This document shows, piece by piece, positions 1-64,000 of a stretch of DNA of 64,000 nt. The stretch spans positions 15,167,776-15,231,775 of the forward strand of contig NC_047072.1 of the NCBI RefSeq assembly GCF_902459465.1, given 5' to 3'. This DNA comes from Asterias rubens (Eukaryota). A program made the translations under genes and the position numbers. Positions within the stretch are counted from its first letter, which is position 1. Every line of letters begins with the position of its first letter. The notes below the pieces were generated by a model. The model saw only the letters and a program-made list of their open reading frames with translations, made no database searches and was not told the origin of the DNA.

Positions 1-1991
1 TTCAGTTGTTATGTGACTTGATTCAGTGACACTTCCAGCTTGCTTTAGCTCAGACATTGAGTCAACTGCAGTGTTTGCAAAAGCAGAATCTTCTACCTCC
101 TCTTCATCAGACCAACACAAAATGTCAAAACCAACATCTGGAAAGTCACCATCATCATAACTGATTCTTTCCCTCTTGCGAAAGCCGTATGACTTATCTA
201 GAAGTTCCTCATGGTTGGTCTCATCCATACTTCGTTTTCGTTTGTTGCTCTGACACTTTTGGCTGCCTTTTTTTTTTGACCAATCATCACTGTTACCGCT
301 TCCATGCCGTTTCTTTATCCCTGTACTTTTCTTCTTAGACTGATAGATGGTTCTAGGAGGGCTGGTATTGTTGCTTGGGCTCGGTGTTGATTGCATGCTA
401 GTTGACTGAACATCACTTTGCTTTATGCTCCTGCTAAAGCTTGGAGAGCTTTCTAATATAGATGAAGTCAAACTGCTCTCAGCTGTTGAGGTAACTATTT
501 TGGGGTCAGTGTTTTCTGCTGTAGATTCTCCCTTCAGTGTGGACCCTTGTGTTGATTCATTCATCATTTGTTCGCTTGACAAGCCCAGTTTGTCAAATGT
601 TTGAGACAGCATTTCATACGTCTTGTCATCTCTAGGTTTGTGATGTTTGACTTTTGAGACACTAAATTTATTTTTCTTAAACGACAGTTTTAAAGTTTTT
701 GTGTATTTCTGTTGAAGAATAGCCTTTGTCTTATTAAGATGGCTTGATTTTTTGCTGTACTGTCTTACAAAGAGATCGTCTGTGTGTTTCACTTTCTCCA
801 GGATGGGCATTTCTTGATGACTAAGGTCTTCAGACTGAACAGTTAACAATGAGCTTGGCTTCAACTGTGTGTGCTTACTGATGGATTCCAAACATGGTGG
901 CTCCATGGCCAAGTGTAATGACTTGTTAGTTTCATCCATTAGTGAAGCTTTCTCTTCTCTCACCTTGTCTTTTCTTTCTTGAACCTGCTTTTGTTTAACA
1001 CCAGTGCATCCGTCCATACTTGCAGTTGAAGACTCTTTCTCTTTATACTTGGTTACTTTCATAATCTGACTCATCCAGAATTGTTCATCCATGAATCGCT
1101 TTGGTGGCTTAATCTTCCTTGAGAAGCTGCTTCGTCTTCCAGGATGAGCTTTGAGATTATCCTTCCTGATGCGTTCTAATTGCTTACGTGGCAGACTAGT
1201 TCCTGAAAAGCTAATCTTCCCCTTTGCGTCAGTCTCTATTGGGCACTTGATGAGCATTACAACTGGGTTCCACATGGGGTCTTGTTTGACCTTATCTAGA
1301 GAAAGCTTACAAACACTTTCCAGCTCTTTGCACACTTTGAGGCGGAATTCCTTTGAAGTTGATGGAACCTTTTCCAATTCCTTGTCTGTGTTTGGTGGAT
1401 GTGATGAACCTTCTAATGAATATATGTTTAAGTTTTCATCTGATGAATGAGATATGACATTTGTTGATGCATTGGCAGGTACTGATTGGTTTTGGCATGC
1501 TGGAGTTGTGGTAAGGCTATTGAATGAAGGCAAAGTTGCGGTTAGTTTTTTTTCTGGAACGGTTTCTAATGATCCTGGCTTTGCTTGATGTGTTAGACTA
1601 AGCGACTTGCGAATAGCTTGAGTTTGATTCCCAATCATTTTATTTTGTTGACTGGACTTTGGCTTTTGATTTTGAGAATGTGGAGCCTTTCCCTGACAGC
1701 TAATCATTTTCACGACATGTGGTTTTGACTTGAACTTTATTTTCTTCTTGATAGAGCTGTCGGAATTCTTGACTTTTGCAAAGATGTCTTTCTGTAGGTC
1801 TCTATTGGCTTGATCGCTGGAAATGTTGTGTGTAGCTTTAACAGGGCTGGTCATTATCAATCTTTTGTGGCTGGATGGACCGCTCTGAGCAGCAAACTCT
1901 GTCAGTTTACCCAGCAGGGTAGGAGGTAACTTTGGAGAAAGGTTGGGGGCTTTTCTTCTCACTCCAAGTGTTTTCTTCTTACTTGGATGTG
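1..1991 (-). CDS. REV3L: REV3L giant exon (partial, open to window edge): (A)HPSKKKTLGVRRKAPNLSPKLPP...KCPIETDAKGKISFSGTSLPRKQLERIRKDNLKAHPGRRSSFSRKIKPPKRFMDEQFW...SDEEEVEDSAFANTAVDSMSELKQAGSVTESSHITTE
   Basis: Acceptor ttttatttacAG ends at the complement of 1992. A single minus-strand frame stays open for about 1.99 kb to position 1. It is Ser/Lys-rich and disordered, analogous to the roughly 4 kb central exon of vertebrate REV3L. Confidence 0.75.
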
Positions 1992-2285
1992 CTGTAAATA
2001 AAAAAATAAAAAAATAAAAAAATCAAAGTACATTTGTAAAAATGAAACTTAAACTTTAACAATCCAGTCAAAGATAAATTTGATTTGTATCGAAAGGAAG
2101 AAATTTAAATACATTAAAAGTGAGAAAAAAAAACTCAGAACACAACACCATTGGATGCAGAAGATTTGCAGAGAACAGATACTTTTAACTTGATTTAAAA
2201 CGCTCGAGTGATCTGATGTTGAATTATTCCCCTGCGAATGTTTGATCATTCTTAAGAACAAGTAATATGGTAAATATGAGTTTAC

Positions 2286-2380
2286 CTGGTTTGTCATCTG
2301 AGCTGCCATCTAACTGTGGAATGATAACCTGGCTCCCCTGAGTATTGTCTACACTAGATGATACATCATGAGTTGTTTGG
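2286..2380 (-). CDS. REV3L: REV3L exon 14: (S)QTTHDVSSSVDNTQGSQVIIPQLDGSSDDKP
   Basis: Acceptor ttttattcAG, donor GTAAAC. Phase 2 in, phase 1 out. Confidence 0.6.
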
Positions 2381-2908
2381 CTGAATAAAAGATGAATATC
2401 ATATTGTTAGCCAGGCTACCTTAACCATCAGTAGCACAAGAGACATTTTTTCTACTAGCACCTTACTATACCTATAAACAAATGTGAGAAATTGAAACGT
2501 GAATATTTTTTCCTCTTTGTGATTGCTTGTGGAATCTGTCTCCATATCAAGCTTGAGTGTAAGTATAATGCCACAACAACATGAAGATTTTAACTACTTT
2601 TATCCCTAGAGTTGACAACCGTTCCACAATTTGTTTCAGTAACCTCGGAAACATGCCAAAAGCATTCCGCACTAATGCTTAAAATAGAAGTTAAGTACCC
2701 AGATCAAATTTCACTAGCGGGCGTCTACAGCCAAATTGTATGTTACTCGCAACTAACTACACTACTAGTGCAGTTTGGCGTGTCGATGACGGAGTGATCG
2801 CGTAGGTGGTGTGCCATGTTTGTCTAACAGCTGGTTATTTTAACAGAAGTGATGTCAGTAGTGTGGGGTGCTATTGAGGCAATTTATCCATTGATTGTCT
2901 TGGTGTAC

Positions 2909-3107
2909 CTTTGTTGAGTAGGTGTCTCATCATCATCATCGTCTCCATCCCAAGCCTGAGACATCTCTAAGGATTCCTTCACATCCTCATCTACACATCC
3001 TTCCTTTCCATCCTCCGTCTGCTGACTAGAGAGAATACTTCCATCTTCAGCAGTCTCTTTACCTTGAGCTAAGTCTACAAGAAGCTGAACCAACTCTCCA
3101 TCTTCAT
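2909..3107 (-). CDS. REV3L: REV3L exon 13: (D)EDGELVQLLVDLAQGKETAEDGSILSSQQTEDGKEGCVDEDVKESLEMSQAWDGDDDDDETPTQQ
   Basis: Acceptor ttttttatcAG, donor GTACAC. Phase 1 in, phase 2 out. Confidence 0.65.
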
Positions 3108-3623
3108 CTGATAAAAAACAAACACATTCAAGTACTCAGAATTGCTGATTATTGTTCAAATGGAATTTATGTATGAGTGAAGGTACAGGGGCTGATTTCA
3201 CATAGAGCTGAGATTGATCTTACTTAAAAATAAATCGCTGTTGCTAAGTAAAGTGTGATGTCACAATACAAATCACTATTGTGATACTGATAAATTGTCT
3301 TACGATGGATTTTATTGCTTTGTGAAATCAAGCCCTGGCAGCGTAAGATGTTTTCAGAGAGCATCATGTCACAATATTCAAGTTCCTGCCGAACAGTCTA
3401 CACAAACATTTTTAACTAAGATTCAACTTAGTCAAATTCTCTCTACTTGGATCAAATTAATTACTTCAAGACTCTGACTTTGACCTCATAGGAATTAAGA
3501 CTAAACAGGTCATAGACACTGGTGACACTCGTCAAAATAGACTGTTTATCAATCACATTTTGAAATCGTACATAAGGTATTCACAGAAGTTAAACTACTT
3601 GCACAGGGTCGGAGTAATCTTAC

Positions 3624-3737
3624 CTGCCATTTGAGAGAATTGACCGCTGTGCTGAGATGCTTCAACCAGTGACTGTACTAATTCCTCATCAATGATTGGC
3701 TGCGAATCTTCTGGTGTCACAACGGAACTCTCATCTC
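3624..3737 (-). CDS. REV3L: REV3L exon 12: (G)DESSVVTPEDSQPIIDEELVQSLVEASQHSGQFSQMA
   Basis: Acceptor aatttctgttcAG, donor GTAAGA. Phases consistent. Confidence 0.65.
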
Positions 3738-4353
3738 CTGAACAGAAATTAAAACAAACGAACCCAGACTTGACAATTTGACAACCAAATAGAAAAGTAG
3801 GCAACTAAAAAAAATTATGATTAAGGCCACACCTTAGCCAAACTGCCAAGTCTGTGAGGGTATTAATATAATGTTCATAAAAAGGAAGGCGGCCGGTACT
3901 ACGTGTACTACTTTCACATATGCAGGGGTGAGAGTCATTACTAACGAAAAAGTCTGAAACTTGGAAACAAATTCAAAGGTATGTTGAAATAATGCCGTTT
4001 CTAACATTTGGTAACCCCCTGGGGTTATAGATTCCAAGGAGCTTTTGGAAACAGTATCCAAAGCACTAGAGAAGTAGACCAATGAGCAGGATTGCTTTAT
4101 TTGTGGGAAAAAATAATGTCTGATTTTCTTCACCAGGCCGACATAAAAAGTCTGAATTCAGCCAAAAGTCTGAACAATCTCATCCCATCCCTGCATATGG
4201 GATCAAAGGGACTTTTCATTATTAACTAAACTGCCTCAGAGTAAATTCTTAATATTGGCCCCAACATTTCATCTAGTTTGCTCTAGTTAAAACTAAGAGA
4301 CGTTGAAACTAGTTGAAACTGGGAGATGTTAGGAGACTGTACAATCATCATAC

Positions 4354-4475
4354 CTGCATATTGGGAATCATGTTGAATGATTTGACTAGCAGTCAGTAAT
4401 GGCTCTGCCATGGTGTCATGAAGCTCACTATCATCTTCGTCTTTGTCTTCTTCATCTTCTCCAACCATTGCTCTC
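4354..4475 (-). CDS. REV3L: REV3L exon 11: (L)RAMVGEDEEDKDEDDSELHDTMAEPLLTASQIIQHDSQYA
   Basis: Acceptor tgtttgtttattAG, donor GTATGA. Acidic disordered segment. Phases consistent. Confidence 0.65.
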
Positions 4476-4948
4476 CTAATAAACAAACATTGAATACCAC
4501 AACTCAGCACACAGCTCATTCAGTCAAAAATAAACCAGTCAAAAGTATCGCAAGCCTATAGTATATGATAATAATTTAATAATGGCTTTTGTTATAATGC
4601 ACAGACCCATCTTTCAGTGATGCTTATGGTTCTCCAACATTACTAACCCTGCCCACTGGGCCATTTATTTCATAAACAATTTCAGCTCCCTTGTGAGTGT
4701 ACTGCCAAATATGCGCACTAAACTAAATCACTATAAACCACAAGGGAAACTGACTGGGTAAATTTTGAAATGATTTTTGGGGTTGAACAAATTACGATAC
4801 AACCTGGGAAGCGGCAGCCAGGGGATCCCCTTAAGGGGATGCGACTTTTTTGGGTGTGATCCCTGGCTACACGGCAATTAACGGTTGTATGGCTTCTGAC
4901 TTGCACCCCGGAACAAAGATATTGAAAAAATAGGGAACCGCCAACATA

Positions 4949-5020
4949 GGGCTAGATAGCTCAGTTGGTAGAGTGCCGGCATGTAATCCGGAGGTCGTTG
5001 GTTCAAATCCCACTCTAGTA
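4949..5020 (+). tRNA. tRNA-like sequence (probable tRNA-derived SINE head or tRNA pseudogene) inside a REV3L intron
   Basis: GGGCTAGATAGCTCAGTTGGTAGAGTGCCGGCATGTAATCCGGAGGTCGTTGGTTCAAATCCCACTCTAGTA has D-arm (GCTCAGTTGGTAGAG) and T-arm (GGTTCAAATCC) consensus. The acceptor stem is imperfect and the anticodon stem is 4 bp with an 8-nt loop. Related copies occur at 27115-27188, 11226-11272 (-) and 14188-14232 (-), so this is a repeat family rather than a unique tRNA gene. Confidence 0.4.
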
Positions 5021-5236
5021 AGTTCTTTGTTCAACCCCAAAAATCATTTCTAAACTAAGTCAATCACAAGAACCATCTCTGCCCTCACAAGTGCCCTTTC
5101 ACATCATTGAGTCATTATGAACATGTGATGGTGCACCGCTAAACCCACTGCAGTTTCAATGAACCATCTTTGAATTTATCTTTCAATTTGTGACACATTT
5201 GTGAGAACATCTGCACAGTCTGGTACCTGTACTTAC

Positions 5237-5321
5237 AATTCACTGAGTTGCTTGTCAATGATGTCACTTAGTCTGGTCTTGCCATGCAGTTCACTGTCTG
5301 TGTCCTCTATCAACCCTCGTT
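5237..5321 (-). CDS. REV3L: REV3L exon 10: (E)RGLIEDTDSELHGKTRLSDIIDKQLSE
   Basis: Acceptor ttttttgacAG, donor GTAAGT. Phase 1 in, phase 2 out. Consistent with its neighbours. Confidence 0.65.
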
Positions 5322-5619
5322 CTGTCAAAAAAGTAACGTCATATGTCAAATATGTTGATTAAACAAATTAATTTCTGGCAAAGTGTATAACATCTTATCA
5401 AAAGTATAAGCAATTGAAACAATTTTGGGATGTACAGTACTTGGCTTAGGTAGGTCAAAACAATCTTTGAATTTCTTTTAATTTGTTTTCTCTTTCTTAA
5501 AAGTACATTTCAAATTAAGCTGAACTTTTGAGTTGTAGGTCTTTTTAGAATCTTAAGATGAGGATCATAGCATTGATGCCATTAAAGGAAGCACTTTGAC
5601 TGTTAATTCCAAACCTAAC

Positions 5620-5724
5620 CTGGTGATGATGGTGGATGGAGGACATCTAGTTGACCTTTGACCTCTCTCCTTTCCCTCTCTTCATTATAAATAGCAAGGA
5701 GTCCAGGGTTCATTTCAGTATTTC
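5620..5724 (-). CDS. REV3L: REV3L exon 9: (G)NTEMNPGLLAIYNEERERREVKGQLDVLHPPSSP
   Basis: Acceptor ttttgtttttAG, donor GTTAGG. Similar to human 'GNPGLEAIWEDEKQRRR'. Phase consistent. Confidence 0.7.
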
Positions 5725-5817
5725 CTAAAAACAAAACCAAACAAGAACAAAACGCATTTGTTTTTTCACCTTTCAAACATTTTGCATATACAAACAAAAC
5801 AACTAAACAATAATTAC

Positions 5818-5915
5818 CTTGTAATTCATGACGATTTAAGATATCCGTGGCAACAGCATCCACCTCTAGTTCACAGACACTCTGCCTCTGAATGTCAGCA
5901 TCAAGTAGTAAAGCA
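5818..5915 (-). CDS. REV3L: REV3L exon 8: (S)ALLLDADIQRQSVCELEVDAVATDILNRHELQ
   Basis: Acceptor cattttgttgaAG, donor GTAATT. Matches human 'SLILEGVEPQSTCELEVDAVAADILNRLD'. Confidence 0.75.
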
Positions 5916-6359
5916 CTTCAACAAAATGAGGACAAAAAACATGAAAGTCATTTCAAGTTTGCAGGCATATAAATTGGAAAGCTTCAACCATACTTGATAA
6001 CTTGAAGGAGATATTTTCAGTATGTTTACATCATGAAACACAAGCAGATCCTAGTGTTCATTTATCTACAATGTAAGTATGGGATTGTAATTAACCAATG
6101 TCATTTCATTGACTAGATTATTGACATCTGGGATATTCATCTACTGACCCAAATTCACCTTACATCATCACCACAGTAGCCTTAGTTGCTCCATCTTGAG
6201 AGTCAATGTTCCAGTGTGTCATCAAAAATAATGTACATTTTAGGAGACGGTGTGTTTCCACTCACCAAAATGGCGAGTGTGGCAGACAGGAGCTGCGTCT
6301 ACATTGGTGGAAAGGGTCAAACAATTGAAGTACATCTTTTGCAAACTGTGATACATACC

Positions 6360-6462
6360 TTGTCATGTTGTCCTTGTTCCATTTTTGTGAGCTGATAGAG
6401 TGACTAGACTGGGCAGACCCGATGCTGATTGGCTGTGTATCTTGTGAGCGAACTTCACTATC
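6360..6462 (-). CDS. REV3L: REV3L exon 7 (5' boundary approximate): ...DSEVRSQDTQPISIGSAQSSHSISSQKWNKDNMT(R/S)
   Basis: This is the only open frame reaching the donor GTATGT (exon ends 6360). Its phase-2 exit fits the exon-8 acceptor. The acceptor is probably near 6460 (gatccgaAG). Confidence 0.45.
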
Positions 6463-6489
6463 CACTTCGGATCATAAACCAAACAGAAT

Positions 6490-6690
6490 TACTTATTATT
6501 TGCTCCCAAGATGTTCATAAATGACACTGCATCATCAAGGACATTATGGAAGGTTTGTGGTAACACCATGTAATGACTATCTCTGAATGAGTTGGGGTGG
6601 TTCTGAAAAGAACCATTGGTTTCAACTCGACGTTTGGTATGCTCTGATTTTCTTCTGGAGAAAGCTGGACTTTTTTTCAAGGACATTAAA
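6490..6690 (-). CDS. REV3L: REV3L exon 6 (boundaries unresolved): ...FSRRKSEHTKRRVETNGSFQNHPNSFRDSHYMVLPQTFHNVLDDAVSFMNILGANNK
   Basis: The open frame is contiguous with exon 5 phase and contains 'RRKS' as in human 'KARRKSNTLHATG...'. I could not place a phase-compatible donor before the in-frame TAA at 6489-6491. A cryptic donor or sequence error is possible. Confidence 0.4.
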
Positions 6691-6733
6691 TGATGTAGGA
6701 GAATCACTCAGACATGATGGGATTCCAACTTAC

Positions 6734-6815
6734 CACTTTGTTCTTGACCGCAACGGAACTTGACTGCGGCTAGATGAATCAAATTCATCCCAAAGAGATT
6801 GTAATCGATCAAGAA
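6734..6815 (-). CDS. REV3L: REV3L exon 5: FLIDYNLFGMNLIHLAAVKFRCGQEQS
   Basis: Acceptor ttctcattgacAG, donor GTAAGT. Matches human 'LFIDYNLYGMNLINLAAVKFRKARRKS'. Phase 0 in, phase 1 out. Confidence 0.8.
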
Positions 6816-7180
6816 CTGTCAATGAGAAATGAAAATTCTCTTCAGTAAAGACCATTATTTAGGACAAATACAGGCTGGGGACTAAGTTCATATTACCAAT
6901 CTTATTCATGGATTCCGTTGATCCAAAATGTGTTGAGGCATCGCAGGTGCAAGACAAGTGGAACACAAGACACATTCTTGGATGAAAAATATGGATTTCA
7001 TAATGTGAGGTACAGTACACTATTTTGACCAAACAACTGTATCCCAGTTTGACTAGATATACAGTATACTTCAAATTTAGAACATTTGTGCGAGCTTCAA
7101 ACCACTACAATATATGAGTAGCTTATAGACTAATACCTTAAGGGTCAATAATAAGTGATTAAAAACAAAAGGAGTCTTAC

Positions 7181-7262
7181 TTGCAGGATGTATGGAATGT
7201 GAGCTTCATGAGGTTGGAATACTTTGTTCATAACAGCACCACTCTGCAACAGCTCCACAGCC
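7181..7262 (-). CDS. REV3L: REV3L exon 4: (R)AVELLQSGAVMNKVFQPHEAHIPYILQ
   Basis: Acceptor ttaattgacAG, donor GTAAGA. Matches human 'ICELLQSGAIMNKFYQPHEAHIPYLLQ'. Confidence 0.8.
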
Positions 7263-7929
7263 CTGTCAATTAATTCAAGTCAATATTTCATTGTCTGGGA
7301 TCTAAATGCAATATGTCATCTTAAAACTTTCCTACTGTGGTAACATTTTCCAATTAGTTGATCAACCCTTTCAAACCAATTACATGGTACATAACACACA
7401 TGTTAGCCGATTTATATGTAAAACTTATACATTGCATACATTTTTCAGAATGACATTTTTTTATATCATTCCAAACCCAGTGGATGATACTGAATGGTCA
7501 GACAATAGGTGGTTTGACCGATTGAGTAGATGCATTCAACACATGATATTTTGCAGGTTCAAGCGAGGATTGCGATAGCAACATGTGTACATCTCTTTCG
7601 AGTAGCCGCCCAACTACCAGTTAATCTCCAAAGCAATACTTAAGCAGCATCCAGCCACCTCTTAAAGACAATCAGAACATACTGATCGAAACATTGAGTT
7701 GTCATCCACCAGTTCTTCTCAGAACCAACTCTACTTAAAAGAGATTTACACATAGTAGTTTGTCAATCATCAAAATGACTGTGGATGAAATTGAATAGTC
7801 AGACAGCAGGAGGGTTAATACTTGTTCCTCTCATAAAATCATGGCTGGCTTATAACTTAACTTCTTTCAAGTTTTATCTTCATAAAACATGAACAGAATT
7901 AATATTTATGAAGAAATGTAATTACTTAC

Positions 7930-8004
7930 CTTTTTACCATGAATGGGTTATAGAAATAAACTTTGAGAAACCTCCTGGATCTACTGTGATATCCATACAT
8001 CGGC
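7930..8004 (-). CDS. REV3L: REV3L exon 3: (V)PMYGYHSRSRRFLKVYFYNPFMVK(R)
   Basis: Acceptor tttacttcacAG, donor GTAAGT. Matches human 'MPFYGYHEKERHFMKIYLYNPTMVKR'. Phases are consistent with exons 2 and 4. Confidence 0.8.
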
Positions 8005-8503
8005 CTGTGAAGTAAACAAAAACACTTCTTTAGGTATTTATTTATAACAACTGTCTACAAAGGCTGTCATATTTTAGGAATTGTATGTAGTTTAGCAGAT
8101 TGAGAGGTTATCTCAAAGAAAGATTTAAAACAAACTGAAAATCGGCTTGCTCTATAATTTATATTATATTCATAAACACTTGGGATGGCTTACCCATTGG
8201 TTGAGAGGATCACGTGGCCATGTGTTGCGATATAAACAAATTGAGAAACGTTTAAACAGCGGTTTTAAACCTTGCAGGGTCGTGGCCGTGGGATAATGGA
8301 CCAATCCGAGGTGCTTTATTGCAAGGTCATGACCCTGCCAGTTTTACATATATGGCTCTTTAACACCTTGTCGCTACTCTTTGTTCCCTCATTAAATCTT
8401 CCAACAGGCAGACTGATGTAATAACTTATTTACTTCCCCTTGACCTTGAACCTCCTTGTCAAACTAGCACTAAAGAAAGGGATCAAATCTTCCTTCAACT
8501 TAC

Positions 8504-8693
8504 ACTGCTTGTACACATATGGCTTTGAACACATGATGTGTGTTACCAGACGCTTTTCCCATAGACACCTGTAATGCAAGATCTAGACTGGTGGCAAACT
8601 GAAGAAGTTCCCTGTCAGTAGTGAAGTCTTGAGGAGTACACCCAATGTAGATGTATGGGAACACACCATGGATGTGCAAACATGTCTTTTGCC
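8504..8693 (-). CDS. REV3L: REV3L exon 2: (G)QKTCLHIHGVFPYIYIGCTPQDFTTDRELLQFATSLDLALQVSMGKASGNTHHVFKAICVQA
   Basis: Acceptor ttctaattcaAG, donor GTAAGT. Phase 1 in, phase 2 out. Homologous to human 'GQKTCLHLHGIFPYLYVPYDGYG...AQHVFKVSLVSG'. Confidence 0.8.
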
Positions 8694-8834
8694 CTTGAAT
8701 TAGAAAAGAAGAACACTTAATTAGTCTCAACAGTATTCATATGGATCTTTGGAATGTTATTAAGAAAGGAGATTATAGATGAAATGAAAACCTAAACATA
8801 AAAGTGCATTTATGTTAATTCTTTGACATCATAC

Positions 8835-8973
8835 CAGCTGGAGTTGCTCCAAATATACGGAGAACTGGAACCTGCTTGACCTCTGACCCTCGGAAATCAG
8901 AGAAAGCAACATCGAGGTCCCTGATTGGCTGACCCTGATAGTAGTTGACTGTCACGATCCGAACTGAAAACAT
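8835..8973 (-). CDS. REV3L: REV3L exon 1 (coding part): MFSVRIVTVNYYQGQPIRDLDVAFSDFRGSEVKQVPVLRIFGATPAG
   Basis: ATG is the complement of 8971-8973. The donor GTATGA starts at the complement of 8834. Matches the human REV3L N-terminus. A candidate acceptor (cccttgcAG) lies about 12 nt upstream of the ATG, suggesting a separate 5'UTR exon. Confidence 0.8.
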
Positions 8974-9156
8974 GGTTTTGATGTTCTCTACTGCAAGGGT
9001 TGGCTCATCTTGTCATTTTCTCTCTGTAATAGAATAAACAAAATAGGAAAAATACTAAATTAAATATGATAATGTTAGCGTGAATGTTCATTTGTGTTGA
9101 TAGTAAGATACAATTTAGGTAAACCTTTGATCACAACACTAACAAAAATTTCATAC

Positions 9157-9232
9157 CTGACATTTGGACCGACACTTTGGTCTTCATCAGCAGGATGATG
9201 CTGATGTTGATTCCGTGACACACAATGAACAT
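9157..9232 (-). other. REV3L: Candidate non-coding 5' exon of REV3L with a short upstream ATG
   Basis: The minus strand reads ...ATGAAGACCAAAGTGTCGGTCCAAATGTCAG|GTATGA, a canonical donor. A strong acceptor (gccaacccttgcAG) lies 12 nt upstream of the main ATG at 8973. No transcript evidence is available. Confidence 0.25.
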
Positions 9233-11225
9233 TGTATTTAATGGTGTTTATGCTTTATAAATGTGCGCATAACATTTGTGGTTTTATAGTCTTTCTGATT
9301 AAATTAATTAAATCCTAACATAACATGGTGCAATTATTTTGTCTTTCAATTTTGTTGTGTTCTTTAAATGAACATAAATCAGGAGAACTTGCAACCAGCA
9401 CTCTGTAGCCCTGTACATTGTATTATTTAAACACGCACTTAACCCAACCCCTTTATCCATCTACGAACATACTTTCCCCAAACTAAAAAAGCTATATCAG
9501 TACAAAGTGATGAAACGCATTACCAACAAACCTGCCCCTTACAGTAGCAACAAGATGTGTTGTGTACTGCCCACTGATTATTCAAGCAGATTATTGATTC
9601 ATTAAATTATTGGTTTGATAAAATATTAACAAAAAAATGCTGGTAGTTTTAATGAACGCTTTTTCCATAGTTGACAATTGATATTATTTTAGTCGACACT
9701 ACCACTTTACTATCTACTTGTTAAACAACAGGTGTTGACCACTCCCTTGCCAAACATCAAATCTATACTGAACATCACTAAACTACAAAGATCCACATGG
9801 CCTACCTCTTGAATGAATATCACAATTGCACTTAAATATCTAACCACTTCCAATTAACTGCTCTCTGCTAACTCAATACATTTCTGCCGACTTGATAAAT
9901 TCAAGATGGTTTTCCTTGATTGTTCCATACATTTAGATATAAACAGTTTAACATGCAGAACTCAGCAATAAATTAACCCAGACAAGACAAACAATTCCTG
10001 TGTCATTGTCTTGCTTCAAAGATTCCTTTTTCAAAGCTACATGTACATAGTCACTGAAGGTCATGTGTGTGTCAGCCTTTACAGCTTCATGTTCAAATGC
10101 TGCATAGAGACAATCAATCCAATGGAGGTACTAATTCATCACAATTTACAGTATGATTCTAGTACATCACTTGGCAGTATACGTACACATTGCTCCAAGA
10201 TGTCATCCTCTGACTCCACTGTTTACACAATAAAGGGTCTTTCAAATCATCCGGTTATTCTGTCTTTATCGATGTAATTATACGGATGTCATGGCAACTG
10301 GATGACCGTATCCGTAAACTTGGGTGAAATAAACCCTTAATATAAAAGTAATTGTGGGCTATTATTAGCGCTGCCAAACACTACAGGTATAAAATATTGG
10401 ACGTCTGGTGTTTCTACAAGAACCTCTGTTACCATGACAATGCTTTATCAGATCATTAGGAAATGCATCCATATAGTATTATGTGTACATCATGGTAGGT
10501 TTGATGGAAATACTTAAGTAAGGTATATTTTCTGGTTACTTGTCACATTGTTTGTTTATAGTGAGAAAAATATTTAGGACCTTGAAATTTATGACATAAT
10601 TTTGCAGACATATTTGATAAAGCATTGACCAACAAAATTTTAGTTTTATAAAATCTTATGCACAGAACTCTTAACTAAACCAATTTGATATTGTATAATG
10701 CAACAATGTGATTCAGATTGTTAAAACAAATCTTAAATATTTTTGCATTTGACATCCACATGTTCTCTTTTTCTTCAGGAATAAACTCAATATTATTTGA
10801 GGAAAGTATGGTCTGAGGAAAGGTCTAAGCACCTTGATGCCAGTTTAAAATGATGTATAAATCATAAACAAGTATGAAAAGGAAAACTAATAATTATGTG
10901 TATTAAATGTTTTTGTAATCATGACAAATGCATCACAAAAACCTAGCTGTATAGATTCCTGTGCATGCAGTATACCCAAACAATGAATATTTGCCCATAA
11001 AAAAAATAATTCCACTACTGATCCATCTATAGTTTGGTTTATTTTAATGGATGCAAAACTGTTTAGGTTTCCCTCTGTGCCTTTTCAAGTTTTTTTGTGA
11101 CATTATTTCCATGAAACATACTGTATCTTGTTCTGTATTTAAAATCCAGAATAGACAATTTATATTACTTAACCAAGGAATTTTGGATGGAACAAAGAGT
11201 CAGGAATGGAACCTGCAGGTCTCCA

Positions 11226-11272
11226 AATTAATGAGCCGGCACTCTACCAACTGGGCTATCTATCCCCACCTC
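11226..11272 (-). mobile_element. tRNA-derived SINE fragment (same family as 4949-5020)
   Basis: The reverse complement of 'gagccggcactctaccaactgggctatctatcccc' matches the 5' half of the tRNA-like unit. Confidence 0.5.
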
Positions 11273-14187
11273 CCTGTTTTGTCAGTATCTTTGTTTGAAA
11301 TTATGCACATAATATTATTCACAAATACATGACATTCACAAGAATTTGTTTTAGACTCCCAGCTAGAGTTCTTTGTTATTGCAAGGTGTACTAAATTATT
11401 AAAAACAGCAGACCGTGCCCAAACACAAAATGGTTTTTGTTTACCAAGGCAGCAAATTACTACATAGCCTTTGTTCTCAAATTGTGCGTGCATGATTTAT
11501 AAGCAACATGGTTAAAGAGTCTTGCACACACTTATTTATAACTGATAACTTATAACACACAAATTTATAAAGTGGTTGGATATATGTACATTATCTTGAA
11601 CATGCAAGCCAATTGAATTTCAAAAAGGGAAAAGTTTGTTCTTATTTCTTCTGCCTTTAAAGCTTGATGCTCACATTGTTTAAAAGACAGCATTAAATAA
11701 AAGCAAAATATTTTTTTTGGCTTTTATAAATGTTGTATTTCTTTACATCAATCATTCAGAAAGGAGCAAACTTGTAAGAGAATTAACATTATCAAATTGA
11801 GTGAACTTCTTACATGATCTTTCAAAGTAAGGTAGGTGATTGCCAAGGTATGTGAGTGCAAACAAGAGAGAAATAAGATACTGCTATTCCTTGAAAAGTG
11901 TTCTTCAAATAAAGAAAGTGGGGGTAGAATGCGATGAGGAAGAAAAGAAACAGCTAGGATGGAAGTCTGGGAATGAAACATGTCCGAAAACAGAGCAAAC
12001 TAGAGCAAGCATTGCAGCCTTAGGGACCACTCAGCCCTATGAGGGGTACATGTGTAGGTGAAGATGAAGTGGAACACCTTTCTGGTTTATGTCAATATAC
12101 ACAAATTTGAGGCACTCTATCTGCAAATGCATTCGATGACTAAACATTTCTAAAGTGTTGGTTCTAAGGCATTAATTCCCAATTCAAATAGGTGTAACAG
12201 CCTCATGTTTCAATCCTGTATTTTACAGTCTATAATAGAAACAAGCATCGTTTTCAAAGACAGTTATATTCCAGAGGATTAATTGATAAATTGTATCATT
12301 CCTTATTCATATTATTCATCATAATCTCTTTTCTCACTATGATTTCAAAAAAACTCATCAAATTCATATTGCATTGTGAGCGTGTTGTGGCAGAGCAATA
12401 TAGCGCACCAGAGTCGAGCTCTGTGGTTCTGATCAGCAGAGTGTGGGTTCAAGTCCTGCTCTTTACCATGTAGGTTCCATGTTCGTTCTTGACTTCTAGG
12501 AAAGAGAAGGGGTTTTGCCCAGCTGTTTTTGGCATGATTAGCTCTATGGATTGTGCTGCATCACTTTGTAAAACCCTACAAGGTCCCATGTGAATGGATC
12601 TCATAAGTCTTTAAGAAACCATAAAAAAATGCTCTGAGACACAAGCTTTAGTTAAAGCGCAGTATAGAACAAACTCAAATTAACAAATCCGTAGCAATTT
12701 TGATGCAAATGGAGCCCTCTGTCTTGTTAGTATGAAACATTATACTCCTGTGTACATTCTAAAAACAATGAAGTTTCTTTTAATTGTACACAATAAAATT
12801 TAGATAATGTGTTTGACAGCTAAAGGGGAGTCATCACAGTGTTCAAAATAGCTCCCCACTGTTTCCTACAGATGACTACAATGATATCTGCAACTCATTC
12901 AAGCACAAAACATTTCATACAGTGTACAAATAAATTGGAAGACATTTAACAAATAAAAGATTCCCAAAGCATGATAGAGGCATTTGATAAACTACCAGCC
13001 AAAGATACAAAACTGTCAATAAACTAAACCGCCATCTGACCCAGCAGAATGAAATTGATGATTAAAATTAAATACATTGCGATTTAACTGCAGAACTCTC
13101 CATAAAATTAAATGAAAGCAATTCAGAAAAAAAAATTCCTCCACTTTAATTACAAAATGATTTTAAAGTGAATTGGCAAACTTGCTGTATTTTTGTTATC
13201 ACCTAAACCACTATTCTCCCAATACACAGGCATGACGGGAGGATGGAGGGTTAGAATAAATGCCACTAATTGTAGAAGGCTCATTAACTACATGTACATG
13301 TACATGTGCTACTGGTTGCCCAAGAGGATTTTTAATTACATGTAAGGAAATATAGCCTTACATTAATCAAACAGCAACCTAAACAAGTGGACAGGATAAA
13401 TTGTTTTGTAAATTTGTTGGGAAAATTTTGTAAGGTGTAGGAATGCCTGCATCTAGTCAAAAATCACTTTACAGCGTGAATTTTCTGAAACAATTTAGAG
13501 TTCACTGAGAGTACAAAGAGTTTCAGAACAAATTCATTTTAAAATTGCTCCCGTTCTTGTTTTTAAATGCTTAATACAAAACTACACCTTGTTATATTTC
13601 CACTTTATACTGTTACATTACACTTTTCACGATTTCTTCGGTCCACACTTTACATCACTTGCATCAAATTTCTAGGTCAAAAAGCTTTCAGTGTAGCTCG
13701 AGCAAATGGTCTGGAACAATCTGACTACTGTCATAAGGAAATCTGCAACGGTAGTACGAAAGACTCGCCTTTTTCAATGTTAATTTCTTTCTCAAGTGCT
13801 ATGACCTTGATGAATTAGCGCCTTATAAATTTGAATTGTTATGTTATTTTGTGTCAAGCCTAACTTAGACGAGGTCCTGCTTCAAAAAGATCTGTAGGCG
13901 CACAATCATGACAGGCAAACATCTTCCAATAGGCTTGACTTCATTATTACTGTGAATAAAAGGTTTGTAGAGACGATAGTAGATTAAATCTTATAGTTCT
14001 AGTCTAGTCAAAATCCCTGTACTTGTTCATTTTTATAATGCTGGTTACTTTTAAGTGCACACCAAAAAGGGGGCGTTTAGTAAACAAATTATATTAAATA
14101 ACAGTTCTTTCCTCCATTTAACGTGAGAGATTGGAATACAGAATCAATTGTGAAAGACTTTCACTTTACTATTAAATATCTTTGGGT

Positions 14188-14232
14188 TTATGTGCCATCG
14201 CTCAACCAACTGAGCTTTCTACTATCCAGCCC
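14188..14232 (-). mobile_element. tRNA-derived SINE fragment
   Basis: The reverse complement gives gggctggatagtagaaagctcagttggttgagcgatggcac, a tRNA 5' half. Confidence 0.45.
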
Positions 14233-14635
14233 TATGTTGGCAATCTCCCTATTGTTCAGGTTGCAAATCATCAGAAGCCATGTGACCTGTAACTGCCATG
14301 AAAGGTCCGGCAACGAGCTACACCACTCATCCCAGATGTGAAGCATCTAAACTATTTTTGTATTTTTCTATTTATTTATTTAGTTATTTGTTTATTTACT
14401 CATTAAATTGTTTATTTACATATTTTTGATGGATTTTTTCTTTTCTCTTTATAGATTTGGTCACTTAATTTTAATTTGCATTCTACTTGGATATTTATTT
14501 ACATTATTTAAGTGTTTAGGAATTTCTCTTTTTTTGTTTGATGTTAATTTGTTTTTTTACATTGTGCAAAGTTTCTCAAATTTTACACTCCTAAAACTGG
14601 TTCTAATCTCACATAGTCCATGTTTTATATTATTA

Positions 14636-14806
14636 CGACGGATGGTTCTGCGACGGTTGTTCAGATAAACGTTGTCGTTTTCACTTCAGCACAACGAAGA
14701 TTCATCCCAAATACTGTCGTAGAAATTGAGGGACGACCGTCCTCAAAGCCGACGCATGCGCAGATGACGCCAAATGTCATCTTTACCGTCGCAGAACCAT
14801 CCGTCG
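14636..14806. mobile_element. MITE, 171 bp, with perfect 21-bp terminal inverted repeats CGACGGATGGTTCTGCGACGG
   Basis: The left TIR at 14636-14656 and the right TIR at 14786-14806 are exact reverse complements. The interior has no ORF. Confidence 0.7.
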
Positions 14807-15940
14807 TCGAAACCAAAAGTCCCTAATGAACAACCTCCTCGGCCAATGGACAACCTCCTTTTGACCTCTAGGTGAGGGCGCCCTACTGAAATGACGTCAT
14901 TTGCATTAGGTCTATTGAGCTAAACACTAAAAACAGCTAAACAGGGAAACTGAACCAAATAGAAAAAATAGGTAAAACTAAAAAATGAAATAAGCAATAT
15001 TTACACAGTTAATTTATCTCAAGAAACATCAGCAGATTGGACCAAATATAGAATAACAGTAAAGTAGATATATTACCTTTCAGGAAATGCAACAGATCAT
15101 CAAAAATCACAAAGTTGCTGACATTTTTTCAGTAGAAATTGAGTTAAATGTCGACACACCTCGCTAACTTCCCTGAGAAGTTGTTGAGAAGAAATGCATT
15201 TAATAAACAGTCTGTGCCTGTGAAAAAAGGGTTAAGAATTATATGCAACTCTATGAGGAAAAGACACACGATCGCAATTTTATGCATTCTTTTAGGACTG
15301 GGTGCCAAACTAGCAAACATGACAAAGAGGGCGCCCTAACCAAAACGCGGTCTTTAAAACAAAAATTTAAACTTCATTCAGTCTGCTGTGGTGTTTGATA
15401 CCGCCACAGAATCTCAAAAATACTTCCCTTCTACTTTTGTAGTGAATGTTAGTGATTAACTTTGATTTTATTTGTAAACTCTTTTTTTTGTAACAAAAAG
15501 TTTATTTAATTACTTAATCAACTAATTTAAATATATAAATTTGAACAAACTACTTGTGTTGCCTAACTAAGGCTAAACTTGTCTAGTTCTAATTACGGAT
15601 CAACACAAATAACAGGCGTAACGTAATGTCTAAAATATACCACAAGAGTTTTACTTTTTAATACCCAAACCCTAGCTTTTCAGCATTGTGCTTCCTGCTC
15701 CCACTAGTTTGAACTATTCCCTGTTGTAGTTCTGACTTGTACACAAACTTGGCTTTGGCTGTTGGACTGTCACTGTGCCTGTCAGTGTCAGTGAGAGACA
15801 TGCAAGGTAAGGAAAATGCTTGCCCTTGCCTTGGCCTTGCCTTGGCCTTGCCCTTGCTTGACTTCTTGAGTCAATGCCTAGCCCTGGGCAGACGGCCTAA
15901 CACTTTCGTTTTGTACTACAGTGACGTCCTGGATATCAGG

Positions 15941-16402
15941 GTCCATTTCTGGGGCGGAAAATTTTCACAGCTTCATAACTCAAATCTTACCTGCAACAAG
16001 CCACTAATTTCAACAGATTCACACTCCATCCCCCATGGCAGCAAATATTTTTCTGCGGTGGGTTTTGATCGCCATATATTCTTCATATAAATCCGTCATT
16101 TTCATGAAATAATGCAGCTCCCAACGTTAAGAAATTCAATTTTGTTTTCGTACTCTCACAGTGCCGTGTGTATGCAAGACGCACGACGCGCAAATATTGC
16201 GTTTGCGTTTGCGTGTTTACGCTGTGCAGTCAAGATAATGGTGACCAAGAATTCATGAGAATGCGTCTTGCATCATGCGTCTTGCACGCGAATGTATACG
16301 CGTACGCACGGCAACAGACAACACTGTGAGAAAATTAGTGGCTTGTTGCAGGTAAGATTTAAGTTATGAAGCTGTGAAATTTTTCCGCCCCAGAAACGGG
16401 CC
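15941..16402. mobile_element. Foldback/MITE-like element with terminal inverted repeats of about 70 bp
   Basis: 15941-16010 (ccatttctggggcggaaaattttcacagcttcataactcaaatcttacctgcaacaagccactaattt) is the inverted complement of 16330-16402. The interior carries further nested inverted repeats (gcaagacgcacgacgcg.../...cgcgtacgcacggc). Confidence 0.6.
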
Positions 16403-16500
16403 TCAATAGTTAGGACTCTGTTCCTGTGTACAGAGAAAGAGTCCTATATAGGGCTAAATCAATGCCTTGATGATGCCGTGTAATTATATGGTGCAGATCT

Positions 16501-17349
16501 AGTTGCGATAACGTAATCTCCTGCCGACGTCGTAGCCGGAGGCCTGGCGGTCGTCGGCATGGTTGGGGGGGAGGAGGGTTACGTTATAATCGCAACTATA
16601 TCAGATCATGATTCATGTATAAAAAATGTCGTAATAGTGTGTCAACTTAACCACATTAATTTTGGTGCAGACTTCTTTAATATCCTGATAAAAAAAACTC
16701 TAATCTAATATTAATAAACAGTAAAAATCAGTATTGGCCCAATCAAAACATGTGTGTAACAATAAAAAATGAACAGCATGCATCAAAACAACATCCACAT
16801 CGATTAATTAGTTATAATGAATTGGGCAATTGTTGCTAATTTAATTCTGCCAATCGAGCTCGCTGATTGCAAACACTCGACCATTGTTCGAGGTAGTGGC
16901 TGGGTTTATTACCGCCACCTACTTTTTGACGTGTATACTTACAATACTAAGGCCATGTCTGAATTGGCGGCTACAGATATGCATTGAGGTATAGGTCGTC
17001 CAATAGTTGTAGCTACACATATGCATTGAGGTATAGGTCGTCCAATAGTTGTAGCTACAGGGATGCGTTGAGGTATAGGTCGTCCAATAGTTGTAGCTAC
17101 AGATATGCGTTGAGGTATAGGTCGTCCAATAGTTGTAGCTACAGATATGCGTTGAGGTATAGGTCGTCCAATAGTTGTAGCTACAGATATGCGCTGAGGT
17201 ATAGGTCGTCCAATAGTTGTAGCTACAGATATGCATTGAGGTATAGGTCGTCCAATAGTTGTAGCCATAGTACATGTAGTTGCGATAACGTAACCCTCCT
17301 CCCGACGGCGTAGCTTCACCATCAGGATGAGGGTTACGTTATCGCAACT
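16501..17349. mobile_element. Composite repeat: two palindromic hairpin modules (16501-16606 and 17277-17349) flanking a 6 x 60-bp tandem array (16922-17277)
   Basis: Both ends begin 'agttgcgataacgtaa(t/c)c.cc' and end 'gggttacgtta(ta)atcgcaact', so each is a hairpin. The internal unit aggtataggtcgtccaatagttgtagctacagatatgc(a/g)ttg is repeated six times. The element lies about 165 bp upstream of the PARP4 start codon. Confidence 0.6.
16922..17277. repeat. 60-bp tandem repeat x6
   Basis: The unit ...gaggtataggtcgtccaatagttgtagctacagatatgcgtt... produces nested repeat ORFs on both strands. Confidence 0.85.
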
Positions 17350-17513
17350 AATGACCTTGCTGATGTCATTAAATGTGGTTTTGAAGTCAACGCCAAGAAC
17401 AGATATTGATTCAGCTAGAAGAAGAAGTCACTGAAGGGTTCTGTGGGTGCACAGGAAAATTTAGACAACCATGGGTAATTTTCTGCGCTTCATTTATGAT
17501 TTTTTTTTTGCAG

Positions 17514-17645
17514 ATGGGTTTGTTCAGTCAGCATCAGTTTGTTCTGGATTTAGACTGTACTCAATTCCCTTATAAGAAAAAACAACAACTCAGGAAGGCA
17601 GTCACTGATAATGGAGGAGTCATCTCATATATCCTCACCAAGAAG
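17514..17645 (+). CDS. PARP4: PARP4 exon 1: MGLFSQHQFVLDLDCTQFPYKKKQQLRKAVTDNGGVISYILTKK (BRCT N-terminal half)
   Basis: ATG at 17514, preceded by ttttttttgcAG (possible 5'UTR splice). Donor GTAAGA at 17646. Matches human MVMGIFANCIFCLKVKYLPQQQKKKLQTDIKENGGKFSFSLNPQ. The in-frame upstream ATG at 17406 is an alternative start. Confidence 0.75.
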
Positions 17646-18061
17646 GTAAGATTAGGGTAATATCTTATTGAGCTCTTGTGAAGAGCTTAAGGGGACCCAC
17701 AACGACTCTGACCCATCATAGGTTGAATGATACATGTGGAGAGAAAATGATGAAGAAATGCCAGTTTGATTAGTTTCGTGGGAGGAAAACCAAACAAAAG
17801 TAGGACTATAAAATATACTTTGTGCTGAGATTAAGAAACAGTCGTTTACAGATTAAATATACTCATATTTTTACAATTATTTGTTGATGCACCTGTGTAC
17901 ATTATATGGAATGGGCGCAATATAAATGAATAAATTATTATTAAATGGATAAATTATAATTTGTTAAGGAAAGGGGGATGGAAACTTCTTATTACTTTGT
18001 ACGCATTGCATTGACTGTATTTAAAGCTGAACCTTTTCCCACAATCTTATTGTCTTTGCAG

Positions 18062-18260
18062 ACATCCTTCTTAGTTGCCAGCAATGGAGCCAAGACAGCT
18101 GACTCTTATAAAGGCCGCACTGCCCAGAAGCAAGGGGTTCCCATTGTTGGAGTCAGCTTTATAGAGAAATGTGTAGAGGAGGGACGCTTGCTGGACAAAG
18201 ATGACTTCCTATTGGTTGGCACTACTGCAAACATGCAGTTTGGCTCAGGCAAAATCACAA
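18062..18260 (+). CDS. PARP4: PARP4 exon 2: TSFLVASNGAKTADSYKGRTAQKQGVPIVGVSFIEKCVEEGRLLDKDDFLLVGTTANMQFGSGKIT (BRCT)
   Basis: Acceptor tgtctttgcAG, donor GTGAGA. Matches human 'CTHIILDNADVL...IANPDFIWKSIREKRLLDVKNY'. Confidence 0.85.
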
Positions 18261-18415
18261 GTGAGAAACACTGCTCCAAATTATTATCTTAAATACTGTA
18301 ACAACTGATATCTGTTGAATACTTGAGAATTTTGTTTGGTCGAACTGTCAAAGTTGTATCTCATCAGTTTGGCTTTTCTAATCTTTGTTACTGGTTTTAT
18401 TTCATCAATCAACAG

Positions 18416-18482
18416 CAACCAAGATGCATCATGAAACAAAGAAGCCGGTCAAAATATCCTTTTTCAACATCAACAAGTTCAA
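18416..18482 (+). CDS. PARP4: PARP4 exon 3: (T)TKMHHETKKPVKISFFNINKF
   Basis: Acceptor caatcaacAG, donor GTGAGT. Phase 1 in, phase 2 out. Supported by phase consistency only, with weak homology. Confidence 0.55.
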
Positions 18483-18755
18483 GTGAGTATGCTTGTCTTT
18501 GATTAACACTTAACCAAACTTGTTTAAATAAAACAAATTATTTGATTTAACTAAGAGAGTTTTGCAGTAACATCATGTGAAAATCTATTTTTAATTGTGT
18601 TGGCTCTGAAAAAAAGGTTACTAACACTAATAAAAGAAATATTCACATGGTGTTACTGCAAACCTCTCTTAGTCATTCTTTCACCATGCAAAGTTTCAAA
18701 TCCTACTTATTTTATTAAGATATTTATTGATGCTGATTTTCAATTTATTGCTTAG

Positions 18756-18834
18756 GGTCTGGCAGTGGGGAAACATCAATTCGCCAGCTTTCCTTGAGGA
18801 CAACTATGAAGTGGCTAAAAGTGTTCTTTTTGAG
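18756..18834 (+). CDS. PARP4: PARP4 exon 4: (K)VWQWGNINSPAFLEDNYEVAKSVLFE
   Basis: Acceptor ttattgcttAG, donor GTAAAT. Similar to human 'LPQDFEVAKYNTLEK'. Confidence 0.65.
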
Positions 18835-19232
18835 GTAAATTAAATATGAAGTAATTTACATCCAAATAATTTTATACAATTAGATATCTAACTTCTTAAT
18901 CAAGACTATGCTCTCTGACAATTAGAATAATTCTACAGACAAACAATTACAGTGGAATGGAGTATGTCTTGTTTTGGCCAAAATGTGCAAAACAGTTTAA
19001 ATTAATACTTGCACTTTTGCTTTATTTGTCATTAACCAGTGAGATCAGGGTTGGCAGACCCCTTCCTCAGACACCCTCCCCCTCCCCCTCAAAAAATGAA
19101 ACAAAAATATGCAAAAATAAATGGCTTGATACATTAACTAGCCTTCTTAGATGATGTCTTTACACAGCTCGCTCCCCCCCCCCCCCAACCAAGTGAAAAT
19201 GGTTATACCACTGTAATTTATGTTGTTTCCAG

Positions 19233-19391
19233 AAGAAAGAAGTCCGAAGCCAAGAGAGATCTTTCTACCAGCTTGAGTTACATGTCATTCCTGATGATGT
19301 GTTTGATGGAACTTCAACAGAAATTTACAACGATGAATTGAAGTATAGATTCAGGGTGTTCATCCATAGAGGGGATCTACATGATGTGATG
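19233..19391 (+). CDS. PARP4: PARP4 exon 5: KKEVRSQERSFYQLELHVIPDDVFDGTSTEIYNDELKYRFRVFIHRGDLHDVM
   Basis: Acceptor tgttgtttccAG, donor GTAGGT. Phase 0 in and out. Confidence 0.65.
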
Positions 19392-19675
19392 GTAGGTAGC
19401 TTTAATGCAACACGCCCATGAGGTCCATAAGACCATAGCCAGGTGGCTGGGGGGGTCCTGAACCTACCTGAACCTCTCTCAGCATGTGTCTTCTTAATCC
19501 CAGAAACAAATGTTCTCCCTCTCTGCTGGGATCATGTCCCAGTTGGGTTTGAAAAGTGTGGTTAAAAATATTGCTACGGAAGGGTGGCAGCTAATACATG
19601 TAATAGGCAAAAAACTCAAGTGTGTTGGTGTTTCCCAGAGTGTTAACATATTTTAGGTAACTGTAAGGGCACAAG

Positions 19676-19762
19676 TGTCATGACTGGGTATCGAACCCAA
19701 ACTCTAATGCTGACAACACCAAAGCTTGGATCTGGTGAACTATACCACTCGGCCGTATCATT
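19676..19762 (-). mobile_element. tRNA-like SINE module in a PARP4 intron
   Basis: The reverse complement, GGCCGAGTGGTATAGTTCACCAGATCCAAGCTTTGGTGTTGTCAGCATTAGAGTTTGGGTTCGATACCCAGTCATG, has a T-arm GGGTTCGATACCC. A related piece is at 30650-30700. Confidence 0.45.
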
Positions 19763-19807
19763 GTTGAGATTAAGACATAATCTATGTCAATGTTTTTTTT
19801 TATATAG

Positions 19808-19957
19808 AATGAGGATTCCGGCATTCGAGAAGTCATGTATTGTGAGTCAAGTGAGTCTGCAGTGGAGTTATATAGCTTTCTTTATAACCAGCGTCTCAAA
19901 ATGAAAAGGAGTAAGAGGCCAGCATCAAGATGGATTGGATCTCCACGATACAGACAG
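19808..19957 (+). CDS. PARP4: PARP4 exon 6: NEDSGIREVMYCESSESAVELYSFLYNQRLKMKRSKRPASRWIGSPRYRQ
   Basis: Acceptor tttttttttatatAG, donor GTGATT. Similar to human 'SEDASEYFENYIEELKKQGF'. Confidence 0.65.
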
Positions 19958-20543
19958 GTGATTTAAGATTTCATTCTTATCAAGATGTATGTTGCTGGGG
20001 GGGGGGGGGGCCTTGGGGAGGCACCTACTAAAACAAATATTGTTGGTTTTGTTTTGTTTTTTACTTATTTTCTTTTACAAGAATGGCAATCTTGCCATGC
20101 AAGTGCCCTATGGCTATTGCTAAAACCGCACAAAAAGTGCGGAGATTTTCAAAAGCAATAAAGTGAGTGAAGATACACTATCCTCTAAGCCTGTCCTTGG
20201 GTACCATGGACACCACTTTTGAGATGAGTTCAGTTTTTTCAATTTAAGAACATCACAGTCCGGGTTTAGTTTTTTGGCTGCATTTTGATCTTCCAGAGCC
20301 TTTGAATATTTTGAAAACCACAAAGAGGCTGAAAATGCCTGATTCATTGATATTGGTACATGTAGATCAAGCAAGGCTTATCAACTGGAGGATGAAGGTT
20401 TTCCCCCCTGTTCTATTTCATGCTCATCCAAAAATATGCTTATTTTAAGCTCAACTGAAAAAGGGAAGAGAGTGACCCCATTTGGCTATTTAGAGGTAGA
20501 CTTAAGCCTAAACCACATTTGTTCTTACTTATTTTTTATTTAG

Positions 20544-20684
20544 AATCAACTAGCAATTTCAGGAGATTGTGACGGAGAGATGAGCCCAGAAGTTGCTTCA
20601 CTTGTGGAAGGTTTATGGAAGGAGGTCATAGGTGAACTAGAAGATGTCTTAGCGGTAGACATCAAGACTCTGTCTGCTGAAAAG
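20544..20684 (+). CDS. PARP4: PARP4 exon 7: NQLAISGDCDGEMSPEVASLVEGLWKEVIGELEDVLAVDIKTLSAEK
   Basis: Acceptor ttttttatttAG, donor GTTCGT. Matches human 'LSQEVSDLVEMIWAEALGHLEHML...ISLNDVSKAE'. Confidence 0.75.
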
Positions 20685-21434
20685 GTTCGTCAGTGACATC
20701 AAGGGAGAAAAGAAATGTAGACAATTATAGCTTAGAGTAGAGAAGTCTGTTGTAATTCTAATGGGTTTGATTTGCAGTATGAAAAGTTTAATTCAAGTAT
20801 TTTGTTATATAGTTTTACTTATACCATTGCCTATTCAATTGTGAGGAATTCCACCTTGCTACTTTCAGTGACCAACTTGTTCACTTTTTGACAATATTAC
20901 CACCTTGGTGTGAAGATATGACATAAAGGAAATACATACTATTTGAAATGTTATTTTCATGTTATGAGCCTTTTTCTTGACTTCTATGTTTCAAGAAGTC
21001 GTATTTTGGATATGTTTAGATGGAATTATCGCACAGTTGCTGTAGGACTGTACCATTGTCAGTGGGCAGGTTGCATAAAATTTGCTTCAGTCATCAATTT
21101 GAATGTTTTCTAGGTCTCTCTGTTTGTCAGCCAGGGAAAACACTGTCGTAAACCACATATCAATCTTTCTGTTGGAAGAGATAGAGGCTCAGAAAAGAGT
21201 TTAAAGAAACATTCTCAAAGTTTGGTTCAAATGTTCTCATTTAGCTGGCTGTCTATTTTCCAATGTTCATCTAACTTACTTGTCACATATCATTACATGT
21301 AGGTACAGTCAGTCATTGGTTTCTTAAAATGCTTGAATTAATGTGTGCAAACCTCTGCAATTCCAGCAGTTGACATCAACATTTTCAAGACCTTATCCCC
21401 TGCATTATTAAAATTATATTAATTTATGTAACAG

Positions 21435-21629
21435 GTGACTAAAGCAGAGAGCATTCTTCTACAAATCAAGAAAGCACTGGATGCTGAGGACACTGATGAT
21501 GAGAGTGGATCTGAGTCAGACATTCAAGAACTGAGTCAGGAATTCTACAGTCAGATACCACACAAGATACATCATAAAGAAGACTTCAAGACAAAGAGTG
21601 TAATCGCTAAGAAGCAAGACCTCTGCCAG
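21435..21629 (+). CDS. PARP4: PARP4 exon 8: VTKAESILLQIKKALDAEDTDDESGSESDIQELSQEFYSQIPHKIHHKEDFKTKSVIAKKQDLCQ (PARP alpha-helical/regulatory)
   Basis: Acceptor tgtaacAG, donor GTAATA. Strong match to human 'VSKAEGILLLVKAALKNGETAEQLQKMMTEFYRLIPHKGTMPKEVNLGLLAKKADLCQ'. Confidence 0.9.
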
Positions 21630-21952
21630 GTAATACAAATTACCATTAATTGCTACTCTCCACCTGATAATACAAGTGAGGACATATGCGGTTATTACGT
21701 CATCATGAGAAGCATAAAACCAAGCTGTAAATTATGGGCGCTGAAAGTTTACCTCTTGGCCAGACAATTTTGAGAAGGAAGTTTAATCGAAACCAAAAGA
21801 CAATCTAAACTTAAAAAGACTTTGCCTACCAACAACAAAAATCTCAGATTTGTGGCATTTCGAATACTTTAAATGCTTTTGTTACTTTGTTTTTGATGGT
21901 TAATAAGAAGTGTAATTTTAGTTTTAATTTTTTATTGAATGTTTCTCTATAG

Positions 21953-22110
21953 CTTATTAAAGACATTGTAAGTGTGAGTGAGACAACCAACTGGTCGAAG
22001 CGAAGCAGTGTACAGTCCAAGTATAGAGCCCTGCGGTGTCACATCAGTTGCCTTCCTGTCAATCATCCTGAATGCAACGACATTAAGAACTTAATACTCT
22101 CTACACAAGG
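21953..22110 (+). CDS. PARP4: PARP4 exon 9: LIKDIVSVSETTNWSKRSSVQSKYRALRCHISCLPVNHPECNDIKNLILSTQ
   Basis: Acceptor gtttctctatAG, donor GTTAGT. Matches human 'LIRDMVNVCETNLSKP...KYRALRCKIEHVEQNTEEF'. Confidence 0.85.
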
Positions 22111-22705
22111 GTTAGTCTTTGGCTTTTACTTTGCAGGAAAGTTCACTCATTGGAAGCTTCTCCAACATTGGGCACATTCTGTGCAATACCTTATGTTCCT
22201 ATAGGCATATGGAACATGCTAGCAATCCAGAAAAGCACCAGAATGCTGAGCATGTAGCATTGTGCAAAACTTCAGGAACAAAAATGACCTTGAATACTTA
22301 ACCGTTTTGTTTAGAACGCTCCTACCATTCAGACTTTAGAGAACACTCCCTGACTGCAAAGTTAATAAACTATTCTTAACTTCTAAAACTAAAATGTGTC
22401 AAATTTACAGTTGCTTTTTTCTGCTGACCAGGGCCTTGACTTAAACACATTAATATTTGAAACCTCTTGTAGGCCAACTTTTAGTTTAGTTTTTCTCCAA
22501 AATGATTTAACCCTCACACATTATAGCGAACCTTTTCATCATAATCTTAGTATTTGGAAGTTGGCTGCTATGCAGTTGTAATGTTTTGTCTGCCCTAATT
22601 GGATTGCATGTGATAAATGGTTTCTTGAAAATAACTCAATTATTGTTAAAAATCTTCCAATAACTTTCAGTATTCTCATTTTGAAATTGATTTCCCTCCC
22701 CATAG

Positions 22706-22846
22706 GAAGATCTGGCCAGTTAAGATTTTGAACATTTTTGCTGTGACCCGCCCTCTGGAGTTGACTAGCTACAACACTAAGCTTCATAATAGTCAACTGC
22801 TGTTCCATGCATCAAGACCAGCTAACTTTGTTGGTATTCTGTCTCG
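22706..22846 (+). CDS. PARP4: PARP4 exon 10: (G)KIWPVKILNIFAVTRPLELTSYNTKLHNSQLLFHASRPANFVGILS(R) (start of catalytic domain; HGS-type motif reads H-A-S)
   Basis: Acceptor ccctccccatAG, donor GTAAGT. Matches human 'VDVLQIFRVGRVNETTEF...PLLHGSPVQNIVGILCRG'. Confidence 0.85.
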
Positions 22847-23089
22847 GTAAGTTAGTTATCCGTATATTTGTTAATACATGTAAATGATCTCATTTTACTC
22901 CAAGTGATGTGACAGAGTGGTCTAATACCCCAGACTCTAGCCCCGGTGTTGTCAGAGTTGGAGTTGGAGTCCTGGTCACGGTGGGTCATTGAGCGAGACA
23001 CTTCACCCTAAATGCTTCATCCCACGGATGGGACATAAATGACATGTAGCAGCACACATGGGCATGGCTTCTTGGACCAGAGTGGCTAT

Positions 23090-23094
<5 letters not shown>

Positions 23095-23120
<26 letters not shown>

Positions 23121-23130
23121 GCAAATGGAT
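23095..23130. repeat. (AG)n microsatellite
   Basis: agagagagag... about 18 units. Confidence 0.9.
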
Positions 23131-23170
23131 GTTTTATGAGAGGGGCTTTGACCAATAGGTGGACAAACTG

Positions 23171-23211
23171 CAGCCTTGATTTTGATGATGATGATGATGA
23201 TAACGATGATA

Positions 23212-23260
<49 letters not shown>

Positions 23261-23262
23261 GC
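23171..23262. repeat. (GAT)n microsatellite with GAT/AAT/AAC variants
   Basis: gatgatgatgataacgatgataatgatgatg... about 30 units. Confidence 0.9.
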
Positions 23263-23295
23263 CAAGTTTAATTTGATTTATTTGTTTTCAAACAG

Positions 23296-23394
23296 GGGTC
23301 TTGTTCTACCTAAGGTAGTTGTGGATGATTTTGGAGGTGAGAGGACCGATGCTGGAATGCTGGGAAGTGGAATTTATTTTGCTGATAGCTTTGG
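23296..23394 (+). CDS. PARP4: PARP4 exon 11: (R)GLVLPKVVVDDFGGERTDAGMLGSGIYFADSF (catalytic; GSGIYFAD nicotinamide-stacking Tyr)
   Basis: Acceptor ttttcaaacAG, donor GTAAAG. Matches human 'LLLPKVVEDRGVQRTDVGNLGSGIYFSDSL'. Confidence 0.9.
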
Positions 23395-24335
23395 GTAAAG
23401 AAAACTACTATTTAACTTTGAAATTAAAATTAAACCAACTACCCACTGACTAACAGTCCAACTGTCATTTGTATGACTATTTGTTGTATGATGCTCTGTA
23501 TTTCACGCAGAGGACGTGTTTTTGGACTGAATATTTATTTCCTTGCACAATCCATAAAATAATAGGGTACCGGAATGAACAGCAACAAATATTAAAGTTT
23601 GCTGATGGAAGCAAGGTCCAAGTAAGCTGAGGCCTGCAGTGGCTTGCCTTTGGAAAACCCTATGTGTATGTAATCATTGCTCTTTAAGTAAACAAACACC
23701 ATTCCAAGTTTGGACCCATAATTTTCCAATGGCTATTAAGGTAACCCAGTGCACAATATTATCATTTGATCATTCCCTAATGTTTATTTTAAAAATAGTT
23801 TACTGTATAGCATGTATATGTTCACAATTTATGCTTTGGCTACAAGTTCAATTTTAATAAACCATCAATAATAAACCATCAATAATAATAATTATGGTTA
23901 TAGAGAATTAAGTATGGTGTGACATTTAACCTCTGACCCCTAGCACCATGAGATTCATCATAAATTAAACTAACAACCAAGAGACTATCTTCAGCCAAAA
24001 AAAAGGGGGAACAACAACCAATTCAACATCATCAACTGCCTTCATTCAAGAATTCATTTTTTCCAAGGACCACTACATTATGGAATGACCTGCCTCGACA
24101 CATTACCTGTATGATACACAAGACCTTTAGAGACAATTACACTTATATTATAACCAAAACATAGACGTCTTACCTACCAGTGACCTCCTAGCCAAGATCC
24201 AAAGGAGAATGTTTTCATGAGGAAACTAACCAAAGACAAAACCAGACAAACATAACATTAGCAATCTATGTCTACATTGTGTTTATCAATAACTAACTGT
24301 TTCCACCTTTTAAATGAATGTTGTTGTTGTTACAG

Positions 24336-24519
24336 TACAAGTGCCAAGTACTCACACACTAGCCAAACTACAGGAACTCGACTCATGGCAGTAAACCAAG
24401 TAGCACTAGGAAGCTGTCATGACACAACGGTCTATCAGAAAGATCTCCTGAAGCCACCTGATGGATTCCACAGTGTACATGGCGTCAAGCACAATGGCAC
24501 CAACCATTCAGACTTTAAG
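24336..24519 (+). CDS. PARP4: PARP4 exon 12: (G)TSAKYSHTSQTTGTRLMAVNQVALGSCHDTTVYQKDLLKPPDGFHSVHGVKHNGTNHSDFK (catalytic)
   Basis: Acceptor ttgttgttacAG, donor GTATTA. Matches human 'STSIKYSHPGETDGTRLLLICDVALGKCMDLHEKDFSLTEAPPGYDSVHGVSQTASVTTDFE'. Confidence 0.9.
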
Positions 24520-24713
24520 GTATTATTCATTGGAGTTTTAAAAGACTCATGTCAATGTGTGAGGAGTTGAATCGAGGAGTTAGTTTTTGTTCTTAGAGTT
24601 GGAATAAAATGCTACTCCTTAGAATTTCAACTTTTAAAATTTATAAGATATTACTCCATCAAGATCAATTTAAAGTGAAATTAATGTAAAATTAAAATGG
24701 ATATAAGTGAGTC

Positions 24714-25093
24714 TTAAAGCCAGTGGACACTATTGGTAAATGTCAAAGACCAGTCATCTCTCTTGCTGTATCTCAACATATGCATAAAATAACCAACCTG
24801 TGAAAATTTGAGCTCGATTGGTCGTCGGAGTTGCGAGATAACTATGAAAGAAAAAACACTCTTGTCACATGCAGTTGTGTGCTTTCAGATGCTTGATTTT
24901 GAGACCTCAAATTCTAAACTAATGAGGTCTCGAAACTTAAAATTAATTCTTTCTCGAAAACTACTCCACTTCAGAGGGAGCCGTTTCTCACAATGTTTTA
25001 TACTACCAACCTCCCCCCCATTACTCGTTACCAAGTAAGGTTTTATGCAAATTATTATTTTGAGTAGTTACCAATAGTGTCCACTGCCTTTAA
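24714..25093. mobile_element. MITE family A copy (TIR AGGCAGTGGACACTATTGGTAA..., flanked by TTAA)
   Basis: The termini ttaaagccagtggacactattggtaaatgtcaaagaccag ... ccaatagtgtccactgcctttaa match. About 380 bp, no coding capacity. Sits in PARP4 intron 12. Confidence 0.75.
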
Positions 25094-25249
25094 GAGCTTT
25101 GTTAAATAGAGATAAACAGATTCCCTAATGACAAGAGGAAGATTGTTCCAAGTTATTTGTGAAGTTAACACAAAATGGTTTTTGACCCATAAATTTGGTT
25201 ACAGGAGGAACACTCGAGGTGGTTTCAGGTACTTGACTATAAGTGCTAT

Positions 25250-26412
25250 TTCTACTTATTCTATTTCCTGTCACTAGGGTTTCCTTTTACGTATTATACT
25301 ATTCCTGTCACTAGGGTTTCCTTTTACTTATTATACTATTCCTGTCACTAGGGTTTCCTTTTACTTATTATACTATTCCTGTAACTAGGGTTTCCTTTTA
25401 CTTATTATACTATTCCTGTCACTAGGGTTTCCTTTTACTTATTATACTATTCCTGTCACTAGGGTTTCCTTTTACTTATTATACTATTCCTGTCACTAGG
25501 GTTTCCTTTTACTTATTATACTATTCCTGTCACTAGGGTTTCCTTTTACTTATTATACTATTCCTGTCACTAGGGTTTCCTTTTACTTATTATACTATTC
25601 CTGTCACTAGGGTTTCCTTTTACTTATTATACTATTCTTGTCACTAGGGTTTCCTTTTACTTATTATACCATTCCTGTCACTAGGGTTTCCTTTTACTTA
25701 TTATACTATTCCTGTCACTAGGGTTTCCTTTTACTTATTATACTATTCCTGTCACTAGGGTTTCCTTTTACTTATTATACTATTCCTGTCACTAGGGTTT
25801 CCTTTTACTTATTATACTATTCCTGTCACTAGGGTTTCCTTTTACTTATTATACCATTCCTGTCACTAGGGTTTCCTTTTACTTATTATACTATTCCTGT
25901 CACTAGGGTTTCCTTTTACTTATTATACTATTCCTGTTACTAGGGTTTCCTTTTACTTATTATACTATTCCTGTCACTAGGGTTTCCTTTTACTTATTAT
26001 ACTATTCCTGTCACTAGGGTTTCCTTTTACTTATTATACTATTCCTGTCACTAGGGTTTCCTTTTACTTATTATACTATTCCTGTCACTAGGGTTTCCTT
26101 TTACTTATTATACTATTCCTGTCACTAGGGTTTCCTTTTACTTATTATACTATTCCTGTCACTAGGGTTTCCTTTTACTTATTATACTATTCCTGTCACT
26201 AGGGTTTCCTTTTACTTATTATACTATTCCTGTCACTAGGGTTTCCTTTTACTTATTATACTATTCCTGTCACTAGGGTTTCCTTTTACTTATTATACTA
26301 TTCCTGTCACTAGAGTTTCCTTTTACTTATTATACTATTCCTGTCCACAATGGTTCTTCCTTTTACTTATTATACTATTCCTGTCCACAATGGTTCTTCC
26401 TTTTATATGACA
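25250..26412. repeat. 40-bp minisatellite, about 29 units (ttcctgtcactagggtttccttttacttattatactat), in PARP4 intron 12, running into the exon-13 acceptor
   Basis: Near-perfect head-to-tail copies. The last two units degenerate (ttcctgtccacaatggttcttccttttac) and supply the polypyrimidine tract of the acceptor at 26413. Confidence 0.9.
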
Positions 26413-26413
26413 G

Positions 26414-26588
26414 GACGATGAATATGTTGTGTACAACACAAATCAACAGCGACTTCGTTTCTTGATTGAGTTTTCATTACCCGATGATAAACCGACAACC
26501 TTACCTGTGTGTGACAATGAGGGCGCTAAAGATGTCGAAGAAGACGTTGATGTGGATAACATTACAGAAGCGCTATCAACTCCCATTG
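26414..26588 (+). CDS. PARP4: PARP4 exon 13: DDEYVVYNTNQQRLRFLIEFSLPDDKPTTLPVCDNEGAKDVEEDVDVDNITEALSTPI(G) (catalytic Glu in DDEYVVY)
   Basis: The acceptor ...ttttatatgacAG is derived from the upstream 40-bp minisatellite. Donor GTATAT. Matches human 'DDEFVVYKTNQVKMKYIIKFSMPGDQ'. Confidence 0.9.
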
Positions 26589-26906
26589 GTATATTTGATT
26601 GTACTATATTTCTTTTGCATTTGTTTGATTTCAGCGAGAATTTTTAAGATAATCATAACTTGTTATGGTGAAGTTCAGGGTCGCATCCTGTAATATTTCT
26701 TTGATGATTGTTTGCAGGCGGCCATACAAAATTCTTTACAGCCAATAATTCATAAAGGGATATTAACATGATTATGTGAGTATTTGAATAACAGTGACTT
26801 GCAAATTACACAAGCTGGCCAGAGATCAATAACGTGTAACATTTAAGGTCGTTTCTAAACCAACTATCATGTTTTAACAATGATCTTATTCCTGTTTAAC
26901 TCATAG

Positions 26907-27037
26907 ATCTCAGCGATGTGAAAAGTGTAGAGAATCCTCTAACAAAGATTACGCCTGGTCTTCTCTCTAATGCTGATCAACCTATACCATTGAAAGCTGT
27001 CCATGTAAGAGCCAGGCTACTAGACTTGGCTGCTCAG
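26907..27037 (+). CDS. PARP4: PARP4 exon 14: (D)LSDVKSVENPLTKITPGLLSNADQPIPLKAVHVRARLLDLAAQ
   Basis: Acceptor ttaactcatAG, donor GTTAGT. Matches human 'LQDASGNLVPLEDVHIKGRIIDTVAQ'. Confidence 0.8.
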
Positions 27038-27114
27038 GTTAGTCCACTATTGGAGCGAGCAAAGAAACGTTTACTAGAAATTAACAAATTAACCATGCCA
27101 CCAACATACATGTA

Positions 27115-27188
27115 AGCGCTAGATGGTTCAGTTGGTAGAGCGCCTGACCGTTAATCCAGAGGTTGCTGGTTAAAATCTGTTCTAGTCA
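27115..27188 (+). mobile_element. tRNA-derived SINE copy (same family as 4949-5020), abutting a foldback element
   Basis: agcgctagatggttcagttggtagagcgcctgaccgttaatccagaggttgctggttaaaatctgttctagtc is about 80 % identical to the 4949-5020 unit. Confidence 0.5.
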
Positions 27189-27225
27189 ATTTTTCTCTTA
27201 ATTAGAATTTAACTAGTCGGTTTTC

Positions 27226-27611
27226 TTAAAGGAACACGTTGCCTTGAATCGGACGAGTTGGTCTATAAAAATTGTTTGTAACCGTTTTTATAAAACGCAT
27301 ATGGTTGGAAAGATGTTTTAAAAGTAGAATACAATGATCCACACAAGTTTGCCTCGAAATTACGTGGTTTTCCTCTTACTCTGCGAACTAACACGATCGG
27401 CCATTTATGTGAGTCAATGACTCCCATAAATGGCAGACCGTGTTAGGCGACGAGGTAAAAGGAAAACCGTGCAATTTAGAGGCATGTTTGTGTGGATCAT
27501 TGTATTCTACTTTTATAACATCTTTCTACCTATATGCATTTTATAACAAACAGTTACAACAGCTTTTCAAAGACCAACTCGACCGATCCAAGGCAACGTG
27601 TTCCTTTAAGG
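27226..27611. mobile_element. Long foldback (inverted-repeat) element, 386 bp, with arms of about 125 bp at about 85-90 % identity and a central secondary palindrome
   Basis: The left arm ttaaaggaacacgttgccttgaatcggacgagttggtct... is the reverse complement of the right arm ...agaccaactcgaccgatccaaggcaacgtgttcctttaagg. The centre contains ggccatttatgtgagtcaatgactcccataaatggc. Confidence 0.75.
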
Positions 27612-27775
27612 TTTGTTAATTTACAATGATATGATTTAGTTTTTCCCTTTGTCAATGTGGGCTGGTCGCTTTTCCAGCTTAATAAAATTGTGAATAGATT
27701 ACAAAACATAACAAAAAATACTTGGACCAGTGTTTGTATGAATGTTTTATGTTCTCATGCTCTCTACTTTGGCAG

Positions 27776-27994
27776 GTTGTTGTTCTCCAAGTCTATGCTA
27801 ATGATAGTGACATGCCAATAGAAGCCAAGTATGTATTTCCCCTGGATGAACAAGCTGCAGTGTGTGGTTTTGAAGCATTCATTAATGATAAACACATCGT
27901 GGGTGAAGTGAAGGAGAAAGAAACTGCTCACAGGGAATATAAAGAAGCAATAAGTCAAGGTCATGGAGCATACCTCATGGATGAGGAGAAACCG
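27776..27994 (+). CDS. PARP4: PARP4 exon 15: VVVLQVYANDSDMPIEAKYVFPLDEQAAVCGFEAFINDKHIVGEVKEKETAHREYKEAISQGHGAYLMDEEKP (VIT domain)
   Basis: Acceptor ctctactttggcAG, donor GTAGGT. Near-identical blocks to human 'VPIEAKYIFPLDDKAAVCGFEAFINGKHIVGEIKEKEEAQQEYLEAVTQGHGAYLMSQDAP'. Confidence 0.95.
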
Positions 27995-28621
27995 GTAGGT
28001 CATAGTTCAAAGGTCAATTGTTGCACTTGTAGATGGAGTTTTGAGCGAGTTGAAGCGAGGGAGTTCAAATCAGTTTATGATAGAATTGTATGAGAATTCC
28101 AAAAGCTTAGCAACTGAGTTTATCCCATGAAAAACAAACACCAAGTTTTACTTAAATTGATTTGTACTTTTGTTACTGGTTGTGATAGGTTCACCTCCAA
28201 AATCTGACTGTATGAATAAAAATGTCCCCCTATTTACTTGGTGCTAAAAATCCAAACACAAGCAATCATGTCCTGATAGTGTACCCAGGGAGGCCACCCC
28301 TCCCTCCCTCCCTAAAGCGGTGGAGTGAAAAACAACAAGCAACTCCGTGCTGCAGGAGCAGTTTGGAACCTTGATTGAAATTGCTGACTGATCTGAGATA
28401 AATGTGAAATTCACTGGCCTCACAAAAAAGTACATCTTATATGCTGCTTTGCAAGCTGCAAGCAAACATAAATAAATTGCAATAAATGTTGTAATGATTA
28501 TAAGGAAGACTTTTTATAGGAAAACACAAGGACTGATTTCTCTGTCAGAAACTATTGGAGTTGTTGTAGACTTTTTGTGATTTTCTTTAATGAATTGTTC
28601 ATTGTTTAAATTTCTTTCAAG

Positions 28622-28827
28622 GATGTTTTCACTGTGAGTGTTGGTAATCTCCCGCCTCTTACGACTGTTGTCATCAAGATAACCTATGTTGCTGAGCTCG
28701 CCGTTGATGGTGATAAGATTCTCTTTACATTACCAGGGAGTGTAGCACCATGGAGGAAAGACGACGCTTTAGCTCAGGAGACTCAGACATATGTTAAAAC
28801 AGTCAAAGTCAATTCAGACACAAAGAG
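28622..28827 (+). CDS. PARP4: PARP4 exon 16: DVFTVSVGNLPPLTTVVIKITYVAELAVDGDKILFTLPGSVAPWRKDDALAQETQTYVKTVKVNSDTK (VIT)
   Basis: Acceptor tttctttcaAG, donor GTTAGC. Matches human 'DVFTVSVGNLPPKAKVLIKITYITELSILG...ATVAPWQQDKALNE'. Confidence 0.9.
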
Positions 28828-28998
28828 GTTAGCAATATTCTGATCAGGAAATATTGACTGGGATTGGCATTTTAAGTCACCAATCTTGAAATTTGTTGAA
28901 AGAAAAAAAAGATAACAGCACAACAGTAACATGACAGTAAGATCTTTTAAAATGTGTAAATAATGTCTATTCTCTGAATTGTCTTTGATTTGTTTCAG

Positions 28999-29080
28999 AT
29001 CTTTATCAGTTCATGTTGCCGTGGAGATGCCCTATGACATCCGAAGCTTGGAGTCTCCAACTCATCCAATCAAACAAAAG
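28999..29080 (+). CDS. PARP4: PARP4 exon 17: (R)SLSVHVAVEMPYDIRSLESPTHPIKQK
   Basis: Acceptor tttgtttcAG, donor GTGAGA. Matches human 'SFSLTMSIEMPYVIEFIFSDTHELKQK'. Confidence 0.85.
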
Positions 29081-29194
29081 GTGAGAGGAAAAAATATTTT
29101 CAAAGCTTCAGATCATTCGGAAAATTGTTTGCCTTCTGAAAACTACTTCTTATTTTTTCCTTTTTTACATTTGTGTTTATTTATTTGTTGACAG

Positions 29195-29525
29195 CAAACA
29201 GCAGCTAAAGCAACTGTCTGCCTGTCAGAAAAGTGTAGCGGACTTGATGATGGATTCCAACTTCTGATTGGCTTAGCGGAGATTCATGTTCCCCGAATGT
29301 GGGCGGAGAGACACCCCACAGAGAAGGACAGCCAAGCATGCATGCTGACCTTCTACCCTGAGTTTGATGCTAACAGCTCTAGCCAATCAGAAGTGGTGAT
29401 TCTTTTGGACTTGTCCAATTCAATGCGAGGAGGAAGCAATCTGCAAGATGCAAAGAAACTTGTGATGTTGATCCTTCATCATATGGCCAAGGACTGCAAG
29501 TTCAATATCGTTGTTTTTGGAACGG
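29195..29525 (+). CDS. PARP4: PARP4 exon 18: QTAAKATVCLSEKCSGLDDGFQLLIGLAEIHVPRMWAERHPTEKDSQACMLTFYPEFDANSSSQSEVVILLDLSNSMRGGSNLQDAKKLVMLILHHMAKDCKFNIVVFGT(G) (start of vWA, MIDAS DxSxS)
   Basis: Acceptor tttgttgacAG, donor GTAATT. Matches human '...LPRMWVEKHPEKESEACMLVFQPDLD...SESEVIICLDCSSSMEGVTFLQAKQIALHALSLVGEKQKVNIIQFGTG'. Confidence 0.9.
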
Positions 29526-30104
29526 GTAATTAACAAAGAAAACAATTCCTTTATTCTTTAGAATGAATATTGTTTTTACTTCTACGATTTCAAGATTGGA
29601 AACTGGTCTGGATTTCAGAATGAATCGCTATTCCTATCATGTCATCAACACAAACTGTGGTTTTCATTGTCGCAGTGTGATGAGAAAATTAATTTCAGTC
29701 TACTGGAGTGTCATGGCCGAGCAGTCTATGTGCACTATGTTGAAGCTCCGTCCTTTACAGAGTATGGGTTCGAATCCTGACCTAGTAGTTAATAATGATG
29801 CGTTAGTCTTTGAGCAAGATACGTATACAATATTTGAAGGGACAAAATGCTCTAGATCCAATAGATTGGTATGCACATAATAGAATAAAAAAACATTTAT
29901 CTTGGACGAGAAGGGGTTTACCTTGTGGTTTATCCAAGCACCCTTTTCTACAGGTTTCCTCAGACATCCAAGTTACAGTGATATATTTACTTTTGAAGCA
30001 TTCTTTGTTTCATTACTTGAAATTAAAAATGTTAATAATAACTGTATGTTTATTCACTTCCCTGGATTGTATTAATGCACACTGATTTCATCTTCCTTCC
30101 TCAG

Positions 30105-30363
30105 ATTTTGAAGAGTTGTTTCCTCAAAGCAAAGTCATGAACAAAGAGACAATGAAAACAGCTCAGAGCTTCATTCAAGGTCTTTCAGCCACTATGGGCA
30201 ACACAGATGTCTGGCGCCCTCTTAAGGCATACTTTATGCTGAAAACTGGACAACTCAGAAATATCTTTTTGATATCTGATGGCCACGTTAGCAATGAAGA
30301 AGCCACGCTGGAAACGGTTCGTAAGAACTGTCGTCACACAAGGGTCTTTACATTTGGTATCAG
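30105..30363 (+). CDS. PARP4: PARP4 exon 19: (D)FEELFPQSKVMNKETMKTAQSFIQGLSATMGNTDVWRPLKAYFMLKTGQLRNIFLISDGHVSNEEATLETVRKNCRHTRVFTFGI (vWA)
   Basis: Acceptor ccttcctcAG, donor GTATTC. Matches human 'YKELFSYPKHITSNTMAAEFIMSATPTMGNTDFWKTLRYL...ILLVSDGHLQDESLTLQLVKRSRPHTRLFACGI'. Confidence 0.9.
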
Positions 30364-30943
30364 GTATTCGTGAATTTCTCACTCATTAATCTGGATGAAA
30401 ATTCATTTCATATCAAAATCATTATATCCGTCCAATTCATACATTAACAAGAAATAACACTTTCACTAAATATATATATACAAAGTAATGGCACTATGCT
30501 TCTCACATTATTAAATTATACTTCGTGTCTTTCAAAGAGTTGCTGTTCTTAGGGTCCTGAGCATTCCTTGAACCATCTCAACTCCTTAGAAGTATGCACC
30601 AGCAGCATAAGTCACTCCTTGGTGATGAGAAGCAACTAAGTGTTTTTAAGTAATAATAGAAATAATAAGATTTTCTCAAGGACACAAGTGTGATGACTGG
30701 AACCCACAATTGTATCTCTTTTCTAATACATTTGTATTCGATGCTCAAAACCAGTTGGTAACACTACGTAGAAAAATTGCAAAAACTAAGTATACTATTT
30801 TTTGATGGAAATGTTTATGTAAAATCACCTCATCTTACAGAGCTCATATTAATAAGCAAGAATCAGGAATCCTGTACCTAATACATCATAATAATACAAA
30901 CTGCATTCAGTTTAATTCTTGTTGTGGTTAATTTGATTGACAG

Positions 30944-31043
30944 TGCTACAGCTAATAAGTATCTCCTGCGTGCAGTGTCCAATACTGGAGCTGGTGCCTT
31001 TGAGTTCTTTGATAACAAGACCAAGTCCAAATGGGAAGGCAAG
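30944..31043 (+). CDS. PARP4: PARP4 exon 20: (S)ATANKYLLRAVSNTGAGAFEFFDNKTKSKWEGK (vWA)
   Basis: Acceptor tttgattgacAG, donor GTATGT. Matches human 'STANRHVLRILSQCGAGVFEYFNAKSKHSW'. Confidence 0.9.
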
Positions 31044-31458
31044 GTATGTATTTAGATGATCATAGCTTAGGATGGGGTTTCTTCAGTTGAAGGATGTAGT
31101 TACTTACCTGATGGAGGCTCAATATTTGATAACTTAAGCCATGTGCGATTTGTGTGTGATTTGTTTTAATAGCCAAAGCAATTTTTTTTTTTTAATTAGA
31201 TGTTGACCAGTTTTCATTATATCAGGTTTTTGACAGTGATACTTCAGTTAATTAGATACTAATAACAAATTACAGATTGGAGCTTGCAGATAACCTTTAT
31301 TGTTCAGCTATTAAGCAAGTTTTATTCTGCGCTGTAGAAACATTTTTGCTCAGTGAAACGTCGGACAGGGATCATTCCAACAGATCAGAAAAATTGCAAT
31401 TATGTTAAAGAAGTGTTTAAACAAAGTATGATTTGATCTTATTGATTGCTTCTTACAG

Positions 31459-31629
31459 GTCAAGACACAGTTAAGTAGAGCCTCACAGCCGGTTCTGTCA
31501 TCTGTCAACGTGAAATGGTGTCAGTTTGACGATGATGCTCCAACTCCGATCCAAGCACCCAATCACATCACTTCATTATTCAGTGGTGCTCGGCAGGTTG
31601 TTTATGGCTTTGTACCATATTGCACTCAG
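31459..31629 (+). CDS. PARP4: PARP4 exon 21: VKTQLSRASQPVLSSVNVKWCQFDDDAPTPIQAPNHITSLFSGARQVVYGFVPYCTQ
   Basis: Acceptor tgcttcttacAG, donor GTATTC. Matches human 'QIEDQMTRLCSPSCHSVSVKWQQLNPDVPEALQAPAQVPSLFLNDRLLVYGFIPHCTQ'. Confidence 0.9.
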
Positions 31630-31900
31630 GTATTCATACAAGCTCTTAAATTAAAGTGTTTATTTTATTTTTTAAAGATAATTATTGAGAGATTCATAGC
31701 TAACTTGTCACCTTAAAACTAAATGTTGTTGAAATTGTATATCATTGTTACAAGGTTAGATTTTGTTTTTGTATGAGTTTTTCTTGATACCATATCATGG
31801 GTTTCCAGATATATTTCGACATGATTGCAAATTGTCATAATACTGCATGAAGAATACTGAACTCTAAGAGGGTAATGATTCATTGTTGTTGATTTTCCAG

Positions 31901-31981
31901 GCTACATTAACAGCAACAATTAATGGCAAGGAGGTATCTACAATGGTATCAACTCATGAGCTTAGCATCACACAGGGAAAG
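31901..31981 (+). CDS. PARP4: PARP4 exon 22: ATLTATINGKEVSTMVSTHELSITQGK
   Basis: Acceptor gattttccAG, donor GTAAGC. Matches human 'ATLCALIQEKEFRTMVSTTELQKTTG'. Confidence 0.85.
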
Positions 31982-32332
31982 GTAAGCACTTTGCAAAACG
32001 TTAAAAATACTTTACATGCCAGAAATACAGGTCAAACCCCTTCTCTTCTTATTAAGTCTAACTTGGTTCTTTTGCATGCATAAGGCAACATGGCTTTACG
32101 TCTCTTTGGAAGGATGGAGCAATAATGGTAAAGTATCTTGCCTAAGTGCCACGACCAGAACTCAAACCAACTAATATTAGAGACACTAGAGATTCTGCCC
32201 ATTGCTCTTAACCGCTCTGTCAAAACATGCCACTATGAGCTTACTCCCTCAGTTTTGTCTGTTTTTAATTGCGTGTTCAACCAGTTTTTACTTTTAATTT
32301 TCCATTTCCAATTGATTGTTTTCTGTTTCTAG

Positions 32333-32515
32333 ATTTTGCATCAGTTGACAGCCCGCAACATCATTCGTGATTGGGAGGAAGGTTCCTTAGCAACAGATCA
32401 CACCCAACATGAGGCAAGGAAAGCTGAGCAGAAGACGTACATCGTCAGCTTGAGCAAGAAGTATTCCATTGTTACTCAGTTTACTAGCTTTGTGGCTGTG
32501 GAGGTCAGAGATGAG
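32333..32515 (+). CDS. PARP4: PARP4 exon 23: ILHQLTARNIIRDWEEGSLATDHTQHEARKAEQKTYIVSLSKKYSIVTQFTSFVAVEVRDE
   Basis: Acceptor tctgtttctAG, donor GTTAGT. Matches human 'MIHKLAARALIRDYEDGILHENETSHEMKKQTLKSLIIKLSKENSLITQFTSFVAVEKRDE'. Confidence 0.95.
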
Positions 32516-33122
32516 GTTAGTGAAGCTTTCTGGGTGTGAAGTTGCCTGGTTTTGCTCCTGCGATATACACACATGCACAATACGCTAGAGTTCATGCAGA
32601 CAGAGGTGTGATCCGAACTCAAGGCCTTTGCAATGCTAGAGCAGATCCACTAGACCACCAAGCTAGCCCAATACTAGAGGCAGCTCAAATCCTAAGTGTT
32701 AGCGATGATTTATGAGATGTTACTTTAGTCAGACTTGTTCTCAGCTTTCAAAATGTTGTTGATGTTTTTCACAGGAAGGTAATGTACTACAAGAGTGGTG
32801 ACTCGGTCTTTAAACTTTGAAGGGTCGTGGCCATGCGGCTATCGCACAGCATGACCCTGCCAGTTTTAAACAGCGTTTATGATAAGACCTCATCCTCCAC
32901 TCTTTTATTCCCTCATTGAAACCTTGCATCAATAGGTCATAATTCCTTGAGCTTCCTACATACTGCGCTGACTGGCTTCTGAGTAATAACAATGTTATAT
33001 TGTAAAATGATGTTCATTTTGTAAGTCATCAACATTTGGTATTGTTTAATATATTTGACCAGGATAAAGATGAATGCGTGGAGTCTGTCAACTTTTAAGG
33101 TAATTTTTGTTTCTTTTGTTAG

Positions 33123-33248
33123 AATGAAGGTGAAAAAGTGAGGTCAGGGGTCAACGTAACTGATCTTTTGAAGGAGGAGGAAGTTGATTCTTTAAAATAT
33201 TTGAACTGGCAGAATGATCATTCCCAAGATGCACCTGAAGAAACCATG
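33123..33248 (+). CDS. PARP4: PARP4 exon 24: NEGEKVRSGVNVTDLLKEEEVDSLKYLNWQNDHSQDAPEETM
   Basis: Acceptor tttcttttgttAG, donor GTCAGT. Similar to human 'NESPFPDIPKVSELIAKEDVDFLPYMSWQGEPQEAV'. Confidence 0.75.
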
Positions 33249-33498
33249 GTCAGTACCAATATCTGTGTTCATCACAAAACCTTTAAGACGCCCTAGCTGT
33301 AAAGAATTTGTCCATGTTAGCTTGTCTCCCTTTGCTTCAGCCACCTGGGCCCAGCCCAGTTTTATTTGCTTAAGATCCAGTAGTGATTCGGCACTGTTTT
33401 TTTTTTTATTTTCAGTGTTTTTCTTTCTCCCCAAACCTCTACTTTGTTTTTCTTTTGCATCTGGTAACCTAATATATATTTTTGTTTACATTTTCCAG

Positions 33499-33613
33499 AC
33501 TATAGAGGAATTTGAGGATTTCTATGGCATCGAGCAGTGTTATGAGGAATGTTATGAAACATTTGAATCCTACAACGTTCTGGATAGCATGGAAAGTACT
33601 GACAATAAAATGG
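33499..33613 (+). CDS. PARP4: PARP4 exon 25: TIEEFEDFYGIEQCYEECYETFESYNVLDSMESTDNKM
   Basis: Acceptor ttacattttccAG, donor GTACAT. Phase 0 in, phase 1 out, consistent with exon 26. Confidence 0.6.
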
Positions 33614-33739
33614 GTACATTTTAATCAACTTTTTGGCCAATGTTCTTTCACCATTTCATAGTTTCAATGCATATTCTCTCTCATTACTTTATATTGAACT
33701 TTAGTGTTTGTTATTAATAGTGCATGAAACCGAATAAAG

Positions 33740-35012
33740 CTTTTTTCCCTGAAATGTGTTCATCACTTGATGCTTGAAGGCGTGGCACCCTAGATGCATC
33801 AGAGAGGCCATCGAGATCCACAAGCATGACACCGCTTGATGCTTGATTCTGTGTTCATCACTTGATGCTTGAAGGCGTGGCACCCTAGACGCATCAGAGA
33901 GGCCATCGAGATCCACAAGCATGACACCGCTTGATGCTTGATTCTGTGTTCATCACTTGATGCTTGAAGGCGTGGCACCCTAGACGCATCAGAGAGGCCA
34001 TCGAGATCCACAAGCATGACACCGCTTGATGCTTGAAGGCGTGGCACCCTAGACGCATCAGAGAGGCCATCGAGATCCACAAGCATGACACCGCTTGATG
34101 CTTGATTCTGTGTTCATCACTTGATGCTTGAAGGCGTGGCACCCTAGACGCATCAGAGAGGCCATCGAGATCCACAAGCATGACACCGCTTGATGCTTGA
34201 AGGCGTGGCACCCTAGACGCATCAGAGAGGCCATCGAGATCCACAAGCATGACACCGATTGATGCTTGATTCTGTGTTCATCACTTGATGCTTGAAGGCG
34301 TGGCACCCTAGACGCATCAGAGAGGCCATCGAGATCCACAAGCATGACACCGCTTGATGCTTGATTCTGTGTTCATCACTTGATGCTTGAAGGCGTGGCT
34401 CCCTAGATGCATCAGAGAGGCCATCGAGATCCACAAGCATGACACCGCTTGATGCTTGATTCTGTGTTCATCACTTGATGCTTGAAGGCGTGGCTCCCTA
34501 GATGCATCAGAGAGGCCATCGAGATCCACAAGCATGACACCGCTTGATGCTTGATTCTGTGTTCATCACTTGATGCTTGAAGGCGTGGCACCCTAGACGC
34601 ATCAGAGAGGCCATCGAGATCCACAAGCATGACACCGCTTGATGCTTGATTCTGTGTTCATCACTTGATGCTTGAAGGCGTGGCACCCTAGACGCATCAG
34701 AGAGGCCATCGAGATCCACAAGCATGACACCGCTTGATGCTTGAAGGCGTGGCACCCTAGACGCATCAGAGAGGCCATCGAGATCCACAAGCATGACACC
34801 GCTTGATGCTTGATTCTGTGTTCATCACTTGATGCTTGAAGGCGTGGCACCCTAGACGCATCAGAGAGGCCATCGAGATCCACAAGCATGACACCGCTTG
34901 ATGCTTGATTCTGTGTTCATCACTTGATGCTTGAAGGCGTGGCACCCTAGACGCATCAGAGAGGCCATCGAGATCCACAAGCATGACACCGCTTGATGCT
35001 TGATTCTGTGGG
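33740..35012. repeat. Satellite with a 95-bp unit and a 69-bp deletion variant in a higher-order pattern, about 14 units, in PARP4 intron 25
   Basis: The unit is gcatgacaccgcttgatgcttg[attctgtgttcatcacttgatgcttg]aaggcgtggcaccctagacgcatcagagaggccatcgagatccacaa. The bracketed 26 bp is absent in some units. Minus-strand repeat ORFs 'MLVDLDGLSDASRVPRLQASS...' are artefacts. Confidence 0.9.
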
Positions 35013-35075
35013 GCTCTTTGTTTTGTACACGTGGGGGAAGATATAAACATTCTACGGCGGCCATATAACAAATTA
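35013..35075. repeat. Solitary diverged copy of the 64-bp satellite unit, upstream of exon 26
   Basis: ggggctctttgttttgtacacgtgggggaagatataaacattctacggcggccatataacaaa is identical to the terminal diverged unit at 37243-37300. Confidence 0.8.
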
Positions 35076-35448
35076 ACACATTAATATTTTGTTGTTCCTG
35101 AGTGCATATCTCTTTAGATACAACTGCAACTTCTCTAGGAGGGGCACCTTGAGTTCAAGTCCCACCGAGTAGTGGGACGTAGGCTGGGACTGTTTATCCC
35201 ACATGACAAAATACAGCACTGAGTATGCTAAGCTTCTTCAGTATAAGGATAAAACAAACCAGATAACAAATAAAAAATGAACAGATAATTAATGTTTCTC
35301 ACGTAGCAAACTGGATTTACACTATTTTCTCAATAATGCAAACACTTGTGATAACATTTCGTCTTAACTAACTGCTGCAACCTTCCACTTTTAAATGTTT
35401 TAGTTTATTGATAATTACATACAAATTATATAATTTCTTTTTGTAAAG

Positions 35449-35511
35449 ATGACGACGATTATATGTGTGCCTATTCAGCTAATGACATGGATTATGACGA
35501 AGTTGCAGATG
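35449..35511 (+). CDS. PARP4: PARP4 exon 26: (D)DDDYMCAYSANDMDYDEVAD — a 63-bp exon sitting between satellite arrays
   Basis: Acceptor tttctttttgtaaAG, donor GTAAGT. Phase 1 in and out, fitting exons 25 and 27. Confidence 0.55.
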
Positions 35512-35523
35512 GTAAGTAACACT

Positions 35524-37300
35524 GGTAGTAAATTGATGTGTGTAGGGTGGGGGTAATAAATTGATGTGTGTAGGGTGGGGGTAGATATACACATTCATAT
35601 GGTGGCCATAAAACAAAAGGGGCTCTTTGTTTTGTACACTGTGGGGGTAGATATACACATTCATATGGTGGCCATAAAACAAAAGGGGCTCTTTGTTTTG
35701 TACACTGTGGGGGTAGATATACACATTCATATGGTGACCATAAAACAAAAGGGGCTCTTTGTTTTGTACACTGTGGGGGTAGATATACACATTCATATGG
35801 TGGCCATAAAACAAAAGGGGCTCTTTGTTTTGTACACTGTGGGGGTAGATATACACATTCATATGGTGGCCATAAAACAAAAGGGGCTCTTTGTTTTGTA
35901 CACTGTGGGGGTAGATATACACATTCATATGGTGGCCATAAAACAAAAGGGGCTCTTTGTTTTGTACACTGTGGGGGTAGATATACACATTCATATGGTG
36001 GCCATAAAACAAAAGGGGCTCTTTGTTTTGTACACTGGGGGTAGATATACACATTCATATGGTGGCCATAAAACAAAAGGGGCTCTTTGTTTTGTACACT
36101 GGGGGTAGATATACACATTCATATAGTGGCCATAAAACAAAAGGGGCTCTTTGTTTTGTACACTGGGGGTAGATATACACATTCATATGGTGGCCATAAA
36201 ACAAAAGAGGCTCTTTGTTTTGTACACTGGGGGTAGATATACACATTCATATGGTGGCCATAAAACAAAAGGGGCTCTTTGTTTTGTACACTGGGGGTAG
36301 ATATACACATTCATATGGTGGCCATAAAACAAAAGGGGCTCTTTGTTTTGTACACTGTGGGGGTAGATATACACATTCATATGGTGGCCATAAAACAAAA
36401 GGGGCTCTTTGTTTTGTACACTGTGGGGGTAGATATACACATTCATATGGTGGCCATAAAACAAAAGGGGCTCTTTGTTTTGTACACTTGGGGTAGATAT
36501 ACACATTCATATGGTGGCCATAAAACAAAAGGGGCTCTTTGTTTTGTACACTGTGGGGGTAGATATACACATTCATATGGTGGCCATAAAACAAAAGGGG
36601 CTCTTTGTTTTGTACACTGGGGGTAGATATACACATTCATATGGTGGCCATAAAACAAAAGGGGCTCTTTGTTTTGTACACTGGGGGTAGATATACACAT
36701 TCATATGGTGGCCATAAAACAAAAGAGGCTCTTTGTTTTGTACACTGGGGGTAGATATACACATTCATATGGTGGCCATAAAACAAAAGGGGCTCTTTGT
36801 TTTGTACACTGGGGGTAGATATACACATTCATATGGTGGCCATAAAACAAAAGGGGCTCTTTGTTTTGTACACTGGGGGTAGATATACACATTCATATGG
36901 TGGCCATATAACAAAAGGGGCTCTTTGTTTTGTACACTGGGGGTAGATATACACATTCATATGGTGGCCATAAAACAAAAGAGGCTCTTTGTTTTGTACA
37001 CTGGGGGTAGATATACACATTCATATGGTGGCCATAAAACAAAAGGGGCTCTTTGTTTTGTACACTGGGGGTAGATATACACATTCATATGGTGGCCATA
37101 AAACAAAAGGGGCTCTTTGTTTTGTACACTGGGGGTAGATATACACATTCATATGGTGGCCATAAAACAAAAGGGGCTCTTTGTTTTGTACACTGGGGGG
37201 GTAGATATACACATTCATATGGTGGCCATATAACAAAAGGGGCTCTTTGTTTTGTACACGTGGGGGAAGATATAAACATTCTACGGCGGCCATATAACAA
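35524..37300. repeat. 64/66-bp satellite, about 27 units (gggggtagatatacacattcatatggtggccataaaacaaaaggggctctttgttttgtacact[gt]), in PARP4 intron 26
   Basis: Highly homogeneous copies starting 12 bp after the exon-26 donor. Long repeat-phase ORFs on both strands are artefacts. Confidence 0.9.
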
Positions 37301-38289
37301 AAGGGACAATAGGTCCGCACGCTGGACAAAGGGAAAACAATTCAACAGTGGAGTTCGACAGACTTGGGTGCTCCACAAGGAAATTTGTACACAAAGTCTC
37401 TGTAGGTTATTAACTACAGGGAAAAGGGAAAGAAGAAAAGATGTCTTTAAAGTGATGCAAAAAAATAGAATGAGCATGGGCATGTGCAAAACCAATTGGG
37501 ACGTCTGAAAAAAAACTATGTCCAAACAATGGGAGAACAAAGAGAAGTCCTCGGTACACCATAAACATACATGTATGTGCGTGGGGGTGTGTGTGTGTGT
37601 GTATAAAGCCCATATTGACAGCTGATTAAAAACTGCTCACCAATTAAAATAAAGTGAGGGACAAATACAAATGCAGGTAACAATTGTCAATCGCCTGACA
37701 CATCAACCTTAACAGAGTCTTTCTCAATAGCTTAATGAAAACTCACCACACAAGCACATGAGTGTAACAGAAGAGGACAAGGAAAGAGCAGAATAGACTC
37801 AGATGACACATAACATGAAAAAAGCAACCAGGAAGGGGGATTGAGATAGAAAGTTAGTGGTTACCTTGGGTAGATATATATCACATCCCAATGACAAAGT
37901 TGGGAAAGGTGCTTTGAAAAATGGTTTCATTTTTATCAACAATGTGAGGTTTCTGAGGAAATTAGCCACCACCAAAGAAATCCCTTAAAAACAGAACACC
38001 ACACAAACCTGCATGTTTAATGTATTTAACCACTCTATGGAAGGATAGATTTTTAACATCGTTACTAAATAATAATAAATAATAATAAATCCTTCTTGTA
38101 AAGTGCATTCCGGCATGGCCCCAATGCACTGTGCAGGCATGAAGCTATTTTAAAGAACACAAACAAATTATTCAGCTACACATTGTTATACAAAAACGCA
38201 TAAATAGAAATTTCACAAGATGAAGAAAAACAACTGGCAGGAGAAAATGTTTGACAAGTCACATGCTTAGCAGATGTGTTTTAAGTGAA

Positions 38290-38457
38290 CTCTTGAACAG
38301 ATCTTGTGTTTCTTTTTTTTTTAACTACAGCTATATCTCGACCCCTAGAAGATGAGGATATTATGGACTCATTATGACAGATCTTGTGTTTCTTTTTTTT
38401 TTAACTACAGCTATATCTCGACCCCTAGAAGATGAGGATATTATGGACTCATTCGGA
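38290..38457. repeat. 84-bp tandem duplication spanning the exon-27 acceptor
   Basis: cagatcttgtgtttcttttttttttaactacagctatatctcgacccctagaagatgaggatattatggactcatt occurs twice. The first copy ends ...ctcattATGACAG with an in-frame TGA. The second continues the ORF. Confidence 0.85.
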
Positions 38458-38572
38458 CTCCCTGAGGTGGAAGCGGAGTACGAGTTTCCAGTAGAAGCTC
38501 AGCAAGCAATATCAAAGATCAGACGTCGCTTCATTTCATCAGAGGGGGGTAAAATAAAGGGAGAAAAGAAAG
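38411..38572 (+). CDS. PARP4: PARP4 exon 27: (A)ISRPLEDEDIMDSFGLPEVEAEYEFPVEAQQAISKIRRRFISSEGGKIKGEKK
   Basis: Acceptor tttttttttaactacAG, the second of two 84-bp duplicated copies. Donor GTAGGA. Phase 1 in and out. Confidence 0.6.
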
Positions 38573-39302
38573 GTAGGATATAAAACATTAGTTTAATTAT
38601 ACTTCAGTTGAAATGCATTGTTGGGGACTAATACTTCTTTAGCCACGTCCATAAAAATTGTGTCCATCCACGGTTTTATTTTTCAGAGCGTGTTAGAGCT
38701 TCTTGAGTAATTGTTTTATTTAGTTCCAGGATTTCATTTTGTCACGTGAGAAAATTGAGTCGGCACTCACTGTGATTCACAAAGCCATGAACCATGGCAA
38801 AAAATCTGACTTATTCTGATTATTCTACAATTGAAAGGCAGCTTTAGGAATGACACTTATTTAAGAGTACCTACTCATTTGAAATATCAAGTCCCATGTG
38901 TCAAGTCGGTCTCAATCAAATTTGGTGAACTATTCACTCACTCACGTCAAGTTGCCAGCTTGTGGTGATGATCTGTTGCTGACATTGCACACATCTCTGT
39001 CACGAGCAAGTTACAACCTCTGCTTAATGTTCACTTTCCAGTATTGACCAGTCTTGGCCAGTATATGTGGTTAAAAGTCAATTGCTTACAATTCCCTGGC
39101 TCGTCTGCCAAATTAGTACAATAAGCAGTTGAAAAATGTACCATTTTTACAAAGCATTTTATTATTGGGCATCAATGCACTTAGTATTTTATGACAGGTA
39201 AACAAGTCTAAAAATTCTACTCAGCTATTTCATTCCAATCTGCCGCCAGCACAGGCAAGAAAACACAGGGACAAAACCACTTCTCTTTTGTGATTTAATT
39301 GC

Positions 39303-39425
39303 TTGCGTGTCGATTTCACAAAGATAGTCCTAGGAGTTATTAAAAACTCAAGGCTAGTCCTAAGTTAGGACGAGTAACTTGACCTAACTCGAGATAATAC
39401 TAGTCTTAACTCTTTGTGAAACCCC
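39303..39425. mobile_element. MITE family B (TIR tttcacaaaga...tctttgtgaaa), in PARP4 intron 27
   Basis: atttcacaaagatagtcctaggag ... ctagtcttaactctttgtgaaac. A partial relative is at 62755-62835. Confidence 0.6.
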
Positions 39426-39634
39426 CCCCTGGTTCTTTAATACGCATTACACTACATATGGGACCATCAGCTTTGCATCCCACCTGAAGGACAAACTAAT
39501 ACTAGTTAAGTGTCTTGCGTATGAACACAAGTGTCATAACCGATGAACTAAACCAGTTGACACAACTTTGACATGACTTATTGTAAACAATAAACAAACA
39601 CTTTACCATCATCAATTCAAATTTATTCTTTTAG

Positions 39635-39711
39635 AACATGTAAAATTATCATGCCGACTTAAAAAGAGGTCACCATCAGCAGTTGGTGCGTTGATGGAGG
39701 AAACGACAAAG
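39635..39711 (+). CDS. PARP4: PARP4 exon 28: (E)HVKLSCRLKKRSPSAVGALMEETTK
   Basis: Acceptor tttattcttttAG, donor GTAAAC. Supported by phase consistency only (1 in, 0 out). Confidence 0.5.
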
Positions 39712-40577
39712 GTAAACAGCTTTTTATTATAACTACCTTTCAAAGATTCTACCTTGTGATTAGTTGAGAACACATCACATGTCTTATTTTTATTTGAAAG
39801 CCACAAGCTATACTCTAAGCAACCAATTGTTTTACACCCATGGAAATGAGTGTATTACATCTTATCTACAGCAACCAGTCTTCTACACCCATGGTAATGA
39901 GTGTATTACACCTACAGCAACCAGTGTGCTAGCAGCAGTAGCTTCTTGGTACCTAGATGTCAAGGCACAATGTTGACCCAATTCACGCCATCATCAGATC
40001 TTGCATGCCCCATATTGGTTGTCAATGTCATTGTGTGTTATTCAATGAAGTGTGCATTTTAGGCAACGCGGCGTTTACACGTAAACCTATTGCGAACCAA
40101 AATGATGGCACAGTCGCCGCGTATGACTTGCATGGAAGGGGTCAATATGTATGGAGTGTTAAAAAACAAATGTTTACTGCTTTTACTTGTGCATGGTTTA
40201 AACTACCACTAATCAGTGATATCTTTGTTCAGGACCTTGTCGCTAGAGATTTACCCATTCAGTTCCCCTTGCAATCTATTGTTTGATATCTGAAACAAAA
40301 AGTTGTATCATCTTAAGGTGATCTCCCCTGGCTGCCGCTTCCCGGGCTGTATCGTAAACTTAGGTGTGATCCCTGATATTTGTTTTAGTATGTAAGTTCT
40401 TATTCATGAAATCAATCTTGGTTTCCAAGTGAGATTTCACAGAAGCCTCTACTTAAATATTTACTGACTCATTACTCAATTTTGGGGGGGTAAAAATACA
40501 TGATTTGAGAAGTGTCTATATTTTGTCCCTTCTCTGCTGGCCACAACCATTCAATGAAATTTGTATTATATTTTTAG

Positions 40578-40788
40578 GTGGAAAAACAACAACAACAGCA
40601 GCGACAGCAGCAGATGTGGCAAAGCATTCAATCAGACGTTACATGTGATGAAAAAAGGAAGAAGAAGAAGAAGAAGAAGGCGGGACCCAAGTTGGATGAA
40701 GATGTCAGAACAGACTCTAGGGAAGCAAGTGAGGTTCAACAACAGCCCATGTCTAACAGATACAGCCTTTCTGATGGGGTATCTCAAG
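40578..40788 (+). CDS. PARP4: PARP4 exon 29: VEKQQQQQRQQQMWQSIQSDVTCDEKRKKKKKKKAGPKLDEDVRTDSREASEVQQQPMSNRYSLSDGVSQ (polyQ plus a basic NLS-like run)
   Basis: Acceptor tattatatttttAG, donor GTAGGA. Phase 0 in, phase 1 out. Confidence 0.55.
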
Positions 40789-41113
40789 GTAGGATCGGAA
40801 TCCTAATGCAGGGTTTTCCTTTAAGGCAAAATGATGTAAGACTCCCTCTGATGATTAAAAATCATAAAGCTGTATATAATGTGTAGAGCAGTAACTTGTG
40901 GGATGTGGGTGCATCAATGTTTGTGTACAAACCTATTGTTTGAAGTTGCTGTCATCTTGTTCGGTTTGTTATAGAATCTTTAAATTCCATATTTAGGTCT
41001 GCAATTGCACGATGTCAGTTTCAACACAACTATAAGTTCTTTGAAAAAATAAATTTGGTCCTCAAAGATGAAAATCTAGGTGCATGATAAATCTTTCTTT
41101 TTTTTTCATTTAG

Positions 41114-41157
41114 ATTTATTGCCTGAATTGAAAATTGTCAATGAGACGATGCCTAAG
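41114..41157 (+). CDS. PARP4: PARP4 exon 30: (D)LLPELKIVNETMPK
   Basis: Acceptor ttttttcatttAG, donor GTGAGC. Restores phase 0 for the giant exon. Confidence 0.5.
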
Positions 41158-41464
41158 GTGAGCATTAATTACACCAGTGAGGGCCTACCATTATTTGTGT
41201 ACCCCTTTGACATCAGTTTCAGTGACTTTCACATACAACCAAATCTAAAGTCAATACGATTTGCCTGTTAATATTTGTCAATGTAGGAACAACTGATTTA
41301 TGAAAACGTTTGTTTGTATTGAGTGGGATTAAACAAGTTGTTAGAACCATTGATGTTAGTATACATGTATGCTGGTTTGGGAACTAATTTTGTTTGAAAA
41401 AAGACAAACAGTTTTCTTGTTTACCAATGTCTTAAAGCTTGTGACTATGTTTTCTTTTTCTCAG

Positions 41465-43028
41465 GGCTTTGAGAAATTTAAAAAACAAGTGGAAGGTTCA
41501 AATAAAAAGAAGGAAGTACCAGCTAGTTCGGAGGCAGTATTTGACAGTTCAATGTCAGAAATTAACAATAGCTTGTTTGAAGAACCTCTACTGACATCTG
41601 GACTTAGGTCATCTAGATTGAGCATCAAAGCTTCCCTACAATCACTGCCACATCTGTCACTCATGTCATATGCATTAGGATCATCTGTGGAAAAAGGCCC
41701 TCCATCACTACCACCCCCAATCCCAAGTGCATCTGGGTTATCTGTAACCGATAGAGGTGAGTCGCCAGTCAACACAACATTCCAAGCAGCAAAACAAACT
41801 GAGGCATCTACTTATGGAGAATTTGGTTCATCTCAGCAGCCAGCTATGTTTAAGGGACTTCCACCACCCACACCACTAGCACTAAGAACTGGATCAGTGG
41901 GATTTGGAGAAGCCAAGGCAGGTTTGTTTGGTGGACCTTCACCACCACCACGAGCAGCTGAGTCAGTGGGATTTGGAGAAGCCAAAGCAGGTTTGTTTGG
42001 TGGACCTCTACCACGACGACCAGCACCTAGGGCAGGAAGAATTCGAGACACCAATGCATGTTTGTTTGGTGGACCTCCAGCACCAGCACCTAGGGCAGGG
42101 GAATTTGGAGAAGCCAAGTCATTATCGTTTGGTGGACCACCACCAAGACCACCTTCACCCAGGGCAGTGGGATTTGGAGACGCCAAGTCATTATCGTTTG
42201 GTGGACCTCCACCACCACCACCACCAGCACCTAGGGCAGTGGGATTTGGAGACGCCAAGTCATTATCGTTTGGTGGACCTCCACCACCACCACCACCAGC
42301 ACCTAGGGCAGTGGGATTTGGAGACGCCAAGTCATTATCGTTTGGTGGACCTCCACCACCACCACCAAGGGCAGTCGGCATGGTGGGATTTGGAGAAGCC
42401 AAGTCATTATCGTTTGGTGGACCTCAACCACCACCACCAGCACCTAGGGTCGGGGGATTTAGAGAAGGCCAAGCAGGTTTGTTTGGTGGACCACTACCGC
42501 CACCACCAGCAGCTGGGTCAGTGGGATTTGGAGAAGCCAAGTCATTATCGTTTGGTGGACCTCCACCACCACCAGCAGCACCTAGGACAGGGCGATTTGG
42601 AGAAGCCAAGGCAGGTCCGTTTGGTGGACCTCCACCACCACCTTGGGCAGGGCGATTTGGACAACAACAGCAACAGCAGCAGCAAATTGTTGTAATTCCA
42701 CCACCACCACGAGCAGCTGAGTCAGTGGCATTTGGAGAAGCCAAAGCAGGTTTGTTTGGTGGACCTCCACCACCACCACGAGCAGCTGAGTCAGTGGCAT
42801 TTGGAGAAGCCAAAGCAGGTTTGTTTGGTGGACCTCTACCACGACGACCAGCACCTAGGCCAGGGGGAATTCGAGACACCAATGCAGGACCTCCACCACT
42901 ACCACCTAGGGCAGGGCGATTTGGAGAAGCCAAGGCAGGTTTTTTTGGTGGACCTCCAAAAAGTGCTGATAAGTTGTCGATGCCCTTGAGTGCCACTTCT
43001 AAAGACAGACTCTGTGATATTGACAAAG
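41465..43028 (+). CDS. PARP4: PARP4 exon 31 (1564 bp): GFEKFKKQVEGSNKKKEVPASSEAVFDSS... followed by about 17 tandem repeats of (V)GFGEAK(A/S)(G/L)(L/S)FGGPPPPPP(A)PRA, ending ...KSADKLSMPLSATSKDRLCDIDK(G)
   Basis: Acceptor ttttctttttctcAG, donor GTAAGA at 43029. One frame stays open for 521 codons. The other frames give HHHH-rich or GGGG-rich artefact ORFs. Phase 0 in, phase 1 out, fitting exon 32. Confidence 0.7.
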
Positions 43029-43089
43029 GTAAGAATATAATGTCTCATTTCAATGTTGTTAAGTTTATGGTTTGCAATGAAGAATGACT

Positions 43090-44462
43090 GTAACTACTGT
43101 AAAGAGCTCCAATGCATTAGAGTCAACTCAAATGCGCATCATTCATTAGGAATGGTTATCATTCCTCAATTACTGTAAAGAGCTCCAATGCATTAGAGCC
43201 AACTCAAATGCGTATCATTCATTAGGAATGGTTATCATTCCTCAATTACTGTAAAGAGCTCCAATGCATTAGAGCCAACTCAAATGCGTATCATTCATTA
43301 GGAATGGTTATCATTCCTCAATTACTGTAAAGAGCTCCAATGCATTAGAGCCAACTCAAATGCGCATCATTCATTAGGAATGGTTATCATTCCTCAATTA
43401 CTGTAAAGAGCTCCAATGCATTAGAGCCAACTCAAATGCGTATCATTCATTAGGAATGTTTATCATTCCTCAATTACTGTAAAGAGCTCCAATGCATTAG
43501 AGCCAACTCAAATGCGTATCATTCATTAGGAATGGTTATCATTCCTCAATTACTGTAAAGAGCTCCAATGCATTAGAGCCAACTCAAATGCGCATCATTC
43601 ATTAGGAATGGTTATCATTCCTCAATTACTGTAAAGAGCTCCAATGCATTAGAGCCAACTCAAATGCGTATCATTCATTAGGAATGGTTATCATTCCTCA
43701 ATTACTGTAAAGAGCTCCAATGCATTAGAGCCAACTCAAATGCGTATCATTCATTAGGAATGGTTATCATTCCTCAATTACTGTAAAGAGCTCCAATGCA
43801 TTAGAGCCAACTCAAATGCGTATCATTCATTAGGAATGGTTATCATTCCTCAATTACTGTAAAGAGCTCCAATGCATTAGAGCCAACTCAAATGCGTATC
43901 ATTCATTAGGAATGGTTATCATTCCTCAATTACTGTAAAGAGCTCCAATGCATTAGAGCCAACTCAAATGCGTATCATTCATTAGGAATGGTTATCATTC
44001 CTCAATTACTGTAAAGAGCTCCAATGCATTAGAGCCAACTCAAATGCGTATCATTCATTAGGAATGGTTATCATTCCTCAATTACTGTAAAGAGCTCCAA
44101 TGCATTAGAGCCAACTCAAATGCGTATCATTCATTAGGAATGGTTATCATTCCTCAATTACTGTAAAGAGCTCCAATGCATTAGAGCCAACTCAAATGCG
44201 TATCATTCATTAGGAATGGTTATCATTCCTCAATTACTGTAAAGAGCTCCAATGCATTAGAGCCAACTCAAATGCGTATCATTCATTAGGAATGGTTATC
44301 ATTCCTCAATTACTGTAAAGAGCTCCAATGCATTAGAGCCAACTCAAATGCGTATCATTCATTAGGAATGGTTATCATTCCTCAATTACTGTAAAGAGCT
44401 CCAATGCATTAGAGCCAACTCAAATGCGTATCATTCATTAGGAATGGTTATCATTCCTCAAT
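43090..44462. repeat. About 84-bp satellite, about 16 units, starting about 60 bp after the exon-31 donor
   Basis: The unit is tgtaaagagctccaatgcattagagccaactcaaatgcg(t/c)atcattcattaggaatggttatcattcctcaattac. Confidence 0.9.
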
Positions 44463-44578
44463 ATGTTGTACATGTACATTTCAACATTTTATAACTTTTG
44501 ATTTTCCGTTACGGAAATTCTGTTTTGACAGTAATGTTTATCGTTTTTAATGTTTTTTATATTTTATTAAAAATGCAG

Positions 44579-44664
44579 ATATGGACATTGAGACCAGTGT
44601 TAGGATTAGTGATGGTAGCACTAACATCGATGGAGTTATGGTTCTTCTTACACAACAAAGGAAG
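44579..44664 (+). CDS. PARP4: PARP4 exon 32: (D)MDIETSVRISDGSTNIDGVMVLLTQQRK
   Basis: Acceptor tattaaaaatgcAG, donor GTAGGA. Phase 1 in, phase 0 out. Confidence 0.55.
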
Positions 44665-45171
44665 GTAGGATACCATGGCTGGCTTCTTAAATGTATTTTA
44701 TAAACACTTACAAATGCTAGTCCTGGCCAATAAGTGGTCCAGTGTATCAAACTCAAGCTCTGGTGTTTCTGATTAACAAAATATATACCTTCTATGTTCT
44801 TCAAAGATCATATGTACAGAAGAACGGGCGATGTTGGAGGCTCCGATCAGTAAAAAAAACGGGAAAGAAAGTAGATAATTCAGGGAGAAGAAACGAATAA
44901 GACGTCTGCCTGTCAAGTGCCCTCAACGTCCACTTGGAAGTTATACGAAACAAATAATGAATGTTTTAACGAAAATATTTTCATTCGTTAAAAGATTGAA
45001 TGTTCCATTCAACTCAGCTCTGCCTCGTGGAATAGAACATTCCATCTTTCAACACACATTCGCACCATTGCACTCATAAACATTCATTATTTGTGTATTA
45101 GTGTATGAATAATTACAAATTAATTACACTTTATATCTTCTATTAAATCTACTGTAACGCTTTTTTTTCAG

Positions 45172-45271
45172 GCTGGATTTTGGTCATTTGGGTCTGTTTT
45201 TGAGTCAGTTGTGGGGGTGAGGTGCTCATACATTTCACAGATGTTGATTGATGCTGGTGTAAAATCACTAG
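45172..45271 (+). CDS. PARP4: PARP4 exon 33: AGFWSFGSVFESVVGVRCSYISQMLIDAGVKSL
   Basis: Acceptor cgcttttttttcAG, donor GTAAGT. Similar to human 'DGFWKLTPELGLILNLNTNGLHSFLKQKGIQSLG' in the C-terminal MVP-interaction region. Confidence 0.7.
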
Positions 45272-45926
45272 GTAAGTAAGATCGCTGTATGATGAATAAT
45301 TATCCTCTACTTAAATAGATCAAGTTAAGAGTCTTCAGGCTGTTTGACAAGTTGTGTTAATATCGGCCTTCAGTCAATCAAATTAAAGTTCCTGTGTCAA
45401 ATCAGTGTAATGTAGTTTTATTAAACAGTAAAGTTATCAGTTTCGCACAGCTGTGTAGAAGCTTCTGAGGAAATGTTAGTTTTTCTGGTCTTCTTATTTA
45501 AAAAGTCCGTCTATGCAAGACCATGCTGTCACCTTGTCACCTGTTGCTCTCAACAAGCTGCTTGGACAGAAGTTTCATTCATAGCGCCATTTCCCTAGAG
45601 AACAGTCTTCCTGTCTCTTTTGTTTGCAGCATTCCTAAGGAAGGGATTCAATCTTTCAAATGCTTCATGAACACCTTACATAAATCAGCAAGGTGATTCT
45701 TAGATGCTACTTATATATATCTCGCTGTTTTCTTGTATTCAGCAGTTTTTGAGTCCCAGAGAACTAGGTGATTAGCCAATCAGAGCTCTTGGTTCAAGGG
45801 CCTTTAGTGTGGTTTTATTTGTCTTTCTGTTCATTAACATTGTTATATCTTAATAGGCTATTGTTCACATTTACTCCTTAAGCATCTACAGAATCTATGT
45901 GGACTAAACAACCTGTTTTATTACAG

Positions 45927-46195
45927 GGAGCAACGTGGCTCGACTTCTTGAGCAGCTTGTAACAACATACCTCGTCATTCTCTGCCTAAACAAGGTTCTG
46001 AACCTCTCATCAACTCGCCACTTCAATAGCAAAGAAAGAGAGAGTACTGTAGAAGCGGTTGTGAATGCAGAGAGATGGGTAGCCCAGGTCGAGAGGGATC
46101 ACCCATCCATGGCTCGACGTCTAGAACTTGGAAGTAGTTGGCATGAGGTCTGTACCAACATCTTTCAACCTCTCATCAACTCGCCACTTCAATAG
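45927..46195 (+). CDS. PARP4: PARP4 last coding exon: (G)SNVARLLEQLVTTYLVILCLNKVLNLSSTRHFNSKERESTVEAVVNAERWVAQVERDHPSMARRLELGSSWHEVCTNIFQPLINSPLQ*
   Basis: Acceptor tgttttattacAG. The TAG stop ends at 46195. Matches human '...RECLLDLIATMLVLQFIRTRLEKEG...IKQASEWVRRTEGQYPSICPRLELGNDWDSATKQLLG'. Confidence 0.8.
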
Positions 46196-46667
46196 CAAAG
46201 AAAGAGAGAGTACTGTAGAAGCGGTTGTGAATGCAGAGAGATGGGTAGCCCAGGTCGAGAGGGATCACCCATCCATGGCTCGATGTCTAGAACTTGGAAG
46301 TAGTTGGCATGAGGTCTGTACCAACATCTTTCAACCTCTCATCAACTCGCCACTTCAATAACAAAGAAAGAGAGAGTACTGTGGAAGCGGTTGTGAATGC
46401 AGAGAGATGGGTAGCCCAGGTCGAGAGGGATCACCCATCCATGGCTCGACGTCTAGAACTTGGAAGTAGTTGGCATGAGGTCTGTACCAACATCTTTCAA
46501 CCTCTCATCAACTCGCCACTTCAATAACAAAGAAAGAGAGAGTACTGTGGAAGCGGTTGTGAATGCAGAGAGATGGGTAGCCTAGGTCGAGAGGGATCAC
46601 CCATCCATGGCTCGACGTCTTGAACTTGGAAGTAGTTGGAATGAGGTCTGTACCAACATCTTTAAGG
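46002..46667. repeat. 166-bp tandem repeat x4 covering the last about 55 codons and stop of PARP4 plus three downstream copies
   Basis: The unit acctctcatcaactcgccacttcaata(g/a)caaagaaagagagagtact...ggcatgaggtctgtaccaacatctttca starts at 46002, 46168, 46334 and 46500. Each copy retains an in-frame stop, so the ORFs 46128-46361 and 46294-46527 echo the true terminal exon. Confidence 0.9.
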
Positions 46668-47095
46668 GAGGTAAAGAAGTTGCACAGGTGGCGAATTGAA
46701 CCAAGACAAGATTAAAAGGATAGTTACATGATTAAAGGCATGGTGTACTTCTGGTAATCTTCAAAGACAAATATTCTCACTCGGTGTATCCCTATATATG
46801 CATAAATTAAACTTGGGTACAATTGGTTTTTAAAGTTGCACAAATATAATTGAAGAAAAAACCAACCACCATTTCATGAAAGTGTGTGCTTTCAGATGCA
46901 AGTGAAAAGGGTTTGTGAAAACTACCTCTTTCTCTAAAACTACATTTCTTCAAAACGTGTATTTCAAAATGTCACCACTCAACAAAATGAACTAGACACA
47001 GGTTGAATTATTGTGGTGTATATTGGATAGCAGAGGAGAGCATGTTTTGGCTCTAACACCAATAATAAAGAATCTTGTCAGACCAACTAGGAAAA

Positions 47096-47276
47096 CAATG
47101 AAATAAAAATCTTTGACTTGCTTCAGAATAGTGCCAAGAGAAAAAAACAATCTGTTTCCCCCAAAACACGTCTAAACAAGAAAAACAATGAAATAAAAAT
47201 CTTTGACTTGCCTCAGAATAGTGTCAAGAGAAAAAAACAATCTGTTTCCCCCAAAACACGTCTAAACAAGAAAAAC
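47096..47276. repeat. 90-bp tandem duplication
   Basis: caatgaaataaaaatctttgacttgc.tcagaatagtg.caagagaaaaaaacaatctgtttcccccaaaacacgtctaaacaagaaaaaca occurs twice. Confidence 0.85.
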
Positions 47277-48365
47277 ATAAATAGACAATGGGTATATTTT
47301 GCTGCGAGATAAAGCTGTCCCTTGTATATTTGATCCCTTTTTCTATCATTTTTATTTTCATAATGAAATCCGATATTGTCTTTCAAAATTAACAACAGAT
47401 TATACAGAACAACTCAATCTTATGTAAACAATAATTTTTGTGAACAAATAAATTGTTAGAAATATAAATATAATTGACCCTTTGCATATTGCCAACAAGA
47501 GTTAAACAGCGCCCTCACTCAGTCTAAATGAAGGCCTCTCATTGGCTGATAGTTTTGTATGGAGTGTATACTTTTGCATGATTCCATTGTTTGACCTATG
47601 CATTGGTTGGCCTATGTAAGGGGCATGTGTATAATGTGGATGTAATTTATATTTTTTTATGAATGCAGATAATGTATTACTATGGATACATAACAAATGG
47701 CTGACTGTATTTTTTTTATCTTACAATATTGCTATTCAGGACAGTTCAACCATTTAGATTAATATAGTGTTAAAAAAAAGTATGCTAACATTTAATCAGG
47801 CAAATTAGATACATTATAGTCAAGCCAATTTGTTATATATAATAAAGCAAATTATATGCAATAATCCCTTTCCCCTCTTTTTTTCTATAAATGGATATGT
47901 ATTTGTTTGTACTTATTTTATGCCTCTGAAGAAGGTCCGGTTTGGATTGGAAGCTAAGGCCATCTACCCTATTCATTATTAATAATGCAAATTAGATACA
48001 TTTAATAATGTTATTTAGATACATATATTACTGATAATTAGATACATATAATTATGCAAGTAGATACATATAACGCAAATCAGAATTACCATAATCATTG
48101 AGACAGTGTGCCTTGTTTTCTAATTGACGAAACAACAGCTATAGTTTTCTGAAAATTTACACTTTTAATATATAATCTTGCCCTTACTGCTCAAAAAAAT
48201 AATATTAAAATTGACTGTTCAGTCCGTATCCATATTAAAAACAAATGCGTCTATGGTTACAATTGTTATTACAAACAACTCGTTCAGCTTCATAGGAGTA
48301 AGAGATTGCCTAGTTTAAAATGTTATTAGATTGTTTCTCGGGTTTGATAGAACCTATTTTAAATA

Positions 48366-48590
48366 CAACGGACACTATTGGTAATTGTCAAAGACCAGTT
48401 TTATCACTTGCTGTGTCTCAACATATGCATAAAACAACAAACCTGTGCAAATTTGAGCTCAATTGGTCATTGAAGTTGCGAGATAATAATGAAAGAAAAA
48501 AACATTCTTGCCACACGAAGTTGTTACTCGCTACCAAGTAAGGTTTTATGCTAATAGTTATGTTGAGTAATTATTGCCTTTAAAATGATT
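48366..48590. mobile_element. MITE family A copy, 5'-truncated and degraded at the 3' end
   Basis: cggacactattggtaattgtcaaagaccagttttatcac...gcaaatttgagctcaattggtcattgaagttgcgagataataatgaaagaaaaaaac. Confidence 0.6.
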
Positions 48591-49624
48591 TGATATAGTT
48601 TGTTTTAGATAAACTACAGGTTGATAACCCAAACAGTCTAACAACCATGGAACCATGTGACTTAACATGTTTTAACATTATATAGGGGGAAAGTGCCAAA
48701 TGAGAAAATAATACAAAGCTCAACAAGTGCGAACATCAAGGCTATTGTCCATGGATAAATAATAACAAAAGTCTTATTTATTTGTTTTGAATGAACTGTT
48801 TTAGTTTGCACACCAAGCCCCTTTAAAAACCATACACAGTAAGAAAGACACAAATACAAAGTTTCCTTACTTGCAAATAATAGCCACGGCTAGTTTTAGT
48901 TTGAACAAAATAACAAATAAATAACACAAATTAATTATAAAACAGAAGCTATTTTATTCAATTTGAAAAAGTGAATAGAACTCGCTTAAAAAGTATCGTA
49001 CATAGGTCTTCACACTTTAAAAAAACTTATTATTAAATTAGTTTATTATTAATCTTTTTAATTATTATCAATAGGTGATACAGGAATGTGTAGTTGTAAT
49101 ATTATTTACTCCGTGAGCATAACCCTTCCTTCTCCAAATGAATCGCGCAAACGTCAGTAATTCAGTTGTCAATGACTACACTGGAATTATAATGAAATTT
49201 TCTTGAAACCTACAAGGGCAAACCGCCAGCTAAAATCCCTTTGTAGTTATGATGAATACATGGAAGTGGGGGCATGCCAAGCCACAATTCCCGTCAATGT
49301 TTAACTACCAGGACTGTTATAGTCAATAAACCTACTATTTGCACTTTCTCTGTTACCTCTCAAATGAATCATGAGTGTAATTTGATAAGGTGTGATAATT
49401 GAAAGTGATTGGTTACAATAGAATTAAAGTTGGGTTTGTGTTACTTTCTGGCAATATAACCAATGACCAATCAAAGTGCATTGCGTTGTATTCCGTAGGC
49501 CTGGCGATAAACAAGTACAGTATCCGGGAGAGGTTGTTATGCGGTTTACTTAAACCCAGGACTGGTTAATTTAGATACTACAGCCTTGTGGCACTAGTGC
49601 GCGTGCAGCTATAGATGTATGCTC

Positions 49625-49631
49625 TATAAAA
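49625..49631 (+). promoter_or_regulatory. TATA box (TATAAAA) of the C-type lectin gene
   Basis: ctcTATAAAActtg lies 87 to 114 bp upstream of the candidate ATGs (49718 and 49745), a typical spacing to an initiator-proximal start. Confidence 0.5.
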
Positions 49632-49744
49632 CTTGTTGAGAAACATCTTACGTTTCAATCAGTTGATGTTCCTCAATACAGACCATTAATTTGTGTGCTG
49701 GACAAACCAAACTTTCGATGGTACAGAAATCTTGGGACGGAACA

Positions 49745-50251
49745 ATGAGTTTTCTCAATGTCTTAATGGCAATAATGGCGGCCATGACTGGAATGGGAGT
49801 AGATGCGGAATGTGCCACGCCCTACTGCCCACCACCATGGCACGGCTTTGAAGGCAATTGTTACCAGTTTATTGATCTTCAGAAGTCATGGCTTGAAGCT
49901 GAGAAACACTGCCAGATGTTATCCCACCCAGGCAAGATGGTTCATCTAGCATCCATTCACAGTAACAAGGAGGATGCCTTCATCGGCAGTTTGGTCAAGT
50001 CTTTAAAGCATTCCAAGAAAACGAAGGCAGATGAGGGCGAGTCTTATTGGATCGGTTACCATGACATTGGACATGAGAATGTGCATCAATGGATTGATGA
50101 GACGGCTGCTGTCTACTGCAATTGGGCTACAGGCGAACCTAATAACTACCCTGAGAGTGAGAACTGCGTGGAGAAGTACAAACAATATGCATCTCAAAAA
50201 TGGAATGATTTTGACTGTAACGCAAAACAACAGTTTGTCTGCAAATTGTGA
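49745..50251 (+). CDS. Secreted C-type lectin (single CTLD, EPN/WND mannose-type motifs), intronless: MSFLNVLMAIMAAMTGMGVDAECATPYCPPPWHGFEGNCYQF...WIGYHDIGHENVHQWIDETAAVYCNWATGEPNNYPESENCVEKYKQYASQKWNDFDCNAKQQFVCKL*
   Basis: Continuous ORF with an N-terminal signal peptide, a CTLD cysteine framework, WIGL-like 'YWIGY', 'GEPNN' and 'WNDFDC'. ATG 49745 has A at -3. The in-frame ATG at 49718 (MVQKSWDGT-) is an alternative. The ORF-track start at 49691 is TTG. Confidence 0.8.
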   Translation: MSFLNVLMAIMAAMTGMGVDAECATPYCPPPWHGFEGNCYQFIDLQKSWLEAEKHCQMLSHPGKMVHLASIHSNKEDAFIGSLVKSLKHSKKTKADEGESYWIGYHDIGHENVHQWIDETAAVYCNWATGEPNNYPESENCVEKYKQYASQKWNDFDCNAKQQFVCKL

Positions 50252-50562
50252 ACACTTGCGCCGTATCATCTCCCGTTGATGATGAAACGGTGCTGATCAC
50301 TACATGTACTACAACTTGTCTGCATTTCTATTTGTGACATAAGAGACGTAGGTCTGAATGTGCAATTCATTACCAATATTTATGGGGAGTTGTAGTTTAT
50401 TTGCTGCTTTGTTAGTAATTTTTTGTTTTGAATAACGGGAAATCCGAAAAGAGTGCAATAATTTTTGTACAAAGTCGCACTTCACGAAATCAGAACCTAG
50501 TTATTATTTTAAAGCAAACACCTCTCCCGTTTTCACACAGACAAAAATGTTGTGATCTCACT

Positions 50563-50770
50563 TAAAGGCACTGGACACTATTGGTAATTACAACAACAAA
50601 AAAGGAATAACTGTAAGCATAAAATCTTACTTGAAACAAGCAGAGAGCTGTTGATAGTATAAAACATTGCGAGGAACGGCTCCCTCTGAAGAGTAGTTTT
50701 TGGGAAAGGGGTAATTTTTGATTTTCCAACATTAAAAGTCTTTAGGTGTGAACCCCTTTTTAGGCTTTTA
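50563..50770. mobile_element. MITE family A partial copy (left TIR only), between the lectin gene and the CTLD pseudogene
   Basis: cttaaaggcactggacactattggtaattacaac...gctccctctgaagagtagtttttgggaaag. Confidence 0.5.
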
Positions 50771-50869
50771 CTCAAGGAAGAGCAGCTGCAAGATTAGTCG
50801 GTTGTTAGACTTCGTACAGCATGGCGTTTGGTCTTGTTTTCTTGTTGAAAGTTTGGTCATGTGTCTCAA

Positions 50870-51268
50870 GCCACGCAATGTGGAACATTTTGTCCAACAT
50901 GATGGGTCACCTTTGAGGAGTACTATGGATGGGCTCAACAAAGCACTGAATTGGAATTTTTATGCTGAGCGATATTGTCACACATTATCACAACCTGGTA
51001 AAGATGGTGAGTCTTGCATCTATTACCACAGTAGAGGAGAAGATGACTTTATTGCCGAGTATGTCTACTATAGTGTCTGGACTTTCTATCCAGGCTTCTG
51101 GATCGAGTTCATGGCGTAGAAAAGGAAGATGTATCAATTCAAATGGACGCATTCTGTGGCAGAACTTAATAATCTTAATGAAGACTGTGTAGAAAGGTTC
51201 GTGTATGTCCCGGGAGTGGAATGATATCTCATGCAGCCATACTTCGGGATTTGTTTGCAAAACGTAAA
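50870..51268 (+). pseudogene. Decayed paralogous CTLD (tandem duplicate of the lectin gene) with a stop and frameshift
   Basis: 'ALNWNFYAERYCHTLSQPGKDGESCIYYHSRGEDDFIAEYVYYSVWTFYPGFWIEFMA*' then, in another frame, '...FKWTHSVAELNNLNEDCVERFVYVPGVE' and 'WNDISCSHTSGFVCKT*'. Alignable to the intact CTLD (AEKHCQMLSHPGK / YWIGY / NCVEKY / WNDFDC / FVCKL) but interrupted by TAG and a 1-nt shift. No signal peptide. Confidence 0.65.
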
Positions 51269-51389
51269 TCCATATTCACAACTTTTGTCATCATAAACAA
51301 TGGTGGCTGCCTCAAAACAGAGGTTGGCCAGCCTACTGAAACAGGACTCATACACGTTAAGTAACCACTTGGCGCCAGTGACGCATTTA

Positions 51390-51905
51390 ATTATGTCCTC
51401 TATGCAATACTATCCGAAGGACATTTTTGCATATGCAATAATGTCCGCCCGGACGCTGCTGCATATTGCAATTGTGTCCGCCCGGACACATTTGCATCTG
51501 CAGTTGTGTCCGCCCCGTGCAAAACCGTCCTTGCAGTAAATTAAACGCCCTTGGTCGACGGAACACGCTCGCCATTTTTTTACCATCTAAGTGCATGTTC
51601 ATGAATGACATGGCAAATGTTCGGCCGTTGGGTCATGTACTAGACTTGATTCAAGTCCCATTCTCGCACGAGAGTTCCCTAAGCAATGCGCGCTCGCCGT
51701 CAAAATATGGTCCCGAGAATGCGGAACAGGTTTTGGAATGCAGAACACAAAACAATAGTTTCCTGCGGATGGCACGGGATTGGGGATTGGGACTTGAGTA
51801 AAGTCTGGTCATGTACGTGTCCGCCGGACGGTTTTTGCATTATAACCCCGGGACACGAAGTATGCAAAAGTGTCCGGAGCGGACAGTATTGTATGGCGGA
51901 GACAA
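51390..51905. repeat. GC-rich foldback/inverted-repeat region with repeated 'gtccgcccggac' palindromic motifs
   Basis: 51440-51540 (tgtccgcccggacgctgctgcat...tgcaaaaccgtccttgcag) is partially reverse-complementary to 51810-51900 (gtgtccgccggacggtttttgcat...). Confidence 0.45.
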
Positions 51906-52610
51906 TTGCATCTGACACCGGCATAAAACGTCTAGAGGTGGCGGTGAAACTTTCGTCTCAAACGTAGCCTTCACGCGCTGTGAAAGCCCCCCCCCCCCAA
52001 TTCGGCAAGTTCCTTCAACCAAAGTGACTCTTTTATAACACTCCCGTGACCTTCATGACCTGGTATTAAAGTTGCATGATCTGATTTTCGCCGAACGAAT
52101 TTTTACAGATGATGCTGTTTGCAAACGAAAAACAAACAATCTCTTTTTTGTACTAAGCCCTGTGCCACGAGCAACCACCCGAAATCAACTATTTTGTTGA
52201 TGTTTGTTGTTGTTTGTTAATGACCACTTTAATGGCGGATTTCTTGTGTGCTATTGAAGTTGAAGCAAGATATAAAAAATAAATAGAAATGTGTTTGAAA
52301 CAAATTTAGGCCGATCTTTTCTAAAAATTATTGACAAGTTGATCGGACATGAATCTCGGCTGATAGGCCCATGAGTGTATTTAGGAAGTAATTTAGACTG
52401 CATGTTATCTGGACTAGATAATACTCCTACGTGGTGGAGAGGATTTGCTGTGTTGACATTTTATTTAAAACCCCATGATCAAAGGATCAAAGTTCAGATT
52501 GTGTATTGAGCAATGTGTGTACAATAAAATGTAACTAGTGCTGTCTGATTAAACTCCATCCCAATTGGTTGTAAAGTGTTCTACGAAAAGGTTTTTTTAT
52601 AAACACAACA

Positions 52611-52983
52611 ATGTTCACCTTCATTGTGGCAGTCTTAACAGCCTGTGTCAGTGGATACTGGCTTGGGCAACGGGTGATTGGATTTTATTTCAGAAAGCGC
52701 TTGGATCCATGGGGTAAAGCAGTTCTCGTTTCTGGTTGTGATACGGGCTTCGGTAACGCCCTGGCTAGCCGACTTCATGGCCTCGGATTCACCGTGTTTG
52801 CTGGGTGTTTGGACTCCAAATGCGAGGGGGCTCTAAAGCTGGTGAAGGAGGCTAAACAAATGGAACGAGATGACGGAAGATCGAAAAGACCACGTATGAA
52901 GGTGATTCAGATGGACATTTGCAACGATAAGGAAGTCGCTGAAAGTGTGAGGACTGTTTCAAGTTTACTACCAAAGGATACAG
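52611..52983 (+). CDS. BDH1: BDH1-like (D-beta-hydroxybutyrate dehydrogenase, SDR) exon 1: MFTFIVAVLTACVSGYWLGQRVIGFYFRKRLDPWGKAVLVSGCDTGFGNALASRLHGLGFTVFAGCLDSKCEGALKLVKEAKQMERDDGRSKRPRMKVIQMDICNDKEVAESVRTVSSLLPKDT(G)
   Basis: ATG at 52611, donor GTAACG at 52984. Matches human BDH1 '[32 protein letters not shown]...[26 protein letters not shown]'. Confidence 0.85.
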
Positions 52984-53145
52984 GTAACGTATTATCCCAC
53001 TCTCATTGTCTGTGCCTTTCCGTTGGAAATGTTTCAACATAATAACCCAAACACTCTAACAAACACAAATAATGGGAGGGAGTTTTCTTGATACAATACT
53101 CTTTTTATTTTAAACTGATAACACTTGACCCTTTAATTCCTGCAG

Positions 53146-53298
53146 GATTGTGGGGTATCGTCAACAATGCTGGTCTGTCGACCTTCGGAGAGGTGGAGTG
53201 GTGCAATTTGGAAATGTTTCATCGTGTAGCTGACGTCAACATATGGGGAGGGGTCAGAGTGGTGAAAGCGTTCCTACCACTCATCCGAAGAGCAAAGG
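53146..53298 (+). CDS. BDH1: BDH1-like exon 2: (G)[50 protein letters not shown](G)
   Basis: Acceptor ttaattcctgcAG, donor GTGAGT. Matches human '[51 protein letters not shown]'. Confidence 0.9.
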
Positions 53299-53398
53299 GT
53301 GAGTACCAAATAAAAATACAAAAAAGAACTCCAAAAAGCTTGTGTTTTGTCTGAAAGTTTTGTTTCTAAATCAATATTTTATGTGTCTAACCCAACAG

Positions 53399-53865
53399 GT
53401 CGAATTATCCAAATGACCAGTGGCCTTGCTCGTCAAGGTCACCCTGGACGTTCCTGTTACGTCCTCTCCAAGTATGCCATGGAAGGCTTCTCTCAGTGTC
53501 TGAGGTATGAGATGCGGCGATGGGGTGTACACGTTAGTATCATCGAACCAGGAAACTTCATTGCTGCAACAGGGATCTTTACACCAGAGAAGATCCGGCA
53601 AATCGCTAATAAGATGTGGGATGGGATGAGTGAAGTGACAAGGCAAGCATACGGCAAGGAGGCATTCGATGCTCAGGTGGAAACCATGAGTTATTATAGT
53701 GGAGTGGGAACCACAGACACCGCGCCTGTTGTAGATGCTATGGTGGCGGCATTAACAGATTCACGGCCCAGGATTCGGTACGAGCCTAAGGACTTGTATT
53801 GGAGACTACGGACTTTTGTGATGTCAATATTGCCTCAAGAGATTGGTGATTGGTTCTACTATTAG
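53399..53865 (+). CDS. BDH1: BDH1-like exon 3: [154 protein letters not shown]
   Basis: Acceptor ctaacccaacAG. The TAG stop ends at 53865. Colinear with human '[145 protein letters not shown]' (SDR YxxxK, 'IEPGNF'). Confidence 0.9.
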
Positions 53866-54016
53866 GTAGTATATTACTTTGAACGCATCGATAATCAGAC
53901 ATGTATATCCTACACCCCACTCAACTCCGTTACCCCACACCTCACAATACATGCCTAATAATAATGGGCTGGATAAAGACAGTGGGCTTGTCAATAAGAC
54001 TACTGATTAATATAAA

Positions 54017-54405
54017 TTAAAGACACTAGACACTATTGGTAATTGTCAAAGACCAGTCTTCTCACCTGGTGTATCTCAACATATGCATGAAATAACAAAC
54101 CTGTGAAAATTTGAGCTCAATCGGTCGTCGAATTTGCGAGATAATAATGAAAGAAAAAACACCCTTGTTACACGAAGTTGTGTGCTTTCAGATGCTTGAT
54201 TTCGAGACCTCAAATTCTAAACTTGAGGTCTCGAAATCAAACTCGCGGAAAACTACTTCATTCTCGAAAACTACGTCACTTGAGGATGCCGTTTCTCACG
54301 ATGTTTTATACTATCAACAGCTCCCCATTACTCGTTACCGCATCAAGTAAGGTTTTATGCTAATAATTATTTTGAGTAATTACCAATAGTGTCCACTGCC
54401 TTTAA
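54017..54405. mobile_element. MITE family A copy, TTAA-flanked
   Basis: ttaaagacactagacactattggtaattgtcaaagaccagtc ... accaatagtgtccactgcctttaa. Confidence 0.75.
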
Positions 54406-55994
54406 TTTATGTGGAAATGATAAGCAACACAAAATGTGTTACGTGTCATATACAACTCATTGCAATGTGATAATTATAAAAAAGGGAAATAAATTGTTAT
54501 TTTTTTAGTTTGAATAAATTAATCAGCGTAGTTTGTTTTCTTTAGGGGGCCGCTTGACAAGGTTTGATTGACCACTAACTTTGAAATTATTGTGATCGAC
54601 ACTGGTTCGTCTTGACTAGAATGGTAGCCTTCATTTTACACTTCTCTTGAGCAAGATCACGCACCGCAGTAGGCCTACATAGCCCTGGCGCCTAAAATAT
54701 CGCCTCATGGGATTTTACTTATTGTCAACGTCGTCTGCTAATACACCGTTAAACTTAAAGAGCGCCCTCCATCGAATAGGATGTTGAGCTAGGCACTGAA
54801 ATACTACGTCACTTGCAGCAGACCAATCATAAAGCAGAAATTAAGAACTTTGTAAGTGCCTGTCTTATTTTTTTTGCGGACGATAATTTTTCCGTCGTCG
54901 TCGCGCGTCCGGCCGGCACGTACGCGCCGCCGTCCGTATATCGTCTCGCACTAGCTGGTTGTGTGGATTCGGTTGTGTGAAGCGAGCGATGTGACGATTT
55001 TCCCGGTCCGAGTAATCGCCAGTGTCGCAGTGAGTAATAACAAAATGTTTACGATTATTTTACACTCTTATTTGTTTTCTTTCTTCATGACCATGTTTTG
55101 TTTGCTGAATATTATCGATATTGTTTTAAATAGTGGCAAAGTTATGACAGTAGTAGCACCTTTCAGTTTAACAACAAACTACTACAGTACTAGTTGTAGT
55201 ACGCATTACCGTAGTAGTAGACTACACTAGTCATCCTAGTTTGTTGTCGATAGTGTGGGGTCATGTTCTTTTTTTACATTTTTTTAATAATGTACCGGTA
55301 ATGTGTTCTCTTCTCTAGTAACGTAACTCAACTCAAGGCATCATTCAGAACAGTTGACATTTTGAAGATTTTATTATAATTATTAGCCTAATTTTATTTT
55401 TGCTTGTACTATAGACTGGACCGAGTGACAGTGTACAACACAAGCTGTTGATTTTAAGCATAAGTGAAACAGTGGTGTTTGTTTATAAAGTTGCTGCATT
55501 TAACACAACATTTGTCACGTTTTGAACTGAAACCCCCCCACATTATCTACTAAAACAAACAGAAACACACTATAGTCCTTTGCCCTAGTTCTCAACCTAC
55601 ATGTAGGCTAAAAAAAACTAAGTTTTCTATATAATATATGAATATTTTCATCACACCGTTAAACTGCAATGTCGCCCTCATGCGATAGAAACTGAACAAC
55701 TAAAAGGTTTCTCACAAGCAGTCACTGTGTAACAGACCAGACAAGACTGCTGACTACCCAAGTGAAAGTATCAACTGCAAAAAAAACAAACAAAAAAAAA
55801 CGCTAACACATCAAACGATTACCAATGATACAAGTAATGTTTGCCTTTATAGTTTCATGTGTGTTCGTACTCCTACTCCTTGGAATTCGGCATCCGACTA
55901 TTTAGATTATTCTTGGTATTTTATATTTTTAACTGATTTTGAATCTGAAAACTCACTTAATTCATATGACACAATAGAAATAAATATAATTTTC

Positions 55995-56383
55995 TTAAAG
56001 GCAGTGGACACTATTGGTAATTACTCAAAATAATTATTAGCATAAAACCTTTCTTTGGTGACGAGTAATGGGGAGAGGTTGATGGTATACAACATTGTGA
56101 GAAACGGCTCCCTCTGAAGTGCCATAGTTTTTGAGAAAGAAGTAATTTTCCACGAATTTGATTTCGAGACCTCAGATTTAGAACTTGAGGTCTCGAAATC
56201 AACCATCTAAACGCACACAACTTTGTGTGACACAGGGTTATTTTTCTTTCATTATTATCTCACAACTTCGATCACAGATTGAGCTCAATTTTTCACAGGT
56301 TTGTTATTTTAAGCATATGTTGAGATACACCGACTGTGAAGGCTAGTCTTTGACAATTACCAATAGTGTCCACTGCCTTTAAA
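55995..56383. mobile_element. MITE family A copy (inverse orientation), TTAA-flanked
   Basis: ttaaaggcagtggacactattggtaattactcaaaataattat ... caattaccaatagtgtccactgcctttaaa. Confidence 0.75.
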
Positions 56384-56490
56384 CCATCTACAAAGTCAGG
56401 TTCCGTTAATTAAGGCCCTTGGTAGCTTTGTTGGTGAATGGTGACTTAGCTTGGGATCCCCTTAAGCCTGTTGTCTGGGGTTGATATCTT

Positions 56491-56880
56491 TTAAAGGCAG
56501 GGTTGGTCAATATTGGTAATTACTCAAAATAATTGTTGTCATAAAACCTTTCTTGATTACGAGTAATGGGGAGAGGTTGATAGTATAAAACTTTGTGAGA
56601 AAAAGCTCCCTTTGAAGTGACGTAGTTTTCGAGAAAGAAGTAACTTTCCACGAATTTGATTTCCGGACCTCAGACTTAGCATTTGAGGTCTCAAAATCAA
56701 GCATCTGAAAGCACACAACTTCGTATGACAATGGTATTTTTTCTTTCATAGTTACCTCGCAACTCCGACAACCAATCGAGATCAAATTTTCACAGGTTTG
56801 TTATTTTATGCACATGTTGAGATACACCAAGTGAGAACACTGGTCTTTGACAATTACCAATAGTGTCCAGAGTCTTTAAA
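56491..56880. mobile_element. MITE family A copy (inverse orientation, diverged TIRs), TTAA-flanked
   Basis: ttaaaggcagggttggtcaatattggtaattactc ... caattaccaatagtgtccagagtctttaaa. Confidence 0.7.
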
Positions 56881-59800
56881 GCTGTGTACAACTAATAGTC
56901 TAATAGATTTGCATTCACCGGCATAGTTAATGAAAATGTGCATGCAATGCATGCTGAAAGGCTATGGATATTGGCTGCAGTCCTGCACAGCATGTACACA
57001 TGTGCACTTTTCCATTGTTTTTTAATTTTATCAAAGATAGCGGTCAATGTCACCATAACAATCCAGCTCGTTTTGTATTGCTAAGAAAAGTTTCATGTCA
57101 CAACACACATCACTATGCCGATACCGATATTGACAATTCAGCAAAAGATTAACCCGAGTGCCTTGTGAACTCGAGCCCAGGTCTTTGTTTCCACTCGGTG
57201 AAGGAGTTCATATATCCACAAAATACAACAGAGAACATTTTCCCTCTCAAGGAATGTTTCAGTTGTCTTCAGTCAAAATCGATTACCCAACTTTTAAACG
57301 CAGTTTTCATCAGTGCATGGTTTTATGGCAAGTTTACAAGAGGATGGGAATAAATCTACCCCAAAAACCAATAACATTGTATCCATCACAAGTTCTCCAA
57401 TAGATTTGATTCAAAAAGTAAACATTCACACATTTGTGAAAAATTAGTGTGACAAATAAATAAAGTTTAATTGGAGTTGATATAAATGTTTCAGTATCTT
57501 TCAATTAAATGGGTGTCAAAAGATTGCAGTTTCTAAATCATAAAGAATCACACCACATTTCACTCCAAGTTTCTTTGAGAGTTGAGATTCAATTAATTTT
57601 ATTTTCAAAATTAATACAAAAAATTACTTTCAACTTCAAACTAGTTGGTTGGTCTTTATAAAAATACTAATCCTACAACTGTTCATAGCTGGCTTTATAC
57701 TTATAGACTGTAAGTCATGCGCAGATTGGAACATATGGACCTGTAAAAGTATGCGAGTTTGTTTCCTTCGTGCCTTAAAGCAATGAACGTGCCACCCAAT
57801 GGTCCCACAAATGTTTGAAAACAACCTAGTAGCCTGTCTTTAACAAGAAAATACATTCAGCCTATATGTATGCACGAGGTTGATTGAATTCTCAAAACCC
57901 TGCATGCCTTTAAGAGCATTGTAGACAGTCCAGTATTGCTCACTAAAACTAAGTGGACACTTGAATAACAGTATTAGGAGCCTCTTTATAATTTGCTCCT
58001 TACAAACTAATGACAACTGAGCGAATATAGGTTCTAAGCGCCCAAATAAACATGTGTAAAATTTAACACCCCATGGTTCAACTGTATACAGTATATGTGC
58101 TAAGATTGACAATTTAAATGTACATACAACTTACACAGTATCAAGATGGTCATGTAGGAAACTTCCCATTTACAGGCCTGAAATTTCATCTTTGTGTGAA
58201 TTTCATCTTTTTGAGGGCAAGGCCATTTTTTAAAGGGCACTTCCTTTGGAAAATCTGAAAGTCTCTGGAAAACTTTTGAAGGAGCACCAAGACCAAAAGA
58301 GGCAAGCAATGGTCTCCGTGTCATTCCAGGCGTGCATGCTATTTTATGCATGAAATGTTTTGTGGTTTTTGAGAAATGAGTAAACAAAGTTTTGATCCTG
58401 CAAGTCTGAATCCTGATGTTTGAAAACCATGATGGAGTTAATACTATTGTAACGTGACTTCGATCTTGAAATTTCACATTTTATGTTCAGTCACACAAAG
58501 TGCAGAAATTGGTCTTTGACCCTTAAATATGTTGGCGAGCCTGTGTATTATATCCATCCAAATTGACACCCTGAACTTTGTTATAAGATCAATCAAGTAA
58601 TGAGACTAAATCTATCTTATAAATGTTTTTACAATGTGATGAAACTGAATAATAAATGCAAACATTTGCAGCATATTTTGATAATTATACTTGCTTTAAT
58701 GGTTAAAAATTCATCATGAAAATTTTGAAATAATTTTGTGAAGATATTTATCGGAAACTTTCACATCTCAAAAAATAAAAGAAAGATAATACAAAAATTA
58801 AATCTAATCAAATCATGACTTAGAGATTGATTCAAACTGCAATTATATAAAAATTAACAAAATATGTATACATGAACCAAGAATTTTCAACAGAAAAAAA
58901 CCCATAATTATTTGTATCAATCCAAACAAAACTTTCAAGTGATTGATTTTACAAAATATACATTTAAATCAAAATAATAATAAAAAAGGAAAGATTTTCC
59001 AATCACAAAATTGCCACTTAACTACACATAATCATCAGATGACAGCCATTTTAAAATGGTTGTCTAATTAGGGTCAAGTATAAAACAACACTTCTGATTA
59101 AGTAGCTTGCAAATTATACAAAGACCATTATTAAGTTGTATTTGCTATAAAACTTATATAAAGCAACCGATTACTTTCAGAGATCACATGATTATTGTAA
59201 GAAATATCTGTATTTATAGACACTGACAAAATCAAAATGTGATATAAAAATAACAACAGTATAGTATTGGTAAGAAATGAGGTTAATATTTATGATCCTT
59301 ACTTAGTTTGTTTGGAAAACAGCTATTATTAATGTCAATGTGAATGACATCTGTTTATTTTGAATCTCTGACTTACAGTAAGTTGTAAAGTTTTTGCTTA
59401 TAACCCTTACAAGCACTGAATACCCAGTGCTTTCAAGGGGTCCATTCCTTGGCAAAACCCCTCAAATCAACATTTTGAGAAAAACAAGTACAAAGATGAG
59501 CTGTTTTGCCATAAACACAGGAAGAACCTGTAAAAGCTGAGATAGGACATTTATATTTAAAGGAACATAACAGAATTGGTTTTGCTAACAAAATATGTGG
59601 TGGCAGTGTAAGCACTCTATGTAATCCACCATTACATGAACTGCCAAATGTGTAGAAGTTTGAGATCGATCGGCCATCTGGGTCACGAGAAAATAGTGAA
59701 AACCGATTACACATTTTGCATGACATCGATGGAAGAAAAAAAGGAATAAAACGCTCACTGAGCGATAAACTCAGTTGGGATTCAAACCAGCAACCCTCAC

Positions 59801-59884
59801 TTTATAGAGAAGATGCCTGACCTACAGTGAGTAGACAACATACAGTTCTTATCACAGTTAACACACACAATATAGTAGTCTTAA

Positions 59885-60025
59885 GGCCGAGTTATAGTCG
59901 GTCGGGCGATGGAAATCTTGACGTGCGATCAAAAAAAGACACAGTTTTTAGGCCTCAGCGATGACTATAAACTGTGTTTTTTAGGATCGCGCGTCAAGAT
60001 TTCCATCCCGCGACCGACTATAAAC
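59885..60025. repeat. Palindromic hairpin (foldback) of about 140 bp
   Basis: ccgagttatagtcggtcgggcgatggaaatcttgacgtgcgatc...gatcgcgcgtcaagatttccatcccgcgaccgactataaaccgacc. The arms are reverse complements around a centre of about 30 bp. The overlapping plus ORF 59974-60348 is probably spurious. Confidence 0.6.
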
Positions 60026-61746
60026 CGACCTTTACATTCCCAATGCAATTACTATTAAATGATTTACGCCTGGATTTCAAACATAATCAGTTGTCATTGA
60101 AGATTGCTTTTTCATTTTCCACAAGTTTGTCCAATCAAAGAGATGAATATCATAAAAACCCTGATGTGACCCTTGACGATGTGGTCTTCCCAATACAAGA
60201 ACTAATTTACAATACATCGTTCCTGGAATACATTACTGAGGTCCGACTGTTTGATCAGAGTGTTTTTACTTGGCAATGTTTGAATACAATGTGCATAAAG
60301 GAATTTAGTTTGATACAGAATACATGTTGCAACTTACATAGAAATTAACTCAAAGGATTGCTTGTCTAGATACAAAATTATTGTACTCAAATAGTTATTT
60401 TTGTATATCATGCAATAGACTAGTCAATCCAGCTTCAAAGTTCAGTTCAGTTCAGTTCAGTACAACATTTATTTCCAATTCCTCAATCAATAGGCCTATA
60501 AATACAATGTTAGCAAAGTGATACACAAAATGCAGGAAACTGAATATCAAAATGAGTTGTATGAGATGGAATGTTGATTAGAGATAATTAAGTTCCACAA
60601 ATTAAAGACAATAAACTAATTCAACAAAATGAATCTCCAGATTAATATGGAATGTTCCTGGATAAACCAACCAACTTAAACCCTTCAAAATCCAATTGCA
60701 TGTTTTGTTTGATTCCATTGGACTGAGGATTGCACTACTGGTAATCTGATTGAATGCTTTCCTCATCAATGTCTAGTGTTAGATTATGTGATGAAGAGTG
60801 GTGCAGGATTCTACCAGTAGAAAATAATTCATGGGAGCCATGGTTGATGCAATTTAAGTACAATGATCTATGTACATGTAGAAGGTTTAATGCATAATCT
60901 AATTTATAGACAGTGATTATTACAAAACCTAAGTTAGTGCAGCTGCTGAAGTCACATCATACTTAGAACACTACTATAAAAAAAATGTCTCTACAACTAC
61001 TGCCTAAAAAGTGAAAATTTCAAATATTGAAATATATTACTTTTCATGAATCTCATGATTTGCTTAAATTGGAATCGGGATGATAAATTTTTTATTATTA
61101 TTAAAAGTTGTTTATGAAAATGTATGATATTTAATTCCTTCAATTTCTTACTTCGGATAAATCTCTCTGTTAAAAAAATACTTGTATGTTATACAATATA
61201 TAAAAGCCTTCACTTATTCATCATAAACTTAAAATGCATCCAAAATATTTACATTTTGTTTTGGTTTGATGTAATTTTGAAAATATGTCTTCACCAAAAT
61301 TGGGCTGGAATACTTTTGTTTAAATGGTCCTGGAAAATAATTGGAAAGTCTCATAAGTATAAAAAGAGTATCTGGTTTTTGGTCTATCATGGAGAGTTGT
61401 GTATCTGGGTAACAAAAACAGTAGGAGCTTACGCACCCGGTTTCATAAAGCTGCTTAAGCACACAAACTTGCTAAAGTTTACATCGTTACACGTGAAGCC
61501 CCACTAATATTTTGCTTAGCAAAGAAACTTGCTAAGGCATGTTTTCTGCTTTTAAACAGCTGTATGAAATTTGGCCCAGGTGTCAAAAACTAACGTCTTA
61601 TAAAAACTTGAGTACTTCAATGATTTTGTAAAAAGTCTAATTTGTTATATGACAGAAGACCAATTCTAGTTTCCATATAAAGACATAGATGGGATGTCAT
61701 GAATATCTACATTTACATGTGATATAAACACCATGCAACAGTAAAC

Positions 61747-61990
61747 TAACCCTTGATATTGACCTTTACTCCCCAACTTCCTCTTGAACTTTACTCCCCA
61801 ACTTCCTCATGACCTTTACTCCCCAACTTCCTCTTGAACTTTACTTACAACTTTCCCTGACCTTTACTCCCCAACTTTCTCATGACCTTTACTCCCAAAC
61901 TTCCTCTTGACCTTTACTCTCCATCTTTCTCCTGACCTTTACTCTCTCTATCTTTCTCCTGACCTTTACTTTTGACCTTTACTCCCCAAC
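61747..61990. repeat. Minisatellite, about 25-30-bp units (gacctttactccccaacttcctc.t) x about 9
   Basis: Direct tandem copies immediately downstream (gene sense) of the stop codon of the unknown minus-strand gene. Confidence 0.8.
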
Positions 61991-62161
61991 TTCCTCTTCT
62001 GCCTCTCCTTCTTGCCAGTCTACTTCCTGTTTCTTGATGAGAGCTTCCAGCATTCCTTCAATACGATCGTTCTGAACTCTTAGCATCTTCAGTCGATATT
62101 TCACATTCTTCACAGTGTCTGTCAGATCATCTTGCTGCATTTTAATTTCCTCAAGCTTTGT
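61979..62161 (-). CDS. Terminal coding exon of an unidentified minus-strand gene: TKLEEIKMQQDDLTDTVKNVKYRLKMLRVQNDRIEGMLEALIKKQEVDWQEGEAEEEVGE*
   Basis: Acceptor cttgctaatttgttgtAG (complement of 62162-62163). Open frame to the TAA (complement of 61979-61981). Heptad-like coiled-coil composition. Confidence 0.5.
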   Translation of the reverse strand, partial: TKLEEIKMQQDDLTDTVKNVKYRLKMLRVQNDRIEGMLEALIKKQEVDWQEGEAEEEVGE

Positions 62162-62573
62162 CTACAACAAATTAGCAAGAAAACAATTTGATATCCACAT
62201 CTTCTTTTCCCTGATTCTCAAACATCACTCCCTATGTATTGCTTATTTTGATGGATGGGGTGCTGCAGTGAATAACAGGCAGATGCTTGGAATTACACAA
62301 GTCTATCTGGTTTGATGTTTTGATGGGTTCTTTGGTTATTGAAGGCTCTTTGACCATATGGGTTAAATCGTGTAGATCACAAGGACATCAATTTCAGGTA
62401 TGCATCTTCCATGAAGATAGTCAGCAAGATGGCGAGTAACAACAGGTCTACATCCACTGGTATATAGTTTGAAATACAGTTTTTCAGTTAACACAAAGCA
62501 GTATTCTCTCCAAGTAGTAAGGCAACCCAGATTCTTAAACACCTACCTGAGCGGAATGTTTTCAACGGAAATA

Positions 62574-62603
62574 ATAATAATAATAATAATAATAGTGGCC
62601 TCT
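62574..62603. repeat. (AAT)n microsatellite
   Basis: aataataataataataataataat. Confidence 0.9.
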
Positions 62604-63422
62604 TATAAAGCGCTCAGGTCCGTCAGGCATGACGCTCATGGCGCCGTACAAGCAAAAATTTACACAAATACAAAACAGAATAAAGTACAATAAATATCTA
62701 TACAACAATTAATGACACTGTTACAAGACTAACTAAGTTAGAAATGCTGGGGTGGATTTCACAAAGAGCTGGGACTAGTCCTATCTCGAGTTAGGACGAG
62801 ATACTAGTCCTAACTCGGGACTATCCATGCAATTTGTATAAATGGTATTGTAACTTATTTATAATGCACTTGTTCACCATTTTAATGTCATTTTGATATG
62901 TGTACATTTCTGAATTTTTCGTAATTATCGATTAAAAAATCAGGCCCCAACCTAAAGGTTTTGAAAAAACTAAAAACACTTCTGCCGTTGAGAGCGCGCG
63001 TCGAAGGACAATGCCGCTGACTTCATTTGTGGGAGTTTGCTTTGTTATACCTCCATGCTGCAACAAAGCGGCTTTTCAAATTGGAGCTCCCAACTATGAC
63101 GTTTTGAGAGTGATTACGTAACGGGGCTTTTCGCAAATCTCTCAGAAAAAGCGCTGGATAAGGGCATTCGAAATGATTGTTTTTTTACACAATTGAAATC
63201 TATTTATAATCATATGACTCAATTTACTTATTCATTGAAAACATTTGAAGTGAAATTCAGCAACATTCACGACTTGACATTTCCGTTCAAGCAGGTCTTT
63301 AACTTTACTGGAATGCAACAGTTAGGATATAAACATACATCCCAAGTAAACAATCATGTTTAACAGCTATCAATACAGGAGTTTCCCTTGGTAATTGATT
63401 ACAGCGATGAGTGTTATCTTAC

Positions 63423-63608
63423 CATGGGTGGATTGAGTGCAGTGTTTATAGCATCACCAATAAGTTCTTCCCGTCCAGAATACCATCTATAGAACTTTGC
63501 CCAAATACTTCTGCTTTGTTGGTTTGGATAAACAGTCAGTTTCTTCATGATTGAACGTCTCCACATAAACCTCGGTAAGGCTTCCTGTACCTCCATGGCT
63601 AGGTTCAC
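63423..63608 (-). CDS. Internal exon of the same unidentified minus-strand gene: VNLAMEVQEALPRFMWRRSIMKKLTVYPNQQSRSIWAKFYRWYSGREELIGDAINTALNPPM
   Basis: Acceptor tgtgtgttggatAG, donor GTAAGA. 62 codons in phase 0. The 'SIWAKFYRW...ALNPPM' segment resembles the TRP box plus proline stretch (IWKFQRY...PPPF) that follows S6 in TRPM-type channels. The assignment is tentative. Confidence 0.4.
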
Positions 63609-64000
63609 CTATCCAACACACAAAATAAAGCTGATTTATAAACATGTTGAACATTCCAAAAGTAAGCATAACACTTGTTTAAAGGAAAAGTGAATCATGT
63701 TAAAGGATTGTGTCCACCATGACAGCAAATCAGTTCAAAATATTACATTGGTCAGTTTTGCAGACATAAGTCTCATTTTCGTGACCTGTTGTTACAAAGG
63801 TGTTCTAGCTCACTGGACTCAATTTATTGTGGCAAAGTAATCAGGGCATGGGATGATGATCCTTATGCATGTGTCATAGAGCAACTTGGAGCAACACACT
63901 TCTAGTATTACTTCTCTTCCCTCGGGGGTGGCATCATTAAGGGTAGTAGGTGTTACTGTGGCATAGGCCGCATCAACTCAAGGGAGCTTGGATGGGTTAA

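Follow-up and report, generated by a model that had tools for sequence, protein, structure and literature searches.

The 64,000-nt stretch of Asterias rubens DNA analysed here (the window) carries on its plus strand a gene with the architecture of PARP4. A Pfam scan was run on the stop-to-stop ORFs of this strand, and the exon ORFs were found to lie in the order BRCT-like, PARP_reg, PARP catalytic, VIT, vWA, proline-rich linker and C-terminal helical domain. The BRCT-like ORF (17960-18289), scanned as a single exon ORF, scored 20.3 bits with BRCT_2 and 17.1 bits with BRCT, both below the curated cut-offs. It is followed by PARP_reg (PF02877, 21432-21770; 33.1 bits against a cut-off of 26.8), two fragments of the PARP catalytic domain (PF00644, 22650-22847 and 24262-24567; 37.2 and 31.1 bits against a cut-off of 26.7), a third catalytic fragment (26411-26644; 18.0 bits), VIT (PF08487, 27698-28090; 88.8 bits) and vWA (PF13519 VWA_2, 29192-29530; 28.3 bits against a cut-off of 27). 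To our knowledge, the combination of VIT followed by vWA is found among the PARPs only in PARP4. The best database matches of the gene were named PARP4 or PARP4-like, and its VIT region shares about 66% identity with an oyster PARP4-like protein and 52-54% with vertebrates. The matches to PARP catalytic, PARP_reg, VIT and VWA support the gene name given in a preliminary description of this DNA.

The last four exons of the gene are consistent in their splice phases. The first of them, a long exon at 41360-43028 which holds a proline-rich in-frame repeat of 69/72 bp, ends with G/gtaaga. The second (44579-44664; ...aatgcag/AT ATG...AAG/gtagga) matches it in phase, encodes (D)MDIETSVRISDGSTNIDGVMVLLTQQRK and, aligning to human PARP4 from residue 1576, represents the start of the MINT (MVP-interaction) region. 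The penultimate exon (45172-45271; ttttttcag/GCT...CTA G/gtaagt) encodes AGFWSFGSVFESVVGVRCSYISQMLIDAGVKSL(G), within which lies the serine matching human S1614. The last exon starts at 45927 behind an acceptor, ttattacag/GG, that is conserved in the ortholog described below. When spliced, the C-terminal 153 residues align to residues 1576-1700 of human PARP4 with an E-value of 1.9e-5 (phmmer against the PDB sequences 9bw6, 9bw7 and 11jf). The human MINT domain comprises residues 1562-1724 and anchors PARP4 to the major vault protein (MVP), with S1614, K1618, Q1682 and R1689 as the MVP-contact residues and the Q1682/R1689 stretch forming helices 7/8 in the numbering of that paper (PMC12280208).

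The starfish gene resembles human PARP4 (Q9UKK3) in the order of its domains, as read from the exon ORFs, in the alignment over the MINT region and in the core ...PS(M/I)..RLELG..W, including the residues that match the contacts S1614 and R1689. It differs in that K1618 and Q1682 are not conserved, being N and D here, so that two of the four contacts are kept. A local Pfam scan of the C-terminal domain gave no match even at E <= 1. An AlphaFold2 model of the spliced domain, made without an alignment, suggested helices and was otherwise unusable at a mean pLDDT of 49. Homology of the terminal segment to the vertebrate MVP-interaction C-terminus, as already proposed in the preliminary description, is supported by the phmmer result and by the precomputed PF26156 (PARP4_MVP-ID) match of the closest homolog (P0001, see below).

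Part of this domain is repeated in tandem within the last exon. Tandem Repeats Finder detected one array at 46001-46663 with a period of 166 bp, 4.0 copies, 98% matches, 0% indels and a score of 1270. When the register was cut base by base, four head-to-tail copies were obtained on the plus strand, at 46001-46166 (copy 1), 46167-46332 (copy 2), 46333-46498 (copy 3) and 46499-46664 (copy 4), the last being joined to native downstream sequence. The copies are about 97-100% identical, with one difference between copies 1 and 2, two between 1 and 3, three between 2 and 3, four between 3 and 4, six between 1 and 4 and seven between 2 and 4, so that divergence reaches 3-4% and copy 4 is the most diverged. 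Four 166-bp copies at such identity cannot be the product of chance, and the copy number and arrangement first proposed were borne out by both the repeat search and the register check. The starting point at 45927 was not, since it marks where the exon begins; the stretch 45927-46000 is unique and lies outside the repeat. The unit derives from the 3' coding part of the last exon and was not found elsewhere within the 64-kb window. An origin from a transposable element was considered and rejected, given that the unit is confined to the array and orthologous to unique coding sequence. The minus strand held only short repeat-derived ORFs, and an Rfam scan gave no match above noise.

The unit consists of 165 bp (55 codons) of coding sequence with one extra C at each internal junction. 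All three internal junctions read ATCTTT-C-AACCTC, the C being the last base of copies 1 to 3 (46166, 46332 and 46498). At the left flank of the array AACCTC is preceded by G, and at the right end ATCTTT is followed by A; this A, at 46664, is the last base of copy 4, the ancestral base at that position and the opening base of the native tail. The same G and A are present in the ortholog. Since flanks and ortholog alike carry G and A there, the junction C is templated by neither flank, and its presence in every junction points to descent of all three from a single founding junction that had a 1-nt filler.

The consequence of this period lies in the reading frame. Read from 45929, the last exon encodes ...NKVL/NLSSTRHFNSKERE...EVCTNIF through the translated copy 1 (NLSSTRHFNSKERESTVEAVVNAERWVAQVERDHPSMARRLELGSSWHEVCTNIF), continues with QPLINSPLQ in copy 2 and then reaches a stop. 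Because 166 equals 3 x 55 + 1, the frame is shifted by +1 on entry into copy 2, where TAG 46193-46195 ends translation; the corresponding bases of copy 1 are read as AAT AGC (Asn-Ser). The coding part of the exon as assembled (45927-46195) therefore begins with 74 unique bases, runs through copy 1 and ends, after 26 nt of copy 2 that are read in the shifted frame, with this derived TAG. Copies 2, 3 and 4 lie in frames +1, +2 and 0, respectively, and stops occur in the mRNA frame at 46193, 46301, 46310, 46394, 46412, 46454 and 46583. With a period indivisible by three and a frame that is closed across the copies, the repeat is not an in-frame duplication of a protein module. The triplet at unit offset 26-28 is TAG in copies 1 and 2 and TAA in copies 3 and 4, and it is out of frame in the coding frame of each copy itself (AAT AGC or AAT AAC).

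These results sort the earlier claims on translation. That 166 is not a multiple of three was correctly recognised, and the peptide that had been quoted is right for frame 0 from 45929. Its ending, QPLINSPLQ, comes from copy 2, whose first 26 nt are read there in the +1 frame, and does not belong to the repeated 55 codons. Copy 1 is indeed translated, as had been stated, but not alone, since those 26 nt are translated as well; by the same token, copies 2-4 as assembled would belong to the 3' UTR, as proposed, only downstream of the first in-frame stop. A TAG had been reported in each copy, but two of the four carry TAA and the only in-frame stop of this set is that of copy 2. Finally, it had been suggested that loss of the first stop would append further MVP-binding-like modules. 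This does not hold, as further +1-frame stops follow at 46301 and 46310 and the copies lie in three frames; only deletion of one junction C would add one in-frame 55-residue module.

The ancestral arrangement could be deduced from a single close relative. A search among 5.8 billion proteins returned one close homolog, an 88-aa protein with 73% identity (P0001), with no copy of the starfish ORF itself in the protein database, and an exact-sequence look-up of this 86-aa ORF gave no match. P0001 is encoded on a 1,430-bp environmental contig (JACSEG010024482.1, GCA_014845345.1; L001), of which bases 288-1075 align to window positions 45389-46165 and bases 911-1154 to 46499-46740, while bases 911-1075 match each of the four copies. 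As one stretch of the contig matches all four copies and the contig is collinear with both flanks, the ortholog is single copy and the array represents the derived state. One copy of the segment each was also found in P0122 (TARA Oceans contig L002), in human PARP4 and in five further metagenome loci, and lineage specificity of the array is supported by this comparison. Of the two matches from an exhaustive HMMER search with P0001, one was P0122 and the other (P0123) was rejected as low-complexity noise. It should be noted that the contig (L001, identical to L003) is filed both under the NCBI GCA assembly and in a metagenome collection, and that this piece of an environmental assembly is eukaryotic; the gene called on it, prokaryote-style with a GTG start, is really an internal exon.

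The protein P0001 ends with ...EVCTKIFKGGQEDIQVST and a stop, and its terminal stretch, IFKGGQEDIQVST with the stop, matches the sequence after copy 4. There, at 46664-46699 on the plus strand, the window reads AAG GGA GGT AAA GAA GTT GCA CAG GTG GCG AAT TGA, encoding KGGKEVAQVAN and a stop, collinear with the tail KGGQEDIQVST and stop of P0001. KGGKEVAQVAN is evidently the ancestral C-terminus, because the single-copy contig is collinear with both flanks of the array. The native stop is thus TGA 46697-46699, after copy 4 and not within the unit as had been supposed, and the native end has been shifted 498 bp downstream. A possible splice donor at the start of this tail (GGGAG/gtaaag, 46665-46675) was considered and rejected, since the ortholog stays open across it, in the same frame, until a stop 11 codons further on. 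The tail was found to be poorly conserved among three homologs, being KGGKEVAQVAN here, KGGQEDIQVST in P0001 and TKIEDTGVLNETQEA in P0122, which continues past ...IIF with this short tail of its own; orthologs end 11-15 residues after ...IF. The probable native 3' UTR extends from 46700 to 47110 on the plus strand, where a motif scan indicated candidate poly(A) signals at 46711, 46731 and 46806 (ATTAAA) and at 47064 and 47102 (AATAAA). Just 3' of the gene, at 47085-47277, there is a 90-bp repeat in 2.1 copies. Each copy of it holds an AATAAA (47102 and 47192), so that candidate poly(A) signals are duplicated as well.

With the environmental contig as outgroup, six substitutions were identified among the copies, all in copies 2-4: none in copy 1, one in copy 2, two shared by copies 3 and 4 and three private to copy 4. 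Copy 1 carries the outgroup state at five of five polarisable variable positions. The change in copy 2 (46284) replaces Arg with Cys in that copy's own frame, at the second R of MARRLELG, which matches human R1689. Copies 3 and 4 share a G to A change at offset 28 (46361 and 46527), which gives S to N and turns TAG into TAA, and a silent A to G change at offset 50 (46383 and 46549). Private to copy 4 are a nonsense change in the native frame (CAG to TAG, 46583-46585), a silent CTA to CTT change at 46621 and an H to N change at 46640. The preliminary description had listed the R to C and S to N substitutions, which are real, and had missed the three of copy 4 at 46583, 46621 and 46640. The pattern is nested, with copies 1 and 2 forming one group, copies 3 and 4 the other and three changes set apart in copy 4. 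It fits a situation in which copy 1 would be the sole constrained copy and copies 2-4 would be in non-coding decay, because none of the six events is in copy 1 and one of them creates a nonsense codon in copy 4, the only copy to return to frame 0, six substitutions being too few for statistical proof of relaxed constraint. Between copy 1 and the contig, dN was 0.115 and dS 0.42 (ratio about 0.27), and the last exon as a whole has evolved under constraint.

Tandem repeats are common throughout the window, about 8.4 kb of which (about 13%) is high-identity tandem repeat (minisatellite). The introns of the gene hold large and very homogeneous minisatellites, at 43095-44462 (76 bp x 18, 99%), 35576-37305 (64 bp x 26.7, about 27 copies, 97%), 25253-26385 (37 bp x 30.6, about 31 copies) and 16970-17265 (42 bp x 7), together with a nested array of 95/69/164/259 bp at 33755-35010. 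At 38297-38453, a perfect 80-bp duplication (x 2) lies over an intron-exon boundary of the same gene. The duplicated unit takes in a poly-T tract, the acceptor ...aactacag/ and about 46 nt at the start of the exon. Its upstream copy represents a decoy 3' splice site, which lies 80 nt before the real one, a distance not divisible by three. The 69/72-bp repeat in exon 41360-43028 (41895-42888) is a coding minisatellite that keeps the reading frame; its copies, about 14 in number and 77-82% identical, encode units of the type GFGEAK(S/A)xxFGGPPPPPPAPRAV in the linker between vWA and MINT. A (TGA)26 microsatellite at 23183-23260 would be read as a poly-Asp/Asn run in ORF 23094-23273.

Taken together, it is likely, in our judgement, that a lineage-specific minisatellite derived from the exon itself has altered the end of this PARP4-like (vault PARP) gene by frameshift. 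The history would have begun with a tandem duplication of 165 bp, that is, 55 codons of the C-terminal part of MINT, including the stretch that aligns with the human contacts Q1682 and R1689. One non-templated C would have been inserted at the junction, giving the 166-bp period; the duplication would have stayed in frame without it. Unequal exchange or replication slippage may then have raised the number of copies from two to four, carrying the junction C to every internal junction. The mutational mechanism is reconstructed here from the products of these steps, and the recent unequal crossover that had been put forward may explain the growth from two to four copies but not the first event, which needed a non-homologous junction with a 1-nt filler. 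All that follows the new stop, from the remainder of copy 2 through copies 3 and 4 to the former tail with its stop, would have passed into the 3' UTR and into neutral drift. The protein as assembled retains a complete MINT core with one full 55-codon copy and has exchanged its 11-residue tail, KGGKEVAQVAN, for the nine frameshift residues QPLINSPLQ, and the 3' UTR is longer by about 500 nt.

The alternative that survives best is that the array is an assembly artefact, with a wrong copy number or representing one haplotype, and that the real or common allele is single copy with the native ending. This is unlikely, although the genome is very rich in tandem repeats and it is here that assemblers most often miscount units. 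The copies differ at six positions in a nested pattern, which the spurious expansion of one unit would not yield, and the filler C, present in all junctions and absent from both flanks, would have to be invented too.

It is less probable still that the whole gene is a decaying pseudogene or redundant paralog, with the array as one of several lesions. The second duplication over an exon boundary, at 38297-38453, and the highly repetitive proline-rich exon could be read in this way. However, the ORFs of the PARP_reg, PARP catalytic, VIT and vWA exons are open and reach the Pfam thresholds, the BRCT ORF is open with a match below threshold, the last four exons agree in their splice phases, and the last exon has a dN/dS of about 0.27 against the ortholog.

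There is little to recommend splicing of the extra copies out of the mRNA, by which the native C-terminus would be restored. GT/AG pairs in register are present, with donors in copy 1 at 46088 (CAG/GTCGAG) or 46148 (GAG/GTCTGT) and the equivalent AG in copy 4. Either pair would remove 498 nt (166 codons), the pair with the donor at 46088 would also remove the TAG of copy 4, and the C to T change in that copy leaves a usable TAG/G acceptor. Against this, the sequence upstream of the putative acceptors is rich in purines and lacks a polypyrimidine tract, both donors are weak, and the candidate sites are ordinary coding sequence in the single-copy ortholog. The H to N change in copy 4 and the pattern of decay would also be less expected if copy 4 were still coding.

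Even lower is the probability that the array is functional and, by varying in copy number, acts as a switch at the end of PARP4 that anchors it to vaults. If it did, loss of a junction C by slippage, splicing in register or ribosomal frameshifting at a junction would yield isoforms that either regain the native tail or contain two or more half-MINT modules (each the distal 55 residues), and the number of MVP subunits engaged per PARP4 molecule could change. This is disfavoured because copies 2-4 decay, with a nonsense codon and with loss of the residue matching R1689. Lastly, we give almost no weight to a quadruplication of the native last 55 codons with their native stop, leaving the protein unchanged and three silent copies in the 3' UTR. 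The frames and the single-copy ortholog refute it, for although a stop-like TAG/TAA recurs at offset 26 of every copy, this triplet is out of frame in each copy's own frame, orthologs read through the equivalent bases (AGT AGC in the environmental contig) and the ortholog tail corresponds to the sequence after copy 4.

The favoured reading, an exon-derived frameshifting minisatellite, has limited consequences for the protein. It is an established rule that a new stop in the last exon does not trigger nonsense-mediated decay, and no such decay is expected of this transcript, whose new stop is placed there. With one complete copy of the repeated part retained, the vault-anchoring domain probably still works, and the new tail may be tolerated, as the weak conservation of the tail among the three homologs would suggest. 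If the protein still enters vaults, the native 11-residue tail would be dispensable, which is mildly relevant as the MINT domain serves as a vault-packaging tag; in this respect the gene offers a minor natural experiment. For annotation, where the main value of the result lies, a gene caller or reader will mistake TAG 46193 for the natural end and the repeats for copies of the C-terminus in the 3' UTR. Compared with human PARP4, the starfish gene as assembled differs at its end in that the terminal tail is a frameshift peptide and three extra non-coding copies of the distal MINT segment follow the stop.

Out-of-frame internal tandem duplications of terminal exons are known as disease or somatic mutations that replace a C-terminus without nonsense-mediated decay. 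The array resembles them in that a length indivisible by three leads to a short novel peptide at the C-terminus and to premature termination within the last exon. It differs in that the lesion lies 11 codons from the natural end and keeps one full copy of the domain, and in that it has apparently persisted long enough for amplification to four copies and for divergence of up to 3-4%. With minisatellites and tandem segmental duplications, which grow by slippage or unequal exchange, it shares the head-to-tail arrangement, a unit within 10-200 bp, high identity and nested variants, and it has many similar arrays around it within the 64-kb window. Most of those arrays are intronic or intergenic, however, whereas the 166-bp array was seeded from unique terminal-exon coding sequence and carries the 1-nt junction filler that makes it frameshifting. 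The type of event is ordinary for a repeat-rich animal genome. The array exemplifies a mutational tendency that is general to this genome and differs only by having landed in coding sequence; prone to minisatellites as it is, this genome undergoes tandem duplication in exons and introns alike.

Two further genes were detected downstream on the plus strand. An ORF with a C-type lectin domain (Lectin_C, E 4e-19) lies at 49667-50248, and a short-chain dehydrogenase (adh_short, E 1.7e-11) extends over at least three exon ORFs at 52575-53862.
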